Positions 1 through 64,000 of a DNA stretch of 64,000 nt are shown in pieces. The DNA comes from an uncultured Bacteroidales bacterium. Lineage in GTDB: Bacteria; Bacteroidota; Bacteroidia; Bacteroidales; VadinHA17. Each line of letters opens with the position of its first letter. Position 1 is the first letter of the stretch. The stretch is from contig CAVSYN010000034.1 in the NCBI GenBank assembly GCA_963732115.1, positions 362,354 to 426,353 of the forward strand, read 5' to 3'. The notes beneath the pieces are model-generated. The model was not told where the DNA came from. It searched no databases and saw only the letters and a list, made by a program, of their open reading frames with translations. The position numbers were made by a program, and so were the translations under genes.

Positions 1-1619
1 ATATGGCCTCCAACCCAATAACCAAGCGCAAGTATGGTAAGTGCAGGGTTATAACCACCATTATTGACATGAAGACTGCCATCGGCAATGAAGATATTAT
101 CAATTTCATGTAACTGGCCAAATCTGTTGGTCACCGAGGTTTTAGGATCATTCCCCATGCGACAGGTGCCGGCCTGATGCTGGCTGGGTGTACTTACCTT
201 ACCGGGAACAGCTTGCCAGGTACGAAAGGCCCCTGCTTCCTTCAGCCATTTTTCTGCTTTATCGGCAAGGAAATGTGCTACTTTAATATCATTATCGTGC
301 CTTAGACCGCTGATCCGGGCAACAGGTATCCCCCAGAAATCCTTGACTACTGGATCTACCTCAACCTTTTTGTCAAATACCGGCATTTCCTGTACGGGTC
401 CATGCACGGCGATATGTCTTTTAAAGTATTGCTTCTGAAAATCTTTATGATCCTTTCCCCACATCCTGCTGCCCGAAGGGCGTATTGAGGTGAACTGGTA
501 TGGCATCCGAATAAATTCATTGCACAACACTCCGCCTCCGATAATGTCAGCAAAGCGATGATTGAAGTCGTTTATTGCAATACAGGCACCCGGGCCTACA
601 TCGTCATACACCTTCTCCTCAAAAAGGCCGTAAGCTCCTGTATATGCATGATCCTGGATATTCCTACCTATCCAGCCATTATTATTCCCTGCACCATTTG
701 GGAATAACTTTGATTTGGAATTTAGCAGAAGTCTTGCAGTTTCGCTGGCGGAAGCTGACACAACTACCAGGTCTGAAGTCTGTTCCCGCAGTTTGTTATC
801 TGCATCAAAGTACTTTATGCCTTTAGCTCTGCCCTTTTCGTCGATTATAATTTCACTCACCATGGAGTTTATCCTGAGTTCACAATTTCCCGTTTTTAGT
901 GCAACAGGAATTACGGTATTCTGTGTACCCGCCTTGGCACCTACGGGACAGGCAAAACCTACACATGTCCTCATACGAATGCAGGCAGGACGACCATGAT
1001 AAGGCACTGAATTTCTCAGCATGGGTATTGGAAAAGGATGTAAACCCAGTCTTTTCGCAGCCTTTTCCAGAATAATTCCTTCACTGTTAAATGAAAAGCC
1101 AGGCATAGGATAAGGATTCTTTCTTGGCGGAACGTATGGATCGTTTGTTGGATCACCGGCTACACCTAACTCATATTCAGCTTTCTCATAATAAGGTTCC
1201 AGTTCATAATAGCTCAAAGGCCAATCATCGAGAGTACTTCCGGGTATTGCACCATATTTGGTTTTAAGGTGAAAGTCTTCAGGTTGAAACCTCCAGGCCA
1301 TTGCCCCGTAACTGACTGTTCCGCTGCCTACGCAGGCCGCATTATTTCCGTAGCTCCACTCGTTCGGGAAAACCTTTTTCCATCCTTTCTTTCCATCAGG
1401 AGCCATTCTCCAGTTGCGCTCATTATCCGGTCCATAACCGCATTTCAGAGGGAAAGTCCGTTGAGATGTCAGTTCATCATCCCCATGTTCGTCGTAGGTA
1501 TGCCATCTCCCTCGCTCAAAGAGCACAACTGTGAGACCTCCTGTAGCGAGTTCCTTGGCTACCACACCACCACCCGCACCTGCACCGATCACGACCGCAT
1601 TAACATGTTTATTTGCCAT
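1..1619 (-). CDS. GMC-family FAD-dependent oxidoreductase, catalytic subunit (last few C-terminal residues lie beyond the window edge)
   Basis: Absent from the ORF track because it is open at the window edge. My reverse-strand translation from ATG 1619-1617 gives MANKHVNAVVIGAGAGGGVVAKELATGGLTVVLFERGRWH... (GxGxxG FAD fold). Near the left edge it gives ...HQAGTCRMGNDPKTSVTNRFGQLHEIDNIFIADGSLHV..GGYNPALTILALGYW, the GMC C-terminal region. The plus-strand ORFs 575-826, 715-999 and 1269-1634 are antisense artefacts. Confidence 0.85.
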   Translation of the reverse strand, partial: MANKHVNAVVIGAGAGGGVVAKELATGGLTVVLFERGRWHTYDEHGDDELTSQRTFPLKCGYGPDNERNWRMAPDGKKGWKKVFPNEWSYGNNAACVGSGTVSYGAMAWRFQPEDFHLKTKYGAIPGSTLDDWPLSYYELEPYYEKAEYELGVAGDPTNDPYVPPRKNPYPMPGFSFNSEGIILEKAAKRLGLHPFPIPMLRNSVPYHGRPACIRMRTCVGFACPVGAKAGTQNTVIPVALKTGNCELRINSMVSEIIIDEKGRAKGIKYFDADNKLREQTSDLVVVSASASETARLLLNSKSKLFPNGAGNNNGWIGRNIQDHAYTGAYGLFEEKVYDDVGPGACIAINDFNHRFADIIGGGVLCNEFIRMPYQFTSIRPSGSRMWGKDHKDFQKQYFKRHIAVHGPVQEMPVFDKKVEVDPVVKDFWGIPVARISGLRHDNDIKVAHFLADKAEKWLKEAGAFRTWQAVPGKVSTPSQHQAGTCRMGNDPKTSVTNRFGQLHEIDNIFIADGSLHVNNGGYNPALTILALGYWVGGH

Positions 1620-2211
1620 TTTCGGGAGATTTAGGATTATATTTACGCCAGCTTAAATCATTGTACCTGTTTTGTCCGATGACATTAGGATAATCAAGTC
1701 CTAGCATTCGATAGCTGATATATTCCCGGTTCCCTCCGTGACCAGGACTGCCATAATAACCCTGCAAAGAATGCTGCCTGACCATGTCAAAGAAATTAGC
1801 CGGCGAGTGGTCTTTCCAATAATTCCCTGAGAATTCTTCCGCTTCCATCTTCTCGAGTAGTGCCGTCTGTTCAGCAAAAGGAAGTTCTTCAAACTTTTTA
1901 CCCTTCATCTGGATTACGGTTTTTTCAAATGCAGCAAGACCTTCACGATATGCAAGCTGATGTTTCCTGTAATATGTGTCAAGTTGCTTGTCGATAAAAT
2001 TTGACACATTGGCCCATTTCCCACCCGGGAAATCATCCGTAGGAATTATCTGTTCAACAATTGCATCGAGCAGGCCTATTTCTTCTTCATTGAGATAACG
2101 CCACTTACTGATTTTATTCTTGCAGGAACTATTAAAGGAGATGAGCACTGCGGCTGTACCTCCAGTAAAAAGTCTTATGAATTTTCTTCGTGAAAAAGAC
2201 TGGTTTACCAT
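1609..2211 (-). CDS. gluconate 2-dehydrogenase subunit 3-like small subunit with Tat signal (partner of the GMC oxidoreductase)
   Basis: 200-aa ORF. The N-terminus MVNQSFSRRKFIRLFTGGTAAVLISF carries a twin-arginine motif followed by a hydrophobic stretch. Its stop overlaps the ATG of the downstream GMC gene by 11 nt. Confidence 0.75.
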   Translation of the reverse strand: MVNQSFSRRKFIRLFTGGTAAVLISFNSSCKNKISKWRYLNEEEIGLLDAIVEQIIPTDDFPGGKWANVSNFIDKQLDTYYRKHQLAYREGLAAFEKTVIQMKGKKFEELPFAEQTALLEKMEAEEFSGNYWKDHSPANFFDMVRQHSLQGYYGSPGHGGNREYISYRMLGLDYPNVIGQNRYNDLSWRKYNPKSPENGK

Positions 2212-2405
2212 TTAATTTAATTTGATTTTATACTTATCCCAATTTAGCATATATAAAATAAATATTATACCCGAATAGACAAATAAATATACCCCAAATC
2301 CACGTGATGTTCTGGCAGGCAGACGAGGTTGCCGGGCAATTCTTAAAATTAAATTATCTAAATTTGATTGGGTCAATAAGAAGAATAATCATTAACCTTT
2401 AATCA

Positions 2406-3338
2406 ATGATAACCAATAACAAAAAAGACTCAATCTTCATGAAAAACCTGTTCCTTTTCATTTTCCTGTGCTTTTCTTTTCATTCCCATTCTGCCATCAA
2501 AGGAGAGCGGACCCTGACTGACCAGATTGAAAACAATGACCAGATCCTCCATGTCCGGGAAGTTTACAAAACAGTTGACACATTCAAACTTAAGATTGAT
2601 ATTTTTTATACAAATCAAGCGTTTAAAAGAGAGAATAATACAGCTATTGTTTTTTTCCATGGAGGTGGTTGGGCTTTTGGTACTCCAGGTGAGTTCTTTA
2701 CAACCTGTGAACGATATGCGAGAATGGGGATTGTGACATATTCTGTAGATTATCGCTTATCAATTGAAAATGGGGTAACACCTCATAAAATGATCAGCCC
2801 GATCGAATCTGTAATGGATGCAAAATCGGCCATGAGATGGGTTCGGGAAAACGCCGGAAAATTCCATATTGACAGAAATAAAATAGTTGCTGCAGGTCAG
2901 TCTGCCGGAGGTCACCTGGCATTATGCACAGCTATGATTGATGATTACAATGAAAAATCAGATAACCTCAGCATAAGCTGTCACCCGGATGCAATTCTGC
3001 TGTTTTCAGCATGTGTAAACGCAGTGGAAGGCTGGTGCGACCGTTTACTGGCTGGCCGCCGGAATAAAATATGGAGCATCTCTCCAGCCCATAATATAAA
3101 GAGAGGAATGCCTCCGATGATCGAGTTCCATGGGGTGTATGATGAACAGGTTCCTGTCTGGACTGTGCAATTTTTTGAAAGTGACATGAAAAAGGCAGGC
3201 AATTATTTTGAACTGCATACGTACGAGGGAAGGAGGCACTATCTGGGAGAGGGAAATCCAAAATATTCACGCTACTTTGATGATGAAATACTTAAGGTTG
3301 CAGATGATTTTCTTCGAGAAAATAATTTTATAAATTAA
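2406..3338 (+). CDS. alpha/beta hydrolase (fold-3 / hormone-sensitive-lipase-type esterase)
   Basis: 310-aa ORF. The likely true start is ATG 2439 (MKNLFLFIFLCFSFHSHSA, signal-like). It has the HGGGW oxyanion-hole motif and the GQSAGG nucleophile elbow. Confidence 0.85.
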   Translation: MITNNKKDSIFMKNLFLFIFLCFSFHSHSAIKGERTLTDQIENNDQILHVREVYKTVDTFKLKIDIFYTNQAFKRENNTAIVFFHGGGWAFGTPGEFFTTCERYARMGIVTYSVDYRLSIENGVTPHKMISPIESVMDAKSAMRWVRENAGKFHIDRNKIVAAGQSAGGHLALCTAMIDDYNEKSDNLSISCHPDAILLFSACVNAVEGWCDRLLAGRRNKIWSISPAHNIKRGMPPMIEFHGVYDEQVPVWTVQFFESDMKKAGNYFELHTYEGRRHYLGEGNPKYSRYFDDEILKVADDFLRENNFIN

Positions 3339-3416
3339 TAGTCTTTCAACTCTTTTATTTTTAAAAACGGGAAGTGACTCGTCTGAAATAGCTTGTCTGA
3401 TCAAAAGATCTCTCAG

Positions 3417-3530
3417 CTGGTTGCAACTTTCCCTTCCTCCAAAATGAGTCTTCCGGTAAAGATGCAACCAGGGATTTTCTTTTTGGTAGCACCGTCTGAC
3501 TTCCTGTAATACTCCAGGATGTGATCCTCC
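3417..3530. repeat. intergenic palindromic repeat (type A): CTGGTTGCAACTTT-N27-AAAGATGCAACCAG plus conserved flank
   Basis: A 14-nt inverted repeat lies at 3417-3471. Together with ~60 nt of downstream flank it recurs at 23655-23770. It sits between convergent genes. Confidence 0.7.
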
Positions 3531-3566
3531 CCATGTCAGGATGGAATTGCCCTGGGTGAATAGTTT

Positions 3567-4166
3567 TTAATAAATCGTAGGAATCAACCTCTTTGTCCTT
3601 TTTTGATAGTCAAGATATTTTTGTCCCATATGCTTAACCATAAACTTTTCTTCAACATTTATGCGATTTAGATATCCCAACAATACGGGAATAATCATGA
3701 GTAAAATTGATATCCAATTTGATAAGCAGGTAGAAATCCCCAGAAAAATAATGAGCTGTCCAAGATACCCGGGGTGCCTTATAATTTTATATAATCCTGT
3801 CTCAATCAGCTCATGGTTTTCTATCTTAGTCACTGTGTAAGTGAACTGTTGTTTAAGTTTCAATATTGAGGTCACTCTGATTATCAATCCAGTTACTGCT
3901 AAAATAGATCCAATTACGAAAAAGGTATTCCAATGATATATCCGTCCTATTTTAGTAGCGGCTATTATAAAAGAAAGCCAGTATCCTATTGAGATTGAAA
4001 TGGTAAGTAACCAAATACTCCCTTTGTCTCCGGATTTAGAGATTTCCCTTTTGTCTTTTTGTCGCCTACTCATGAATATTTCAAAGAATCCATAGAGAGT
4101 TGAAAACACAATTATAAGAATCAACTTAATATTCATTGTTTTGGTATTTATGTATAATTCGATCAA
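3567..4166 (-). CDS. isoprenylcysteine carboxyl methyltransferase (ICMT/PEMT) family membrane protein
   Basis: 199-aa multi-TM ORF, with an alternative start at 4136 (MNIKLILIIV). The C-terminal IIRHPGYLGQLIIFLG...EEKFMVKHMGQKYLDYQKRTKRLIP fits the RHPxYxG / EE..FG..Y..Y pattern of this family. Confidence 0.7.
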   Translation of the reverse strand: MIELYINTKTMNIKLILIIVFSTLYGFFEIFMSRRQKDKREISKSGDKGSIWLLTISISIGYWLSFIIAATKIGRIYHWNTFFVIGSILAVTGLIIRVTSILKLKQQFTYTVTKIENHELIETGLYKIIRHPGYLGQLIIFLGISTCLSNWISILLMIIPVLLGYLNRINVEEKFMVKHMGQKYLDYQKRTKRLIPTIY

Positions 4167-4248
4167 AGTTATCCAGATTCATCAATCTAATTCTGTTTTT
4201 GTTTTTAAAGAACGGTAAGTCTTAATCATTGGTGATTCTGTATGTTTC

Positions 4249-6664
4249 TTATTCATACCTTAAAGCATCTACAGGGTTTCTTGTTGCTGCCCTCCATGTT
4301 TGAAGACTTACAGTTAATATTGCAATCCCCAGTGCAATGATTCCGGATAAGCCAAAGATCCACCAGCTGAGTTCTGTTTTGTAGGCAAAGTTCTGAAGCC
4401 ATTTATGCATAATATACCAGGCAACCGGACATGCAATAACAAAAGCTATTGCCACCAGTTTAATAAAGTCACTGCTGAGCATATACATAACTTCGTCAAT
4501 TCTGGCACCATTAATTTTGCGAATTCCGATCTCTTTGGTACGTTGAATTGATAACCAGGCAATCAATGCAAATAACCCAAGACAGGAAAGAAAAATAGCT
4601 ATTATTGTAAAGGTCCCTACAATTTTTGACAAGCCTTTCTTCCTCCCTGTATTTTTCATTGTATTTATCTTTTATAAAAAAGTACTGAAAGGGGACACCA
4701 GGTGCCAGCTCTTCCCAGGTTTCTTTGATGAGTTTTATAGTTTGAGAATAATATTGCTGATCTATTCTCAGGGTAACATAACCTGCAAGCCAGTTTGCGC
4801 CAGTATATCGGTATACAACAGGTTCAATCTGAGTTTGCATTGATCTGATATTAATATCTTTTAGCACACCTATAACTGTCACCGATTCCTCTTCATGTTT
4901 AAACCGGAGTTTTTTTCCGATTGGATTGTCCCATCCTAATTTCCTTGCCGCTGATTCGTTGATCATGACATTTTTGAACCTGTCGGAAGCAATTGTATCA
5001 GTAAGGATTCTGCCACTAACTACGGGAACTTGAAATACATCTGAAAAATGTTCATCTATTGATGTTACTACCATTTCTCTGGAATCTTCCGGAGAAGATC
5101 CTTCAGGAATGACTGCAAATCTGTTAGGAAAGTTGTTTCCCGGAACATTCTCAGTCAGGGAGACGCCCTTAATATCATAGGCCTTTGCCTCTCTTTGCAG
5201 ACTCTCTGCAAATATCTTTGCAAATTCCAGACGTTTGTTTTCATCTTTAACATGAAGCGGAATAGAAACAAGGTCATTCATCATTGAATCCCAGATCATG
5301 ATTCTTCATAAATGAGATCTGTCTGGTAATAAATAGTTGAGATATAATAAGTATTATGGTTATCACAAACTGGGCAATGATAAATCCTTTCCGTATTCCT
5401 GTTTTGCTACTATGTGCCGATAATCCGGGAACGAAGTATCTGAATCGGTTGATATTTAGAAAATAGAAGTGCCGGATAGATACCTGACAGAACTCCTGTA
5501 AGGATCCCGAAAAGCAGAACAGACAAGATGATCTTTCCATTAGCAAAATTTATATTGATATTCCGTTGAGATAATTCATTAAACCATGGTAAAAACAGTT
5601 TCGACAGAAATACGGCGAAAACGACTGCAATCAAAGAAAGGGTAACAGCTTCCCCAATAAACAGGAATGTTATCTGAAATCTTCCTCCTCCTGCAAGCTT
5701 TCGCAGTCCGGTTTCCCTGGCCCGTTTTTCTGATTGACTCGTGGAAAGGTTAACAAAGTTGGCGCAGGCAATAAATAAAACTGCAATAGCTATTGCCATC
5801 AGAATGTAAAGATAATTTACTGAAACCGGAGGTTTGACATCACCCGCAACACGATTGTCAAGGTGAATATCTTTAAGAGCCTGAATGTCATAACTTTCCC
5901 TTCCTTTAAGATAGTCAGGAAAATATTTCCCCGGGATAGAGGCAAGATCTGACTTAATAGAGTTGACATTCTGATTAGCATAATGTTCTTACAAAAGTCA
6001 TCGATCCTCCTGCCCACCACATATTTGCAAGATCAGGGTGCATCTTCTTCAGTATGAGGTGAGAGACAAGAAGGTCGAACTTAAATATTGAATTCTCAGG
6101 CAGATCTTTCAAAATTCCGGCTACTAGTAAAATTGTAATCTCCTATTATCAACTCTTTCCCCAGTGGGCTTTCATCCCCAAATAATTTTTTTGCGGTGCT
6201 ACCCGTAAGAACGACTGATTCCGGATTATCAAAAACAGTGTTTGGATTACCGTTTATCAATGGGAAATTGAACATTTTCAGGAAACACGAGTCAGCAGAG
6301 TATCCGGTCAGATTGAAAAAGGATTGATCAGCAACCTAACGGGTTCATCATCACTCAAAAAGAGAGACAAACCCGTAGTCATTTCAGCATCTTTAATATC
6401 TTTCCTGACTACCCCAGGTAAAGGGAAAGGTGTTGTAGCCCTGTAATCAGTTCCCCCGGTACCTTTGTTAATTGAAATGATCCTGTAAATCAGTTTAGCA
6501 TCCTTGTGAAAATTATCGTAACTCATTTCAAAAGTCACAAAGTAGAAAATGAGAATGGCGACAGACATTCCTATTGAGAGTCCCAGAATATTCATCAGTG
6601 AAATACTCTTTTGCCTGGCTAAATATCTGAAACCTGTTTTAATGTTATACCAAATCTTATCCAT
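4249..6664 (-). pseudogene. FtsX/MacB-like ABC transporter permease, multiply frameshifted
   Basis: Six consecutive minus-strand fragments in different frames: 6308-6664, 5817-6020, 5410-5799, 5274-5546, 4511-5299 and 4249-4659. They are colinear with the intact 785-aa paralogue at 27017-29374. N-terminus: ..SISLMNILGLSIGMS.. versus ..YSSINILGLTIGVAS... C-terminus: ..RKINGARIDEV..FVIACPVAWYIMHKWLQNFAYKTELSWWIF versus ..RKINGATIPDI..FVIACPIGYYAMGKWLNNFAYKTTIGLWIF. Confidence 0.85.
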
Positions 6665-6742
6665 ATGAATTCTTTTTTTTTACAGTTCAGTACCTGACCG
6701 AAATCCCCGAGTCATTTGAAAAGTTCCTGTCTGGTACAGTAA

Positions 6743-8059
6743 TTATTCAATATTTCTCAGTATATGATTTCCCCATTCCGTTACTATCATAGGGAGTTCC
6801 ATATTATAAATAGTCTTAAAGCCTTCAGTTATATCAGGATATTGATAAAATCTCTTTAACTTATCAATGCCATATTTATCAATTAAGAATTTTATAAAAA
6901 GGCCTGATATTGGGTATGATAAACATTGTCCACTTTTATATGGCCCCTTCCAGAATTCTGTTTTTCCAGTTATTAAATCTTGTATTTCTAAATTGTCCTG
7001 AATTAATTTACAATCATTCGTAATACGCTCAGGATGTTGAAATAATGCAAAAGACGAAGGAATACCTTCATTAAAAAAGGAATTTGGACTCCTTAAATTG
7101 TAATTAAATATAAAATGAACCCCTTCATGTGTTAACAACTCTTTATCAATCCCTACTGTATGAATCAGACTGTCAATCACTAATCCTCCAGTCGAACCGG
7201 GTTTTGGGTCACCGCTGACTATATTTATCTCTAATTGATCCCAATGTATAAAGTATTTTAGTTTTTGTGAAGGTTTCTTTACTTCATAAAGCCTGCAAAA
7301 ATCATCAAACAAATCTATTAAATCATCAATTGAGCCTTGAAACTGACTAATCATTTTGTAGTTACAGGAAAAACAAGCTTCTAAATATTTATTATCAATT
7401 TTTTGAGAGTAGTTTTCCTTTCGGATAAGTGCTAAATCCACAAGACTATCGGATATAAATTTGTTTTCCTTTAAATTACCCAAATAGCTCATTTTATTAT
7501 TTTTGAGGATATAATAATTATATAATCCCATAAAACGTCCAAAGGAAATATTTCTTAAGGCTTCATAAGAATTACCAATTACAGCTGAACATCGTGCACT
7601 TTCGTTAATTATTAATATTGCATCATCAGAATCTGAAAGTTCAATTGGTCCTAGTGTACATTTGCTATTGATAATTTTTAGGGGCAATTCAAAGATTGAA
7701 AGATCATTCAGTTTACCAGTTAATCCAATAATCAGATAATGGCAACTATCATCTAACTTTTTAACATCCTTAATATTTACGATTTTGATCCTGGAGTTCT
7801 GATTTAAAAACCATTGCGATAGATGATCAATAATTTCTTTATTGGTTATAGTATCAAAATCACAGGATAAAACAATTTTAAATAATCTGCTCTGCCCAAA
7901 TTTATTTAATTGAATCATATTAATATCTGGTTGTGCCAATGAGTGCAAATCAATTTTACATTCCTGTGCAGCAATCACTCCAGAAATCAAAACCATTATA
8001 GAAATAAATATATTATTCATAATAATTTGAATTTGTGAGCTTTGTCTTATGGTTTCCAA
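6743..8059 (-). CDS. secreted hypothetical protein with HExxH-x15-E (gluzincin / peptidase_MA-like) motif
   Basis: 438-aa ORF. The probable start is ATG 8020 (MNNIFISIMVLISGVIAAQ signal peptide). It contains ..LTHEGVHFIFNYNLRSPNSFFNEGIPSSFA... No other family features were recognised. The segment is very AT-rich. Confidence 0.55.
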   Translation of the reverse strand: METIRQSSQIQIIMNNIFISIMVLISGVIAAQECKIDLHSLAQPDINMIQLNKFGQSRLFKIVLSCDFDTITNKEIIDHLSQWFLNQNSRIKIVNIKDVKKLDDSCHYLIIGLTGKLNDLSIFELPLKIINSKCTLGPIELSDSDDAILIINESARCSAVIGNSYEALRNISFGRFMGLYNYYILKNNKMSYLGNLKENKFISDSLVDLALIRKENYSQKIDNKYLEACFSCNYKMISQFQGSIDDLIDLFDDFCRLYEVKKPSQKLKYFIHWDQLEINIVSGDPKPGSTGGLVIDSLIHTVGIDKELLTHEGVHFIFNYNLRSPNSFFNEGIPSSFALFQHPERITNDCKLIQDNLEIQDLITGKTEFWKGPYKSGQCLSYPISGLFIKFLIDKYGIDKLKRFYQYPDITEGFKTIYNMELPMIVTEWGNHILRNIE

Positions 8060-8310
8060 AGAAGAGTATGCCAGATTCCGTACTTTTCTGAAAATAATTG
8101 GTCAGCAATTTTAATAGCTGCTCGTTTGCTTATCAGTATATCATTTCTGACACTATCGTATTTATTATCAGTTAATTGATGTACATAGGATTCTGCCTCC
8201 CGTGCATCCAGATGGAATTTAGTACCCTGATGGAAACAAAACAGGCAAATTACAAGAAGATAAGACGCTATTGTCACTATTCCTGCAATTTTAAGCTGTT
8301 TTGATTTCAT
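8047..8310 (-). CDS. small membrane-anchored hypothetical protein
   Basis: 87-aa ORF with an N-terminal hydrophobic anchor (IAGIVTIASYLLVICLFCF). It ends about 25 nt upstream of the probable start of the HExxH protein. No family was recognised. Confidence 0.45.
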   Translation of the reverse strand: MKSKQLKIAGIVTIASYLLVICLFCFHQGTKFHLDAREAESYVHQLTDNKYDSVRNDILISKRAAIKIADQLFSEKYGIWHTLLWKP

Positions 8311-8356
8311 AAATTCTTCGTTTAACTATGGGAATAGGTCCCATTTTTTATTCTTG

Positions 8357-9316
8357 CTATTTGCTGTTATGACATACTGTTATTGCAACACCACCTTTTT
8401 TGTGTCCTTTTCCAACATATTCGTGAGCTTCTGCAAGCTCATCAAACGGGTAACACCTGTCAATAAAAGGTTTTATATTACCAGTCTCAATAAAATCCCT
8501 GACAAGGTCCAGCCGTTTTGAATCAAGTTTCAGGTTTTCATCATCGATGGATGCCTCTGTACCGTTGGAAGTTAGATTCCTGCCAAGGGATTTCTTCAAT
8601 CCTGATGATTTATTCCTGCCTACAGCATCAAAGATGAAATCAAATTTCATTTGAGGATTAAGAGCATCCTGTTTTGTGTAGTCGATTGCTGCATCTGCCC
8701 CCAGGGATTTCACCATTTCAATATTTGAAGTACAGCATATTGCAGTTACTCTGGCACCCAGGGATCTGGCAAGCTGGATGGCAATGATACCGGTTGTACC
8801 TGAGGCTCCGTAGATGAGTACTTCCTGTCCCGGCTGGATATTTGCTTTTTCCATGAACTGAAATGCCAGCAATCCGCCGTATGCTGCCATGGTTGCCTCT
8901 TCATAAGAGATATTTTCAGGTTTCAGTGAGATGCAACCGTTAATTGAATCATTCTCTTTCATGCATTTATATTCGGCGTATGCACCAAGACTGAAACCTG
9001 TAAGACCATAAACCCGGTCACCTGGTCTGAATCTTTTAATGTCCTTACCTGTTGCTTCGATTTCCCCGGAAAGAACTTCACCAATTATGTGATTTCTTGG
9101 TCCTGTAAAGCCCATCATCAGTCGGAACGGGATCATCATGCTCCATGTCACGCGTCCGCCCCTAATATAGATGTCGCTTGCGGTTACGGCAGTGGCATGT
9201 ATCCTTATCAACACTTCATCGTCTTTGGGTTCCGGTTTCTCAGTTTCTACGAGTTTAAGGACTTCTGGTGGTCCGTATCTTGTGCACACGATAGCTTTCA
9301 TTTTGGTAGTATTCAT
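8357..9316 (-). CDS. NAD(P)-dependent medium-chain dehydrogenase/reductase (zinc-type alcohol dehydrogenase / quinone oxidoreductase-like)
   Basis: 319-aa ORF, likely starting at 9301 (MKAIVCTRYGPPEVLKL). It has the GASGTTGIIAIQLARSLGA Rossmann motif and the C-terminal ..EAHEYVGKGHKKGGVAI. Confidence 0.85.
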   Translation of the reverse strand: MNTTKMKAIVCTRYGPPEVLKLVETEKPEPKDDEVLIRIHATAVTASDIYIRGGRVTWSMMIPFRLMMGFTGPRNHIIGEVLSGEIEATGKDIKRFRPGDRVYGLTGFSLGAYAEYKCMKENDSINGCISLKPENISYEEATMAAYGGLLAFQFMEKANIQPGQEVLIYGASGTTGIIAIQLARSLGARVTAICCTSNIEMVKSLGADAAIDYTKQDALNPQMKFDFIFDAVGRNKSSGLKKSLGRNLTSNGTEASIDDENLKLDSKRLDLVRDFIETGNIKPFIDRCYPFDELAEAHEYVGKGHKKGGVAITVCHNSK

Positions 9317-9319
9317 AAT

Positions 9320-9586
9320 TTATTGTTTAATTCTTAATCTTACCCGGAACATTAAGTTACCCTTCCCCGAATTGATAGAAATAAGTATGAGGTTATAATC
9401 TCTTATGATATTCAAAACTCCATGCATTTGTGCTTCATCCTTAAGATTTCCTGTAAGAATTGTATCGTTTCCTTCATAACTGATCTCCATGCCTTCAAAG
9501 CATTCCTTCCATTTGCCATTGAGATGTCCCTGAATTTTTATTATAGTCGTGCATTTCATTTGCTTCATGATTAAACCCTTATGCAA
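9320..9586 (-). CDS. conserved small hypothetical protein (module copy 1)
   Basis: 88-aa ORF, probable start ATG 9568 (MKQMKCTTIIKIQGHL..). By eye it is about 70% identical over ~63 aa to 14957-15187. It has no signal peptide or TM segment. Confidence 0.6.
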   Translation of the reverse strand: MHKGLIMKQMKCTTIIKIQGHLNGKWKECFEGMEISYEGNDTILTGNLKDEAQMHGVLNIIRDYNLILISINSGKGNLMFRVRLRIKQ

Positions 9587-9604
9587 ATGTCAGGTACCCC
9601 CATC

Positions 9605-9633
9605 AAGAAAAAATCACCCTTGAGGGTGATTCG
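9605..9633 (-). terminator. hairpin + U-run downstream of LuxR copy 1 (part of the conserved leader)
   Basis: The minus strand reads AATCACCC-TCAA-GGGTGATTTTTT, about 55 nt after the regulator stop (9689). The same stem recurs at 15205-15233 and 20563-20588. Confidence 0.6.
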
Positions 9634-9688
9634 AAAGAGTGATTTTAATAAAATAAATTAATCCGTGAACCGAAATCAGGAAGAGAAG

Positions 9689-12377
9689 TTAAATTATTCC
9701 AAGCACTTTCGCTTTAGTTACAGCTTGTATCCGGGAATCGACATCCAACTTCATGAGAATATTTTTAATATGCGTTTTTACTGTATTTAATGAAATAAAA
9801 AGCTTGTCAGCTATTTCCTGGTTCGATAAATCTTCGGCAATTCGTTTTAGTGTATCGAGTTCGCGGTCGCTTAACACGGATCCTGAATTATTTTTCAAAC
9901 ATTTTTCTCTCTTTTCAATTGCGAGTTTAAGCTTGTCGATTAACTTTTTAGGGATATTTGTTTTTGTAGGTTGCCTGTATTTTGTAGACTTCTTTTAGTA
10001 AATCGCTTATCCCAGAATGAAAAAGAACAAAAGACATCAAAATGTTTTCACAGGCAGCATCCTCTAATGCTTCCATCAGGTATTTTATGGCTTTTTCTTT
10101 TTCCCCTGTGGTCTTATTCAAAATGGCATAAATGACTTTAGTTTCAATTATTCTCTCAATTCTATTTGCTGCTAGTGCCATTTTCAACAATTTTGAAAGA
10201 ATAATCTCCGCCTCCCTGAATTTCATTTCGATTATTAACAAACGAGCATAATCAATATATGCATGCTCATATGAATAAGGTATTTTTTTATCATATTCCA
10301 ATCCATTTTCTTTAAAAAAATGGTTGGCTTTTTCAAGTTCATTCTGTTCAATCAGCATAAATCCCTTCATGGAAATATAAATCGACATAGTGCTGGGAAA
10401 TACAATATTTTGTTTTAGAATATTATCCGCCTCATTTATCATCTTTTTAACCCCGGCTAGATCTCCACGTCCGTATAAAGCAAGTGAGTAAACCATTAAT
10501 ACATGGACCTTTATAGTATTATTTGATTCGTTTTTACATAAGTTATAGGCAGTTTTAATGTTCTCCAGAGCATCATCGAAATCTGTCCGCATAGATTCTA
10601 TACCTGCCATAGATGAATACACCCCGGCATAGGTACATTCCGATTTTGTAATTTGGGAATAGCCACTTTCTTTCATAAAGGTTATAAGGTCGGAGCACTT
10701 CTTATAAGATGATGTATAAAGCCCCATCCTTGCTTCATGTGTAGATAACCTGTTTGCAATGGTAGATATAAGATAAATGTTTCCTGATTTTTTACCATAC
10801 TCCAGCGCATTTTCAAAAGCTATAATACATTCCTTAAAGTTTTCACGATACATCTCTGCCATACCAACTGAGTACCAACCCCAGCTAAACCACAAAGGGT
10901 CATCTTCTGAAAGGTTTTCCATAGCTGCTTTACCATAGCTAAAAGTTTTTTCCGATTCTTTTGTTATTGAGTAGAGGTATGCAAATGCAACGGATATTTT
11001 TCCTGACAGTTTCTTATTGTTCCGAACATCTTCTTCTGATGAATTTTTATCATTAATGATCTGCATTGTAATTATTTCGGCACTCACCAAAAAAGGTTCA
11101 GCTTTCTGAATCTGACCGGCTATAATCAATATCCATGCATAGTATAAACAAAAATCTGCATTCTTTTTAATTAATTCATCAGGCAGTAAATCACCATATT
11201 TCATAATAGCAGCATGCTGTCCGTTTTTCCACATAGTCTCTACTATTTCTCCAAGAAATAGTATGCTTTTTTCGAAATTCTCTGTCTCTATCGCATGTTC
11301 AATTGCTAATAGTGGCATTGAATTATCCTTAAACCACTCAATTGCCTTATTATGAAGTTCAATAATAGTTGCTTTATCTCTTAGATGAAGTCTCTGTTTT
11401 AATAAGTCCGCAAAGAGGTGATGATATCTGTACCAGTTCCTCTCAGTATCCAGAGGTATAACAAACATGTTATTTTTTTCCAGCGTCTCAAGAATTAACT
11501 GGCTGTCATTTCTGTTCAAAACAGCATTACATAAAGGAGCAGACATTTGCTCCAGTATTGATGTTTGCAGTAAAAATTCTTTGATTTCATCTGTTTGAAT
11601 CTTTAGTACCTCCTCCATCAGATAATCCATTATGTAGCGGTTATCTCCTTTTAAGTCCTGAATAAATCCGGAAATATCTTCACGGCCCTGCATTGATAAG
11701 GCTGTTAGCTGCAGACCTGCAATCCAGCCTTCGGTTTTTGTTTCAAGAGAATAAACATCATCAATAGATAAGCCTAATTTTAGCTTTTTATTGAATAATA
11801 CGGAAATATCATTTGCCGAAAAACTAAGGTCTGATGAACGTAACTCAACCAATTGATGCTGACTTCTTAACCTTGAAACAGATAGTGCCGGGTCAGAACG
11901 GGTCAGGATTACAATATGGATATTACCGGGAATATGCTCTAATAAATAGGTTACTAATTTTAATACCTCGTTACTCTTAATCAAATGAAAATCGTCGAGT
12001 ACCAATAAAAAGTTTTGATTGATATTGAGTATTTCGTTGATTAACAGGCTGGCAATTGATTCGACAGATGGTTTATTGGGCGAATTTAAAAGTTTGAGGG
12101 CGCTTAGTCCGAATTCTTTATGAATACTTTGAATTCCTGAAATTACATAGCTTAAGAAAATTGCCGGGTCATTATCCCCATTGTCGAGGGAAAACCATGC
12201 TGCAGGTATCTTATTCTGATCAATCCAGTCACTCACAACTGTTGTTTTACCAAATCCGGCAGGAGCAGAAACAAGAATCAGCTTTCGACTTAGCCCGGGG
12301 TTCAATTTCTCAGATAGTTCTGATCGATGAACTATGTTATTTCCAGCGGAAGGAATATGTAGTTTTGTTAAAAGCAT
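9689..12377 (-). pseudogene. MalT-like LuxR-family (STAND NTPase-TPR-HTH) transcriptional regulator, single frameshift
   Basis: The locus consists of an 809-aa ORF at 9948-12377 and a 69-aa ORF at 9689-9898. The first has the MalT-like N-terminus MLLTKLHIPSAGNNIVHRSEL and the P-loop SAPAGFGKTT. The second is a LuxR/GerE HTH (..NQEIADKLFISLNTVKTHIKNIL..). Together they are colinear with the intact 895-aa paralogue 20645-23332. One extra base (GG at ~9969-9970 versus a single G in the paralogue) breaks the frame. Shifting frame restores PTKTNIPKKLIDKLKLAIEKREK. Confidence 0.85.
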
Positions 12378-12467
12378 GTATGCAATTTAACAAATATTTA
12401 GATCATCAATCAATAAGGTTGTATTTCAGTTCGCATGGTTGGTAGTATTAAATTGTTCTTTAAATAT

Positions 12468-12951
12468 TCATTTATTTTTTAAACTATTGGTAATAATTAC
12501 ATCCCCTTTTTTATGACCTTGTTCGGCATACTGAAAAGCTTCATCTGTCCTTTCCAATGGATAGATCCTGTCTATAACCGGTTTTATAGCCAGAGCTCCG
12601 TTTTCGGGAACACAGCAATACTCTGCATGGCCACCAAATTTGGTCCCTGGTGATCCAAAAACTTTGTCACCCTTCATAAATAGTTTTACATCTTTGCCGA
12701 CGGCTTCAATTTCTCCAGCTAAATCAATCCCCAGTATATTTATTTTTGGCTTTTTGAACCCAAACATTATTCGTGCGAAAAACATAAACGATTGGGGAAC
12801 AAATGTGAAGTTGCGGCATTGCAATCCGTAGTTGTTACTGTTATCGCATGTATTTTTATCAACACTTCATTGTCCCTGGAACTGGTTTTTCTACCTCCAG
12901 AACCTGTTGTTCATCCGGTGGTCCGTATTTTGTGTGTACAATTGCTTTCAT
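12468..12951 (-). pseudogene. medium-chain dehydrogenase remnant (paralogue of 8357-9316; frameshifts plus internal deletion)
   Basis: The reverse-strand ATG at 12951 opens MKAIVHTKYGPP.. but hits stops within ~35 codons. ORF 12468-12824 continues with ..[26 protein letters not shown].. and then jumps directly to the C-terminal ..[29 protein letters not shown]. The Rossmann domain is therefore missing. Confidence 0.75.
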
Positions 12952-12974
12952 TTTTCCCATTTAATTTAAGTCTG

Positions 12975-13808
12975 TTAAATTGTCTCGTCTTGAAATAGGT
13001 TGATACTTTTTTTATCGCGTAAAATCGTAATTATAATGCCGATTAAAAATGTCAGGGTTACCCAGATCCAAAAACGTGGTTGGGGTACGTTTTTTTGCAT
13101 AATCAATGGGGGCATAAGGGGGATAAAAGCATTAAACAGACCGTGAACATAAAGTCCTGAAAATGGTTTATTGCCGGAGATTTTTCGGGTCCAGGATAAA
13201 ATGAAAGAATATCCAACGATAAGGAGTAGAAAACCCCCAAAATTCATAAAGGTTTGATTTGTACCTGTTATAAACCATAACGGGAGATGCCAGAAAGCCC
13301 ATATGATCCCCAGAATTATGTTTCCGAACCATATTCCGAATTTTCTTTCAAGAAGAGGGAGAGCATAACCTCTCCATCCAAATTCTTCCTGACCCCCGCC
13401 CAGAAGAATCATAATTAATATATATGGGAAAAAAGCCCATATAGAAGGCAATAGCATTGGTAAACGCTCTTCCCCAAATAATTCAGGGGAAAACCAGGCA
13501 ATAAATGTGCTGCCGCCAAAGATTATTATAGGAATAAAATAAGCTTTCCAGCCTAAACGAAAATCAAGAAAACTTCGAAGATATTTTTTTGAAGAACCCT
13601 TGCCCTTTTCGTGATATATAGCAAAAAGCGCACCTGCAAGCGGTCCAAAAACACCTATCATAATTACAGGTATTGTCAGTAAAAATAATAATTTATCTGA
13701 AACAGGAATGATCCCGAGGCTGGCGAGGATCAAAGGTGTCCAAATAATCCATGACCAAAAAAATGTAAATATGAAAAAGCGGAAAGGGAAACGAACACTT
13801 TTATTCAT
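12975..13808 (-). CDS. CPBP-family intramembrane glutamic endopeptidase (CAAX protease / Abi-like)
   Basis: 277-aa polytopic ORF with the EEFGWRGY, FWHLPLW and HGLFNA motifs. Confidence 0.85.
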   Translation of the reverse strand: MNKSVRFPFRFFIFTFFWSWIIWTPLILASLGIIPVSDKLLFLLTIPVIMIGVFGPLAGALFAIYHEKGKGSSKKYLRSFLDFRLGWKAYFIPIIIFGGSTFIAWFSPELFGEERLPMLLPSIWAFFPYILIMILLGGGQEEFGWRGYALPLLERKFGIWFGNIILGIIWAFWHLPLWFITGTNQTFMNFGGFLLLIVGYSFILSWTRKISGNKPFSGLYVHGLFNAFIPLMPPLIMQKNVPQPRFWIWVTLTFLIGIIITILRDKKSINLFQDETI

Positions 13809-13836
13809 TTTTAAAGTATTTTAAATTGAAAATTAT

Positions 13837-14163
13837 CTATTTTATGTCGGCAAGTTTGTTCAAGCCGGTCAATATATCCTCCCGTAAAATTTGTTGCATT
13901 TTTTCAGGTTCTTCAAAGAGTGGGCTATGAGCAGACTGCTCGAACGTGTAGAACCCTTTTATTGGTGCTTTAAGCTTCTCAAAATAGGATTTTGCCTCCG
14001 TGTAGGAGCAGGTGTAATCGTATATGCCTTCAAAGAAATAGACTGGAAGTTTAAGTTCCGGCACTTGTTTGGAAAGATCTGAGGTCAGGATATCAGCCCA
14101 CAGTATGCTGATACCGGAGCGGGATTTGCCACGGCACATACTCTTTCTACTTCTTGTTTTCAT
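13837..14163 (-). pseudogene. C-terminal fragment of an alpha/beta hydrolase
   Basis: The last ~75 aa (..LKLPVYFFEGIYDYTCSYTEAKSYFEKLKAPIKGFYTFEQSAHSPLFEEPEKMQQIL..) resemble the C-terminal His-loop part of an alpha/beta hydrolase. Only ~54 nt separate it from the upstream gene, so the nucleophile domain is absent. Confidence 0.45.
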
Positions 14164-14217
14164 GATTCCTTAGTAGAAGAGACTTTTCTTTTTTTAACAT
14201 GAAGAATGTCTTTTTGA

Positions 14218-14847
14218 TTAATAGGAACTCACGCTTGTAAAATATGGCATTTTTCTACTTGCCTGCCTCATGAGTTCATCAACCAGTCTGGCTGGACTAC
14301 CCAGAGTCGATGAAAGTCGGTGGTCATAATTCCAGATTATCTTATCTGACCCGCTATCGTGGATTGACAAAGAAGCAACAGCTTCATTTGTCGGGGCCCA
14401 CCATCCTGCAAGAACTGCCATTGCAATTGCAGCACCCTCAGACATTGGTTTTGAAAGTGCGTAATTAGAAGTCAAAATCCCGTCTACGTTCAGAACTTTG
14501 GATAAATCAGCTGGAGTCAGCAAATTTGCATCCTGAAAACCGGCAGCAGCTAATTTTGCATTGGTAGTCTCAACATCCTGGATATCAACGAAGATAGTTC
14601 CCTGCATTTTTCTTTTAAGCATCCAGCTATACATTTCTCTCTGGAAATTGATTGATTCTGTTTTTTGTTGTTCAATCAGAGCAGTACCATCGACTTTTCT
14701 TCTTGCAGCAATAGATACTTTTGGAGGTATTATGGCTATGATTTTATGACTACTTGCAAGGTATCTGGCATCAGGAGTATAAAATACTTTAGCGCAACTC
14801 TGTAATAAGAATGCTGCGACGATTAATAGAACTAATGATTTTTTCAT
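14218..14847 (-). CDS. lipoprotein of unknown function
   Basis: 209-aa ORF with the lipobox signal MKKSLVLLIVAAFLLQSC. Confidence 0.6.
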   Translation of the reverse strand: MKKSLVLLIVAAFLLQSCAKVFYTPDARYLASSHKIIAIIPPKVSIAARRKVDGTALIEQQKTESINFQREMYSWMLKRKMQGTIFVDIQDVETTNAKLAAAGFQDANLLTPADLSKVLNVDGILTSNYALSKPMSEGAAIAMAVLAGWWAPTNEAVASLSIHDSGSDKIIWNYDHRLSSTLGSPARLVDELMRQASRKMPYFTSVSSY

Positions 14848-14956
14848 AATTATTTGATTTAAGTTATTTTGATTTTATTGTATACTGAGAAATGCTTTCA
14901 TTTTGTTTGAGTTAATATTTAGTTCTTTAAATAAAAATCATACACAATACATAAGG

Positions 14957-15187
14957 CTATCCTTCCATCGAATTAACCGAAATTAGTTTCAGGTTTAAAT
15001 CCCTTATTTGATTTAAAACTCCATGTAAATGAGCTTCGTCCTTTATATTTCCGGTAATGATGGAATTGTCTCCTTCATAACAAATTTCCATTCCTTCAAA
15101 GCTGTTCTTCCATTTTTTATCAAGATGTCCCTGAATTTTTATTTTAGTTTTACCTTTCATATTTTTATTTATTAAATTCCTAGTCAA
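14957..15187 (-). CDS. conserved small hypothetical protein (module copy 2)
   Basis: The track ORF starts at a TTG. The probable ATG start is 15160 (MKGKTKIKIQGHLDKKWKNSFEGMEICYEGDNSIITGNIKDEAHLHGVLNQIRDLNLKLISVNSMEG, 67 aa). It is a paralogue of 9320-9586. Confidence 0.6.
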   Translation of the reverse strand: MTRNLINKNMKGKTKIKIQGHLDKKWKNSFEGMEICYEGDNSIITGNIKDEAHLHGVLNQIRDLNLKLISVNSMEG

Positions 15188-15204
15188 AGGTCGGGTACCC
15201 CAAT

Positions 15205-15233
15205 CAAAAAAAAATCACCCGCAGGGGTGATTT
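15205..15233 (-). terminator. hairpin + U-run (conserved leader, copy 2)
   Basis: The minus strand reads AATCACCC-CTGC-GGGTGATTTTTTTTT. The stem is the same as in copies 1 and 3 but the loop differs. Confidence 0.55.
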
Positions 15234-15289
15234 GAGAGGATGATTTTTATAAAATAAAATTATCAAGTAGCAGTATTCTGCAAGAGAAG

Positions 15290-15324
15290 TTAAATTATTC
15301 CAAGTTCTTTTGCTTTAGTTACAG
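15290..15324 (-). pseudogene. 35-nt remnant of the 3' end of a third MalT-like LuxR regulator gene
   Basis: The plus strand TTAAATTATTCCAAGTTCTTTTGCTTTAGTTACAG matches the stop and last codons of the regulators at 9689.. and 20645... It is immediately followed (15325-15415) by sequence homologous to the region upstream of the intact regulator (about 23410-23515). The CDS body has therefore been deleted. Confidence 0.7.
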
Positions 15325-15520
15325 TGTCGGCTTCCCTGTAATTCGGTCCAATTAAAATTAGAGTTTTCTTAAGGTATTCATTAAGCTTAAAAACTCATTT
15401 GACTGATTGTAACTTTTGTCCGTTCAGGGTACTAAAAACGAGCAAGTGCAAGAGAGAGAGGATATTTCTTATTAGCAGGTTGAAGGGGCTGTTCAGGGAA
15501 TATAAATTTACCTAAACCTT

Positions 15521-16942
15521 CTACTTTTCAACATTCTTAACAAGTATAAATTTATCGTATAAATAAAGCATAATGCTTGCCATTACACCAATGCTTACGA
15601 ACATAATCCATACTTTTTCAGGATGATATGTACTCCAGAGATATTGAGTAAGCTGAGAGCTATCCATATTAAACAGTTGCTCTGCCTTTTCAAAGTATTG
15701 ATTTTGAGTAAATGAATCTGATATCTGAGGAATATCAAATCCTTTTTCTGCAACCGCTTTCTGTAACAGAGTGACTTTATCGGCAAGAATCTCATAAGGT
15801 TTTCCTGAAATCCATCCGGCAGCAAAATGACTAAGTGCGACAGGGAGAAAAGATGTACCCATATAGAGGGCTTTCTTATCAAGCGGAGCAATCCGCCCCA
15901 CATATTCGGTATATTTAGGTAAAGAAGCCATCTCCCCAACGGCGAACATCATTACTCCTATAAGAACTATCCATGGATTGCGGGTTATAAACATAAGCAG
16001 GAGGCCACCAGCCAGAATCAACGCTCCTGTCATTATTGAATTAAGTGGCTTGAACTTCATACTTACAGAGGAAATATACATTTGGAGAACAATGATAAAG
16101 AATGCATCCATACTGATCACAGTTACAGCAGTGATTGTTCCGGGTTTCAGTCCAAAAGCAACTGACAACCTGTCTATATCAACCCAATGATCTATAAAAA
16201 CAGGGAAAGAATAGTAAAGCTGGTTGAACGCTGTCCAGAAAACTGACATTATCAGCAGAAAGACAAGATATCTCCAGTCGTATAGTGCTGTTAAAATATT
16301 TTTAACCGCAATGCTGCAATTTTGCAGAAACGTTTTCCCCGATGGTTCTCTGCCAGGTTCTTTGAAGAAGAAAAAAACGAAAATATAATTTATTGCAATT
16401 GTAGCTCCTGACATCAGAAAGACATAGTTCCAACTGATCTTATAGAGAAAGCCTGCAATAAAAGGTCCAATAAATCCTCCGATATTTATCATCAAATAAA
16501 AGATCCCGAATCCTACAGATGACGTTTCTTCATCTGTTGTTTTTGCAATCATCCCCGAGATAATTGGCTTAAACATTGCACCTGCGGTTGCAAGGAAAAG
16601 ATATGAGGCAAATATCAATCCATACGACTCGAAAGTTCCTACCATAAAATAACCTGCAATATAAGCTGTAAAGGAAAGTATAAGCTGTTTCTTGAACCCT
16701 ATCCGGTCGGCTATAGCACCGGTTAAAATCGGAAGGAAATACAAAAGCATTGAGCCTGTACCTATAATAGCTCCTTTTTGAACCTGAGTAAAACCAAGCG
16801 CCCCGGTATCTTTTGATAAAGTAAGATAAAGGGCAAAAGCATTATAAAAGCCATACCAGGCCCATCTTTCGAAAAGCTCAATAAAATTGGAGATCCAGAA
16901 TATATGCGGAAATTTCTTTATTACCCTTACTAATCTGCTCAA
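15521..16942 (-). CDS. POT/PTR2-family MFS peptide:proton symporter
   Basis: 473-aa polytopic ORF. The N-terminal ..FWISNFIELFERWAWYGFYNAFALYLT matches the ExxER(F/W)xYYG POT signature. Confidence 0.8.
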   Translation of the reverse strand: MSRLVRVIKKFPHIFWISNFIELFERWAWYGFYNAFALYLTLSKDTGALGFTQVQKGAIIGTGSMLLYFLPILTGAIADRIGFKKQLILSFTAYIAGYFMVGTFESYGLIFASYLFLATAGAMFKPIISGMIAKTTDEETSSVGFGIFYLMINIGGFIGPFIAGFLYKISWNYVFLMSGATIAINYIFVFFFFKEPGREPSGKTFLQNCSIAVKNILTALYDWRYLVFLLIMSVFWTAFNQLYYSFPVFIDHWVDIDRLSVAFGLKPGTITAVTVISMDAFFIIVLQMYISSVSMKFKPLNSIMTGALILAGGLLLMFITRNPWIVLIGVMMFAVGEMASLPKYTEYVGRIAPLDKKALYMGTSFLPVALSHFAAGWISGKPYEILADKVTLLQKAVAEKGFDIPQISDSFTQNQYFEKAEQLFNMDSSQLTQYLWSTYHPEKVWIMFVSIGVMASIMLYLYDKFILVKNVEK

Positions 16943-17029
16943 CTTGTGAACCGTTTAATTTATAATTGAATTTCCCTTCAGGAATAGCAATAAATATAAC
17001 TGCAAAATGGTATAGAAAAACAAAAGCTG

Positions 17030-17293
17030 TTAAAGATCCAGGTGGATTGAGGGGCACGCAACTCTAAGTTCATCATCTTTTCTAACCCCACCTACTGTCC
17101 AAATAGAAATTCTTCCGTCTTCATTGCAACCAAATAATAATCCTGTATTATTTCCATCGTCCTTAATGAAGGAATTCATTGTTGATAATATTAAATCATC
17201 ATGTCTGTTTTTGCATCCAATCAGATTAATAATTAAAAAAAGAAGGAATGTCGTTTTTCTCATCTCTATATTGTTTATTTGTAGCGTTTGCAT
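17030..17293 (-). CDS. small lipoprotein, unknown function
   Basis: 87-aa ORF, likely starting at 17263 (MRKTTFLLFLIINLIGC lipobox). No family was recognised. Confidence 0.4.
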   Translation of the reverse strand: MQTLQINNIEMRKTTFLLFLIINLIGCKNRHDDLILSTMNSFIKDDGNNTGLLFGCNEDGRISIWTVGGVRKDDELRVACPSIHLDL

Positions 17294-17298
17294 TGTAC

Positions 17299-18102
17299 CT
17301 AGCGGATGGCGATAATAATTGTATCTCGACTGATAGTATATGCCCCAAAATAGCCAAGTGCTCCGTTATTTATATTTGTGTTGGGATTAGCCGGAGTTGT
17401 CATTGACATCATCTTTGAACCACCTGAAATTTGGAATAAAGTTTTATAATAATCATACGTTTGCACATCAAGGGTGTATAGTTCAACTACAACTGTGTCA
17501 AACTGTTGATATACATTATAGCTCCAGGGCAAATCAACTTTATTGCCATTAAAAAGGTCGTCATTATAAATATCCCCGATATTCTTTGCTTTTGTTCTGT
17601 CGCTAATGTTATATGTTTTTAACCGATAAAAATTACGAAACTCTTCAGGATCGGAAAAGTGACAACTTACAACATAGCCTACCTCATAAAAAATACTTTC
17701 AGGATTATACCTATAGGTCAATGAATCAATATTTACTTTCTGAGGAATAGTTGCTTTTGCCACATATTCATTTCCTTCTGAATTGATGTTTAGAATATAA
17801 TTTATATTCGGTTTAGCCTGTACACTTTCTCCCAAATAAATACCTGGTTCAGTTTCATTGAGATTTACTATTGTGCCTGCATTATCTGTTAAGGTAATAA
17901 CAGCATCTGAAACTGTCGGATTGGTCTCCCGATTAAAATAATCAGTCGTTTTTGACAACTTTACTATGCATTGGTGATCAAAATCATTAATTACACCTTC
18001 AATAACAAGTTTTGGTTTCATATAATCCAAATCAATTTCAATAACATCTTGACATGATGTTAATAGTATAGTCAGGCTCAAGAAAATAAGTATTGTTCTC
18101 AT
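17299..18102 (-). CDS. DUF4249-like lipoprotein (partner of the upstream TonB-dependent receptor)
   Basis: 267-aa ORF with lipobox LLTSC, lying 4 nt downstream of a CarboxypepD_reg-type TonB receptor. The family is assigned from memory of this conserved gene pair, not from a search. Confidence 0.6.
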   Translation of the reverse strand: MRTILIFLSLTILLTSCQDVIEIDLDYMKPKLVIEGVINDFDHQCIVKLSKTTDYFNRETNPTVSDAVITLTDNAGTIVNLNETEPGIYLGESVQAKPNINYILNINSEGNEYVAKATIPQKVNIDSLTYRYNPESIFYEVGYVVSCHFSDPEEFRNFYRLKTYNISDRTKAKNIGDIYNDDLFNGNKVDLPWSYNVYQQFDTVVVELYTLDVQTYDYYKTLFQISGGSKMMSMTTPANPNTNINNGALGYFGAYTISRDTIIIAIR

Positions 18103-18106
18103 TGGT

Positions 18107-20428
18107 TTAAAATTTAAAATTATAAGTTATTGAAGGGACTATTTGAAATAGAGAATATCGAACTGCTTCTGTTTTTGAAGGATCATTTTCACTTTCTCTG
18201 AAACTAATTGAGTAGGTGTTTTTACGGGCATAAGCATTGTAAACTGAAAAGTTCCAGCTCGATTCGAATTTTTCCCGCTTTTTATTCGTAAGGGTTACTC
18301 CTAAATCGAGGCGATGGTAATCAGGCATACGATAGCCATTTCTGTTTGTATATGCAGGAACTGTAACTCCATCAATTACATACTTTCCACCTGGAAAAGT
18401 AACTGCATTTCCGGTGTTGTAAACCCAATTTGCAGACACTTTCAATTTATCATTAAAATCATACATCAAAACAATTGACACATCGTGGGTTCTGTCATGT
18501 TTTACAGGATACCATGCACCATCATCAATTTCATTAATGGATCGTTCAGTTCTTGAAAGGGTATATCCAATCCAGCCCGTTAAATCCCCGGTCCTCTTTT
18601 TAATAAAAAGTTCTGTTCCATAAGCTCTGCCCTTTCCGAAAACCAGCTGAGATTCAACATGTTTGTTAAGTATTATATTTGCACCGTTTTGATAGTCGAT
18701 TTGATTTTGGAAGTTTTTATAATATACCTCTATTGAAGTTTCAAACATATTGTCTTTGAAATTCTTAAAAAATCCCAATGCAATCTGGTCGGCAATTTGT
18801 GGTTTTACAATTGTACTGCTTGATATCCATATATCAGTTGGGAAGGCAACCGATGAATTTGACAGAAGATGCATATATTGAGCATTTCTTGCATAAGACA
18901 TTTTAACAGACATTTTTTTATTAATAATGTAGTTTAATGTCATTCTAGGTTCTAAAGTGCCATAATTTTGAATTATATCTCCTTTGTTGTATGAGATTGA
19001 GTTAGTTATTTCGTCATTTTTATTATAGGTATAAATTGTATCCGGACCAATGACAGCACAATTTGAATATCGCAAACCGTAATTTAATATTAACCTGTCT
19101 GATATGTCAAACTTATGTGATATGTAAATAGCACTTTCAACAGCATGTTTCTTATCAAGGATTTTTGAGTTAAAAAAATCTTCGTTTTCTGAGTTTAACT
19201 CACCAGGACGAAATGTATGGTATATCGAATTAAATCCAAATTTAAGTGTGTTTTTTGTGTTGATATAGTATTGAAAATCTTCTTTTAAGTTGTAATCTTT
19301 TATTCCTGAAGTAACCTCGAGCGATTCCCCGACATTATAACCAATCCCATAATTATAATCGCTGTATATGAGGGAACTGTTTAGAAAAAGTTTATTACCG
19401 AAAATATGATTCCACCTTAAAGTTGCAGTTTTATTTCCCCAACTAAAACCCACTAAATCGGATAATTTGAAAATATCCCTGCCAAAATATCCCGAAAGAA
19501 ATATCCTGTTATTATTATTGATTTTAAAATTCGCTTTTGTGTTAAAATCATAGAAATAGAGTTTTGTACTTTTAGCCGCAGGATCCTTCCATAAGGGTAG
19601 AAATATATCAGCATAAGTTCTTCTGCCTGAAATAATGAATGAGCCTTTATCTTTAACCAGAGGAGCTTCTAAAGTGAGTCGGGAGGCTATTAAGCCTATG
19701 CCACCTGAAGCAGAAACCTTTTTTGAATTTCCTTCTTTCATTTGAATATCCAATACGGATGATAAACGTCCGCCATAATTTGCCGGTGCATTGCCTTTAT
19801 AAAATTCCATGTCTTTTACTGCATCTGAGTTGAATACTGAGAAAAAACCCAGTAAATGTGAAGAACTGTAAACCGGGGCTTCATCCAGAATTATCAGGTT
19901 TTGATCGGCACTCCCACCCCTTACATAAAAACCGCAATTCCCTTCACCAGCTGAATTTACCCCGGGCAAAAGTTGAATAGTTTTTAAAATATCCTGCTCA
20001 CCAAATATCACTGGAACAGATACTACATCTTTTGGAGATATTTTTACAACGCTCATTTCCGGAGCTTTAATATTCTTATTGGAAGCCTCGCTTACTATTA
20101 CAACTTCAGCTATTTCTACAGATGCCTGCTGTAACTCAACATTGTTACTGATATTACCGGTTAATTCAATGTCATCGGTTTTACTAATATTACCCATGTA
20201 TGAATATTGAACTGAATGTTTCCCTTCGGGTAAGGTAATTGAGTAGAAACCATATGCATTTGCCACCGCACCTTTATACAATTCTTTTACAAGTACTGTA
20301 GCCCCGATTAGCGCTTCACCAGTTTCGGAACTTCTTATGTATCCGCTGATAGTATATTTCTGCTGTGCCATTCCTTCATATGCTATAATAAGCAGTATCA
20401 GCAGCAAGAATAATCGTCTCTTTTTCAT
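18107..20428 (-). CDS. TonB-dependent receptor with N-terminal carboxypeptidase-regulatory-like domain
   Basis: 773-aa ORF with a signal peptide. It has YTISGYIRSSETGEALIGATVLVKE (CarboxypepD_reg), a plug region, long amphipathic beta segments and a C-terminal ..SITYNFKF ending in Phe. Confidence 0.9.
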   Translation of the reverse strand: MKKRRLFLLLILLIIAYEGMAQQKYTISGYIRSSETGEALIGATVLVKELYKGAVANAYGFYSITLPEGKHSVQYSYMGNISKTDDIELTGNISNNVELQQASVEIAEVVIVSEASNKNIKAPEMSVVKISPKDVVSVPVIFGEQDILKTIQLLPGVNSAGEGNCGFYVRGGSADQNLIILDEAPVYSSSHLLGFFSVFNSDAVKDMEFYKGNAPANYGGRLSSVLDIQMKEGNSKKVSASGGIGLIASRLTLEAPLVKDKGSFIISGRRTYADIFLPLWKDPAAKSTKLYFYDFNTKANFKINNNNRIFLSGYFGRDIFKLSDLVGFSWGNKTATLRWNHIFGNKLFLNSSLIYSDYNYGIGYNVGESLEVTSGIKDYNLKEDFQYYINTKNTLKFGFNSIYHTFRPGELNSENEDFFNSKILDKKHAVESAIYISHKFDISDRLILNYGLRYSNCAVIGPDTIYTYNKNDEITNSISYNKGDIIQNYGTLEPRMTLNYIINKKMSVKMSYARNAQYMHLLSNSSVAFPTDIWISSSTIVKPQIADQIALGFFKNFKDNMFETSIEVYYKNFQNQIDYQNGANIILNKHVESQLVFGKGRAYGTELFIKKRTGDLTGWIGYTLSRTERSINEIDDGAWYPVKHDRTHDVSIVLMYDFNDKLKVSANWVYNTGNAVTFPGGKYVIDGVTVPAYTNRNGYRMPDYHRLDLGVTLTNKKREKFESSWNFSVYNAYARKNTYSISFRESENDPSKTEAVRYSLFQIVPSITYNFKF

Positions 20429-20480
20429 AATTTTAAATATTTTGATTTATTTAATACTTACTTATTATGTTCGTCCTCTC

Positions 20481-20545
20481 CAGAATTTACTGAAATGAGT
20501 TCCAGGTTTAAATCCATTATCCGGTTTATAATTCCTATGCAAAAA
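20481..20545 (-). pseudogene. internally deleted remnant of the conserved small-protein gene (module copy 3)
   Basis: About 60 nt are homologous to the 3' end of the small ORFs (..TTCCAGGTTTAAATCCATTATCCGG.. versus ..TTTCAGGTTTAAATCCCTTATTTGA.. at 14987-15011). This is fused directly to the conserved leader sequence (..CCTATGCAAAAATTGGGCACATCCATCAAT.. versus copy 1 ..CTTATGCAAATGTCAGGTACCCCCATCAAG..). Confidence 0.65.
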
Positions 20546-20562
20546 TTGGGCACATCCATCAA

Positions 20563-20588
20563 TAAAAAATCACCCTTGAGGGTGATTC
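20563..20588 (-). terminator. hairpin + U-run (conserved leader, copy 3)
   Basis: The minus strand reads AATCACCC-TCAA-GGGTGATTTTTT, about 55 nt after the stop of the regulator 20645-23332. Confidence 0.6.
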
Positions 20589-20644
20589 GAAAGAGTGATT
20601 TTTATAAAATAAATTAATCCGGGGACAGAAATAAGGAAGAGAAG

Positions 20645-23332
20645 TTAAATTATACCAAGCTCTTTTGCTTTGGTTAAAGCATGTGTCCGGGAATCAACTT
20701 CTAATTTCAGAAAAATATTTTTAACATGCGTTTTAACTGTGTTTAATGAAATAAACAATTTATCGGCTATTTCCTGGTTAGTTAAATCTTCGGCAATAAG
20801 TTTTAGTGCATCAAGTTCACGTGCGCTTAACCCTGCTTTAAAACTTATTTTGTTAAGTTTATCTCTTTTTTCAATAGCGAGCTTAAGTTTATCAGTTAAC
20901 TCCTTAGGAATATTCGTTTTTGTAGTTGCCTGTATTTTGAATATTTCTTTGAGCAAATCATGTATTTTATCATGATATTTTATAAAGGCCATAAGTATGT
21001 TCTCATTAGCAGCATATTCCAATGATTCAATGAGAGTTTCAATGGCTTTTTCTTTATTACCTGTTTCCTTATACAAAATGGCATATACTATTTTCACTTC
21101 AATCAATGCCTCAATCCTGTTTGCTACTTGTTCCATTGTTTGTAATTCGGAAAGAATATTTTCTGCATCTTTAAATTTTAATTCCGTTATCAGTAATAAT
21201 ACAAATGAAAAGTAACCACGATCGTCTAAATATGAAATATTTTTATGGACGCCGAGCCCATTTTCCATAAATAAATGACTAGCTTTTTCAAGTTCATGCT
21301 GTTCAATAAGCATTTTCCCTTTCATGGCAATATAAAGAGCCATGGCAGCTGGAGATATTTTATTTTGTTTTATAATATCTTCTATTTCATTTTTCAACTT
21401 TATAATTCCGGCATTATCCCCACGTCCGAATAAAATAAGCCAATAAACCAATAACATCACAACTTTATACGAATTGTTAGAATCATTTCTGCTTAAATTA
21501 TACGCTATTTTTATGTTTTCGTAAGCTTCCTCAAAATCTAATCGCATACAGTCAATACCAGCCATTAGCGAATATAGCCCGGCATAGGTGGGTTCCGATT
21601 TTGAAATTTGCGAATAGCCACTTTCTTTCATGAACGTTATCAGGTCAGAACATTTCTTGTAAGCAGAAGTATAAAGCCCCATACGCACTTCAAGGGAAGC
21701 TAAATTATAAGCAATGGTAGATATAAGATAGATGTTTCCCGATTTTTTGCCATATGCCAGCGCTTTTTCATAAGCCGCAATACTTTCATTAAAATGTCCA
21801 CCAACTATTTCTGCAATTCCAATGGAGTACCATCCCCAGCTATACCACAATGGATCATCTTCTGAAAGGTTTTCCATAGCTGTTTTACAATAATCAAAAG
21901 TTTTTTCTGAATCTGCTGTTATTGAATAGAGGTATGCAAATGCAACAGATATTTTTCCCAACAGTTTCTTATTATACTGAATATCTTCTTTTGATGAATT
22001 TTTATCATTAATTATCTTCTTTGTAATTTTTTCTGCACTTACCAAAAAAGGTTCAGCTTTCTGAATCTGACCGGCTATAATCAATATCCATGCATAGTAT
22101 AAACAAAAATCTGCATTCTTTTTAATTAATTCATCAGGCAGTAAATCACCATATTTCATAATAGCAGCATGCTGTCCGTTTTTCCACATAGTCTCTACTA
22201 TTTCTCCAAGAAGCTGTATGCTTTTTTCGAAATTTTCTGTCTCTATTGCATGTTCAATTGCTAATAATGGCATCGAATTATTATTAAACCACTCACTTGC
22301 TTTATTATGAAGTTCAATAATGGTTGCTTTTTCTCTTAAATGAAGTCTCTGTTTTAATAACTCCGCAAAGAGGTGATGATATCTGTACCAGGTCCTTTCC
22401 GTATCTAAAGGAATAACAAACATGTTATTTTTTTCCAGCGTCTCAAGAATTAACTGGCTGTCATTTCTGTTCAAAACAGCGTTGCATAAAGGAGCAGACA
22501 TTTGCTCCAGTATTGATGTTTGCAGTAAAAATTCCTTGATGTCATCTGTTTGGATCTTTAGCACCTCCTCCATCAGATAATCCATGATGTAGCGGTTATC
22601 TCCTTTTAAGTCCTGAATAAATCCGGAAATATCTTCACGGCCCTGCATTGACAAAGCTGTTAGCTGCAGACCTGCAATCCAGCCTTCGGTTTTTGTTTCA
22701 AGAGAATAAACATCGTCAATAGATAAGCCTAATTTCAGCTTTTTATTGAACAATATGGAAATATCATTTGCCGAAAAACTAAGGTCTGATGAACGTAACT
22801 CAACCAATTGATGCTGACTTCTTAACCTTGAAACAGATAGTGCCGGGTCAGAACGGGTCAGGATTACAATATGGATATTACCGGGAATATGCTCTAATAA
22901 ATAGGTTACTAATTTTAATACCTCGTTACTCTTGATCAAATGAAAATCGTCGAGTACTAATAAAAAGTTTTGATTGATATTGAGTATTTCGTTGATTAAC
23001 AGGCTGGCAATTGATTCGACGGATGGTTTATTGGGTGAATTTAACAGTTTGAGGGCGCTTTGTCCGAATTCTTTATGAATACTTTGAATTCCTGAAATTA
23101 TATAGCTTAAAAAATCTACCGGGTCATTATCCCCATTGTCGAGTGAAAACCATGCTGCAGGGATCTTGTTTTGATCAATCCAGTCACTCACAACTGTTGT
23201 TTTACCAAATCCGGCAGGAGCAGAAATAAGAATTAGCTTTCGGCTTAACCCTGTGTTCAATTTCTCATAAAGTTCTGATCGATGAACTATATTATTTCCG
23301 GCAGGAGGAATATGTAGTTTTGTTAAAAGCAT
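20645..23332 (-). CDS. MalT-like LuxR-family transcriptional regulator (STAND NTPase + TPR-like sensor + C-terminal LuxR/GerE HTH), intact
   Basis: 895-aa ORF. The N-terminus MLLTKLHIPPAGNNIVHRSELYEKLNTGLSRKLILISAPAGFGKTT resembles MalT (Walker A). A long helical-repeat middle follows. The C-terminus is ..LSARELDALKLIAEDLTNQEIADKLFISLNTVKTHVKNIFLKL... Confidence 0.9.
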   Translation of the reverse strand: MLLTKLHIPPAGNNIVHRSELYEKLNTGLSRKLILISAPAGFGKTTVVSDWIDQNKIPAAWFSLDNGDNDPVDFLSYIISGIQSIHKEFGQSALKLLNSPNKPSVESIASLLINEILNINQNFLLVLDDFHLIKSNEVLKLVTYLLEHIPGNIHIVILTRSDPALSVSRLRSQHQLVELRSSDLSFSANDISILFNKKLKLGLSIDDVYSLETKTEGWIAGLQLTALSMQGREDISGFIQDLKGDNRYIMDYLMEEVLKIQTDDIKEFLLQTSILEQMSAPLCNAVLNRNDSQLILETLEKNNMFVIPLDTERTWYRYHHLFAELLKQRLHLREKATIIELHNKASEWFNNNSMPLLAIEHAIETENFEKSIQLLGEIVETMWKNGQHAAIMKYGDLLPDELIKKNADFCLYYAWILIIAGQIQKAEPFLVSAEKITKKIINDKNSSKEDIQYNKKLLGKISVAFAYLYSITADSEKTFDYCKTAMENLSEDDPLWYSWGWYSIGIAEIVGGHFNESIAAYEKALAYGKKSGNIYLISTIAYNLASLEVRMGLYTSAYKKCSDLITFMKESGYSQISKSEPTYAGLYSLMAGIDCMRLDFEEAYENIKIAYNLSRNDSNNSYKVVMLLVYWLILFGRGDNAGIIKLKNEIEDIIKQNKISPAAMALYIAMKGKMLIEQHELEKASHLFMENGLGVHKNISYLDDRGYFSFVLLLITELKFKDAENILSELQTMEQVANRIEALIEVKIVYAILYKETGNKEKAIETLIESLEYAANENILMAFIKYHDKIHDLLKEIFKIQATTKTNIPKELTDKLKLAIEKRDKLNKISFKAGLSARELDALKLIAEDLTNQEIADKLFISLNTVKTHVKNIFLKLEVDSRTHALTKAKELGII

Positions 23333-23496
23333 ATGTGCAAATTAACAAATATTTTGATCATAATATTATTTTTCGTAATGAAAATCAGCAGTTTGCAGTT
23401 ATGTACAGGAGATGGGGGGATTGTCGGCTTCCTTATAATTCGATCTAATCAAAATTAAAGTTATATCGACCTATTTATGCTAAAAATCTCATTTAG

Positions 23497-23770
23497 CTGG
23501 TTGCAACTTTTGTCCGCCTGCCTGACAGGCAGTGTAGGTTCGGGGTACCAAAAAAGAGCGAGAGCGAACACGATCGCTCTTTTTGTCCTGCGGTCCTGCA
23601 GTTTTTCGGTCGTGCGGTCTCAAAACTTCTGACTTCTGACTTCGGTCTTCGGTCTTTTCCAGCAACTTTCCCTTTCTCCAAATTGAGTCTTCCGGCAAAG
23701 ATGCAACCAGGAATCTTCTTTTTTGTTGACAAGTCTGACCTCCTGGAAAATTCCACTAATTTCTCATACG
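23497..23770. repeat. composite intergenic repeat: type B core + bidirectional hairpin + heptamer tract + type A element
   Basis: The components are as follows.
- 23497-23545: CTGGTTGCAACTTTTGTCCGCCTGCCTGACAGGCAGTGTAGGTTCGGGGTACC, the type B core also found at 26546.
- 23546-23582: AAAAAGAGCGA-N12-TCGCTCTTTTT hairpin.
- 23625-23659: five heptamers (ACTTCTG x2, ACTTCGG, TCTTCGG, TCTTTTC).
- 23655-23770: homologous to 3417-3530.
The track ORFs 23489-23698 and 23493-23780 are artefacts of this sequence. Confidence 0.7.
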
Positions 23771-23792
23771 ATGATTCCAAAGCCTAATATCA

Positions 23793-26199
23793 TTAATAAA
23801 TCAGTACTTTAATATCCTGGCCATTCAACATTAACCTGTTTTGGGCAATGGTTTCAGGTTCTATTTCCTTATTATTAACAATTACCTTTTTCGAATTCTT
23901 AACATCAACAATAACTGTCCAGTCAGCCAGTGTTTGTCTGATAGAATATTCTTTGTGATCACTTTTCTGACTTATAGCCAGGCTAAACAAATTGTCACCT
24001 ACCCTTACATTATCAATCGATGCATCTTTCCAATCTAAGGGCATACAAGGTGAAATGTATATCGATTTTTCGTAAGCCTTTGGTTTAATTCCGAAAAAAT
24101 GGTTGATAACAGGTACATCCACACCATAACCGTTCCATGCCTGGACCATCATTCCAAAGTCTGGAGATACTTCATACATTGACCCGGGTAAAGCGTAGCT
24201 GAAAGAGCGACAGAGCATGTTAATATAGTGCAATACATCTTCCGGCTTACCATAATTTGCTGCAGCAACTGCCTGCACGCCAGTTGGTATTGTCATTACT
24301 GCCCCGATATATGAAAATGTTTTTCCCCTTGATTTCAGCACTACACTATCCGGTTCCTCAGTTCTGTCAATACCTGTTACATAAACGCCGTAAGGGTTTT
24401 CATACTTTTTAGCGGTTTCAAGTGCTGCCTTACCTTTATCAAAATCTGCAACATCTGTTTCGAGGGGTGTATTAACTACCCAGTTACGGTATATTACAAA
24501 GGGAATCTGCTGAATAGCCGTATATTTACTAAGTTGTTTTTCGGTCTCCTTCAATTCAGCAATGACCAATGGCTTTCTAAGTGTATCAGCTCTTATTATA
24601 GCACCTTTTAGTATCGGTTTTGCTTCTGCCACAGTTCCCCTGAAATCACCGAATGACCGGACAGTTTCATTCCACCATTCTTTATTGATCTTTTCTTTCA
24701 GATCATCAGCTGACTTCTGATAATCTGTTGCTAATTTATTCTCTCCCACTGCCATGGCTAATTCCGCCGCTGACGAAAATGCCTGTTGTGTGTAAACAGC
24801 CACATCTATCATTTCTTTGTCTAATCCAGGAATCTCCATCAGTCCATTTCCATCAGGGTATCCGTTACCATCAGTATCGTTATCCAGTAACCATTTAATT
24901 CCTTTGCTAACTTCAGGGAATAATTTTGTTATAAGTTCTTTATCTCCTGTCCATGCAAAATAATTTCTCAGGAGAGTAATAAAAAGTGCTGTTTCACTCA
25001 GGAGACCGGGATTATAAACTGATCCGTTCGTAGAAACTTCATGAATGATTCGTCCATTTCCATTCGTTTGTTCCGATACCTTTTCCAATAAAATAATTGT
25101 GTTTTTTGCCAGCTCATGATCCCCTGTTGCCAAAACTCCCTGCAAAGAATAAACAGCATCTCCTCCAAACCACCACGGATAATCAGGTAAGCCTGCCGAT
25201 AGACCGATACCTATCTCCGGAACATTACGAACAAGCCAATCGGTATTATACTTTAACCACTCGTACATTTGCTCAATACCTTTATCAGGGATAGTGAGAT
25301 GTGAAGTGCTGTTAATTTTTTTATATCGTTCTATTTTCCGGGTTAGTTTAGCTTTCCCTTCTGTCTTTAATACCTGATAATTTGACCAAAGTGATGCTTC
25401 TGACTGATAGGAGCCTGCAATGAAAAAATGGAATTACCTTTTCCTGGTTTGGCTTTAACTTAAGTGAAAATGATAATGTGGCGTTCTTGCCCAAACCTTT
25501 TCTGGTCGTTGATTGACAATTAATTGCTTCTTCAGAAAAATGATCTGCTGTTAATGATGATCCAAAGGCAACATACCAGGGGTTGTTATTATCTTTTGCT
25601 ATTACTGCCGATAACTTATCATTAAAAGAAATATCGTCAGCGGCGTCAATCATGTTCGTTCGCTCCCCTAACCATGTAGGCCGCAGGTCTGTCATACCTG
25701 TAAAGGAAAAGACTATTTCTTTGCTTTCCTTTCCCTGGTTGATGATTCTGAATTCTATGATGGCTCCTTCAACTGCATCAGGAACAAATTGAAAACGTTC
25801 GATCGCTAAGTTTTCTTTCTCCCATGTAAAATGATGACTATTGGCCATTGGATAGTTGATGAACTTATCTGCCTTATTCAGACAATAAGAATCATTACTG
25901 CCTTGTATGGTGATTTGTGCACTGAACCCGTCCATGAGTTTAATAGGATGATCCCAGATTCCGCCCATCTCGCCATCAATATGCCAGCCCAGGTCAGGAA
26001 AGGATCCGTCCTGATAGCCAACCATATACACCCTATCGCCAGCTGTTACAAAAGGAGACGTCAGGTACTGGGTTTTCCCTTCTATATAAGGCAGCCCGGA
26101 AGTTTGTTGATAAAAGTTGCTTCCTGTCTGTTTTTCCCCGGTGGAACAATAAGCTAGCAGAAGCAGAAGGAGCATGGATAGCAGGGTTATTTTCTTCAT
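23793..26199 (-). pseudogene. secreted six-hairpin glycoside hydrolase-like protein (glycogen-debranching-enzyme-like family), one homopolymer frameshift
   Basis: The N-terminal ORF 25348-26199 (lipobox MKKITLLSMLLLLLLAYCS) and the C-terminal ORF 23793-25268 join if one base is removed from the A6/T6 run at ~25423-25428. The corrected reading is ..VIPFFIAGSYQSEASLWSNYQVLKTEGKAKLTRKIERYKKINSTSHLTIPDKGIEQMYEWLKYNTDW... The exact GH family is not determinable by eye. Confidence 0.65.
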
Positions 26200-26545
26200 G
26201 TTACTATATTAACTGTTTTTAATGACTTCCCTATCGGATAATTCATTCAACACTCACAAAATAAAGCAATTATCAAATATAGAACTTTTTCTATGAACAA
26301 ATTAAATTCTCATTCACTCACATCAATCAGGATATAGCAGATGGAGTATACATTTACTAAATATATGTTGGAACATTGTTGTTGTAAAAGATGAATTTTT
26401 ATCGGGTGATACTCCCTATATGGTGAATTAAATGCTACCACTTATCCTCAGATTCACTTGCACTCTTAAAAGTAAATTAAGTACTTCATTTGTAGTAGTG
26501 TAAATATTGAAGTTTATATTTATTCAACATCTCTAGGCCTTTTGT

Positions 26546-26640
26546 CTGGTTGCAACTTTTGTCCGCCTGCCTGCCTACACTGCCGGCAGGCTGGTTCGGG
26601 GTACAAATATAAACCGACAAACTTGTCGGTTTATTTATTT
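26546..26640 (+). ncRNA. candidate small RNA / type B repeat with its own terminator
   Basis: It comprises four parts in order. The core is CTGGTTGCAACTTTTGTCCGCC. A hairpin GCCTGCC..GGCAGGC follows. Then comes the conserved GGTTCGGGGTAC. Last is the terminator AAACCGACAA-ACTT-GTCGGTTTATTTATTT. No CDS lies upstream on this strand. The same architecture, with an unrelated terminator stem, occurs at 23497-23582. Confidence 0.3.
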
Positions 26641-27016
26641 GTATATCAATCAATTACTTCCAAGCTTGGTTTAATACTTCTCGTTCTTGTGAGTTATGAC
26701 AAAAAATTATTTCCCAACTTATTCTACTTCATTAGGCGATTTAAGGAATGTTTTTAATGCGAATCGTTGTGCGAATCAAAAAACATTAACCTCCTGTGGC
26801 TTCTTTCCATTTGATACGACACTTAACCAGCCCTCGGATCAACTCCAGGCGCTTTTTGTTTTTTGCATACCTGATTCTTGGGAATTGAAGAAATAAATTT
26901 GTTTCTGGACCCGGAGGTTTTTAATTTTGGAATAAACACATACGGCACGAGTATTTTGCTTAGTTTGCAGCGAGTGCCGAAGCCCCGTTAAAAAATGCAG
27001 TTTTTATATCCGTGCA

Positions 27017-29374
27017 ATGATCAAAATATTATTCCGCAACAGTCTGAGATCTTTAATAAAGCAACCACTTTATTCTTCTATTAACATTCTCGGGTTAACT
27101 ATCGGAGTGGCTTCTGTTCTATTATTGATAACATGGATTTCGGTTGAAACCAGTTTTGATAAATTTCACAAAGACTCGGAGAGGTTATACAGAGTTGGAT
27201 TAGTCCTCAAAACTCCAAACAAGGAGATTAACAGCGGATCAATAAACGCACCTGCAGGACCTGAATATAAAAGAGAGTTCCCTGTCATTGAAGAAATGGT
27301 TCGTTTCACCCCTCAGCAGCAAACGATCAGCTACAATGACAAATTTAACCAACTTGAAGTCTACTTTGCAGATAGTACTTTCTTTAAAATATTCTCCTTC
27401 GATCTTGTAAAGGGTGACAAAACAAGTTGCCTTGAGTCTTCACAGAGTATTGTACTTACCGAGAGTGCTGTAAAAAAAGTATTTGGCACTGAAGATCCAT
27501 TAGGAAAAGGGGTAATGATATCAGGCAAAACCTACACTGTAACTGCTGTGGCAAAAGATCCTCCTGTAAATACAAATATGCAATTTGAATGTCTTGTATC
27601 CTTCTCTATTATTGAAAAACAGGCACATATCGGCTGGGACGGTGGTCTGACATGCTATACTTACCTGAAGCTGATAAAAAATTCCAACCCTGCTCTTCTT
27701 GAAAAACAGATTCTTGGTTACATGGAGGGCGTAATAAATAAAAAATACAGAGAATTCGGATATGCATTGATCCCATATCTTCAGAAGATAAACGATATCC
27801 ACCTTGATTCAAAGACTGATTATGATCTGGGTGAAAAGGGGAGCAAAATGCAGGTGTACTTGTTTTTAGGCATTGGTTTATTGATACTGCTAATCGCATG
27901 TTTCAATTTTGTCAACATCAGTACAGCGCTTTCCTTCAGAAGGGCAAAAGAAGTATCTATAAAGAAAATATTCGGTTCAGACAGGAAAAATGTTATTCTA
28001 TTTTTCGTGTCTGAGTCGGCAATAATAATAATCATATCACTTTTGTTTGCTTTCTTGTTATCCAGGATATTGCTGCCTGACACTTCTTCTCTGAGTGGCA
28101 AGGTCCTGACTTTGTCAGTTATCGAACCCTATAAATGGCTGTTGATTTATATTTCACTTTTTCTTTTCTGCACTGTTTTTGCAAGCTTTTACAGTTCCTT
28201 TTATCTGTCCTCTGCTATTCCCCTGTCTTTGTTGACCAATATAAACAAGGGAAAGAGAAAACAAGTCTCTCGAAATGTCCTGGTCACTTTTCAATATACG
28301 ATATCCATCGCACTGATTATCTGCTGCCTGGTTATTTTTTCACAGATGCAATTTGTGAAAAAGAGTGATAAGGGTTTCAATGAAAATGACCTACTTCTTA
28401 TCGATATAAATTCAAAGATGTCAGCAACATATGAGCTGATTATAAACAAGTTCACCTCAATACCAGGAGTTCTTTCAGTTTCTGTTTCAGCGGGTGGTGC
28501 CCCTGGTCTGGGATTTACTTCCAACGGATATCTGCCTGAGGGAGTCGAAAAACCAATTATGGCAAATGCAGTTTATGTTGATGAAAACTATCTGAAAACA
28601 ATGGGAATTTCTCTTATTGATGGTCGTGATTTCAGAAATTCTAAAGCTGATAGTAATAAAGTTATTATAAATGAGACCTTCGCCAAATTAATTGGATGGA
28701 ACAAACCGACCGGCAAATCAATCTCAAGAAATGGTATCCGATATGAAGTTATCGGAGAGGTAAAAGATTTCAACACCTCTTCCCTGCACAATAAAATTGA
28801 GCCTATTTTTATATCTACAGTCAACGAATGGGGAAAGTACGATAATATTATAATTAAATACCAGCCTCCCAATATTTCAGGTGTGCTTAAAAGCAGCGAG
28901 TCGATTTTAAAAGAAATCGATCCTCAAAGCCCTTTTGAATATGGGTTCCTGAAAGACACACTGTCACACGTTTATTCCACGGAACAAAAGCTGAATATTC
29001 TTTTCCTTGTCTTATCGGTTATCGCAATATTCATTTCCAGCCTTGGTCTGTTTGGCCTTGCGACATTTGCCACTCAGAGCAGGATGAAGGAGATTGCCAT
29101 AAGGAAAATAAATGGTGCAACGATACCAGATATTTTAAGTAAGTTTAATTATGAACTATTAAAATGGATATTAGTATCATTTGTAATTGCTTGTCCGATA
29201 GGGTACTATGCCATGGGAAAGTGGCTCAATAATTTTGCCTATAAAACAACAATTGGTTTATGGATTTTTATTTCCTCAGGAATATTAGCTATTGCTGTTG
29301 GCCTGCTGACTGTAAGCCTGGCTTCAATTAATGCTGCTAAAAGTAATCCGGCAAACACTCTTCGTAAAGATTAG
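27017..29374 (+). CDS. FtsX/MacB-like ABC transporter permease (intact)
   Basis: 785-aa ORF with two FtsX-type 4-TM modules separated by MacB-like periplasmic domains. The C-terminus is ..RKINGATIPDI..NNFAYKTTIGLWIF..SNPANTLRKD. Confidence 0.9.
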   Translation: MIKILFRNSLRSLIKQPLYSSINILGLTIGVASVLLLITWISVETSFDKFHKDSERLYRVGLVLKTPNKEINSGSINAPAGPEYKREFPVIEEMVRFTPQQQTISYNDKFNQLEVYFADSTFFKIFSFDLVKGDKTSCLESSQSIVLTESAVKKVFGTEDPLGKGVMISGKTYTVTAVAKDPPVNTNMQFECLVSFSIIEKQAHIGWDGGLTCYTYLKLIKNSNPALLEKQILGYMEGVINKKYREFGYALIPYLQKINDIHLDSKTDYDLGEKGSKMQVYLFLGIGLLILLIACFNFVNISTALSFRRAKEVSIKKIFGSDRKNVILFFVSESAIIIIISLLFAFLLSRILLPDTSSLSGKVLTLSVIEPYKWLLIYISLFLFCTVFASFYSSFYLSSAIPLSLLTNINKGKRKQVSRNVLVTFQYTISIALIICCLVIFSQMQFVKKSDKGFNENDLLLIDINSKMSATYELIINKFTSIPGVLSVSVSAGGAPGLGFTSNGYLPEGVEKPIMANAVYVDENYLKTMGISLIDGRDFRNSKADSNKVIINETFAKLIGWNKPTGKSISRNGIRYEVIGEVKDFNTSSLHNKIEPIFISTVNEWGKYDNIIIKYQPPNISGVLKSSESILKEIDPQSPFEYGFLKDTLSHVYSTEQKLNILFLVLSVIAIFISSLGLFGLATFATQSRMKEIAIRKINGATIPDILSKFNYELLKWILVSFVIACPIGYYAMGKWLNNFAYKTTIGLWIFISSGILAIAVGLLTVSLASINAAKSNPANTLRKD

Positions 29375-29608
29375 AGCACAAGATTGATCGTATGGTGGAA
29401 AAGCCAATGACTCAGACCACTTTTGGCCGGAATAAACTGACCATCGAATCCGGAGTTATACATCTGATGTTTAGATAAATATAATTAATGTCAATTAGAC
29501 AACAGAACTAAGATTGTTATAAACCATTTCCTCATTTGAGAAAACAAGTCAAAACAACTCCATTAATAGTTGATGAATGAAGATTTTAACTTTAAAATTA
29601 TGACTGAA

Positions 29609-31589
29609 ATGAAGAAGCCGATTATTCGAACATTTGATAACCAGCCTGATTTTTTTACTGTTACCATTATATGTACAGGCGAATGTCAACACTTCCTGTA
29701 TTGGTAAGCAATGGGATGGTCCTGCAGAGAGATACCAGAATAAGAATCTGGGGATGGGCAACCCCGGGCGAAAAGGTGCAGGTCAAATTCAATAAGAAAA
29801 CAATCAGTACTGTTACAGATTCTGAAGGAAACTGGAAAGTCAGTTTACCACCCTATGAATGCAGGCGGACCATATACCATGGAGGTAAAAGGGAACAATA
29901 CGATCAGGATAAATGACATTTTAGTAGGCGATGTATGGTTCTGTTCAGGTCAGTCAAATATGGTTCTGAATATGGAAAGGGTGAAGGAAAAATATCCTGA
30001 AGATATAGCTGGTGCAGATTTTCCGGAAATAAGGAATTTCTTCATTCCTACGGCATCAGATGTCACTTGCAATCCATAAAGATTTGCCTCCAGGGAAATG
30101 GGTATCAGCATCACCGGAAAACGTACCTGGCTTTGGTGCTGTTACTTTTTTCTTTGCCAGAAGTATATACAAAGAGTACAAGGTTCCTATTGGAATTATC
30201 AATTCAAGTGTCGGAGGAACACCAATAGAAGCCTGGACCAGTGAGGAAGGACTTAAAGAGTTCCCTCAGCTGAAATCCAGGATTGAAAAAATGAAGGATA
30301 CAGCCTATCTGAATCCAATACTAAGGTCTGCAGGCAGGAGACCTGAAACAAGTCAGAGCCCCGCTGTTAATTCAAAGTCAATGGATAAAGGTATCAGTGG
30401 CCCAATACCCTGGTATAAAACAACCTATGTTCCTGAAGGTTGGCATAAATTTTGGCTTCCGGGATATTGGGAGGACCAGGGAATAAAAGGTCTGCATGGG
30501 ATTGTCTGGTTCAGAAAAGAGATCAATGTGCCGGTATCAATGACTGAAAAACCTGCAAAATTGTTTCTCGGAAGAATAGTAGATGCAGATAATGTATATG
30601 TAAACGGAGTTCCTTCAGGATCAATAACATATCAGTATCCTCCGAGAAGATATAATCTTCCATCCGGATTATTAAAGCCCGGAAAAAATATTATTGTGAT
30701 CAAAGTTACAAACAATGAAGGAAAAGGAGGATTTGTACCCGACAAACCTTATTGGCTTGTTGCAGGTAACGACAGCATTGATCTCAGAGGCGAATGGCTC
30801 TACAAGGTGGGCCAGGTATTCAGACCTGCTTCTTATAAATCTGCTATAGGTACTCAGCCTTTCTCGATGCAGAATGAACCAGCCGGGCTCTATAATACGA
30901 TGGTTGCTCCTTTGATAAACTACCCGATAAAAGGTATCTTATGGTATCAGGGTGAAGCAAATACAGATAAGCCTGAGGAATATCAGGAACTGCTTCCAGC
31001 ACTTATCAGCGATTGGAGAAATAAATGGCAGCAGGGAACACTTCCGTTTCTTTTTGTGCAATTACCAAATTTTATGGAAGTCCAGTATCTGCCTTCCGAG
31101 AGTCAATGGGCCGAGTTAAGGTTTGGCCAGCTTAAATCTTTATCTGTCACAAATACGGCAATGGCAGTTACCATTGATATAGGTGAATGGAATGATATAC
31201 ACCCGCTCGAGAAAAAAGTTGTTGGTGAACGATTAGCCCTGGCAGCCCGAAAACTGGCATATGGAAATGACAAGATCGTCTACTCCGGACCTATATATAA
31301 ATCAAGCGTCAGAGAAGCTGACACTATAAAAATTGAATTTAACCATATTGGCAGTGGCCTGACGATAAAAGGAGGAGGTGATTTAAACTATTTCGCGGTT
31401 GCAGGAGCAGATAAAAAGTATGTTTGGGCGGAGGCAAGAATTAACAACAATCATATTATTGTGTGGAGTGGTGAAATAAAAGAGCCGGTATATGTGAGAT
31501 ACGGCTGGGCTGATAACCCGGAAGGAGCTAATTTGTATAATATTGAAGGACTTCCTGCATCGCCATTTGAGGCAACAATCATTAAATAG
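29609..31589 (+). pseudogene. sialate O-acetylesterase-like (SASA/DUF303, SGNH-type) carbohydrate esterase, several frameshifts
   Basis: The pieces 29671-29916 (..LPVLVSNGMVLQRDTRIRIWGWATPGEKVQVKF..), 29855-30079 (..NAGGPYTMEVKGNNTIRINDILVGDVWFCSGQSNM..) and 30060-31589 (..GGTPIEAWTS.., GILWYQGEAN) are colinear in three frames. The signal-peptide region (ATG ~29609) needs further shifts, for example at the T7 run near 29650. Confidence 0.8.
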
Positions 31590-31790
31590 ATCCTGATCAG
31601 CAGAAAAATCCGTTAAGTTATATTCTAATAAGTTGTAACTAACCGTGTGCTAAGTAGTAACTAAATTGATTCTTGATAAACGGTCATTTTTAAAATACAG
31701 GAAATTTTTCCGGACGAGTAAATTAGTCTTAACTTTATAACAACCCTTCATAAAATAAAATAATGTTATTAAGACTAATAACTGATACCA

Positions 31791-32696
31791 ATGAAAACGT
31801 CAAGAAGAACATTCGTGAAATCCGGCGCCATGATCGCTCTTGGTGCAACTATTCTTCCACAGTCAGTGTTTCCTGCCAGTAAAGAGAAAGTGGAGGTTGG
31901 GTTACAGTTGTATTCTGTACGTGATGATATGAAAAATGATCCAAAAGGTTCATTAAAGAAATTAGCCGATATGGGTTATAAGGTAGTTGAACATGCCGGT
32001 TACTCTGATCGGAAATTTTATGGTATTGAACCTTCAGAATTTAAAAAAATTCTCGGAGACCTGGGTCTGAAGATGTACAGCGGTCATGTCGATTTCGGCA
32101 TGCAGGCATGGGATGCCTCAAAAAAGGATTTTACGGATTCATGGAAACACACAGTCGAAGATGCCGCTTTTATGGGGCAGAAATTTGTAATCACTCCAGA
32201 ACTTAACGAAAATGCGCAGAAAGATTATGATACACTTTTAAAAGTGATCGATCTCTGGAACAAATGCGGAGAACTTTGCCAGAAATACGGGATGAAATTC
32301 GGATATCACGATGATTTTAACGAAAATGCAATCCTGCATAGCATGAAAATATACGATATCATCATGAAGCATTCTGATCCGAAATTAACTATTCAGCAAT
32401 ATGATATTGCCAATTTGTACAATGCGGCAGGCACAAATCCGGTGGACATAATAAAAGAATACCCTGGAAGATTTGTCTCACTCCACGTTAAAGATGTTTT
32501 GAAAGAGAAGAACAAATATAACAGTCATGACAGTACAATTCTCGGGAAAGGAGTTCTCGATGTCAAAGATGTCCTGTCGCTTGCCGTAAAAAATGGAGCA
32601 TGGTTAATGATAATTGAACAGGAAGCCTACCAGAACGAAAGTCCGATGGATTGTGTTAAAGACGACCTTGCGGCGATGAAAAAATGGGGATATTGA
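31791..32696 (+). CDS. sugar phosphate isomerase/epimerase (xylose isomerase-like TIM barrel) with Tat signal
   Basis: 301-aa ORF. MKTSRRTFVKSGAMIALGATIL is a Tat motif. VGLQLYSVRDDM..LADMGYKVVEHAGY is typical of the AP-endonuclease-2/xylose-isomerase-like TIM family. Confidence 0.8.
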   Translation: MKTSRRTFVKSGAMIALGATILPQSVFPASKEKVEVGLQLYSVRDDMKNDPKGSLKKLADMGYKVVEHAGYSDRKFYGIEPSEFKKILGDLGLKMYSGHVDFGMQAWDASKKDFTDSWKHTVEDAAFMGQKFVITPELNENAQKDYDTLLKVIDLWNKCGELCQKYGMKFGYHDDFNENAILHSMKIYDIIMKHSDPKLTIQQYDIANLYNAAGTNPVDIIKEYPGRFVSLHVKDVLKEKNKYNSHDSTILGKGVLDVKDVLSLAVKNGAWLMIIEQEAYQNESPMDCVKDDLAAMKKWGY

Positions 32697-32865
32697 TCTC
32701 TTGTGTAAAAGCCGTGTTTGTTGAACACATTCGGCCTGTCAGATTATTAATGCACCTCAGGCTGGTGAATTATTTGAATATCGTAATAATTACTTTGAAA
32801 TTTGTTACAAAAATTTCTGTAAATCAAATTATTTTACTGTCTGAAAATATTCATTATTCACGTAG

Positions 32866-33334
32866 ATGCCAAAAATTCTGATTAAAAGATTATTTCCGCT
32901 TCTGATCCTTATTAATGTTTCTCATTTCTCATTTTCACAAAAGTCAGATAGCACAAAGGGACCAAGCCATTTTGGCGGTACAGTTACCGTGACCAGTAAA
33001 GGAATTTCCATGGTACCTAATTTGTCACTGGGTAAGCCTGCCAAAAGAGCTTACCAGGAATACCAACATGATTTCGGTAAGAGCGAGTTTTTCAAATATC
33101 AGACTTTCAGAACAGTTTTACATGAAGCTTAATCCCCAGATTTATTATCTGAATATGGATAACGTTGATGGAACTTATTTCAACGCAGCATTGACCTTTG
33201 CTATAAGGAATTTTCCGCTTTCAGTCTCTGCAATGATAAATCAACCGTTTAAGACATACATTGCTGCCGGGAATGAGTTTCTGTGGAACGTCGGCCTGAT
33301 ATATTCATTTAACAAGAAATATGTTGAAAAATAA
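32866..33334 (+). pseudogene. small outer-membrane-type hypothetical protein, frameshifted and probably shortened
   Basis: Two overlapping 88-aa ORFs lie in different frames. The first has a signal peptide (MPKILIKRLFPLLILINVSHFSFSQ). The second ends in beta-strand-like ..FLWNVGLIYSFNKKYVEK. No family was recognised. Confidence 0.35.
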
Positions 33335-33375
33335 GTGTCGGGAACCACGCATAATGTAATATTGATTTTCTTTGT

Positions 33376-33473
33376 TTGCCCCATACCCTAAAGGGTGCGA
33401 AGAACCGAATCCCGACTTATCGGGAGGAGCTCGACGCAGTCAAAATCAATTACTCCCTTTAGGGTCGGGGCAA
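33376..33473. repeat. 98-nt nested palindromic element
   Basis: The outer arms are TTGCCCCATACCCTAAAGGG ... CCCTTTAGGGTCGGGGCAA. Inner hairpins are TGCG..CGCA and CCCGACTTATCGGG. It is intergenic, upstream of the AraC-family gene. Confidence 0.6.
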
Positions 33474-33477
33474 ATAA

Positions 33478-34410
33478 TTGATTTTGTTTGAAATTTGTAA
33501 GTCTGCTTTTATGGAGAAGATTGAAACAATAGAAGAATTTTATAAAAGAAAATTCGATTGGATACCTGATAAATTCGAAAATGAAATCGGGCATTTCAAT
33601 GTTTTCAGGTTAGAGCCTTTTGTCGGCGACAAGGCTCAACCTGTACCTTATAAACGACGTGATTATTATAAAATCATGCTGGTGATTGGAAATAGCAAAG
33701 TTCATTATGCCGATAAAGTTGTTGAAGTTAAGAAACAGGCATTATCCTTTTCCAATCCGCAGATACCTTATAAGTGGGAACATCTTGATAATATAGGGAG
33801 CGGTTCATTTTGTATATTCAATCAGCATTTTTTTCATCAATATGGTAACCTGAATCAGTATTCAGTTTTCCAGCCCAATGGTACACATATATTTGAGTTG
33901 TCGGATGAACAGGTAGAAAAAACAGCTGCCATTTATGAACGCATGTTTGAAGAAATCAATTCTGATTACATACATAAATACGATGTTTTACGGAATCTTG
34001 TTTTCGAACTGCTGCATTTTGCCATGAAAATCCAGCCTTCAACAAAATTGGATAAGCAACTGATTAACGCTTCTAAAAGGATTTCGATGTTGTTTCTGGA
34101 GCTGTTAGAACGTCAATTCCCGGTTGATGACAACCACCAGAGAGTCAACCTGCGGTCAGCCTCTGATTTTGCTGAGCAGCTAAATATTCACGTTAACCAT
34201 TTGAACAGGGCAGTAAAAGAGACAACGCAAAAAACAACATCTCAGATTATTGCCGGGCGGATTTTGCAGGAGTCAAAAGTTTTGCTAAAGCAGAGTGCCT
34301 GGAGTGTATCTGAAATTGCATATGCATTGGGTTTTAATGAAGTAACCCATTTTAATAACTTCTTTAAAAAACATGTCAATCTGAGTCCTTTGAAATTCAG
34401 GAATGTTTGA
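33478..34410 (+). CDS. AraC-family transcriptional regulator
   Basis: The probable ATG start is 33511 (MEKIETIEEFYKRKF). It has an N-terminal cupin-like sensor part and a C-terminal dual HTH (..SASDFAEQLNIHVNHLNRAVKETTQKTTSQIIAGRILQESKVLLKQSAWSVSEIAYALGFNEVTHFNNFFKKHVNLSPLKFR). Confidence 0.85.
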   Translation: MILFEICKSAFMEKIETIEEFYKRKFDWIPDKFENEIGHFNVFRLEPFVGDKAQPVPYKRRDYYKIMLVIGNSKVHYADKVVEVKKQALSFSNPQIPYKWEHLDNIGSGSFCIFNQHFFHQYGNLNQYSVFQPNGTHIFELSDEQVEKTAAIYERMFEEINSDYIHKYDVLRNLVFELLHFAMKIQPSTKLDKQLINASKRISMLFLELLERQFPVDDNHQRVNLRSASDFAEQLNIHVNHLNRAVKETTQKTTSQIIAGRILQESKVLLKQSAWSVSEIAYALGFNEVTHFNNFFKKHVNLSPLKFRNV

Positions 34411-34470
34411 ATTTCGTATTTTACTTTCACTTTCTCAGTTAATATACTTATTTACAATTATTAACAATAA

Positions 34471-34813
34471 TATTTCGGTGCGCTGCACCTTTAATATCTA
34501 TGGAAAACATTAATCTACAAATATTATGGTGCTCTGCACCTTGATATCTTCAGGGACTATTATTTGCCGGATGTTTAGGGCTTTGAATGCTTTGGACCTA
34601 TTGTAAAGCGGCAGAGCCGCATGATATTTGTAGAATTATATTTGAGAAATAATCCCACAGGTGCAGAGCACCGTAATATCTTCAGGGACTATTATTTGCC
34701 GGATGTTTAGGGCTTTGAATACTTTGGATCTATTGTCAAGCGGCAGAGCCGCATGATATTTGTAGAAATATATTTGAGAAATAATACCATAGGTGCAGAG
34801 CACCGTAATATCT
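34471..34813. repeat. REP-like array: 132-bp tandem repeat (2.2 units plus a degenerate unit) of short GC hairpins
   Basis: Units start at 34528, 34660 and 34792, giving a 132-nt period, and are near-identical. Each unit carries GGTGC-AGA-GCACC and GCGGC-AGA-GCCGC hairpins with related 3' flanks (GTAATATCTTCAG / ATGATATTTGTAG). The copy at 34515-40 (CTACAAATATTATGGTGCTCTGCACC) is the same motif inverted. The array abuts the stop codon of the Y1 transposase gene. Confidence 0.8.
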
Positions 34814-35357
34814 AATCCCAATTATAAATATCACTAAAGAATTCAAACAGGTATTCCTCTTTAAATTCAACATTATTCTTTTCCAGCATTTCAAAATATT
34901 CTTCTTTGAATGGCTTTCTTTTGTGATGTTCTTCCTGTGATAAAATATATTTTGCCACAGTGTCTATTTGTGAGTGGGAATGGGTAAAAGCACCATAACC
35001 TTTCTGCCATTCAAACTTAAATTTAGACAACCTTTTCCCTTTAATTAATGAGTTGGTTGATGTTTTAATTTCTTCTACCAGATCTGGTATTAGTTGATTT
35101 ACATTATATCCGAGCAATATATGAATATGGTCAGGCATTGCACCTATTGCCAGCATTTTATGCCGATGGTTTTGTACAATTCCTGTAATATACATCTCCA
35201 ATTCATCTTTCCATTCTTTTCTTATCAGGGCATTGCGATTTTTTACTGCAAATACCAAATGGAAATAACATTGAGTATAAGTGTTTGCCATCGGGTTTAA
35301 CTTATTAATTTTAGTTGAAACATGTCTATAAAGATAGCTTGCAACACCCAAATTCAA
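34812..35357 (-). CDS. IS200-like Y1 (HUH) transposase, RAYT-type
   Basis: The probable start is ATG 35291 (MANTYTQCYFHLVFAVKNRNALI..). It has the HUH motif MPDHIHILLG and the catalytic-Tyr region VAKYILSQEEHHKRK (Y..NQ..HH pattern). It is a single gene without a TnpB partner and is flanked by a REP-like array. Confidence 0.8.
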   Translation of the reverse strand: MNLGVASYLYRHVSTKINKLNPMANTYTQCYFHLVFAVKNRNALIRKEWKDELEMYITGIVQNHRHKMLAIGAMPDHIHILLGYNVNQLIPDLVEEIKTSTNSLIKGKRLSKFKFEWQKGYGAFTHSHSQIDTVAKYILSQEEHHKRKPFKEEYFEMLEKNNVEFKEEYLFEFFSDIYNWD

Positions 35358-35510
35358 AACTAAATCCGCATTAATTGAGGGTTCCAGATGCTATTTTTAA
35401 AAAGCGCGTAACGGCGTTGCTCACGGAGTTTACCCCGCACAGCGGGGTTCGCTTCTCGTAAAGTCTTTGAACTATGAATTATAGAATAAAGGTAGGGGTA
35501 TATTTCCCCA

Positions 35511-35966
35511 TTATTGTTTTGTTGAAGAATGCAGGTTTAACAGGTATTGAATTTCTGGTGTCAATACCCCGGAAATCATTATGTCATTATATGTGTCAAG
35601 AATAATTCCAAAAGCATCATAGTCAAAAAGCTCCTGGTCCCTTTTCTTTGTTACGGCAAAAATCTTCGATGCATCTTCCATCGACAAGCTGGCGCCTACC
35701 CAGAGGAATTCATTGTCATACCCGATCCTCACCTCGCTCTTTTCTGAAGGCTGATTACCGAAATTCGGCCGGTGCATTGTTAAAGGAAACAAAACAAGAT
35801 CTCCCCAGGCTGATTCCCTGGGGATGCCGTCAAATTCAACAGTACCAGTAATTCTTTTAATCTTTACACTCTCCTGACTTATGACATTGCTTTGAAAACC
35901 AATTAACAAGACTATAATTAAAGTTCCGAAGGCACTCTTTTTCAATCTCACCGCTAATTTTCCCAT
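35511..35966 (-). pseudogene. N-terminal fragment of a CBM9-like / DUF5916-type large secreted protein
   Basis: 151-aa ORF with a signal anchor. The sequence ..IKRITGTVEFDGIPRESAWGDLVLFPLTMHRPNFGNQPSEKSEVRIGYDNEFLWVGASL..FDYDAFGIILDTYND matches, from memory, the start of ~700-800-aa proteins. The reading frame ends ~150 nt from the transposase gene. Confidence 0.45.
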
Positions 35967-36180
35967 TCCCGTAATTGCTTTAATTATTTAAGCTGCAAAT
36001 CTAAAATTTATTCCTTTCAAAAGTATAAAAGGGCAATTGTACCGGTTACAATATTTTCTTTCCTCAAATAGGTTCAATGTCCTTTTTTGTGCTTATTTTC
36101 ATAAATGATTTTTAATCCGTGGAATCTTAAACAAGACACATGTAATTCTTTATAATAAGCAATAACGGAACTTCAGGCAT

Positions 36181-37038
36181 TTGACCAGTTTTGACAAGTC
36201 AATTAATCAAATAAAAATTAATGTTATGCAACGACGAACTTTCATTAAGAACACAGGCATTGCCGGCGGTATGCTGGCTGTATCGCCGCTTTTAGGTAAT
36301 GTAAATACCATTGGCGAAAATGATTTTCCTATTATGGATCTGCATGTTCATACGACCCAGAATTTTACCATAGATACCATCATGGAAATTGCCAGGAAAA
36401 CAAATATTCAATTTGGCATTATGGAAAATCCCGGCTATAGGGTCAAGGATGATGCCAGTCTGAAAAATCATATCGATACACTTCGTAAATATCCGGTTTA
36501 TATTGGTTTGCAGCCAATGAGCCCGGGTTGGTCCACGGACTTTTCTCCCGAACTTTTATCCCAACTTGATTACGTTCTTATGGATCCCCAGACTATTCCA
36601 ATGGGAAACAGTTATGGCGAAACACTGCGTATCTGGAACTTTGATACTTATGTGGACGATGCAAATAAGTTTATGGAGACCTACATGGCACATTGCCTGG
36701 AAGTCCTGAACAACAACGAACCCATCAATATTTTTGGCTGGACTCTCTTTCTGCCGGTTTGTATAGCCCGTGATTACTATACCTTATGGACTGAGGAACG
36801 AATGCAGCGAATAATTTCAGCTGCAAAAAAACGAAATATTGCATTTGAGATAAACGACCTGGCACACACGCCGCATGAGAGATTTATAAACATGGCTAAG
36901 GAGCAGGGCTTGAAATTTGCTTTCGGTTCCGATACAAGAGATCAGAAGGCAGGCAGGCTGGACTACTGCAAGTCTATCGCAAAAAAATGCAACCTTAAAA
37001 GGGAAGATTTATTTATCCCTAAAAGGAAACTCGGGTAG
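36181..37038 (+). CDS. Tat-signal PHP-like (histidinol-phosphatase-type) metal-dependent hydrolase
   Basis: The probable start is ATG 36226 (MQRRTFIKNTGIAGGMLAVSPLLG, a Tat motif). MDLHVHTTQN is the PHP-type metal-binding start. The family call is tentative. Confidence 0.55.
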   Translation: MTSFDKSINQIKINVMQRRTFIKNTGIAGGMLAVSPLLGNVNTIGENDFPIMDLHVHTTQNFTIDTIMEIARKTNIQFGIMENPGYRVKDDASLKNHIDTLRKYPVYIGLQPMSPGWSTDFSPELLSQLDYVLMDPQTIPMGNSYGETLRIWNFDTYVDDANKFMETYMAHCLEVLNNNEPINIFGWTLFLPVCIARDYYTLWTEERMQRIISAAKKRNIAFEINDLAHTPHERFINMAKEQGLKFAFGSDTRDQKAGRLDYCKSIAKKCNLKREDLFIPKRKLG

Positions 37039-37040
37039 AA

Positions 37041-38147
37041 ATGGTTAAAAAATATATTCCATTTGAAGTTCTGGATAAATTCTGCGTGGATGTTATGGTA
37101 AGAGCCGGCATTCCGGTAGAAGACGCCAGGATTGTCAGTGACGTTTTGCTCAATGCCGATAAATTCGGATTTGACACCCATGGAGTAAATCGCCTTAAGA
37201 GCATCTATCTTGACCGCATTAAAGAAGGTATATTAAATCCCGTAACCAATATTATAATTGTAAAAGAAGGACCCACAACGGGAGTAGTTGACGGGCAAAA
37301 TGGAATGGGACAGGTAATTTCATATAAGGCTATGCAGATGGCCATTGAAAAAGCTAAAAAATACGGCATGGGTATGGTAACGGTACGTAATTCAAGCCAC
37401 TATGGGTTTGCCGGATATTACCCGCTTATGGCTGTGCGCGAGAATATGATTGGCATTACGGGTACTAACGCACGTCCTTCTATTGCTCCAACCTTTGGTG
37501 TGGAGAACATGCTTGGAACTAATCCTATGACCTTCGGCATTCCAAGCGATGAGCCATTTCCATTTTTGCTTGATTGCGCCACTTCAATCACCCAGAGAGG
37601 AAAAGTAGAGCTCTATGCGCGGGAAGGGAAAGAACTGCCCAAAGGATGGGTTATTGATGAGAATGGAGAAAGCAAAACCAATTCATCAGAAGTGCTTCAG
37701 GATCTGATAGCCGGCAAAGCGGCACTTACTCCTCTGGGCGGAGTAGGAGAAGAAACTGCCGGATACAAGGGTTATGGATATGCCACTGTGGTTGAGATCC
37801 TTTCAGCCGCGTTGCAGCAAGGTGCTTACCTGAAGATGCTTATGGGTATCAAAGATGGCAGGAAAGTACCCTTTTGTATTGGGCATTTCTTTATTGCAAT
37901 TGATATCAGTGCTTTTGCAGAACCCAAAGATTTTAAAAAGACTACCGGCAATATTCTCCGGGAGCTCAGGGCTTCCCGGAAGATGCCCGGGCAAACCCGT
38001 ATTTATACTGCCGGCGAAAAAGAGTATGACATATGGTTGAAAAGAAAAGATATGGGAGTGCCTTTTAGCGTTGAACTCCTGAAAGAATTCAGGGAACTAT
38101 GCAATACCTATGATCTGAAGGAGTATCTGTCTGTATTTGAAGAGTGA
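37041..38147 (+). CDS. Ldh_2-family oxidoreductase (malate/L-lactate/ureidoglycolate dehydrogenase type 2)
   Basis: 368-aa ORF starting 3 nt after the preceding stop. It has ..VSDVLLNADKFGFDTHGVNRL.., ..NSSHYGFAGYY.. and ..GGVGEETAGYKGYGYA.., which are typical of Ldh_2. Confidence 0.8.
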   Translation: MVKKYIPFEVLDKFCVDVMVRAGIPVEDARIVSDVLLNADKFGFDTHGVNRLKSIYLDRIKEGILNPVTNIIIVKEGPTTGVVDGQNGMGQVISYKAMQMAIEKAKKYGMGMVTVRNSSHYGFAGYYPLMAVRENMIGITGTNARPSIAPTFGVENMLGTNPMTFGIPSDEPFPFLLDCATSITQRGKVELYAREGKELPKGWVIDENGESKTNSSEVLQDLIAGKAALTPLGGVGEETAGYKGYGYATVVEILSAALQQGAYLKMLMGIKDGRKVPFCIGHFFIAIDISAFAEPKDFKKTTGNILRELRASRKMPGQTRIYTAGEKEYDIWLKRKDMGVPFSVELLKEFRELCNTYDLKEYLSVFEE

Positions 38148-38453
38148 AGCATTTTCGTACGATTCGCTGTCTAAAAAAGGCAGTGCCGGTGCAGGAACAC
38201 GAACATAAATCATGAAACCAGGACCTTTAGATGCGATGCCCGATGCTATATTATTGGGACAACGTGCTGTAATTAAGGACTATACAATAGACGCTGGCAT
38301 AGTTAACAGATTTTTATTGTTAAAATAAGGATGCATATGTATTTTCATAAATTTGTTTCTTTATTTTAATATCAAAAATAATCTACATTTTGACCGGGTT
38401 AAATCATCAAAGATTTAACCCGTCGATGTAATAAACAACTTATTCATGAAAAT

Positions 38454-38954
38454 ATGGAAAATAACTATTCAAAAGGCCAGCTATCATGGCTGGTAGTGTT
38501 GCGTATCTTTATCGGATGGCATTTCCTTTATGAGGGACTGGTAAAAGTACTTAATCCGAACTGGACAGCTTCGACTTACCTGATGGATTCTAAAGGGATG
38601 TTTGCCCAGATGTTTATTAACATGGCAGGTAACGCACACTTAATGAGATATATTAATTTTATGAACGAGTGGGCGTTGGTACTTATTGGTATTGGTTTGC
38701 TTCTGGGATGTTTTGCCCGGGTATCAAGCATTGGCGGGATATTGTTATTGTTGCTTTATACTTTTTCACATCCTGCTTTTATCGGTGCCGGATATATGAT
38801 GAATTTTGAAGGTTCTTATTTTTTAATTGATAAGAACCTCATTGAGCTGACAGCATTGGGAGTATTATTCGTTTTTCCGACTGCCAGGATTATTGGTTTA
38901 GACCGCTTTCTTGTCCAAGTACTACCGGCCGGTTTTAGTAAATTCATACTTTGA
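38454..38954 (+). CDS. DoxX-family membrane protein
   Basis: 166-aa ORF with 4 predicted TM segments. ..LVVLRIFIGWHFLYEGLVKVLNP.. is a DoxX-like start. Its stop lies 4 nt before the next gene. Confidence 0.7.
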   Translation: MENNYSKGQLSWLVVLRIFIGWHFLYEGLVKVLNPNWTASTYLMDSKGMFAQMFINMAGNAHLMRYINFMNEWALVLIGIGLLLGCFARVSSIGGILLLLLYTFSHPAFIGAGYMMNFEGSYFLIDKNLIELTALGVLFVFPTARIIGLDRFLVQVLPAGFSKFIL

Positions 38955-38957
38955 GCC

Positions 38958-40625
38958 ATGAAAAAAGAAAAAATAACAAAGACGACAGAACCGACTGGAA
39001 CAGACAAACCTTCAATAATTGGCAGACGTGATGTAATAAAAACTCTCGCTACGGTTCCCTTGCTTGGAGCCATGGCTTACGGGGTTATTAAGACAAGAAG
39101 GAGTGCACTTCTGAATCGTGACATCTCTGACGTGTTCAAGATCAGCAATAAGGATGCGATATTTCTGCAACCTGCTGCAAATGGAAAACAGATCCGCCTG
39201 GGGCTGATTGGTTTCGGTATCCGTGGAAAGCAATTAATGAGGGCATTGGGCTTTGCCGAACCTTCATATATTGATACCCTTATTGAGGCTAAAAAGAAGA
39301 ATCCTGATGATACTCGTCTGGATGAGTTCCTCGAACAGGATGACTTAAATGTTGTTATCAACGGCGTATGTGACATCTTTGATGTTTACGGTGAGGCAGC
39401 TCAGCTGACGGGCTCCAATATTAACAAGGCTGGTTCCAACGGCAAATTCGGTTCTGCACCGAAACGCTACCGAACTTACCAGGAGCTTTTAGCTGCCGAT
39501 GACATAGATGCAGTTGTCATTGCTGCGCCTGACCACTGGCATGGTACCATAGCGATGGCTGCTGCCAGGGCAGGGAAACATGTTTATTGCGAAAAACCCG
39601 CTACATGGACTGTCCCGGAGACCTATCTGCTCCATGAAACAATTAAAGAAACGGGGATAGTATTCCAGCTGGGACATCAGGGCCGCCAGACAGCCTGCTA
39701 TCAAAAAGCCGAAGAGATTATCAGTAACGACCTTCTTGGTCATGTCAATCTGATAGAAGTGTGCACAAACCGCAATACCCCTAACGGTGCATGGGTTTAC
39801 GATATAATTGATGGTTCAAATCCACAATCGATCGACTGGAAACAGTTTGAGGGTGATGATACCCGGATCAGGGAGTACTCAGACTATATGAAATCATTCG
39901 GTCTTGAACGTTATATAGGGCCTGAGGAACGCAACAAGTTCAGTCTGGAACGGTTTTTCCGCTGGCGCTGCTGGTGGGACTACAGTACAGGCCTTTCAGG
40001 TGACCTCCTGACACATGAATACGATGCTGTGAATCAGATTTTGCACCTTGAGATACCGGCTTCTGCAACTTCTTCAGGTGGTGTATATTTCTTCAAGGAC
40101 GGGCGTACGGTACCGGATGTTCTGCAAACAACTTTCGAGTGGCCTGACCGGGATCTCACCATGCTGTACAGCGCCACACTCGCAAGCTCCCGGAACAGAG
40201 GCAAAGTGTTTATGGGACATGATGCTTCCATGGAGGTCTCAGACATCCTGAGCATCATAGCCGACAGGAATTCCGAAAAGTATGCAGAGAAAATCAAACA
40301 GGGTATTATCCCGACTGACAAGCCTTTCTTTACTTATGTGCCAGGGCAGAGCAAAGTCGATGCAGTTACTTCTGCTACAGAACTTTACTTCGCACAACGA
40401 GGGCTTCTTTACACCTATGTTAACGGGAAGCGTTATGATACTACCCATTTGCACATGAGGGAGTGGCTGGAGTGCATCCGCCAGGGACAAACACCTTCCT
40501 GTAACATCGACCAGGCTTTCCAGGAAGCAATGACAGCCCACATGGGCACAAGAGCTTATCTCGAAGGGCGTACAATGTACTGGGATAAAGATAAAAGAGA
40601 GATAGTCAGGGGAGAAAAAGCCTGA
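38958..40625 (+). CDS. Tat-signal Gfo/Idh/MocA-family oxidoreductase
   Basis: 555-aa ORF with ..IIGRRDVIKTLATVPLLGAMAYG (Tat-like), IRLGLIGFGIRGKQ (Rossmann) and VVIAAPDHWHGTIAMAAARAGKHVYCEKP (the EKP signature). Confidence 0.85.
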   Translation: MKKEKITKTTEPTGTDKPSIIGRRDVIKTLATVPLLGAMAYGVIKTRRSALLNRDISDVFKISNKDAIFLQPAANGKQIRLGLIGFGIRGKQLMRALGFAEPSYIDTLIEAKKKNPDDTRLDEFLEQDDLNVVINGVCDIFDVYGEAAQLTGSNINKAGSNGKFGSAPKRYRTYQELLAADDIDAVVIAAPDHWHGTIAMAAARAGKHVYCEKPATWTVPETYLLHETIKETGIVFQLGHQGRQTACYQKAEEIISNDLLGHVNLIEVCTNRNTPNGAWVYDIIDGSNPQSIDWKQFEGDDTRIREYSDYMKSFGLERYIGPEERNKFSLERFFRWRCWWDYSTGLSGDLLTHEYDAVNQILHLEIPASATSSGGVYFFKDGRTVPDVLQTTFEWPDRDLTMLYSATLASSRNRGKVFMGHDASMEVSDILSIIADRNSEKYAEKIKQGIIPTDKPFFTYVPGQSKVDAVTSATELYFAQRGLLYTYVNGKRYDTTHLHMREWLECIRQGQTPSCNIDQAFQEAMTAHMGTRAYLEGRTMYWDKDKREIVRGEKA

Positions 40626-40646
40626 ATTATTAAAATAACTTAAAGA

Positions 40647-41309
40647 ATGAAAGAAGACAACACTATGACGGATACGAGTCCACTGGTCGGTGGTCTTTTA
40701 AGGATCCACAAAATTATTACCCGGGGACTAACCATTTCTATCAGGAAGTGTGATGAGTACGTTGGGAAGAAGAGTATACCATCGGCCGAAGCGACCGGTT
40801 TTCCAATGTATGTTTCGGCCCTGAGGTGGGTACTCCATTCGCATCATCTCAGTGAAGATGAAATAGTCTTCCCCTACTTCAAAGACCATATAGAGGCACC
40901 ATACGATCGGCTGAAGAATGATCACAATGCCATGGCCGGGCTCCTGGACAGGCTGGAAGAGTGTCTTACCGGGATTTCGTTGACTGGAGTTGGCAACCTT
41001 CGCGAAGTGCTGGACGAATTATACAATCTTTGGAAACCCCATATTAAAATCGAGGAGGAAAATTTCACCTTGGAAAAGTTGCGGACAGTCATAGGAATTA
41101 AGGAACAGGAGAGCCTTAGTGAAAGACTTGGCGAACATGGCAGGAAAAACTCAGGTCCGGGACCTCTTTCACTGCCTTTCCTGTTCTATAACCTTGAAAA
41201 CAAGGAGAGAGAGGCATTTATGAGTGACATACCATGGATAGTCAAAAAAGTCCTTGTCCCGATTGTCTGGAGGAAACAGTGGAAGCCTATGAGCCCGTTC
41301 TTTATATAG
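40647..41309 (+). CDS. hemerythrin-like (HHE cation-binding) domain protein
   Basis: 220-aa ORF. The His/Glu spacing in ..HSHHLSEDEIVFPYF..NDHNAMAGLLD..WKPHIKIEEENF.. resembles hemerythrin HHE domains. The call is tentative. Confidence 0.5.
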   Translation: MKEDNTMTDTSPLVGGLLRIHKIITRGLTISIRKCDEYVGKKSIPSAEATGFPMYVSALRWVLHSHHLSEDEIVFPYFKDHIEAPYDRLKNDHNAMAGLLDRLEECLTGISLTGVGNLREVLDELYNLWKPHIKIEEENFTLEKLRTVIGIKEQESLSERLGEHGRKNSGPGPLSLPFLFYNLENKEREAFMSDIPWIVKKVLVPIVWRKQWKPMSPFFI

Positions 41310-41365
41310 GAATCAGGTTTCCCTTATATCCTTCAATACTAAGAGCAACTTTGAGGTGCAAGAGA

Positions 41366-41776
41366 TTATTTCTTATCGGGATTGGGAATAATACAGGTAA
41401 ATTCAAAATTTTCGCTGAAAGGGTTCCTGAACTGATGTAATTCATTTGCTTTCACGAAAAGACTCTGGCCTTTTCTTACTTCATGGCCATTACCATTTTC
41501 ATCCACTGCAATTCCCTTATTACTTTCAATTTTGACCACATGTTCATAGTTGTGCTGATGAAATGGGGTATTCCCCCCCGGGGCAATAATAAAATGCCTC
41601 ATGATAATATTTTCTGATTCTTCATTAAGACCAATCAGGATTTTCATCTTCACGTCCTTCGCTCCATCCATTTTTACCTCAGCAGCAAAGATTTCGTCAT
41701 TATTATTGATTTTCATAATAGTACGTATTTGAAAACAGATCAAATTTATAAAAAGTATTGAATTCTTCTGAAACAA
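41366..41776 (-). CDS. cupin-domain protein
   Basis: The probable start is 41716 (MKINNNDEIF..). GGNTPFHQHNYEHVVKI and ..GQSLFVKANELHQFRN match cupin motifs 1 and 2. Confidence 0.7.
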   Translation of the reverse strand: MFQKNSILFINLICFQIRTIMKINNNDEIFAAEVKMDGAKDVKMKILIGLNEESENIIMRHFIIAPGGNTPFHQHNYEHVVKIESNKGIAVDENGNGHEVRKGQSLFVKANELHQFRNPFSENFEFTCIIPNPDKK

Positions 41777-41838
41777 TTTACCGAACTATTTTTTATTCAA
41801 AATGTTAGTCAGAAATACTGCACTTTAATTCAGTAAAC

Positions 41839-42306
41839 ATGAAAAAATCCAAATCATTATTCTTTACCTTATTATTCTTAGTATCTGCGTTTTACGTTTA
41901 TGGGCAAAATCAGTCCGAATATGAGAAAAAGCTCCGTCAACAGGAGTCAAACAAGAAAATGGTAACCGAATTTTATCAGGAGCTCTTCGGAAACAAAAAT
42001 CCAGATGCCATCAATAAGTACATCGGTGATAAATACATACAGCATAACCCCGGCTTACCTGATGGTAAAGAGGCTCTGCTTCAGGCAGTAAAAGTCTGGT
42101 TCAAGGATGCACCCAAAGAAAAAGTGGATTTTCAGCATGTGGCAGCTGACGGGGACCTTGTATGGTTGCATGTCAGAAGCAAGTCCGGTCCAAAAGTAAG
42201 GGCAATAGTGGATATTTTCAGGATCGAGAACGGCAAAATTGTGGAACATTGGGATGTTATCCAGGAAATTCCGGAGAAGTCAGCCAATGATCATCCTATG
42301 TTTTAA
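41839..42306 (+). CDS. SnoaL-like / NTF2-fold protein with signal peptide
   Basis: 155-aa ORF. ..NKKMVTEFYQELFGNKNPDAINKYIGDKYIQHNPGLPDGKEAL.. and ..IFRIENGKIVEHWDV fit the SnoaL-like (COG4922-type) pattern. Confidence 0.65.
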   Translation: MKKSKSLFFTLLFLVSAFYVYGQNQSEYEKKLRQQESNKKMVTEFYQELFGNKNPDAINKYIGDKYIQHNPGLPDGKEALLQAVKVWFKDAPKEKVDFQHVAADGDLVWLHVRSKSGPKVRAIVDIFRIENGKIVEHWDVIQEIPEKSANDHPMF

Positions 42307-44214
42307 CATTCATGATTTTCTTAATTGCTTCAATATTCATCGGATTCACAATACTTTTTCCTTCAGGAGTATACAAAAAGTCGATTGTAGTCTTGTGCCG
42401 TTCAACAACTTTTGCTCTAACCAGTTTCCCGAGACTATTTAAAAGTTTGTTATCACCACTGAATGGTTCATCGATTATTGCGATGGCGGAAGGTAACCAC
42501 CTTGAAGGGAAAAGATCGCCATATACACCTCCCGGCTTATACTGATTTATTACTGATTCCAGTTCATTTAAAATTGCTTCCAGTCCTTCTATTTCGGTCA
42601 GACTGATATTATTGTTTTTTAGCCCATTTTGCCAATGCATCTCCGTTTGGTACAAGCAATGCGGAAGTATACTTATTCTGGTTATTATACAGCATCATCT
42701 GTTCAATAAACTGAGATCTGTCGGTTATAGTTTCTTCTATTCCTTCAGGACTGTATTTTTCTCCATCGTCTGAAATAAGCAGGCTCTTAAATCTTCCCAG
42801 AACATAAAGGAATCGGTCTTCATCAACATATCCCATATCCCCGGTATGGAGCCATCCTTCTCTAATTGTCTCCAGAGTAGCTTTTTCGTTTTTCCAGTAT
42901 CCTTTCATAACATTTTCTCCGCGGATTACTATTTCACCCTTTTCCCCGACAGGCATCTCATTTCCTTCCTCATCACATATTTTCAGGTCAAGGTTTTTAA
43001 CTATGTTTCCGGATGATCCCAGCTTATGCCTTTTTAGAACATTTGATGAAATTACCGGTGAAGCCTCAGTTAAACCATACCCCTGCAGCATAGGGATCCC
43101 TATTGCATAAAAAAACTTCTGAAGTTCAATATCAAGTAAGGCTGCTCCCCCGATGAAAAACTCCATTCTTCCGCCAAAGCTGGCTCTGATCTTTTTAAAA
43201 AGGATTATCGTCATATAGTTTGTATAATGGTTTAAGAAATATCTTCATTCCTTTCCCTTTATCCCATCCAATACCATTATAACTATAAGCAATCTTTAAT
43301 GCATGTTTGAAAAGCTTTTCTATAAACGGACCCTTTTCTCTTATTCCTTTTTCAATCCCTTTTCGAAAGCTTTTTGCCAGGGCTGGTGCAGTAAAGAGGA
43401 ATACGGGCTTAACCTCCCTTATATTTTCCGCGAGATGCTTGAGACTGTCAAGATAGGATTTGCCCGATTGAACAGCGGCCAGGCTGGCTCCCGTATTCAT
43501 CATGATATATATTCCCACTGTATGTGCAAAGGAATGGTCCCAAGGCAAGATTAGAAGCGTTGTCCACCATTCAAGAACATCCATAAGAGTAAGTGCCTGT
43601 TCAATATTGGCAGTATAGTTCCCATGAGACAGGATTATTCCCTTGGGATCTGCTGTAGTTCCTGAAGTGTAACAAATATTTGCATAATCATCGGGGCCGA
43701 CTGATTTTATTGTATCCATGAATTTATCATGGTTTGTATTCAGATATTCCTCCCCCAATTTCCTGACATCTCCAATAAATATTTCATCCCGGGAATAACT
43801 CTCCTTTGGGTCCAGAAGAATAACCTTTTCAAGATTCTTAAGATCATGTTTAATAGAATTAATCTTATCAATCTGAAGGGATGAGACTATCACCCATCTT
43901 GACTCTGAATGGTCTAGTCTGAATTTCAGATCAACACCCTCTTTAAGGGTGATGGTAAGAGGTACACTTATTGCACCAGTATGCAAAATTCCAAGCTCAC
44001 TTATTACCCACTCTGCCCGGGCTTCAGATAGTAACGCAATCCGGTCACCCTTTTTTATGCCAAGCGCCAATAGGCCTGCTGCTACCTTGTAAGCTTGCTC
44101 TTTGGTCTCTTTGTAAGTGATCGCTACGTATCTGTCAGTCTTTTTCTCAAGAAGATATGGATTGTTAGCATACTTCTGCGTGCTGATTTCCAATAAATCG
44201 ATTATTGTCTTCAT
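42296..44214 (-). pseudogene. long-chain fatty-acid--CoA ligase (AMP-binding family), two frameshifts
   Basis: Three colinear ORFs are involved. 43195-44214 carries YTSGTTADPKGIILSHGNY (the AMP-binding P-loop). 42609-43214 carries ..GYGLTEASPV.., ..GWLHTGDMGYVDEDRFLYVLGRFK... 42296-42655 is the C-terminal subdomain. Confidence 0.8.
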
Positions 44215-44429
44215 TACAACCGGTTAGAGATTTTAGTAAATTGATTTGTAATATAAATACCGGGGAGAGTTGGTTCGCCCTCATTGTTTTTCTGACCGAA
44301 GCTGACGAAGATGCCATCTTCGAAACCCGGGAAAAGGCTTGTCATGTTAATGGTTAAGCCTGTTAAAGTTAAGTAAGTATCGGATACAAGTCAAATAAAT
44401 ATTAGCACGTCTGTAAGGTTCCTGCTATA

Positions 44430-44480
44430 TTAATCTTACCTTAATTCTTTCTTAATATGTTTTTAATCTTTTCTTAACTT
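44430..44480 (+). promoter_or_regulatory. direct repeat TTAATCTTnnCTTAA(n)T x2, spaced 33 nt, upstream of the cytochrome cluster
   Basis: The two copies are 44430-44447 TTAATCTTACCTTAATTC and 44463-44480 TTAATCTTTTCTTAACTT, about 150-200 nt upstream of the first gene (ATG 44631). Any function is inferred only from position and repetition. Confidence 0.25.
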
Positions 44481-44627
44481 GCATGTCCGAGGATAAGGCT
44501 AACTTGGCACAACTTGGCGCAGAAATCACGGAAATCATCATTGAATCATAAGAACAGGATAAAGTCAAATTTTGAAAGGCCATTAAACCGTTACAGGGAC
44601 CAAAAAAGTCATAACTAACATAATCGC

Positions 44628-45500
44628 TTGATGTCCAAAGGAGTTCATCTCATTTATATAGGGATTTTTGTTGCAGTAACTTCGATTGTTCTTATCGGGC
44701 TCACTTATAGGGGCATATCTTACTACAGGGTGAGCATTGAGGAGAGATTTTATCATCCCGATCACAATAGATTTAAACCAAGCGGTTACATAGGCCACAG
44801 CCTGGGTATTACCGGATCATTGCTTATTCTTATCGGGGTGGGATCCTATATGGCCAGGAAAAGATACCGCTCCTTGTCCCGCTTCGGACTTCTGAAATAC
44901 TGGCTTGAGTTCCATATTTTTATGTGTATCCTGGGGACCATCCTGATTGTTTTTCATACAGCTTTTAAAATTGGAGGCCTGGCGGCGGTCAGCTTTTGGA
45001 GCATGGCAACTGTCTTTATCAGCGGTTTCGCAGGACGGGTTATTTATCTTCAGATCCCCAGAACTATGGAAGGCCGTGAACTTGATCTGAAAGAGGTAAG
45101 GGACATGAGAGCTGATGTTGTAGAAAAAATAAAGGGTTCTTATGATTTTGACAAACAGAGCTTTAAATTCATAACATTAGCAATTGAAAACAGATCAGGT
45201 CTTTACACCGGAAGCAGATTTACGGGTTTTCTGAAGAACTATTTCAGTGACAGGGCCTCTGTTACTGATGTAAGCAACTATCTGAAAGAAAATAAAATAT
45301 CAGGATCCGAATTTTCGCGGATCGTAGCCCTCGTAAAAGATGATCTCAGGCTCGGAAGGACGATCGAACGGCTTGAAATGATGAAAAACCTGTTCAGGTA
45401 CTGGCATGTTTTTCATCTTCCTTTTGCCATACTGATGCTTATCTTTATGATCTTTCATGTTATTGTTACTGTGGCTCTTGGTTACCGATGGATTTTTTAA
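44628..45500 (+). CDS. 5-TM membrane protein with two His-x13-His helices (candidate di-haem b-type electron carrier)
   Basis: 290-aa ORF with ATG at 44631. TM3 is ..WLEFHIFMCILGTILIVFHTAF.. and TM5 is ..WHVFHLPFAILMLIFMIFHVIV... Each has two His separated by exactly 13 residues. A ~110-aa soluble loop lies between TM4 and TM5. No family name was recognised. Confidence 0.6.
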   Translation: MMSKGVHLIYIGIFVAVTSIVLIGLTYRGISYYRVSIEERFYHPDHNRFKPSGYIGHSLGITGSLLILIGVGSYMARKRYRSLSRFGLLKYWLEFHIFMCILGTILIVFHTAFKIGGLAAVSFWSMATVFISGFAGRVIYLQIPRTMEGRELDLKEVRDMRADVVEKIKGSYDFDKQSFKFITLAIENRSGLYTGSRFTGFLKNYFSDRASVTDVSNYLKENKISGSEFSRIVALVKDDLRLGRTIERLEMMKNLFRYWHVFHLPFAILMLIFMIFHVIVTVALGYRWIF

Positions 45501-46834
45501 ATATGAACCAGACCATAATCAATATTTTGTTCTATTCCTTTACAGCAATTTTGTTCATTGCTGTAATCGCATTGTATCTGCGCAGAAAAGAAAGGCAATC
45601 CAGAATTACAGATGAAAAAATAAAAAAAGCCATTGAAGAAGGGCTTCATGAACCTATTTCCCTTCATCCATATGTCGATGTGAACAGATGCATGGGCACA
45701 GGCGCATGCGTTAAAGCCTGTCCTGAGAAGGATATACTCGGAATGAAGCATGGAAAAGCGATGGTGATAAACGCTTCGAGGTGTATTGGTCATGGAGCCT
45801 GTTTCCATGCATGCCCGACTGAAGCTATTACCTTACGGATCGGCACTGAGAAACGGGGTGTGGATCTGCCTCATGTGAGTAGAACATTTGAAACAAATGT
45901 TCCCGGGATATACATTGCAGGTGAGCTTGGAGGAATGGGTCTTATCAGAAACGCTGTTGAACAGGGAAAGCAGGCAGCTGAGAATATTATCAATTCAATT
46001 AAAAAGGATCACAAGGCTGATTATGATCTTGTTATCGTTGGGGCCGGCCCGGCGGGTATTTCGGCATCACTGGCAGCAAAAAAACACGGTATCAGGTTCC
46101 TGCTGCTTGAGCAGGATACTCTTGGCGGGACCGTTTTCACATATCCCCGGACAAAGGTGATAATGACTGCTCCGATGGATCTGCCGCTTATGGGCAAAGT
46201 AAAGCTTAGTGAGACAAGTAAACCGGTATTGCTTAATCTGTGGCAGACTGTACTTTCGAAATATGATATTGCTATTCGTGAAAACTGCAAAGTTGAATCA
46301 ATTGAACGCTCAGATAGTAACTTTGATGTAATTACGGCTGACGGTCAGCACTTCAATACGGCTTTTATTCTCCTGTCAACAGGAAGACGCGGGAGTCCGA
46401 GAAAGCTTAATGTGCCCGGGGAAGAGAAAGAAAAAGTTGCTTACAGACTCCTGGAACCGGAGGAGATCACAGGAAAAAATATTCTGATTGTGGGAGGCGG
46501 TGACTCAGCAATTGAATCTGCGCTGCTCCTTGCTGAGCAGAACCATGTCACAATTTCATACAGGAACGAAGTATTTAACAGGATTAAGCCCCTTAACAGC
46601 GTTGCCCTTAATAAAGCTCTTGCAGCAGGTAAGCTGGAAGTCAGGTTTAATACCAGCCTTGATAAAATAGAAGATGATTGCATAACCCTTTCAACTGCAA
46701 CTGAAGGACATAATTTGAGATTAAGCAATGACCTGGTATTTATTTTTGCAGGAGGGGAACTGCCGACTCAATTCCTTGAAAAAACCGGTATAAAAATTAC
46801 AAGGAAATTCGGGGAGACAATATTAAAGCACTAA
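45488..46834 (+). CDS. membrane-anchored ferredoxin-domain + FAD/NAD(P)-binding (TrxR/FNR-like) oxidoreductase
   Basis: 448-aa ORF whose start overlaps the upstream stop. It has an N-terminal TM segment (IINILFYSFTAILFIAVIALYL) and two Fe-S motifs, CMGTGACVKACP and CIGHGACFHACP. VIVGAGPAGISASLAAKKHG and ILIVGGGDSAIESALLLAE are Rossmann motifs. No CxxC redox disulfide was seen. Confidence 0.85.
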   Translation: MDFLNMNQTIINILFYSFTAILFIAVIALYLRRKERQSRITDEKIKKAIEEGLHEPISLHPYVDVNRCMGTGACVKACPEKDILGMKHGKAMVINASRCIGHGACFHACPTEAITLRIGTEKRGVDLPHVSRTFETNVPGIYIAGELGGMGLIRNAVEQGKQAAENIINSIKKDHKADYDLVIVGAGPAGISASLAAKKHGIRFLLLEQDTLGGTVFTYPRTKVIMTAPMDLPLMGKVKLSETSKPVLLNLWQTVLSKYDIAIRENCKVESIERSDSNFDVITADGQHFNTAFILLSTGRRGSPRKLNVPGEEKEKVAYRLLEPEEITGKNILIVGGGDSAIESALLLAEQNHVTISYRNEVFNRIKPLNSVALNKALAAGKLEVRFNTSLDKIEDDCITLSTATEGHNLRLSNDLVFIFAGGELPTQFLEKTGIKITRKFGETILKH

Positions 46835-46835
46835 A

Positions 46836-46866
46836 GGCAACAGGCAACAGGCAGCAGGCGACAGGG
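46836..46866. repeat. heptamer tandem tract (GGCAACA)2-GGCAGCA-GGCGACA-GGG
   Basis: Read directly at 46836-46866, between the oxidoreductase stop (46834) and the cytochrome start (46869/46896). Confidence 0.8.
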
Positions 46867-46868
46867 AA

Positions 46869-48494
46869 TTGATAGAATTGGAGCTTTTACAGGTTATGAC
46901 TAAAGGTAATATAAAACTGATCGGAATTGTTCTTGGCATCATTCTGATGTGCAGGGGTGGGTATGCCCAGATCTCGCCCGGTGATCTGTCGAAGGACCAT
47001 GAATTTCTTGAAGGGATATCGAACTGCACCAGATGTCATATTCTTGGAAATAAGATAACCGGCGAAAAATGCCTTGACTGCCATACCGAAATAAGGGAAA
47101 GGATTTCAGCTGGAAAGGGATATCATTCCTCTTCAGTAGTACAAGCGAAACAATGTATTGAGTGCCATAGTGATCATCATGGGAAAAACTTCCAGCTGGT
47201 AAGGATGAATCATTCAGAGTTTGATCATAAACTCACGGGCTTCGCCCTGTCAACTCCGCATTCCAGGCTGCAATGCCTGGATTGCCATAACGCAAAGTTC
47301 ATCACGGGTCAGAAAATAGCCGGGAAAAAATTCACCTACATGGGGGTGAAACCAGAATGCCTTACATGTCATGCCGATTATCATCTCAACACTCTTTCAG
47401 CTTCATGCCTTAATTGTCATGGGTCAGAAACCTTTAAGACGGTTCCTGCTTTCAGCCATGAAGATGCCCGTTTTAAGCTGGCAGGCAAACATAAGAACGT
47501 TGAGTGTGTCAAATGTCACAATTTTGAAACCATAAACGGGAATAAATTCCAGGAATTCCGCGGAGTGGCTTATGCTTCATGCACCGACTGTCATAAGGAT
47601 CCTCATCAGAACAAGTTCGGCCAGAACTGTCGCCAATGCCATAGCGAAGTCTCATTCACGACCATAAAGGGAATATCGAATTTTGATCATAATAAAACAA
47701 ACTTTCCTCTTGTTGATAAACATCTTGCCGTCGATTGCAAGTCATGCCACAAAATGAATCTTACAGATCCGCTTAAACATGATCGATGCACTGATTGTCA
47801 TTCAGATTACCATAAAGGCCAGTTTGCGAGAAACGGGATCCTCACTGATTGTTCCGAATGCCACAGTGTGAAAGGCTTTACAACTTTTTCCTACACTCTT
47901 GAGCAGCATAACCTTAGCTCCTTCCCGCTGAGGGGAGCACACTCAGCACAACCATGTTCAGAATGTCACAAAAAACAGGCAATGTGGTCATTTAAAGGGA
48001 TCGGAAAAGAGTGCATTGATTGTCACGATGATATCCATAAAACCTTTATCAGCACAAAGTACTATCCTGACGGGAATTGCAGGACCTGCCATACTGAATC
48101 AGCCTGGAGCGATGTCTCTTTTGATCATTCAAAAACCAGCTTCTCCCTGACAGGGGAGCATGCCAATCAGCGTTGTACCATCTGCCATATTACGCGAACA
48201 GCAGGTGCAGTTATTACGCAGCGTTTCGCGGATCTCCCGACAGATTGTTCTGCCTGTCACAGCGATAACCATCAGGGCCAGTTTAAAAACAACGCTGGAG
48301 AAAACTGCACCGATTGTCATGTAACGGAAAACTGGAAACCCTCAAGGTTCGACCATAACAAGACCGCCTTCAGGCTTGACGGGGAACATGTGAAAGTTTC
48401 CTGCACCGGGTGCCACAAACCTCAGCAAAACGGATCTGTCACCTACACACTCTATAAAATAAAAGACTACCAATGCGAATCCTGTCACTTTTAA
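46869..48494 (+). CDS. secreted multihaem cytochrome c, 20 CXXCH motifs
   Basis: 541-aa ORF, probable ATG 46896 (MTKGNIKLIGIVLGIILMCRGGYAQ signal peptide). I counted 20 CXXCH motifs, from CTRCH to the C-terminal CESCHF. It has repeated F(D/S)H..T.F.L.G.H....C..CH units of the doubled-CXXCH type. Confidence 0.9.
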   Translation: MIELELLQVMTKGNIKLIGIVLGIILMCRGGYAQISPGDLSKDHEFLEGISNCTRCHILGNKITGEKCLDCHTEIRERISAGKGYHSSSVVQAKQCIECHSDHHGKNFQLVRMNHSEFDHKLTGFALSTPHSRLQCLDCHNAKFITGQKIAGKKFTYMGVKPECLTCHADYHLNTLSASCLNCHGSETFKTVPAFSHEDARFKLAGKHKNVECVKCHNFETINGNKFQEFRGVAYASCTDCHKDPHQNKFGQNCRQCHSEVSFTTIKGISNFDHNKTNFPLVDKHLAVDCKSCHKMNLTDPLKHDRCTDCHSDYHKGQFARNGILTDCSECHSVKGFTTFSYTLEQHNLSSFPLRGAHSAQPCSECHKKQAMWSFKGIGKECIDCHDDIHKTFISTKYYPDGNCRTCHTESAWSDVSFDHSKTSFSLTGEHANQRCTICHITRTAGAVITQRFADLPTDCSACHSDNHQGQFKNNAGENCTDCHVTENWKPSRFDHNKTAFRLDGEHVKVSCTGCHKPQQNGSVTYTLYKIKDYQCESCHF

Positions 48495-49684
48495 TATTAT
48501 CCATGCTTTTGATTGCAGCATATCAGAGGGTCCAGTCGCCTCACGGACCCGATTTTAAGGTAAGCTGTAAAACCTGCCATAGCACAAAGGGATGGCAGCT
48601 TGATAAGGAAATATATTCATTCGATCATAACAGGACAAAACTCCCGCTTTCGGGACAGCACACAAGCCTGAACTGCAAGGAGTGTCATCCTACTCTTGTG
48701 TTTTCACAGGCAAAATCAAGCTGCAGCGATTGCCATCATGATGTTCATCAAACAACTGTAGGGAATGACTGCGCCCGATGCCATACTCCGGTTTCATGGC
48801 TTGTCAGTAATATTACGGAAATTCATCAGATGAGCAGGTTCCCGCTGCTGGGGCCACACAGGACGGCCGATTGTGTCCAGTGCCATAGATCAGAGAATCC
48901 GGTCCGGTTTGATGTTCTTGGGATTAATTGTATTGATTGTCATAGAAGTAACTTTCTGGCAACCACAAATCCAAATCATGCCCAGGCCGGATTTTCGCAG
49001 GATTGTTCTTCATGCCATCTGGTTAATTCGTTTCAATGGGCCGGAGCAGGATTTGATCATTCGTTTTTCCCACTTGTGCTGGGACATTCTGTACCAAAAT
49101 GCGCTGATTGTCATACTACCGGAAATTACAGGGATGCAAAAACCGATTGCTATTCGTGTCATCAGCAGAATTATCTGGGGACCACAAACCCCGATCACAA
49201 CGCTTCAAAATTCTCAACAAACTGTCTGGATTGCCATTCTCTTAACCCTGGCTGGAAACCTGCAACTTTCGATCACAGTGCTTTTCCGCTTACACTCGGA
49301 CATGCGTCAGTAGCCTGCACTTCATGCCACCTAAATGGCAATTATTCCACAACCTCTCCTGAGTGTGCTTCCTGTCACCTGACTGACTATACAAATACTG
49401 CTAATCCGGGTCATGTATCTCTCAATTTCTCACATACCTGCACCGATTGCCATACTACTACCCCCGGGTGGAAACCAGCTGCATACAAGCAGCATGATTC
49501 ACAATTCTTTCCGATATATTCCGGTTCGCACAACGGCAAGTGGAAAAATTGTACGGATTGCCATACGAATTCAGCCAGCTACGCTCAGTTCAACTGTATT
49601 ATCTGCCATGCTAATGCTCACAGGGGCAGTAATTATACAAATGCACAATGTTATCAATGCCATCCTACAGGAAGGGGTGATTAA
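48473..49684 (+). CDS. secreted multihaem cytochrome c, 16 CXXCH motifs
   Basis: 403-aa ORF whose ATG overlaps the upstream stop by 22 nt. It has the signal peptide MRILSLLILSMLLIAAYQ and 16 CXXCH motifs by my count. Units of the FDH..FPL.LGH....C..CH type alternate with TNP.H......C..CH units. Confidence 0.9.
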   Translation: MRILSLLILSMLLIAAYQRVQSPHGPDFKVSCKTCHSTKGWQLDKEIYSFDHNRTKLPLSGQHTSLNCKECHPTLVFSQAKSSCSDCHHDVHQTTVGNDCARCHTPVSWLVSNITEIHQMSRFPLLGPHRTADCVQCHRSENPVRFDVLGINCIDCHRSNFLATTNPNHAQAGFSQDCSSCHLVNSFQWAGAGFDHSFFPLVLGHSVPKCADCHTTGNYRDAKTDCYSCHQQNYLGTTNPDHNASKFSTNCLDCHSLNPGWKPATFDHSAFPLTLGHASVACTSCHLNGNYSTTSPECASCHLTDYTNTANPGHVSLNFSHTCTDCHTTTPGWKPAAYKQHDSQFFPIYSGSHNGKWKNCTDCHTNSASYAQFNCIICHANAHRGSNYTNAQCYQCHPTGRGD

Positions 49685-49692
49685 AACATAAT

Positions 49693-51329
49693 ATGAAAAA
49701 TCTGGTATTTATAATCTGCTTTATTCTGTCCTTTAGCAAACCTCTCCAGGGACAGCCTGCTTCCCGGAATATTACCGGTCAGGTTTCTTTCATTTCTTCA
49801 CAGAATATTTATGTAAGGTTCGGGAACACGTCAGGAATAAGTGTTCATGATACACTTTATATTTCATCAGGCGATAAACTGGTACCAGTCCTGGTTGTAA
49901 ACAGCCTTTCTACCACCTCCTGCCTTTGCACAGCCATTTCAGGAGAAGATCTCCCTGTCGGTCATGTAATTATCGCGAAAAAAAATCCTTTAATTGCAGC
50001 GAAGGAAGAGAAGACCCTCGAAGATGTTAAAAAGGAAACTCCTGTCCCTGTCCAGGAAAATAAACCTGTTTCCGGAACAACTAGCTTAATAACTTCAGGC
50101 TCAAAGAATGCGAGTGTCCCATCTAAACAGCGAATAAGCGGGAGCATATCAGCTGCTTCATATTCAGATTTTTCTAATACAACCGGCGCTGATGTCCAGC
50201 GATTTCGTTATACCCTGTCAGTCGATGCCAAAGATATAGCTGACTCGCACTTTTCGGCTGAGACATACATTTCATTCAGGCATAAATCAGGCAACTGGAG
50301 CGAAGTCAGGAGTGATATTTTCAATGCGCTGAAAATATACAGTCTGGCAGTTAAGTATGATATTGACAGCACGACTCATTTAAGCCTTGGCCGCCAGATT
50401 AACCCGAGAATTTCGAGTATCGGATCCTTTGACGGACTCCAGGTTGAAAAGTCAATAAAAAGGTTTACGGCAGGCCTGATTGGCGGTTCCCGACCGGATT
50501 ACCTGAATTTCGGATTTGACCCAAAACTTCTGCAGTTTGGAGGATACCTGTCATATGATATCGTTAACGACCGGGTATATTCAGGGACATCTCTGGCTTT
50601 CATGGAACAGCTTAATTCAGGAAAAACCGACAGAAGATTCCTCTATATTCAGCATTCAGGTTCGCCTGTCAAGAATCTTAATGTATTCAGCTCGTTTGAA
50701 ATTGATCTTTTCAAAATAAAAAATAATAAACCCGCCTCCGAATTCGACCTCACTTCTCTTTACATGTCAATGAATTACAGGTTGTTTAACGGATTCACTA
50801 TTGGAGGCTCCTATGATGCCAGAAAGAATCCGGTATATTATGAAACTTTTAAATCACTTATTGATTCATTGGTGGAAAACGGATTTCGGCAGAGTTACCG
50901 GTTACACACCAATATACGTATAGCAAATTCATTTGTTCTTGGCTTGCAATCGTCCTGGCGCTTTCAGAAAACAGACCTTCATCAGTCAAAAAACCTCTCT
51001 GGATATTTCAGCTACAACCATCCGGTAAGAACTATTTCTCAGCAACGCTTTCAGGAAATTATATCGAAACTGCTTATTTAAAAGGGATGACAGCGGGGAT
51101 TACGATCCTGAACAGCCTGGTGTCAGGGAAGATTCAGACAAGTGTTGGTTACAGTTATCAGGATTACAAGCTTTCCGAAAGCAGTCAGAAAATTATTCAG
51201 CATACCGGCAAAGCTGACCTGTACTGCCAGGTAGCAAAGAAGACATTTCTTTCTGTTAATTACGAAATCACCTTTGAGCCAAACAGGACATATAACCGCC
51301 TTTACCTTCAGGCTATTAAACGCTTCTAA
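49693..51329 (+). pseudogene. outer-membrane beta-barrel-like protein (porin candidate of the cytochrome cluster), one apparent frameshift
   Basis: ORF 49693-51081 has the signal peptide MKNLVFIICFILSFSKPLQGQ, a small N-terminal domain, a low-complexity linker and then alternating-hydrophobicity segments. ORF 51087-51329 ends ..YNRLYLQAIKRF. A 1-nt shift at ~51015-51026 joins them: ..YFSYN..GKNYFSATLSGNYIETAYLKGMTAGITILN... The joined product would be ~545 aa with a terminal Phe. Confidence 0.6.
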
Positions 51330-51410
51330 AGCGATGTCTTAAGATATACAGGGGATTGCAGAGCTTTTCCACAAGTACACTTTGGCCTAAAAATAAATTG
51401 TGGAATCCAG

Positions 51411-52724
51411 TTATTTCATATTATCATATTTCGCCTGAAAACGCCTGTATAGTTGCTTATGCTTATTATCAAGACTTATATTTCTCCCGGTAATAAACGC
51501 CAGTTCAACGTTGTTGGTCCTCATGTCCAGAAGATCACCGGTGGACACAACAATATTTGCATCTTTTCCTGTTTCGAGCGAGCCTGTTATATCATCAATT
51601 CCCAGAATTTTTGCCGTATTGAGGGTTACTGTCTGCAGCGCTTCCTCTTTTGTCAGTCCATAAGCTGCTGTTTCTCCTGCTGCAAATGGAAGGTTGCCAT
51701 ACGCCTGGCTCGAATAGGTCAGACCCACAAGTATCCCCTCCTTGTGAAACATTGATGCCAGCTTGAATGGCTCCTTTATATCGCTGTAATCATATTTGGG
51801 AAGACTCAGCGGATTGTCCAGCAGCACAGCAATATTGTTTTCCTTGAGGAAATCTTTCAGATCCCAGGCTGATTCATCAGCTTCGGTCAGAACAATTTTT
51901 TTAACGCCATACCTCTTTGCGAATAATACAGCCTCCATGATCCCTTTGGCTTCCGGGGCGGTCAGGAAGAGTGTTTTGGTTCCGTTAAAGAGCCCTTTCA
52001 TTGCTTCAAGCCTGAGGTTGAAATCAACCGGTTTTTCGAGGGTGGCATAGGCTACTGCATCTGTGAAGATCTTCTCAAGAAGCTCGACATTTTTGTCGTA
52101 AGTGTTTGATCCTGTTTGCGGAATGGCGAACATTGCCCCTCTCCTTCCAGCCGGAGCGCTTTTCCTGGGCCAGCCAAGCATCAGACCGTTATCTGGTCTG
52201 TAAGCTGCATCTTTCCAGTTCCAGGCATCAAGCTGAACGATACTTGCGGTTCCGGGAAGCAATGTGCCTGCAGGCACAATCTGGGCAAGCAGAATCCCGT
52301 TCGACCTTATGACAGGAATTACATGTGAATCGGTGTTGTAGGCAGCAATTGCCCTTACATCAGGATTGAGATCCCCTGTTTCCCTTGAATCGTTTGCCAC
52401 ATCCACTCCACCTCCGATCTCTATCAGTCCAAGGGAAGTATTCGGAAAAATAAGCCCCGGATAAACCTGTTTTCCAGTAACATCAATGACTTCATAACCC
52501 GATTTGTCAAGCTTGCTTTCAGTGACTTTTCCTACCCAGGTAATCTTACCGGCCGAAAATGCAATAAGTCCGTTTTCTATTACTTCTCCTGTTCCTGTAT
52601 GAATTGTTCCGCCTGTAAGGATTACCGGTTTTTTCTGGGCCGGAGCAACAACAGGGTTCTGAGCCGGTGCCTGAATAACCAGGGCAGCCAGCACCATAAT
52701 TGAAAATACAGTTTTTGTTCTCAT
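51411..52724 (-). CDS. secreted amidohydrolase-family protein (~437 aa member of a conserved pair)
   Basis: It has the signal peptide MRTKTVFSIMVLAALVIQAPAQ. Other features are ..GGTIHTGTG.., ..PGLIFPNTSLGLIEIGGG.. and the C-terminal ..GSLETGKDANIVVSTGDLLD... This is the amidohydrolase superfamily pattern. Confidence 0.8.
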   Translation of the reverse strand: MRTKTVFSIMVLAALVIQAPAQNPVVAPAQKKPVILTGGTIHTGTGEVIENGLIAFSAGKITWVGKVTESKLDKSGYEVIDVTGKQVYPGLIFPNTSLGLIEIGGGVDVANDSRETGDLNPDVRAIAAYNTDSHVIPVIRSNGILLAQIVPAGTLLPGTASIVQLDAWNWKDAAYRPDNGLMLGWPRKSAPAGRRGAMFAIPQTGSNTYDKNVELLEKIFTDAVAYATLEKPVDFNLRLEAMKGLFNGTKTLFLTAPEAKGIMEAVLFAKRYGVKKIVLTEADESAWDLKDFLKENNIAVLLDNPLSLPKYDYSDIKEPFKLASMFHKEGILVGLTYSSQAYGNLPFAAGETAAYGLTKEEALQTVTLNTAKILGIDDITGSLETGKDANIVVSTGDLLDMRTNNVELAFITGRNISLDNKHKQLYRRFQAKYDNMK

Positions 52725-55702
52725 CGTCTTGGGAAATTTGGATTGTTAGAAGGGGTAGGCTGGGATTCTCTCAGGATATTGGCGATAATCCTGTTCCGTT
52801 CGATGTCCATCTGCGATTTCATCTGCCTGTCGTCCTCTTCATCGAAATAGATGGTCCCGTCAACCATAGTTTTGTTTGCATGCGAATAAACTGAAAGGGG
52901 ATTATCTGTCCATAGTACCAGATCGGCATCCTTGCCCACTTTTATGCTGCCTATCCTGTCGTCGAGATGAAGGATCTTAGCCGGATTAAGAGTTACAAGC
53001 TTAAGCGCTTCGATTTCAGAAATCACCGCCGTACTTTACTACTTTTGCAGCTTCCTGGTTGAGTCTTCTTCCCATTTCGGCATCATCGGAATGCAGGCAT
53101 GTCAGAACACCCTGATTCAGAAGCATTGCTGCATTATAGGCAATTCCTTCATAGACTTCATATTTATAATCCCACCAGTCCGAAAATACTGAAGCAGCCG
53201 CTCCATGTTCCTTTATCTGGTCAGCAATTTTATATCCTTCATTGAAATGAATAAATGTGTTTACTTTCACTCCGAAGTCCCTGGCAATATCCATCAGCAT
53301 GGTTCCTTCCGATTGAACGTAAGTATGACAGGTAATAAAGCTCCGTTTTTCCAGCACATCAACAAGAGCATCAAGCTCAAGATCGCGTCTGGGAGGTATT
53401 TTACCAACCCGGTCTGCAGGCTTAAGGGCATTCCAGGACTTCCACTTATTGTTATAATCGACTGCCCTCTGGTAAGCATCCCTGATAATCTGTTCCGCTC
53501 CCATCCTTGTATTAGGATACCGGCTGGCTGAACGCTTGACGTTCTCACCAAGGGCATGTTTCAGGAAACCGGGCTGGTTGGCAATTTTCAGCTCCTCAGC
53601 CGGAAGGCCCCACCTGTGTTTGATTATTATCGACTGTCCTCCGATGGGATTTGCTGATCCATGCAGAATGTGAGCCGCAGTGACGCCCCCGGCAAGCTGC
53701 CTGTAAATGGACATATCCTCCGGATCAACAACATCACCTGCCCTGACTTCAGAAGTGATGGCCTGTCCCATTTCATTGGTGGCATCAAGAGCAATATGGG
53801 AATGTTCATCTATCAGACCCGGAGGTAAGATGCATTCCGGTAGCATCAATGACCTTAACGTCCGCCGGCTGAAAGGTTTTTTCCGATTTTCGCTATCTTG
53901 CCCTTTCTGTACCAGAACATCTGTATTCAGAAGATTGCCCTCTTTTTCATTGGTCCAAACAGTGGCATTTTTAAAAAGGACATCTTCCTGAATGGGAAGC
54001 TCAGTCCGGCCATAAGCAGTAAACGGGTGAATGATCTTGCCCAAGGCAGGAACCGGAGGTGAAGGTCTCTTCCGTTGGTCAGGCTCAGTGGCCGGGCTGT
54101 TGTATGCGGCTTTCCAGCTGATCCATTTTCCGTTATCAAGCTGTCCCCTGCCCTCAAGATCTTTTCCTGAGGAATAACCGGTAAGCCTGAACCTGGCACG
54201 TGATCTTTCAAACGTTATGCTTACAAGGTCCTTGTCAGTTGTAAATGTGGCACCTCTGACCTGAATAGTATCATAAGTAAGCTTAACAGTTGGTTTATCA
54301 AATGTTCCGGACAAAACCAATTTGAATTTAACAGTATCGACAGTAAGATCATATGTGCCTCTTAAATCCCTGATCCTCAGGTCAACAAACCTGTAAGGAA
54401 CACCCTGTATCCAATTCTCATAGATTACACAATCATCGTTGAAAATATTTCCTGAGGTTATGAGAAGGTTGGCAATCATGTTCTTTTTTATTGCCCCAAC
54501 AAGGTCACCGGCGCCTATCAGGGATGCTGGTGTGGTTGTCAGCGCTTTAAGAGCTTCAGCTTCGGGAAGTCCGTATTTGACCGCCTTGCGAAGGTTGGTA
54601 AGGAAAGCGTGCGCTGCCTCAGGTCAGATGATGTAATAGCGAAGATGAGTCCTGCTTCAGAAACCTTCGCCAGGTTTGAAGGGGCAAGTTCATAATGTTT
54701 AAGGGTTCCATACGATACAGTTGCAGCATCATATGGATCCTTTACATCCGGAGCTTCGGGGAAGTTTACAGGGATTATAAGTTTGTTGCCTGCCTTTTTT
54801 ATTTCATCCAAAGCCTGGTATTCATCCCCTCCCCCTTTGATTATATAGCTGATGCCAAATTCTTTTCCGATTCTGTCAGCCCGCATCACCTCAAGTTTAT
54901 TGGTTACCTCGAAAACCTGCGGAAGGGCAAGATTTGAAGTATAAGCTTCAAGTCCATTGTCATGAAAATATCCGGGAGGGAGCTGTTTGTACCATTGGGC
55001 ATCATAGTTTACCTGCCTCAGCAATGCAATGATTCCAAATTGTGAAGCAGGATAAATATCCAGCGATCGTGACCTGCCCAGTGTATAGTTTGCGGTTGTT
55101 TTGTTCTTTATAAGAACGCTGTTTGCCTTCCCCTCACCGGTTGTGACAAGCGCTGAGGTTCCCCGGGCAATACCGTCAGTCCTGAAGGTGACAACAGCGC
55201 CAAATCCTGCCTGGCGGTACTCGCCTGCCGTTTTCGTATCAGGTATAAACTCGCTTGAAACATCATATGATGCGTTTATGCCATCATTCCAGTAATCAGC
55301 AATCCTGGGCTCAGTGGTCGGGACAGAGCCCTGCCTGCCGCCCTGCTGCTGGACGATAAAAGCTGCAAAAGGATTAGCATCCGCAGGCTGGGCCTGGGTC
55401 TTTATCCCATAATTACCTGCATATGCATCAACAAGTGATGGATAAACCGTTTTGCCAGTCAGATCAATAATGACAGTGCCTTCAGGGAATGAAAGGTTCT
55501 GTCCGACTGCCTGTATCCTTCCTTCAGAAACAAGAATGTCTGCATTCTCAAGAGTGGTCTGATAATCAACCACCACACGGGCATTTTTAAAGCCATAGAT
55601 CTCAACTCTTCTGTCGCTTACTCCCGCAACAGGACTATTATCCTGCTGACCCGACAGATTAAGCGGAATCAGAAGAAGAAGCAGGTAAAAGTGTTTTCTC
55701 AT
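52721..55702 (-). pseudogene. large (~990 aa) secreted amidohydrolase-family protein, two frameshifts
   Basis: Three colinear ORFs: 54539-55702 (with signal peptide), 53016-54479 (..GLIDEHSHIALD.. metal-binding HxH region) and 52721-53026 (..GSIKVGKDADLVLW..). The frame breaks lie near 54480-54640 and 53016-53026. Confidence 0.75.
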
Positions 55703-55746
55703 GTATTTTAATATTTAGGTTAGTATTGTCGTGTTATTGATTTTCT

Positions 55747-56511
55747 TTAAACTCCTACAATCCTCCGCTTGTATTCTGCCAGAGCTTCATCAAGCCGCTG
55801 CCTTGCTGTTCCATCACCCGTCATGTTGTGCGACGGATGAATATACAGCTTCACACCCCTGTCAGCCAGTATCTCGGCAACTGTGGTAATAGTCATCCAG
55901 ACGCAGGTAATAAACGCCATTGTAGATACAGGGCCTATTTTGTCGGGATGGTTCTTAAGCGTCACGGAAGCATCCTCAAGCGGAGCACATGTATCGACGA
56001 CGAGATCGGCAATATCGAAAATTGTTTTTCCCGATGAATGCCTTGTTTTTTTGCCTTTCGCTGAGGCTGCAGCTCCAAAGACAATAACCTTCATACCCAG
56101 TCGTTTGGCTTCCAGAGCAATATCTATATTGACATTATTAATGCCTGAATGAGAAAAAAGCCACATGATATCTCTTTTATCAAAATCATAGCTTTTCATA
56201 ATCTCTTTCCCGTATCCTTCAACCCGCTCAAGGAAAACAAACTGATGAACTCCCATTTCACCTGTAATACGGGTAAAAAAAGTGAGAGGCAATTCAATCA
56301 TTGGATGAAATCCCACGAATCCGCCGATCCTTGGATACATTTCTTCTATTGGCAGAGTGGCATGTCCGCATCCAAAGGTATGAACCCAGCGGTTGCATTC
56401 AATTGTATCTGCCATTAATTCCGCCGCTTTTCTAATATTTTCTGTCTGAGTTTCCTCAATCCGGGTCATAATTTCCCGGGCGTTTTCGAGCCATTGTTTT
56501 GCTAACATCAT
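55747..56511 (-). CDS. SIS (sugar isomerase) domain protein
   Basis: 254-aa ORF. ..VHTFGCGHATLPIEEMYPRIGGF.. and ..LFSHSGINNVNIDIALEAKRLGMKVIVFGAA.. fit a SIS phosphosugar-binding fold. Confidence 0.7.
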   Translation of the reverse strand: MMLAKQWLENAREIMTRIEETQTENIRKAAELMADTIECNRWVHTFGCGHATLPIEEMYPRIGGFVGFHPMIELPLTFFTRITGEMGVHQFVFLERVEGYGKEIMKSYDFDKRDIMWLFSHSGINNVNIDIALEAKRLGMKVIVFGAAASAKGKKTRHSSGKTIFDIADLVVDTCAPLEDASVTLKNHPDKIGPVSTMAFITCVWMTITTVAEILADRGVKLYIHPSHNMTGDGTARQRLDEALAEYKRRIVGV

Positions 56512-56533
56512 AACTTTATTTTTTAAAGAAGCA

Positions 56534-57701
56534 TTAAGGGCTAAAGCCCTGATCCGGATTAATTCTTTTTAAAATGATCAGGCATAGTATGATCATTATT
56601 ACCGTTTCTGCAAAAGCCACAGTAACCAGGTGGCTTATTCCAAACTTCTCGGAAATGATTCCCATTCCATAATTTACCAGCATATTGCCAATGAGCGCAA
56701 TGAATAAAACAAAGCTGAATGCAGTTCCCGAAATATCCGAATACATTTCCCCGACAAACCCAAGCATAACAGGAAAGCCTCCTGCCAGGCCGGCACCCAG
56801 AAGAAACAAACCAGTCATGACTATTGTAAGTGAAACGCCGGTTTCTATGAGGAGCAAACCAATCAGGATCATTACAAATGATGCAATCAGGATCTTCCTT
56901 ACCGGAATATGCCTCAGTAAGGTACCCGTGAATAACCTCATAATTGCCATACCTGCGACGAACAACGAGAGGGCATAAAGGGCACTGCTTTGTTGGGCTG
57001 AATGCTGGCTTATGAGATAGGTTGTCGTCCAGTTGTTGATAATTCCTTCAAAACTGCTTTGAAAGAACAGGAAGAACGCAATCAGAAGAAGCAGTTTATC
57101 CCTGAAAAATGCTTTACTTTTTACAAGAGGGAATCCCTGCAACTGTTTTGGAGGCGGCAGTTTAATAAGCAGGAACAAAATTGCAACAGTTAATGAGAGC
57201 AGTCCAACTGCAGCAATTATGGTTTCAAAACTAAGGCTGGCTTCAAGAATTCCGAGGATCAAAGGCATCCCAAGCGCTCCGATCCCGAAAAAGACTCCCA
57301 GCAGGCTCAGGTTGGCTCCCTTGCCAATTTCGCTTATATCAGAAACCATGGCATTTGTTGCCCCGTTCACCGCTCCACCACCCAGTCCGATAAGAAAAAT
57401 GTAAACTTTAAGGAGACCCTGCATCCTCTGCAATTGCAATGCCTCCGAATCCTGCTGATAAGAAACCACAGGAAACTGAGAGAAGGACTTTATATCCAAA
57501 CCTGTCGACTATTGGGCCAAACAGTAATGATCCTACCAGAACCCCAAAAGGCAAAACAGAAAACATTGCCCCTGCGTCTATTTCACCAAGATGAAGTTTT
57601 TCTTTAAGGTCCGGTGCAAGAGATCCCAGCGAAATAAGCGCTATTCCGAACAGGAGCATTCCAAGGCAGGCGGACCAGAAAACCAGTTTTTTATTATACA
57701 T
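56534..57701 (-). pseudogene. MFS sugar transporter, one frameshift
   Basis: The N-terminal ORF 57408-57701 (MYNKKLVFWSACLGMLLFGIALISLGSLAP..GPIVDRFGYK) overlaps the ORF 56534-57499, which lies in another frame and supplies the remaining TM helices. The total is ~390 aa. Confidence 0.75.
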
Positions 57702-57722
57702 CCGGCTTATAGTTCATGTTAA

Positions 57723-58674
57723 TCATAGTAAGTTCTTTAAAGCCAGGTATGCTGCTCCGTACACTCCTGCATCGCCCTCAAGCCCTGATGATTCAATTGT
57801 TACCTTTTTAATGCTTATTGGCTGTGCCCATTTTTCGGCTTCCTGCCTGATTAAAGGTATTAATTTCACTGCTGGTCCGAACACTCCCCCTCCGAAAATA
57901 ATCTTTTCGGGATTGAAAAGGCTTACAAGGTTTGCTACGGCCATACCCCAGAATTCTATACATTGCCGCACAACTTTCAAAGCCAGCAGGTCGCTATTTT
58001 CATAAGCTGCGAATACATCATTCGGGTTGATCGCTGCTATGGCTTTCTTCTTAAGCTCGCCATTATATGATTTATCCTCCTTTATCAGGTTCGCTGCTAT
58101 TCCGGCTATTCCTCTTCCTGAGGCGTAGTATTCAAAGCATCCGCAATCAGTATATTTGTTTTCAAAGGGTCGGGAAAGGGCCATCCATCCTATAGCGCCT
58201 GCAATATCATTACTTCCTCGAAGAATTTTACCATCTGCAAGAATACCTGCTCCGATCCCGGTTCCAACTGAAAGAAAAATAACGTCCCTGCAACCTTTTG
58301 CATTCCCCTGCCATGATTCTCCAAGAACATAACATGCCCTGTCGCTGTCGATAACAACCGGTATTTTTTCTGAGATGCCCTTCACCTCGGCAAGCAGAGG
58401 ATATTCAGTCCATCCCGGAATATTGGGTGCCCATACAGTATTCCTGTCCGGAATTGCTGATGCCGGGAACAGACAGGCCGATCGATTTGACTTTGTCCCT
58501 TTGCTTTTCAGCTGACCTTATCATAACCAGAATCTTATCGGTAATAAGCTTACCAACTTCAGGCCCCTGACGGTTACCTAAGTTAGCCTTATCGCGGAAC
58601 AATATTTTCCCTTCCTCATTGAACAAGGCTGCAGCCAGCTTTGTACCTCCCAGATCAATTCCTAAAATAGACAT
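57723..58674 (-). pseudogene. ROK-family sugar kinase, one frameshift
   Basis: The N-terminal ORF 58405-58674 begins MSILGIDLGGTKLAAALF (ATP-binding DxGGT). ORF 57723-58385 has ..VGTGIGAGILADGKILRGSNDIAGAIGW..CGCFEYYASG... The break lies near 58385-58440. Confidence 0.8.
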
Positions 58675-58704
58675 CTAGTCAACTTGGTTTTAATCAGTAT
58701 TAAT

Positions 58705-58781
58705 GTTGCTGGTTGCTTGTTGCTAGTTGCTTGTTTTCTTAACAACCAGGAACCAGGAACCAGTAACCAGTAACAAGCAAC
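58705..58781. repeat. palindromic pair of heptamer tandem tracts
   Basis: The left tract is GTTGCTG GTTGCTT GTTGCTA GTTGCTT GTT. After the spacer TTCTTAAC comes AACCAGG AACCAGG AACCAGT AACCAGT AACAAGC AAC. The two tracts are imperfect reverse complements and could form a long hairpin. The element is intergenic between the deacetylase and ROK genes. Confidence 0.8.
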
Positions 58782-58787
58782 TTCAAT

Positions 58788-59651
58788 TCAAAACTCATCT
58801 ACTCTGACAAATTGATAACCGCGATCCTTAAGTTCTTTAATCAGACTGGGAAGGTAAAAATAAAACTTATCGGTCCGACGGGGATCTGTACCGATATGAA
58901 CAAGAAGTATAAAACCGTTAAGGCCGCCAGAGGACTCATGTTCGAAAGTCAGGATTGAATTGTAGATTGTCTTGCTGTCAACGTACCTCTTCCCCATTTC
59001 AGGATAAGAATAATCCGCATTGCTTCCGGTGCCGGGGGTGAAGTTAACAAGCTGCAATCCTGACTGCCGGGTCCAGGTTGCAATGGAATCATTGTACCAT
59101 TCATAAGGCGGCAGAAAATAATGTGCTTGTAAGGAAGTGATCCCGAACTTTTTCAATTCAGCATATGAATCCTGAATATCTTTTAAAAACTCTTGCCTGG
59201 TAACCAGGAGAGAATCTCTTTTTGTCCAGTCACAATAGAGTAAATGCTTGTCCGAATGAGAACCAAGATAATTGCTATTCTCTATTAATTTCTTAATTAC
59301 AGGTCCGAATTCCCTGTTGCGGTAAAAATCACCAGTCAGAAAAAACGAGGCCTCTATTTTCTCTTCTTTTAATGTATTTGCAATGAAATCGCCTCCGTCA
59401 GCAAATTCATCACCGGTAAAGACCATTGCGATATTCTTTTCAGTTGTGTCTCCACGGATAACGGCACCGAATGATGTAATTGTAAGATTGCTTCCTTTGC
59501 AGGAGACTGCAAGAATTAGGAGGAAGATGATCCCGTAATATATGCTAAAATGATTTGATTTCTCCATCAATACACACCATCCTGACTTCATAGTCTTTAT
59601 TAAAAAGTACAAGATCAGCTTTATATCCTTTTTCGATTCTGCCCTTGTCAT
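58788..59651 (-). CDS. polysaccharide deacetylase-family protein (CE4-like), secreted
   Basis: The probable start is 59567 (MEKSNHFSIYYGIIFLLILAVSC), overlapping the nagA stop. ..IAMVFTGDEFADGGDFIANTLKEEKIEASFFLTGDFYRN..GSHSDKHLLY.. matches this family. Confidence 0.7.
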   Translation of the reverse strand: MTRAESKKDIKLILYFLIKTMKSGWCVLMEKSNHFSIYYGIIFLLILAVSCKGSNLTITSFGAVIRGDTTEKNIAMVFTGDEFADGGDFIANTLKEEKIEASFFLTGDFYRNREFGPVIKKLIENSNYLGSHSDKHLLYCDWTKRDSLLVTRQEFLKDIQDSYAELKKFGITSLQAHYFLPPYEWYNDSIATWTRQSGLQLVNFTPGTGSNADYSYPEMGKRYVDSKTIYNSILTFEHESSGGLNGFILLVHIGTDPRRTDKFYFYLPSLIKELKDRGYQFVRVDEF

Positions 59652-60654
59652 GCATTTTCATTAACCTCGCAGGATACGCAGACGCCATTCTCAGGGCCTC
59701 ATCCAAAGATATCCCAACATGCTCGACACTATTTTTCACAGCTTTCAACATTGTAAGCAGGGACCCCGACAATGTACCATCAGGCAAGGTAAAACGGTCG
59801 GTCTGGCGGACATGCTGATATACTCCTTTCAGATTCTGCTCAACTGCATCCGATATAAGGAATAACCTTTCCTTCATTAGTTTCCTGGCAATTGATACAA
59901 CATTGTAATTGACATGCAATCCGTCAACTATTATGCTTGCAAAAGCCTTCTCACTCTGGAATGCGGCTCCGGGCAGTCCGGGATCACGATGATGCATTTG
60001 CGACATGGCATTGAACAAATGGGTGGTGGTGGAGATCCCCCATTCATAACCTTTCATAGCTTCACTAAATGTCGCATTACTGTGACCGGCAGCCACCACA
60101 ACACCATTGTCAATCAATAATTTAATGATATCGCGGTTGCAGACTTCCGGTGCCACTGTCATCATTTTAATTACTCCGCCGGCTTCCGCCAGCAAAGCTT
60201 TAATTTCCTCAGGTTCAGGAGGTTTAATGTAGTTCTTCATATGCGCCCCTCTCCTCGAAGTGCTTATGTAAGGTCCTTCAAAATGCAGCCCAAGTACCGC
60301 AGGATGAGGATTCTCTTTCACAATGCGTATAACTTCATGATATACCTCAGGCGTATTTGTTGGCATAGCAATAAGAAAACCTGTTGTACCGCTATCTGTT
60401 ATGCTTTTGGTAATTGCCCTCAATGCTTCTGCTGTCGGGCTGGATGAAAAAAGATAACCACCACCTCCTGCAATTTGGAGGTCGATGAGACCCGGAGCCA
60501 GGCAATTGTTCCCGCAATCGATTACCGTGGTATCTTCCGGAACTGATTTAGAATCAATTAGGGCTTCAATCCTGTTATCGTTTATCAGAACTGCTTTTCC
60601 AGTTATTTTTTCACTACCCGTATAGATAGTGGCGTTTGTAAAAGCTTTTAGCAT
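59545..60654 (-). CDS. nagA: N-acetylglucosamine-6-phosphate deacetylase
   Basis: 369-aa ORF with ..APGLIDLQIAGGGGYLF.., ..HFEGPYIS.., ..AAGHSNATF.., ..TTHLFNAMS.. and ..ISDAV.., the NagA pattern. Confidence 0.85.
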   Translation of the reverse strand: MLKAFTNATIYTGSEKITGKAVLINDNRIEALIDSKSVPEDTTVIDCGNNCLAPGLIDLQIAGGGGYLFSSSPTAEALRAITKSITDSGTTGFLIAMPTNTPEVYHEVIRIVKENPHPAVLGLHFEGPYISTSRRGAHMKNYIKPPEPEEIKALLAEAGGVIKMMTVAPEVCNRDIIKLLIDNGVVVAAGHSNATFSEAMKGYEWGISTTTHLFNAMSQMHHRDPGLPGAAFQSEKAFASIIVDGLHVNYNVVSIARKLMKERLFLISDAVEQNLKGVYQHVRQTDRFTLPDGTLSGSLLTMLKAVKNSVEHVGISLDEALRMASAYPARLMKMHDKGRIEKGYKADLVLFNKDYEVRMVCIDGEIKSF

Positions 60655-60675
60655 AATATTTTATAAATCATTTAA

Positions 60676-60774
60676 CCACGGTGTTACACGAAGTTTCACC
60701 GTGAAATACACGGAGTAAAGCAGGTAATACAAAAAATAGTAAGACTCCGTTAAAACTCTGTGCGACTCCGTGGC
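60676..60774. repeat. intergenic CACGG(T/A)G-type hairpin repeat
   Basis: One hairpin pairs CACGGTG (60678) with CACCGTG (60697). Another pairs CACGGAGT (60709) with ACTCCGTG (60765), with an extra ACTCCGT at 60744. It lies between the GH2 stop and the nagA start. Confidence 0.55.
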
Positions 60775-60785
60775 TGATAAAAATT

Positions 60786-63559
60786 TCAGAAGTAACTCCT
60801 TTCCTCCACATTCCAACCAGTTACTTTCAGAGAACGAACTGAATTGCCCAGGCTTGCCAGAGGGCAGGTTACATTAATAGTTATGCTTTCGTATGGTGCC
60901 AGCGTGAAATAACTTTCTGACCAGAAACTGGGAAGCACTTCTTTTCCACCGGCCATTACCTGCGGTCGTATGAAAAATGCGATTTTATCGGAGGAGTTTG
61001 TGATCCGTACTGTCCACTTATCATTGACCTTGCTGTTTTCAGTCTTAAGGATACTTGCATTCACTGAGGTTATTTCCATTTTGTTCAGTGGCTTGTAATC
61101 ACCATCCGATGCAATCCAATAAGTATTATGCGAGATCACTTTGCCCGAACGATCCTTTATCCGGAGCACAATGAATGTTACCCCTTTTGATCCTTCAAGA
61201 ACCTTATCGAGGGAGATTGACTCCTTAACATCGGTAGGTCCGAGGTTTACATCAGATGATTCATGGAATATTGATTTTGATTCAAGGTTGTAAACATCAG
61301 CTATGGCAATCAGGTTTGAAACTGGCTTATAAGTCCTGTTGAGGACAGTTACCTTTTTATCTACCGGATTCAGCTGAATATGAACCGGTTCACACGCGTT
61401 TTGCATGAAATAATACCCTGCGTTGGGCATAAGGAACCAGTCATAAACCTGCCATACAACACTCGGGAAAGCGGCATTAATTTTCCAAAGCATAACGCCG
61501 CCTATGTCATTCAGCTTATGCCCTGCAGCTTCAAATATTCCCTGGTAACCGATGGCATTCATTAGCTGCATTTTGTTGCAGAAGTCTTCCATGCTTTCCG
61601 GCTCTCCGTAGCGTTTAACCATTTCCCTGTAGTATTGCTCCCAGTGTCCATTCCCCGAACAGGCATCATGATAACCCCACGTATGGTTTAAAGGGAAAGG
61701 CAGAGTTTTATCCCAGACAAGGTCCGGGACTATTTGAGGCATGATGTTAAAGGGCTGCATTGAGGGTAAGTCCGGTCTCATCCTTGAAAACCCAGTCACG
61801 CCCGGCAATTGCCCTGTTATAAGTACTTTTCGGATCCTGCCAGGTATAAGGACCGCCGCTGTAAACGCCCCCTGGAAGATTGTCGGGCCATGAACCGGGC
61901 CAGCCCTCAGGAAGCTTTGCAAATCCGGAGGAGCTGGGGATGAATGGTCTTGAACCATCGAGGGAGATAATACTGTTCCTCATAAAATCATACAGTTCCC
62001 TGCGTGCATGGCCCTCATTGCCTCCCGTCCAAACCAGCAGGCTTGGATGGTTTCTTATCCTCAGTATTGTACTTGTCACATTCTTTTTGAAAACTTCACT
62101 CTCAAATGGCCACTCAGGAGATCCTTTGAATTCCCCCTGGGTGTCGCCTGTTATCCAGAAATCGGACCAGACCATTAATCCGTATCTGTCGGCAGCTTCA
62201 AAGAACTCGTCACAGGGAGTTACTCCTCCTCCCCATATCCTTACCAGGTTTATGTTTGCATTGCGGCAAAGCCTCATTTCATAATCATATCTCAGCGAAT
62301 CGCGGTTAAGCATAAAATCAGGGACCCATGCTCCGCCGGTAATGTGTACTTTCCTGCCGTTCACGTAAAAATCACGCCTCCAGCTTCCTTTAACATCAAC
62401 AGCCTTTGAAGCGACAGTTCTGATGCCAAATAAAAAGGTTGTGTCGTCCGAAATGGCTGAACCGCTGCTATACTGCAACCTGATCCTGTAAAGGTTTGGT
62501 TTTCCATACCCGTTCGGCCACCAGACTGCGGGCTTAAGAATGTTGAGTTCTTTAGAATTTGCTGCATTCAGTTCAATAACATTTGAATTATTCTGACCCA
62601 CAATCACATTTCTTGTAAACTGAATTGACTTCCCTTTAAAGTTTTCCGGTGAAATACTTACAGTAAGCCGGCCTGCATCATTGGCACGCTGAATGATTGA
62701 ATAATGTCAGGCTCAGTGAGAGTTTTGCTGCAGATGTATCCTGCTCTCCCGAAAATTCAGTTGTTATTTTTGGATTACCTATAGTAACTCCACCGGTGGT
62801 CCTGAGATAAATTGGCAGCCATATTCCAATATTCCGGTCGCGGACAGGTGGAACCCAGTCCCACCCTACTGAACATAGCATTGTAACATTTTTACCGATA
62901 TCGCCTGTGGGTCCGCCATTGGGATAAAAATCTCCAAGCGCTTCAAGTTGTTCTGTCGAAGGCAATCCGGGATAATCGAGCGGATAGATTTTTACGGCAA
63001 GTGCATTTTTTGAACCTGCCTTTATAAGCTTGGTGACATCGAGACTATACTGAGCAAACATTCCGGCCATCTGTGTGGAATCAGCAATCTGAATACCATT
63101 TACCCACACACCAGCCCGGTAATTTATGCCTTTGAATACCAGCTGGAAACGCTGTCCCTTATCTGTTGAAGGCACCTCAAATGTTGTCCGGTACCAGTAT
63201 GGCTTTTTCCACGGGTTGGGATCATTGGGAAGATAGCTGTATTGTTCAAGCTTGTATTTTTTATTGAATTCATCCGAAGCATCCGGTATAAGCATATTGT
63301 TCATGCCGTAATTGGGATCGGGATAAACTCCGTTTGCCACAAGGCCTGATAGTACCGTCGATGGTACCTTCACCGGGAACCAGTACACCTTTGATTTATA
63401 ATCCGGTAATGATAATTCTTCGCCGGCTTCCGAAACCACGGAGGATGACTGCAATTCAAATTGAGTCAGTTTCACCTGTTTCACCGTGCCGGATTGTGAA
63501 AAAGCCGGGAGTGCCATTACAAATGAGAGACAGGTTAGAATGCTGATTGTATTCTTCAT
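60786..63559 (-). pseudogene. glycoside hydrolase family 2 (exo-beta-D-glucosaminidase / beta-mannosidase-like), two frameshifts
   Basis: Three colinear ORFs:
- 62678-63559 has a signal peptide and ..GVYPDPNYGMNNMLIP..VGWDWVPPVRDRNIGIW...
- 61747-62607 has ..NLVRIWGGGV..WSDFWITGD..LLVWTGGNEG...
- 60786-61958 holds the C-terminal beta-sandwich domains.
The breaks lie near 62610-62680 and 61750-61960. Confidence 0.8.
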
Positions 63560-64000
63560 AGTTAAAACATTAAAATGGATGATAAATAGTTTAAACGGAT
63601 CAGAAAACTGTTAAGTTTATCATGCCTTAAAGGTATTCTTTCCTCAGGAAGATACCTCTTCCTTTTTTTCAACAGAGAGCTTTACAACAGGTACTATTTC
63701 ACTTTTAAAAAAAATATTGCCTAATGCCTGGATATAAATTACCTGTAGTAAAGCAGGAATGTAATTTAATGAATTTATTCCTCCCTTAAAAGGGATTTGC
63801 GTGATTATTGAGGTTTGCTGATAAGCATCCAGGCGTCGGAATACTTTGTGAATCCTGACCAGATCCTTCTTACCTCATTCCTTGCTTCTGTAATATCGTC
63901 GGTTGCCTAGACGGACACACGGTAAAGTCCGGCTTCATTCTTTAGAACCTCCGGAAACAAAACCGTCTCTCCTGATCTGTGACAGGTATTTTCTTGCATT

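Follow-up and report, generated by a model that had tools for sequence, protein, structure and literature searches.

A conserved five-helix protein, putatively a di-haem cytochrome b, encoded with an NAD(P)H flavoprotein and multihaem cytochromes in uncultured Bacteroidota

Genes and features of the locus

The window analysed here, a 64,000-nt stretch of a contig from an uncultured Bacteroidales bacterium, carries on its plus strand a run of genes for a 289-residue protein with five transmembrane (TM) helices, which we denote the 5-TM protein, a membrane-anchored Fe–S/FAD protein, two multihaem c-type cytochromes and a putative outer-membrane protein (Table 1). An earlier sequence-only reading had singled out the product of the first of these genes as a candidate two-haem, bis-His cytochrome b next to an Fe–S/FAD enzyme. 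The open reading frame that it described (44628–45500) and its strand stand, but the TTG start that it chose does not: homologues all begin with MSK or MTK, which places the true start at ATG 44631, one codon further on, and residues are numbered from that ATG. From its sequence, the protein is a putative member of the DUF4405-like/FRD-like clan.

Table 1. Features of the locus, in window coordinates
Feature	Coordinates	Strand	Basis
Five-TM putative di-haem cytochrome b, 289 aa	44631..45500	+	ORF, homology-based start, AF2, Pfam sub-threshold matches
TM1	44649-44711	+	hydropathy and AF2
TM2	44787-44855	+	hydropathy and AF2
TM3	44892-44966	+	hydropathy and AF2
TM3 His pair H95 (44913-44915) / H109 (44955-44957), H-x13-H, W91-x3 before H95	44913..44957	+	codons checked
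TM4	44976-45050	+	hydropathy and AF2
TM4–TM5 insert of ~115 aa, all-helical, predicted cytoplasmic	45051..45395	+	AF2 secondary structure, charge counts
TM5	45396-45479	+	hydropathy and AF2
TM5 His pair H262 (45414-45416) / H276 (45456-45458), H-x13-H, invariant W258-H259 ahead	45414..45458	+	codons checked
Partner protein, 448 aa: N-terminal TM anchor, ferredoxin-like domain, thioredoxin-reductase/YpdA-like domain	45488..46834	+	Pfam, NCBIfam, PDB matches, motifs, synteny
Multihaem cytochrome c, 20 CXXCH, c7-type repeats, signal peptide	46869..48494	+	CXXCH count, Pfam, synteny
Second multihaem cytochrome c, 16 CXXCH, signal peptide	48473..49684	+	ORF, Pfam, CXXCH count, synteny
Putative outer-membrane protein, about 535-545 aa intact, signal peptide, C-terminal ...YLQAIKRF	49693..51329	+	tblastn, translation, synteny

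Hydropathy and structure prediction with AF2 both give the five TM helices of the earlier reading. The AF2 model, computed from an input of 96 sequences (pLDDT 91.4; a 20-sequence model with pLDDT 68 was discarded), contains helices at residues 3–32, 53–78, 88–109 and 116–140, a helical region at 153–220 and a single long helix at 225–282 that ends as TM5, an arrangement that fits five TM helices and a soluble insert of about 115 residues. The insert keeps its length across the family (111–129 aa) and is poorly conserved in sequence, with a mean column conservation of 0.32 against 0.51–0.67 for TM2–TM5. It has no Pfam match and no PDB sequence match, and PDB profile searches with two family alignments (a closer one, A1, and a curated one of 96 sequences, A2) returned coiled-coil noise on the helical insert only. 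Lysine and arginine are concentrated on one side of the membrane, with 5 in the 12 residues of loop 2 and 21 in the insert, against 4, 1 and 1 on the opposite side, and TM3 and TM5 are therefore predicted to be parallel. The 5-TM protein contains neither a CXXCH motif nor an output or signalling domain.

The partner gene overlaps the stop codon of the 5-TM gene by 13 nt, and its product begins with a hydrophobic anchor followed by RRKERQSR, with no Tat motif, bearing out the proposal that the neighbouring Fe–S/FAD enzyme is membrane-anchored and translationally coupled. Its ferredoxin-like domain carries two atypical motifs, CMGTGACVKACP (45689–45724) and CIGHGACFHACP (45782–45817), in which the second Cys is replaced by Thr/Ser in one and by His in the other. 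The flavoprotein part contains an FAD motif (GAGPAG) and an NAD(P)H motif (GGGDSA), and its thioredoxin-reductase/YpdA-like domain has no CxxC. Pfam assigns the protein to Pyr_redox_3 (E 1e-42) and to Fer4 families, NCBIfam labels it YpdA-like, and its best PDB matches are YpdA/Bdr, which are NADPH-dependent, and TrxR-type FNRs.

Downstream, the 20-haem cytochrome, which likely starts at ATG 46896, matches Pfam Cytochrome_C7 over nine stretches (E 2e-24), and its gene overlaps that of the 16-haem cytochrome by 22 nt. The frame of the outer-membrane protein gene is broken at about 51021–51039 in the window: tblastn with an intact 535-aa homologue from locus L001 follows frame 1 up to residue 433 and frame 3 from residue 440. 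The protein has no Pfam match and is predicted to adopt a β-barrel fold. Neither this protein nor the cytochromes of the family's loci (20, 16 and up to 43 haems) have close characterised homologues.

Gene order and hosts of the family

The 5-TM family is large, with 2729 matches among 90%-identity clusters, 3221 50%-identity clusters (E <= 1e-3) and at least 578 loci in a one-genome-per-species collection, and it always occurs with giant multihaem cytochromes. Hosts in the genome collection are Bacteroidales, Saprospiraceae and Lentimicrobiaceae MAGs, and every carrier found was an uncultured MAG or a metagenome contig. The label 'sulfur relay DsrC/TusE family protein', which JGI attaches to many members, is spurious, as no Pfam scan returned a DsrC match.

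We searched the genome collection for loci with alignment A1. The Fe–S/FAD gene lies directly 3′ of the 5-TM gene, usually overlapping it, in 76 of 76 informative Bacteroidota loci, and the order 5-TM gene, Fe–S/FAD gene and two multihaem cytochrome genes is kept in every one of the 80 genome-collection loci whose downstream sequence is long enough to show it. A homologue of the outer-membrane protein then follows in 53 of these loci; L001 and L002 have the same gene order as the window, the outer-membrane protein included. A soil clade, about 27% identical and probably of Acidobacteriota, shows a different arrangement, in which genes for a multihaem cytochrome (31–43 CXXCH), an outer-membrane protein and a protein of about 280 aa precede the 5-TM gene and the gene for an anchored Fe–S/FAD protein. 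Two-component regulators occur near the 5-TM gene in several loci.

In three other lineages (L171, L173 and L174/L175), the 5-TM gene lies beside multihaem cytochrome genes with no adjacent Fe–S/FAD gene. The flavoprotein is accordingly no universal partner, and these lineages must use a different donor, possibly quinol. Multihaem cytochromes with the N-terminal motif QISPGxLSxxH...NCxxCH, homologous to the 20-haem protein, also adjoin the 5-TM gene in other lineages. The sequence-only reading had suggested that the soluble loop docks the Fe–S/FAD enzyme; this idea is weakened because the loop is kept at 111–129 aa in the lineages that lack the adjacent gene. Two members differ in architecture: P0210, a 418-aa sequence whose two halves are 5-TM protein and Pyr_redox_3, resembles the product of a frameshift or chimera more than a true fusion, and P0166 has only a weak DUF6572 N-terminal extension.

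Conserved histidine pairs and remote homology

TM3 reads EF-H95-IFMCILGTILIVF-H109-TAF and TM5 reads VF-H262-LPFAILMLIFMIF-H276-VIV, and codon checks confirmed that exactly 13 residues separate the His in both helices, as first noticed. The sequence-only reading had made its proposal depend on the conservation of these residues in homologues. Among 105 full-length representatives of 50%-identity clusters, which share 26–51% identity, H95 is conserved in 99%, H109 in 100%, H262 in 93% and H276 in 95%; in A2, all 96 sequences have H109, H262, H276 and W258, and 95 have H95. No residues in this large family are more conserved than these four His. The additional His pointed out in TM2 (H56, in IGHSLG) does lie in that helix, but it is not a family feature: it is conserved in just 65% of the 105 representatives, with L or Q in other members, and we rejected it as a fifth ligand. 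Shuffling the protein's residues 100,000 times, with the composition unchanged, gave at least two His pairs at spacing 14 with p = 0.02 and at least three with p = 0.0009; the native protein has three, of which H42/H56 is unconserved. Both helices follow the pattern W-x3-H-x13-H (W91-x3-H95 and W258-x3-H262), in which the first His falls exactly one turn past a conserved interfacial Trp, an indirect indication that H95 and H262 lie at equal membrane depth.

The earlier reading had called the protein unannotatable, and no native family sequence does score above the curated threshold of any Pfam family model. Sub-threshold matches nevertheless qualify that description. The window protein matches DUF4405 (22.8 against 26.7 bits) and Ni_hydr_CYTB (18.2 against 30.1 bits), both on TM5, and a precomputed table flags PF14358 on 5 of the 120 matches listed, including the window protein's own cluster, P0001. 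Among 96 members, 50 match DUF4405, 24 Ni_hydr_CYTB, 19 Ferric_reduct and 2 PepSY_TM, all weakly, and no other Pfam family recurs in more than two. When the insert was deleted in silico, DUF4405 aligned over its full length to TM4 and TM5, and one construct, P0034_del, passed the cut-off (26.9 against 26.7 bits), the sole one to do so; Ni_hydr_CYTB aligned over positions 54–167 of 179. For Ferric_reduct (PF01794), which does not match the window protein itself, the native matches cover profile positions 1–60, and P0247 with its insert deleted covers positions 1–120 of 121 over TM2–TM5, with the best score of 23.8 bits against a cut-off of 28. Profile comparison of A2 by hhalign with Escherichia coli MsrQ was not significant (E 0.14), aligning only the W..H..H of TM5 to MsrQ H151/H164, and that with E. 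coli YodB was likewise not significant. A Foldseek search of the whole AF2 model against the PDB returned nothing at E <= 0.001 (best E 0.47), the helical insert dominating the alignments; the top, non-significant matches are helical sensor and BAR-type bundles, and cytochrome b561 ranks 15th and 22nd (E ~2, TM-score 0.22–0.29) in whole-chain alignments that are likewise insert-dominated.

Taken at face value, the lack of an above-threshold family match or a significant fold match, the sensor and BAR-type bundles at the top of the Foldseek list and the regulators near several loci would suit a protein that binds no haem, whose His hold another metal or are structural, and which acts as a sensor, assembly factor or scaffold signalling through its helical cytoplasmic domain. 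We consider this very improbable. Near-absolutely conserved His at i and i+14 on two parallel TM helices are the canonical bis-haem signature (PMC3591440), the recurrent weak Pfam matches are confined to haem-b families, the protein has no output or signalling domain, and its gene is translationally coupled to that of a redox enzyme. Three independent lines, His conservation, remote homology and synteny, instead favour the original proposal of a bis-His, two-haem cytochrome b beside an Fe–S/FAD enzyme. The 5-TM protein very probably carries two stacked haems and is best explained as belonging to a distinct family within the DUF4405/MsrQ–FRD/Ni_hydr_CYTB group.

Its resemblance to individual members of this group is partial. 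DUF4405 (PF14358), FezC, MsrQ-like and PepSY-like cytochromes are likewise small polytopic proteins whose four central His are the most conserved residues (PMC11334425; PMC5898192), and a purified DUF4405 protein binds haem b, its four central His having been modelled as in MsrQ and PepSY proteins (PMC11334425). The DUF4405 model is matched by the window protein and 50 of the 96 relatives, and without the insert TM4 and TM5 together align to the whole of it. In contrast to DUF4405 proteins, however, native 5-TM sequences fall below the gathering score, the window protein has one TM helix fewer (five against six), both of its His pairs lie on TM3 and TM5, and a conserved cytoplasmic helical insert of about 115 residues splits the DUF4405 unit; in place of ApbE-flavinylated proteins or ferrosome genes, its gene has those of an anchored NAD(P)H Fe–S flavoprotein and of multihaem cytochromes as neighbours.

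With the FRD superfamily (NOX/FRE and MsrQ/YedZ), the 5-TM protein shares the placement of four His on TM3 and TM5, spaced 14/14 here and 14/13 in NOX2, whose haem ligands are His 101/115 on TM3 and 209/222 on TM5 (PMC3591440), so that TM5 has an x13 interval here and x12 in NOX2. The predicted topology is also equal, with a cytoplasmic N terminus and TM3 and TM5 running outward, as is the general layout of an NAD(P)H flavoprotein inside, haem or haems in the membrane and an acceptor outside; MsrQ, too, works with a reductase encoded by a gene of its own and with a partner in the periplasm (PMC12525009). Hydropathy and AF2 give five TM helices, however, where FRD proteins have six, and one might speculate that the partner's N-terminal anchor could supply the sixth. 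The Ferric_reduct scores stay below the gathering threshold, and the TM4–TM5 loop holds a large insert. Whereas NOX proper carries a fused C-terminal FNR-like FAD/NADPH domain, the dehydrogenase here is a separate polypeptide, which is not FNR-like but joins a TrxR/YpdA-type flavoprotein domain to a ferredoxin domain. As acceptor, a multihaem cytochrome would take the place of O2, an Fe(III) chelate or MsrP. Ni_hydr_CYTB proteins, which a quarter of the 96 members match weakly, are also membrane subunits with two b haems through which a redox enzyme is connected across the membrane, and the two-His helix at the C-terminal end of the model aligns with TM5; in that family, however, four helices form a bundle, three or four of them bear the His, and there is a quinone site.

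A candidate electron path

From sequence evidence, we give somewhat better than even credence to a reading in which a transmembrane di-haem b wire joins a cytoplasmic NAD(P)H Fe–S/FAD donor to a periplasmic multihaem chain, as an MsrQ/Fre-like system or a 'split NOX'. TM3 and TM5 would run in parallel from cytoplasm to periplasm; a haem close to the cytoplasmic face would have H95 and H262 as its ligands, and one close to the periplasmic face H109 and H276. The co-translated, anchored flavoprotein would reduce the cytoplasmic haem, passing electrons from NAD(P)H through FAD and two Fe–S clusters, and the periplasmic haem would hand them to the 20-haem cytochrome and from there, through the 16-haem cytochrome and the outer-membrane protein, to an extracellular acceptor. 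The module would form the inner-membrane step of a porin–cytochrome conduit and could bypass the quinone pool. The analysis itself shows the sequence pattern, how well it is conserved, the remote homology to haem-b families and the synteny; from these, we infer haem binding, haem number, topology, contact with the partners, the direction of electron flow and independence from quinone. Outward transfer of electrons from NAD(P)H would dissipate membrane potential, making the module an electron sink rather than an energy-conserving device. A stricter version, which we advance tentatively and at less than even confidence, is that the gene pair encodes a quinone-independent, NOX-like exporter on two polypeptides that uses clusters with unusual ligation and delivers electrons straight into a 20-haem wire.

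The clustering recalls CymA, ImcH, CbcL and CbcBA and the MtrCAB and Pcc conduits, in which an inner-membrane redox protein is likewise encoded with multihaem cytochromes and an outer-membrane protein. In our locus, the 20- and 16-CXXCH cytochromes lie directly downstream with conserved synteny, and the outer-membrane protein, a putative barrel, bears a signal peptide and ends in Phe. CymA, ImcH, CbcL and CbcBA, however, are quinol oxidases with c-type haems, alone or with a di-haem b domain, whereas the 5-TM protein has no c-type haem motif and is paired with an NAD(P)H flavoprotein, suggesting that its route need not use quinone.

To our knowledge, every inner-membrane entry point of extracellular electron transfer (EET) so far characterised in Gram-negative bacteria is a quinol oxidase, and this precedent would make the 5-TM protein a quinol dehydrogenase, that is, a di-haem cytochrome b that oxidises menaquinol and feeds periplasmic multihaem cytochromes as an analogue of CymA, ImcH, CbcL and CbcBA or as a reversed FdnI/NarI. 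Where present, the Fe–S/FAD protein would then have the accessory task of passing electrons from NAD(P)H to quinone or to haem. The three lineages that couple the 5-TM gene to multihaem cytochromes without an adjacent flavoprotein gene agree with such a role, as do the weak similarity to Ni_hydr_CYTB, whose members are quinone-reactive, and the binding of a quinone by MsrQ (PMC12525009). We nonetheless judge it unlikely, since a periplasm-facing quinol site would need neither a cytoplasmic domain of about 115 residues nor a haem on the cytoplasmic side, and since the NAD(P)H flavoprotein gene is invariably adjacent, mostly overlapping, in the two large clades examined, which argues for a direct protein-to-protein electron path. 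No quinone-site motif could be recognised from the sequence.

The same components might also carry electrons inward. A donor outside the cell or in the periplasm (Fe(II), reduced humics, a cathode or a partner cell) would then feed the multihaem cytochromes, and the electrons would pass over the two haems to the Fe–S flavoprotein and on to NAD(P)+ or another cytoplasmic acceptor. TrxR-type FNRs and YpdA-like flavoproteins, the kinds that the PDB matches indicate for the partner, are reversible in principle. The sequence fixes no direction, and porin–cytochrome conduits can run both ways (PMC8258643). Reduction of NAD(P)+ (about -320 mV) by typical extracellular donors would be uphill, however, electrons moving inward would oppose the membrane potential, and the flavoprotein lacks a CxxC suggestive of a disulfide substrate. 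Moreover, cultured relatives of the Bacteroidales, Saprospiraceae and Lentimicrobiaceae are organotrophs or fermenters that need electron sinks. An inward wire seems to us quite improbable, and outward flow from NAD(P)H remains the preferred reading.

Outside Shewanella and Geobacter, EET is least understood at its inner-membrane step. Full-text searches of an open-access library yielded no inner-membrane EET candidate for Bacteroidota, and the publications that they returned on EET in Bacteroidota, Acidobacteriota and Lentimicrobium describe outer conduits only, with no inner-membrane pair of this kind. The large, uncharacterised 5-TM family may fill the inner-membrane gap in electron export by uncultured Bacteroidota. 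Even on a conservative reading, it would represent a distinct architecture of haem-b wire, in which a helical insert on the cytoplasmic side splits the DUF4405 unit of a protein with five TM helices. A split exporter, if confirmed, would be the first quinone-bypassing inner-membrane entry point for EET in diderm bacteria and a compact two-gene module for engineering electron export. It would allow fermentative Bacteroidota and the soil clade to dump reducing equivalents on minerals, humics or partner cells. If electrons from NAD(P)H do pass straight to multihaem cytochromes, metabolic models of the abundant uncultured fermenters of sediments, lakes, soils and digesters would have to change, because the electron sinks of these organisms would resemble respiration without coupling to quinone or to a proton-motive force.

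Conserved histidine pairs in the 5-TM protein

The sequence-only reading took the gene of the 5-TM protein, a putative di-haem cytochrome b, as 44628–45500. That ORF is present on the forward strand and opens with TTG, the next codon being ATG; because the homologues are all 289 amino acids long and begin with MSK or MTK, we place the start at the ATG and not the TTG, and count residues from its Met (Table). The histidine strings reported earlier are all found in the protein: TM3 reads EF-H95-IFMCILGTILIVF-H109-TAF, TM5 reads VF-H262-LPFAILMLIFMIF-H276-VIV and a further histidine lies within TM2 (IGH56SLG). A confident AlphaFold2 model built from a 96-sequence alignment (pLDDT 91.4, pTM 0.83) has its first four helices at residues 3–32, 53–78, 88–109 and 116–140, three soluble helices at 153–169, 175–193 and 199–220, and a long helix at 225–282, of which TM5 is the last third. 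As modelled, the protein comprises five transmembrane helices and an all-helical insert of roughly 115 residues between TM4 and TM5.

Table. Features of the 5-TM cluster and its upstream neighbour in the window.
Feature	Positions	Strand	Remarks
Acyl-CoA ligase-like ORF piece	43195–44214	−	
Acyl-CoA ligase-like ORF piece	42609–43214	−	
Acyl-CoA ligase-like ORF piece	42296–42655	−	
5-TM gene	44631–45500	+	ATG start
RKR triplet of the 5-TM protein	44856–44864		R76-K77-R78
FeS/FAD partner gene	45488–46834		next after the 5-TM gene; 13-nt overlap with its stop codon
Ferredoxin motif 1 of partner	45689–45724		CxxT/SxxCxxxCP (CMGTGACVKACP); lacks canonical second Cys
Ferredoxin motif 2 of partner	45782–45817		CxGHxxCxxxCP (CIGHGACFHACP); lacks canonical second Cys
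First multihaem cytochrome	46869–48494		downstream of partner; 20 CXXCH, c7-type repeats
Putative outer-membrane protein gene	49693–51329		frameshift at about 51021–51039 relative to the intact 535-aa L001 homologue

Across 105 full-length representatives, no more than 26–51% identical to the window protein, the four paired histidines are clearly conserved (H95 99%, H109 100%, H262 93% and H276 95%), contrary to the loss of conservation that the sequence-only reading named as a refutation. H259 is kept in 88% and H56 in 65%; the extra TM2 histidine is therefore present in the window protein but is no family feature. In A2, a curated 96-sequence alignment with a mean column identity of just 32%, H109, H262, H276 and W258 never vary, and 95 of 96 members have H95. 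Each cytoplasm-side histidine lies one helical turn past a conserved tryptophan (W91-x3-H95 and W258-x3-H262), so that TM3 and TM5 share the register W-x3-H-x13-H. In shuffles of the protein's own composition, two or more histidine pairs at spacing 14 have p = 0.02, and the three seen here p = 0.0009; the third, H42/H56, lacks conservation and is probably due to chance. The family is large, with 2729 matches in a 90%-identity cluster database and, by exhaustive HMMER search, 3221 50%-identity clusters at E ≤ 1e-3 (346 at E ≤ 1e-30).

Lysines and arginines number 1 at the N terminus, 5 in loop 2 (RKRYRSLSRFGL) and 21 in the insert on one side of the membrane, versus 4 in loop 1, 1 in loop 3 and 1 at the C terminus on the other. 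The positive-inside rule thus places the N terminus, loop 2 and the insert in the cytoplasm; TM3 and TM5 would both run from inside to outside, making H95/H262 the predicted cytoplasm-proximal pair and H109/H276 the periplasm-proximal pair. The ferric reductase domain is reported to have the same arrangement (PMC3591440). A role of the insert in docking the FeS/FAD enzyme, as suggested in the sequence-only reading, is conjectural. The RKR triplet at the cytoplasmic end of TM2, directly before TM3, is 90–96% conserved and resembles the functionally important Arg77/Arg78 of MsrQ, which hold FMN at the cytosolic face, a likeness that may be coincidence.

Relation to haem-b families

The protein had been called unannotatable. 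Its Pfam matches are indeed all sub-threshold, but over TM5 there are matches to DUF4405 at E = 1.4e-4 and to Ni_hydr_CYTB at E = 2e-3. Among the 96 A2 members scanned singly, DUF4405 recurs in 50, Ni_hydr_CYTB in 24, Ferric_reduct in 19 (profile positions 1–60 over TM2–TM3) and PepSY_TM in 2; no other Pfam family recurs in more than two. We deleted residues 147–247 in silico from ten diverse members and repeated the scan. DUF4405 then aligned over its whole length (positions 4–64 of 66) with TM4 and TM5, and one construct exceeded its gathering score (26.9 versus 26.7 bits). In family member P0247, Ferric_reduct aligned across TM2–TM5 (1–120 of 121, E = 4.9e-5) and Ni_hydr_CYTB over positions 54–167 of 179 (E = 2e-5). 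Because insert-deleted members align in this way, the protein resembles a two-haem cytochrome b core that an insertion has interrupted.

HHpred has placed DUF4405 in the cytochrome b family (PMC5898192), and haem b binding has been shown for a DUF4405 protein after purification, whose model places four histidines centrally, as in MsrQ and PepSY proteins (PMC11334425). We propose that the 5-TM protein operates in the manner of the MsrQ/FRD and DUF4405 wires. It nevertheless belongs fully to none of the named families and looks equally distant from several of them: it has five instead of six transmembrane helices, stays under the curated cut-offs and lacks an FNR-type domain, and its insert splits the DUF4405 unit. 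Profile searches of PDB sequences with the family found nothing, Foldseek of the model against the PDB gave no significant match, and hhalign against Escherichia coli MsrQ aligned, weakly, just the TM5 motif onto H151/H164. Many members (P0032, P0034, P0044 and others) carry the JGI name 'sulfur relay (sulfurtransferase) DsrC/TusE family protein', which looks like a propagated annotation error since no scan gave any DsrC/TusE signal.

The FeS/FAD partner and the multihaem cytochromes

The partner begins with a hydrophobic anchor followed by RRKERQSR, and combines a ferredoxin-like domain with a flavoprotein domain of two Rossmann folds, bearing the motifs GAGPAG and GGGDSA, in which no CxxC was found and whose nearest relatives are NADPH-dependent YpdA/Bdr and TrxR-type ferredoxin-NADP reductases. 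The Thr/Ser of ferredoxin motif 1 and the His of motif 2 are kept in 77/77 Bacteroidota partner homologues; a distant clade (the soil contigs below) retains the motif 2 His and has a canonical motif 1. As these residues stand for the canonical second Cys, the sequence implies [3Fe-4S] or His/Ser-ligated clusters beside the membrane haem.

A second, 16-CXXCH cytochrome follows the first, and downstream of both lies a signal-peptide protein, probably an outer-membrane barrel, with KRF at its C terminus. Its homologue at locus L001 matches the window in frame 1 through residue 433 and in frame 3 from residue 440, to the end YLQAIKRF. Either a homopolymer error of long-read sequencing or a genuine pseudogene may explain the break. 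The AMP-dependent acyl-CoA ligase-like gene upstream (42296–44214) appears as three consecutive overlapping ORFs, suggesting further assembly frameshift errors and supporting the artefact reading. L006, a close relative in a MAG of the same sample series, has a similar break.

Of the at least 578 loci in a species-representative genome collection we fetched 80, and these 80 all come from MAGs of Bacteroidota (Bacteroidales, Saprospiraceae, Lentimicrobiaceae, Rikenellaceae and others). Every locus with enough downstream sequence has the order 5-TM gene, FeS/FAD gene and two multihaem cytochrome genes; an outer-membrane protein homologue comes next in 53 of these, and L001 and L002 likewise show the full order. 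In a clade of soil contigs, probably Acidobacteriota (roughly 27% identical, GC roughly 0.58), the parts are arranged differently: a cytochrome with 31–43 CXXCH, a large outer-membrane protein with an AMIN domain, a protein of roughly 280 residues, the 5-TM protein and the anchored FeS/FAD protein. The AMIN domain, N-terminal in the large protein (L095 6034–9186, E = 3e-11; homologous positions in L091–L170), is also borne by secretins and amidases. The conserved signal-peptide protein directly upstream of the 5-TM gene has 273–287 residues in this clade and 251 in L171.

Proposed electron path and its alternatives

In the best-supported path, electrons would pass at the cytoplasmic face from NAD(P)H through FAD and two Fe-S clusters of the partner to haem b at H95/H262, then to haem b at H109/H276, the 20-haem cytochrome, the 16-haem cytochrome with the outer-membrane protein, and an extracellular acceptor. 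MsrQ works with a separately encoded reductase, Fre (PMC12525009), and the proposed working mode is alike in that the reductase is a separate gene product. The pair also resembles NOX, except that its dehydrogenase is a separate, non-homologous polypeptide; that the partner's single N-out/C-in anchor occupies the position of FRD TM6 is only a suggestive analogy.

As the main alternative, the b cytochrome would oxidise menaquinol, like CymA, ImcH or CbcL. This view is favoured by three other lineages (L171, L173 and L174/L175) in which the 5-TM gene adjoins a cytochrome of 20–30 haems and no flavoprotein gene; the universal partner is thus the multihaem cytochrome. These lineages keep the cytoplasmic insert despite the missing neighbour. 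Against it, the pairing with the flavoprotein is strict, with overlapping genes, in two large clades, the window's own included, where the flavoprotein would be the electron donor. Inward electron flow through the same modules is less likely, and so is a non-haem role of the protein. In all lineages the cytochromes that adjoin the 5-TM gene have in common a motif, QISPGxLSxxH...NCxxCH, right after the signal peptide; with this end they could contact the b cytochrome at its periplasmic face.

The bis-His electron step of the sequence-only reading is well supported in silico by the conserved histidines, the haem-b family matches and synteny, whereas a quinone-independent route from NAD(P)H to the outside is an attractive but unproven extension. 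Nowhere in the open literature that could be searched did we find this inner-membrane pair described; papers on extracellular electron transfer clusters of Bacteroidota, Acidobacteriota and Lentimicrobium describe solely porins and multihaem cytochromes. The system broadens an established principle and does not introduce a new one. If electrons flowed outward from NAD(P)H, membrane potential would be dissipated, and the module would be an electron sink of fermenters rather than a coupling site. The family is very widespread, and the hypothesis is a concrete one for the step of extracellular electron transfer that is understood least.
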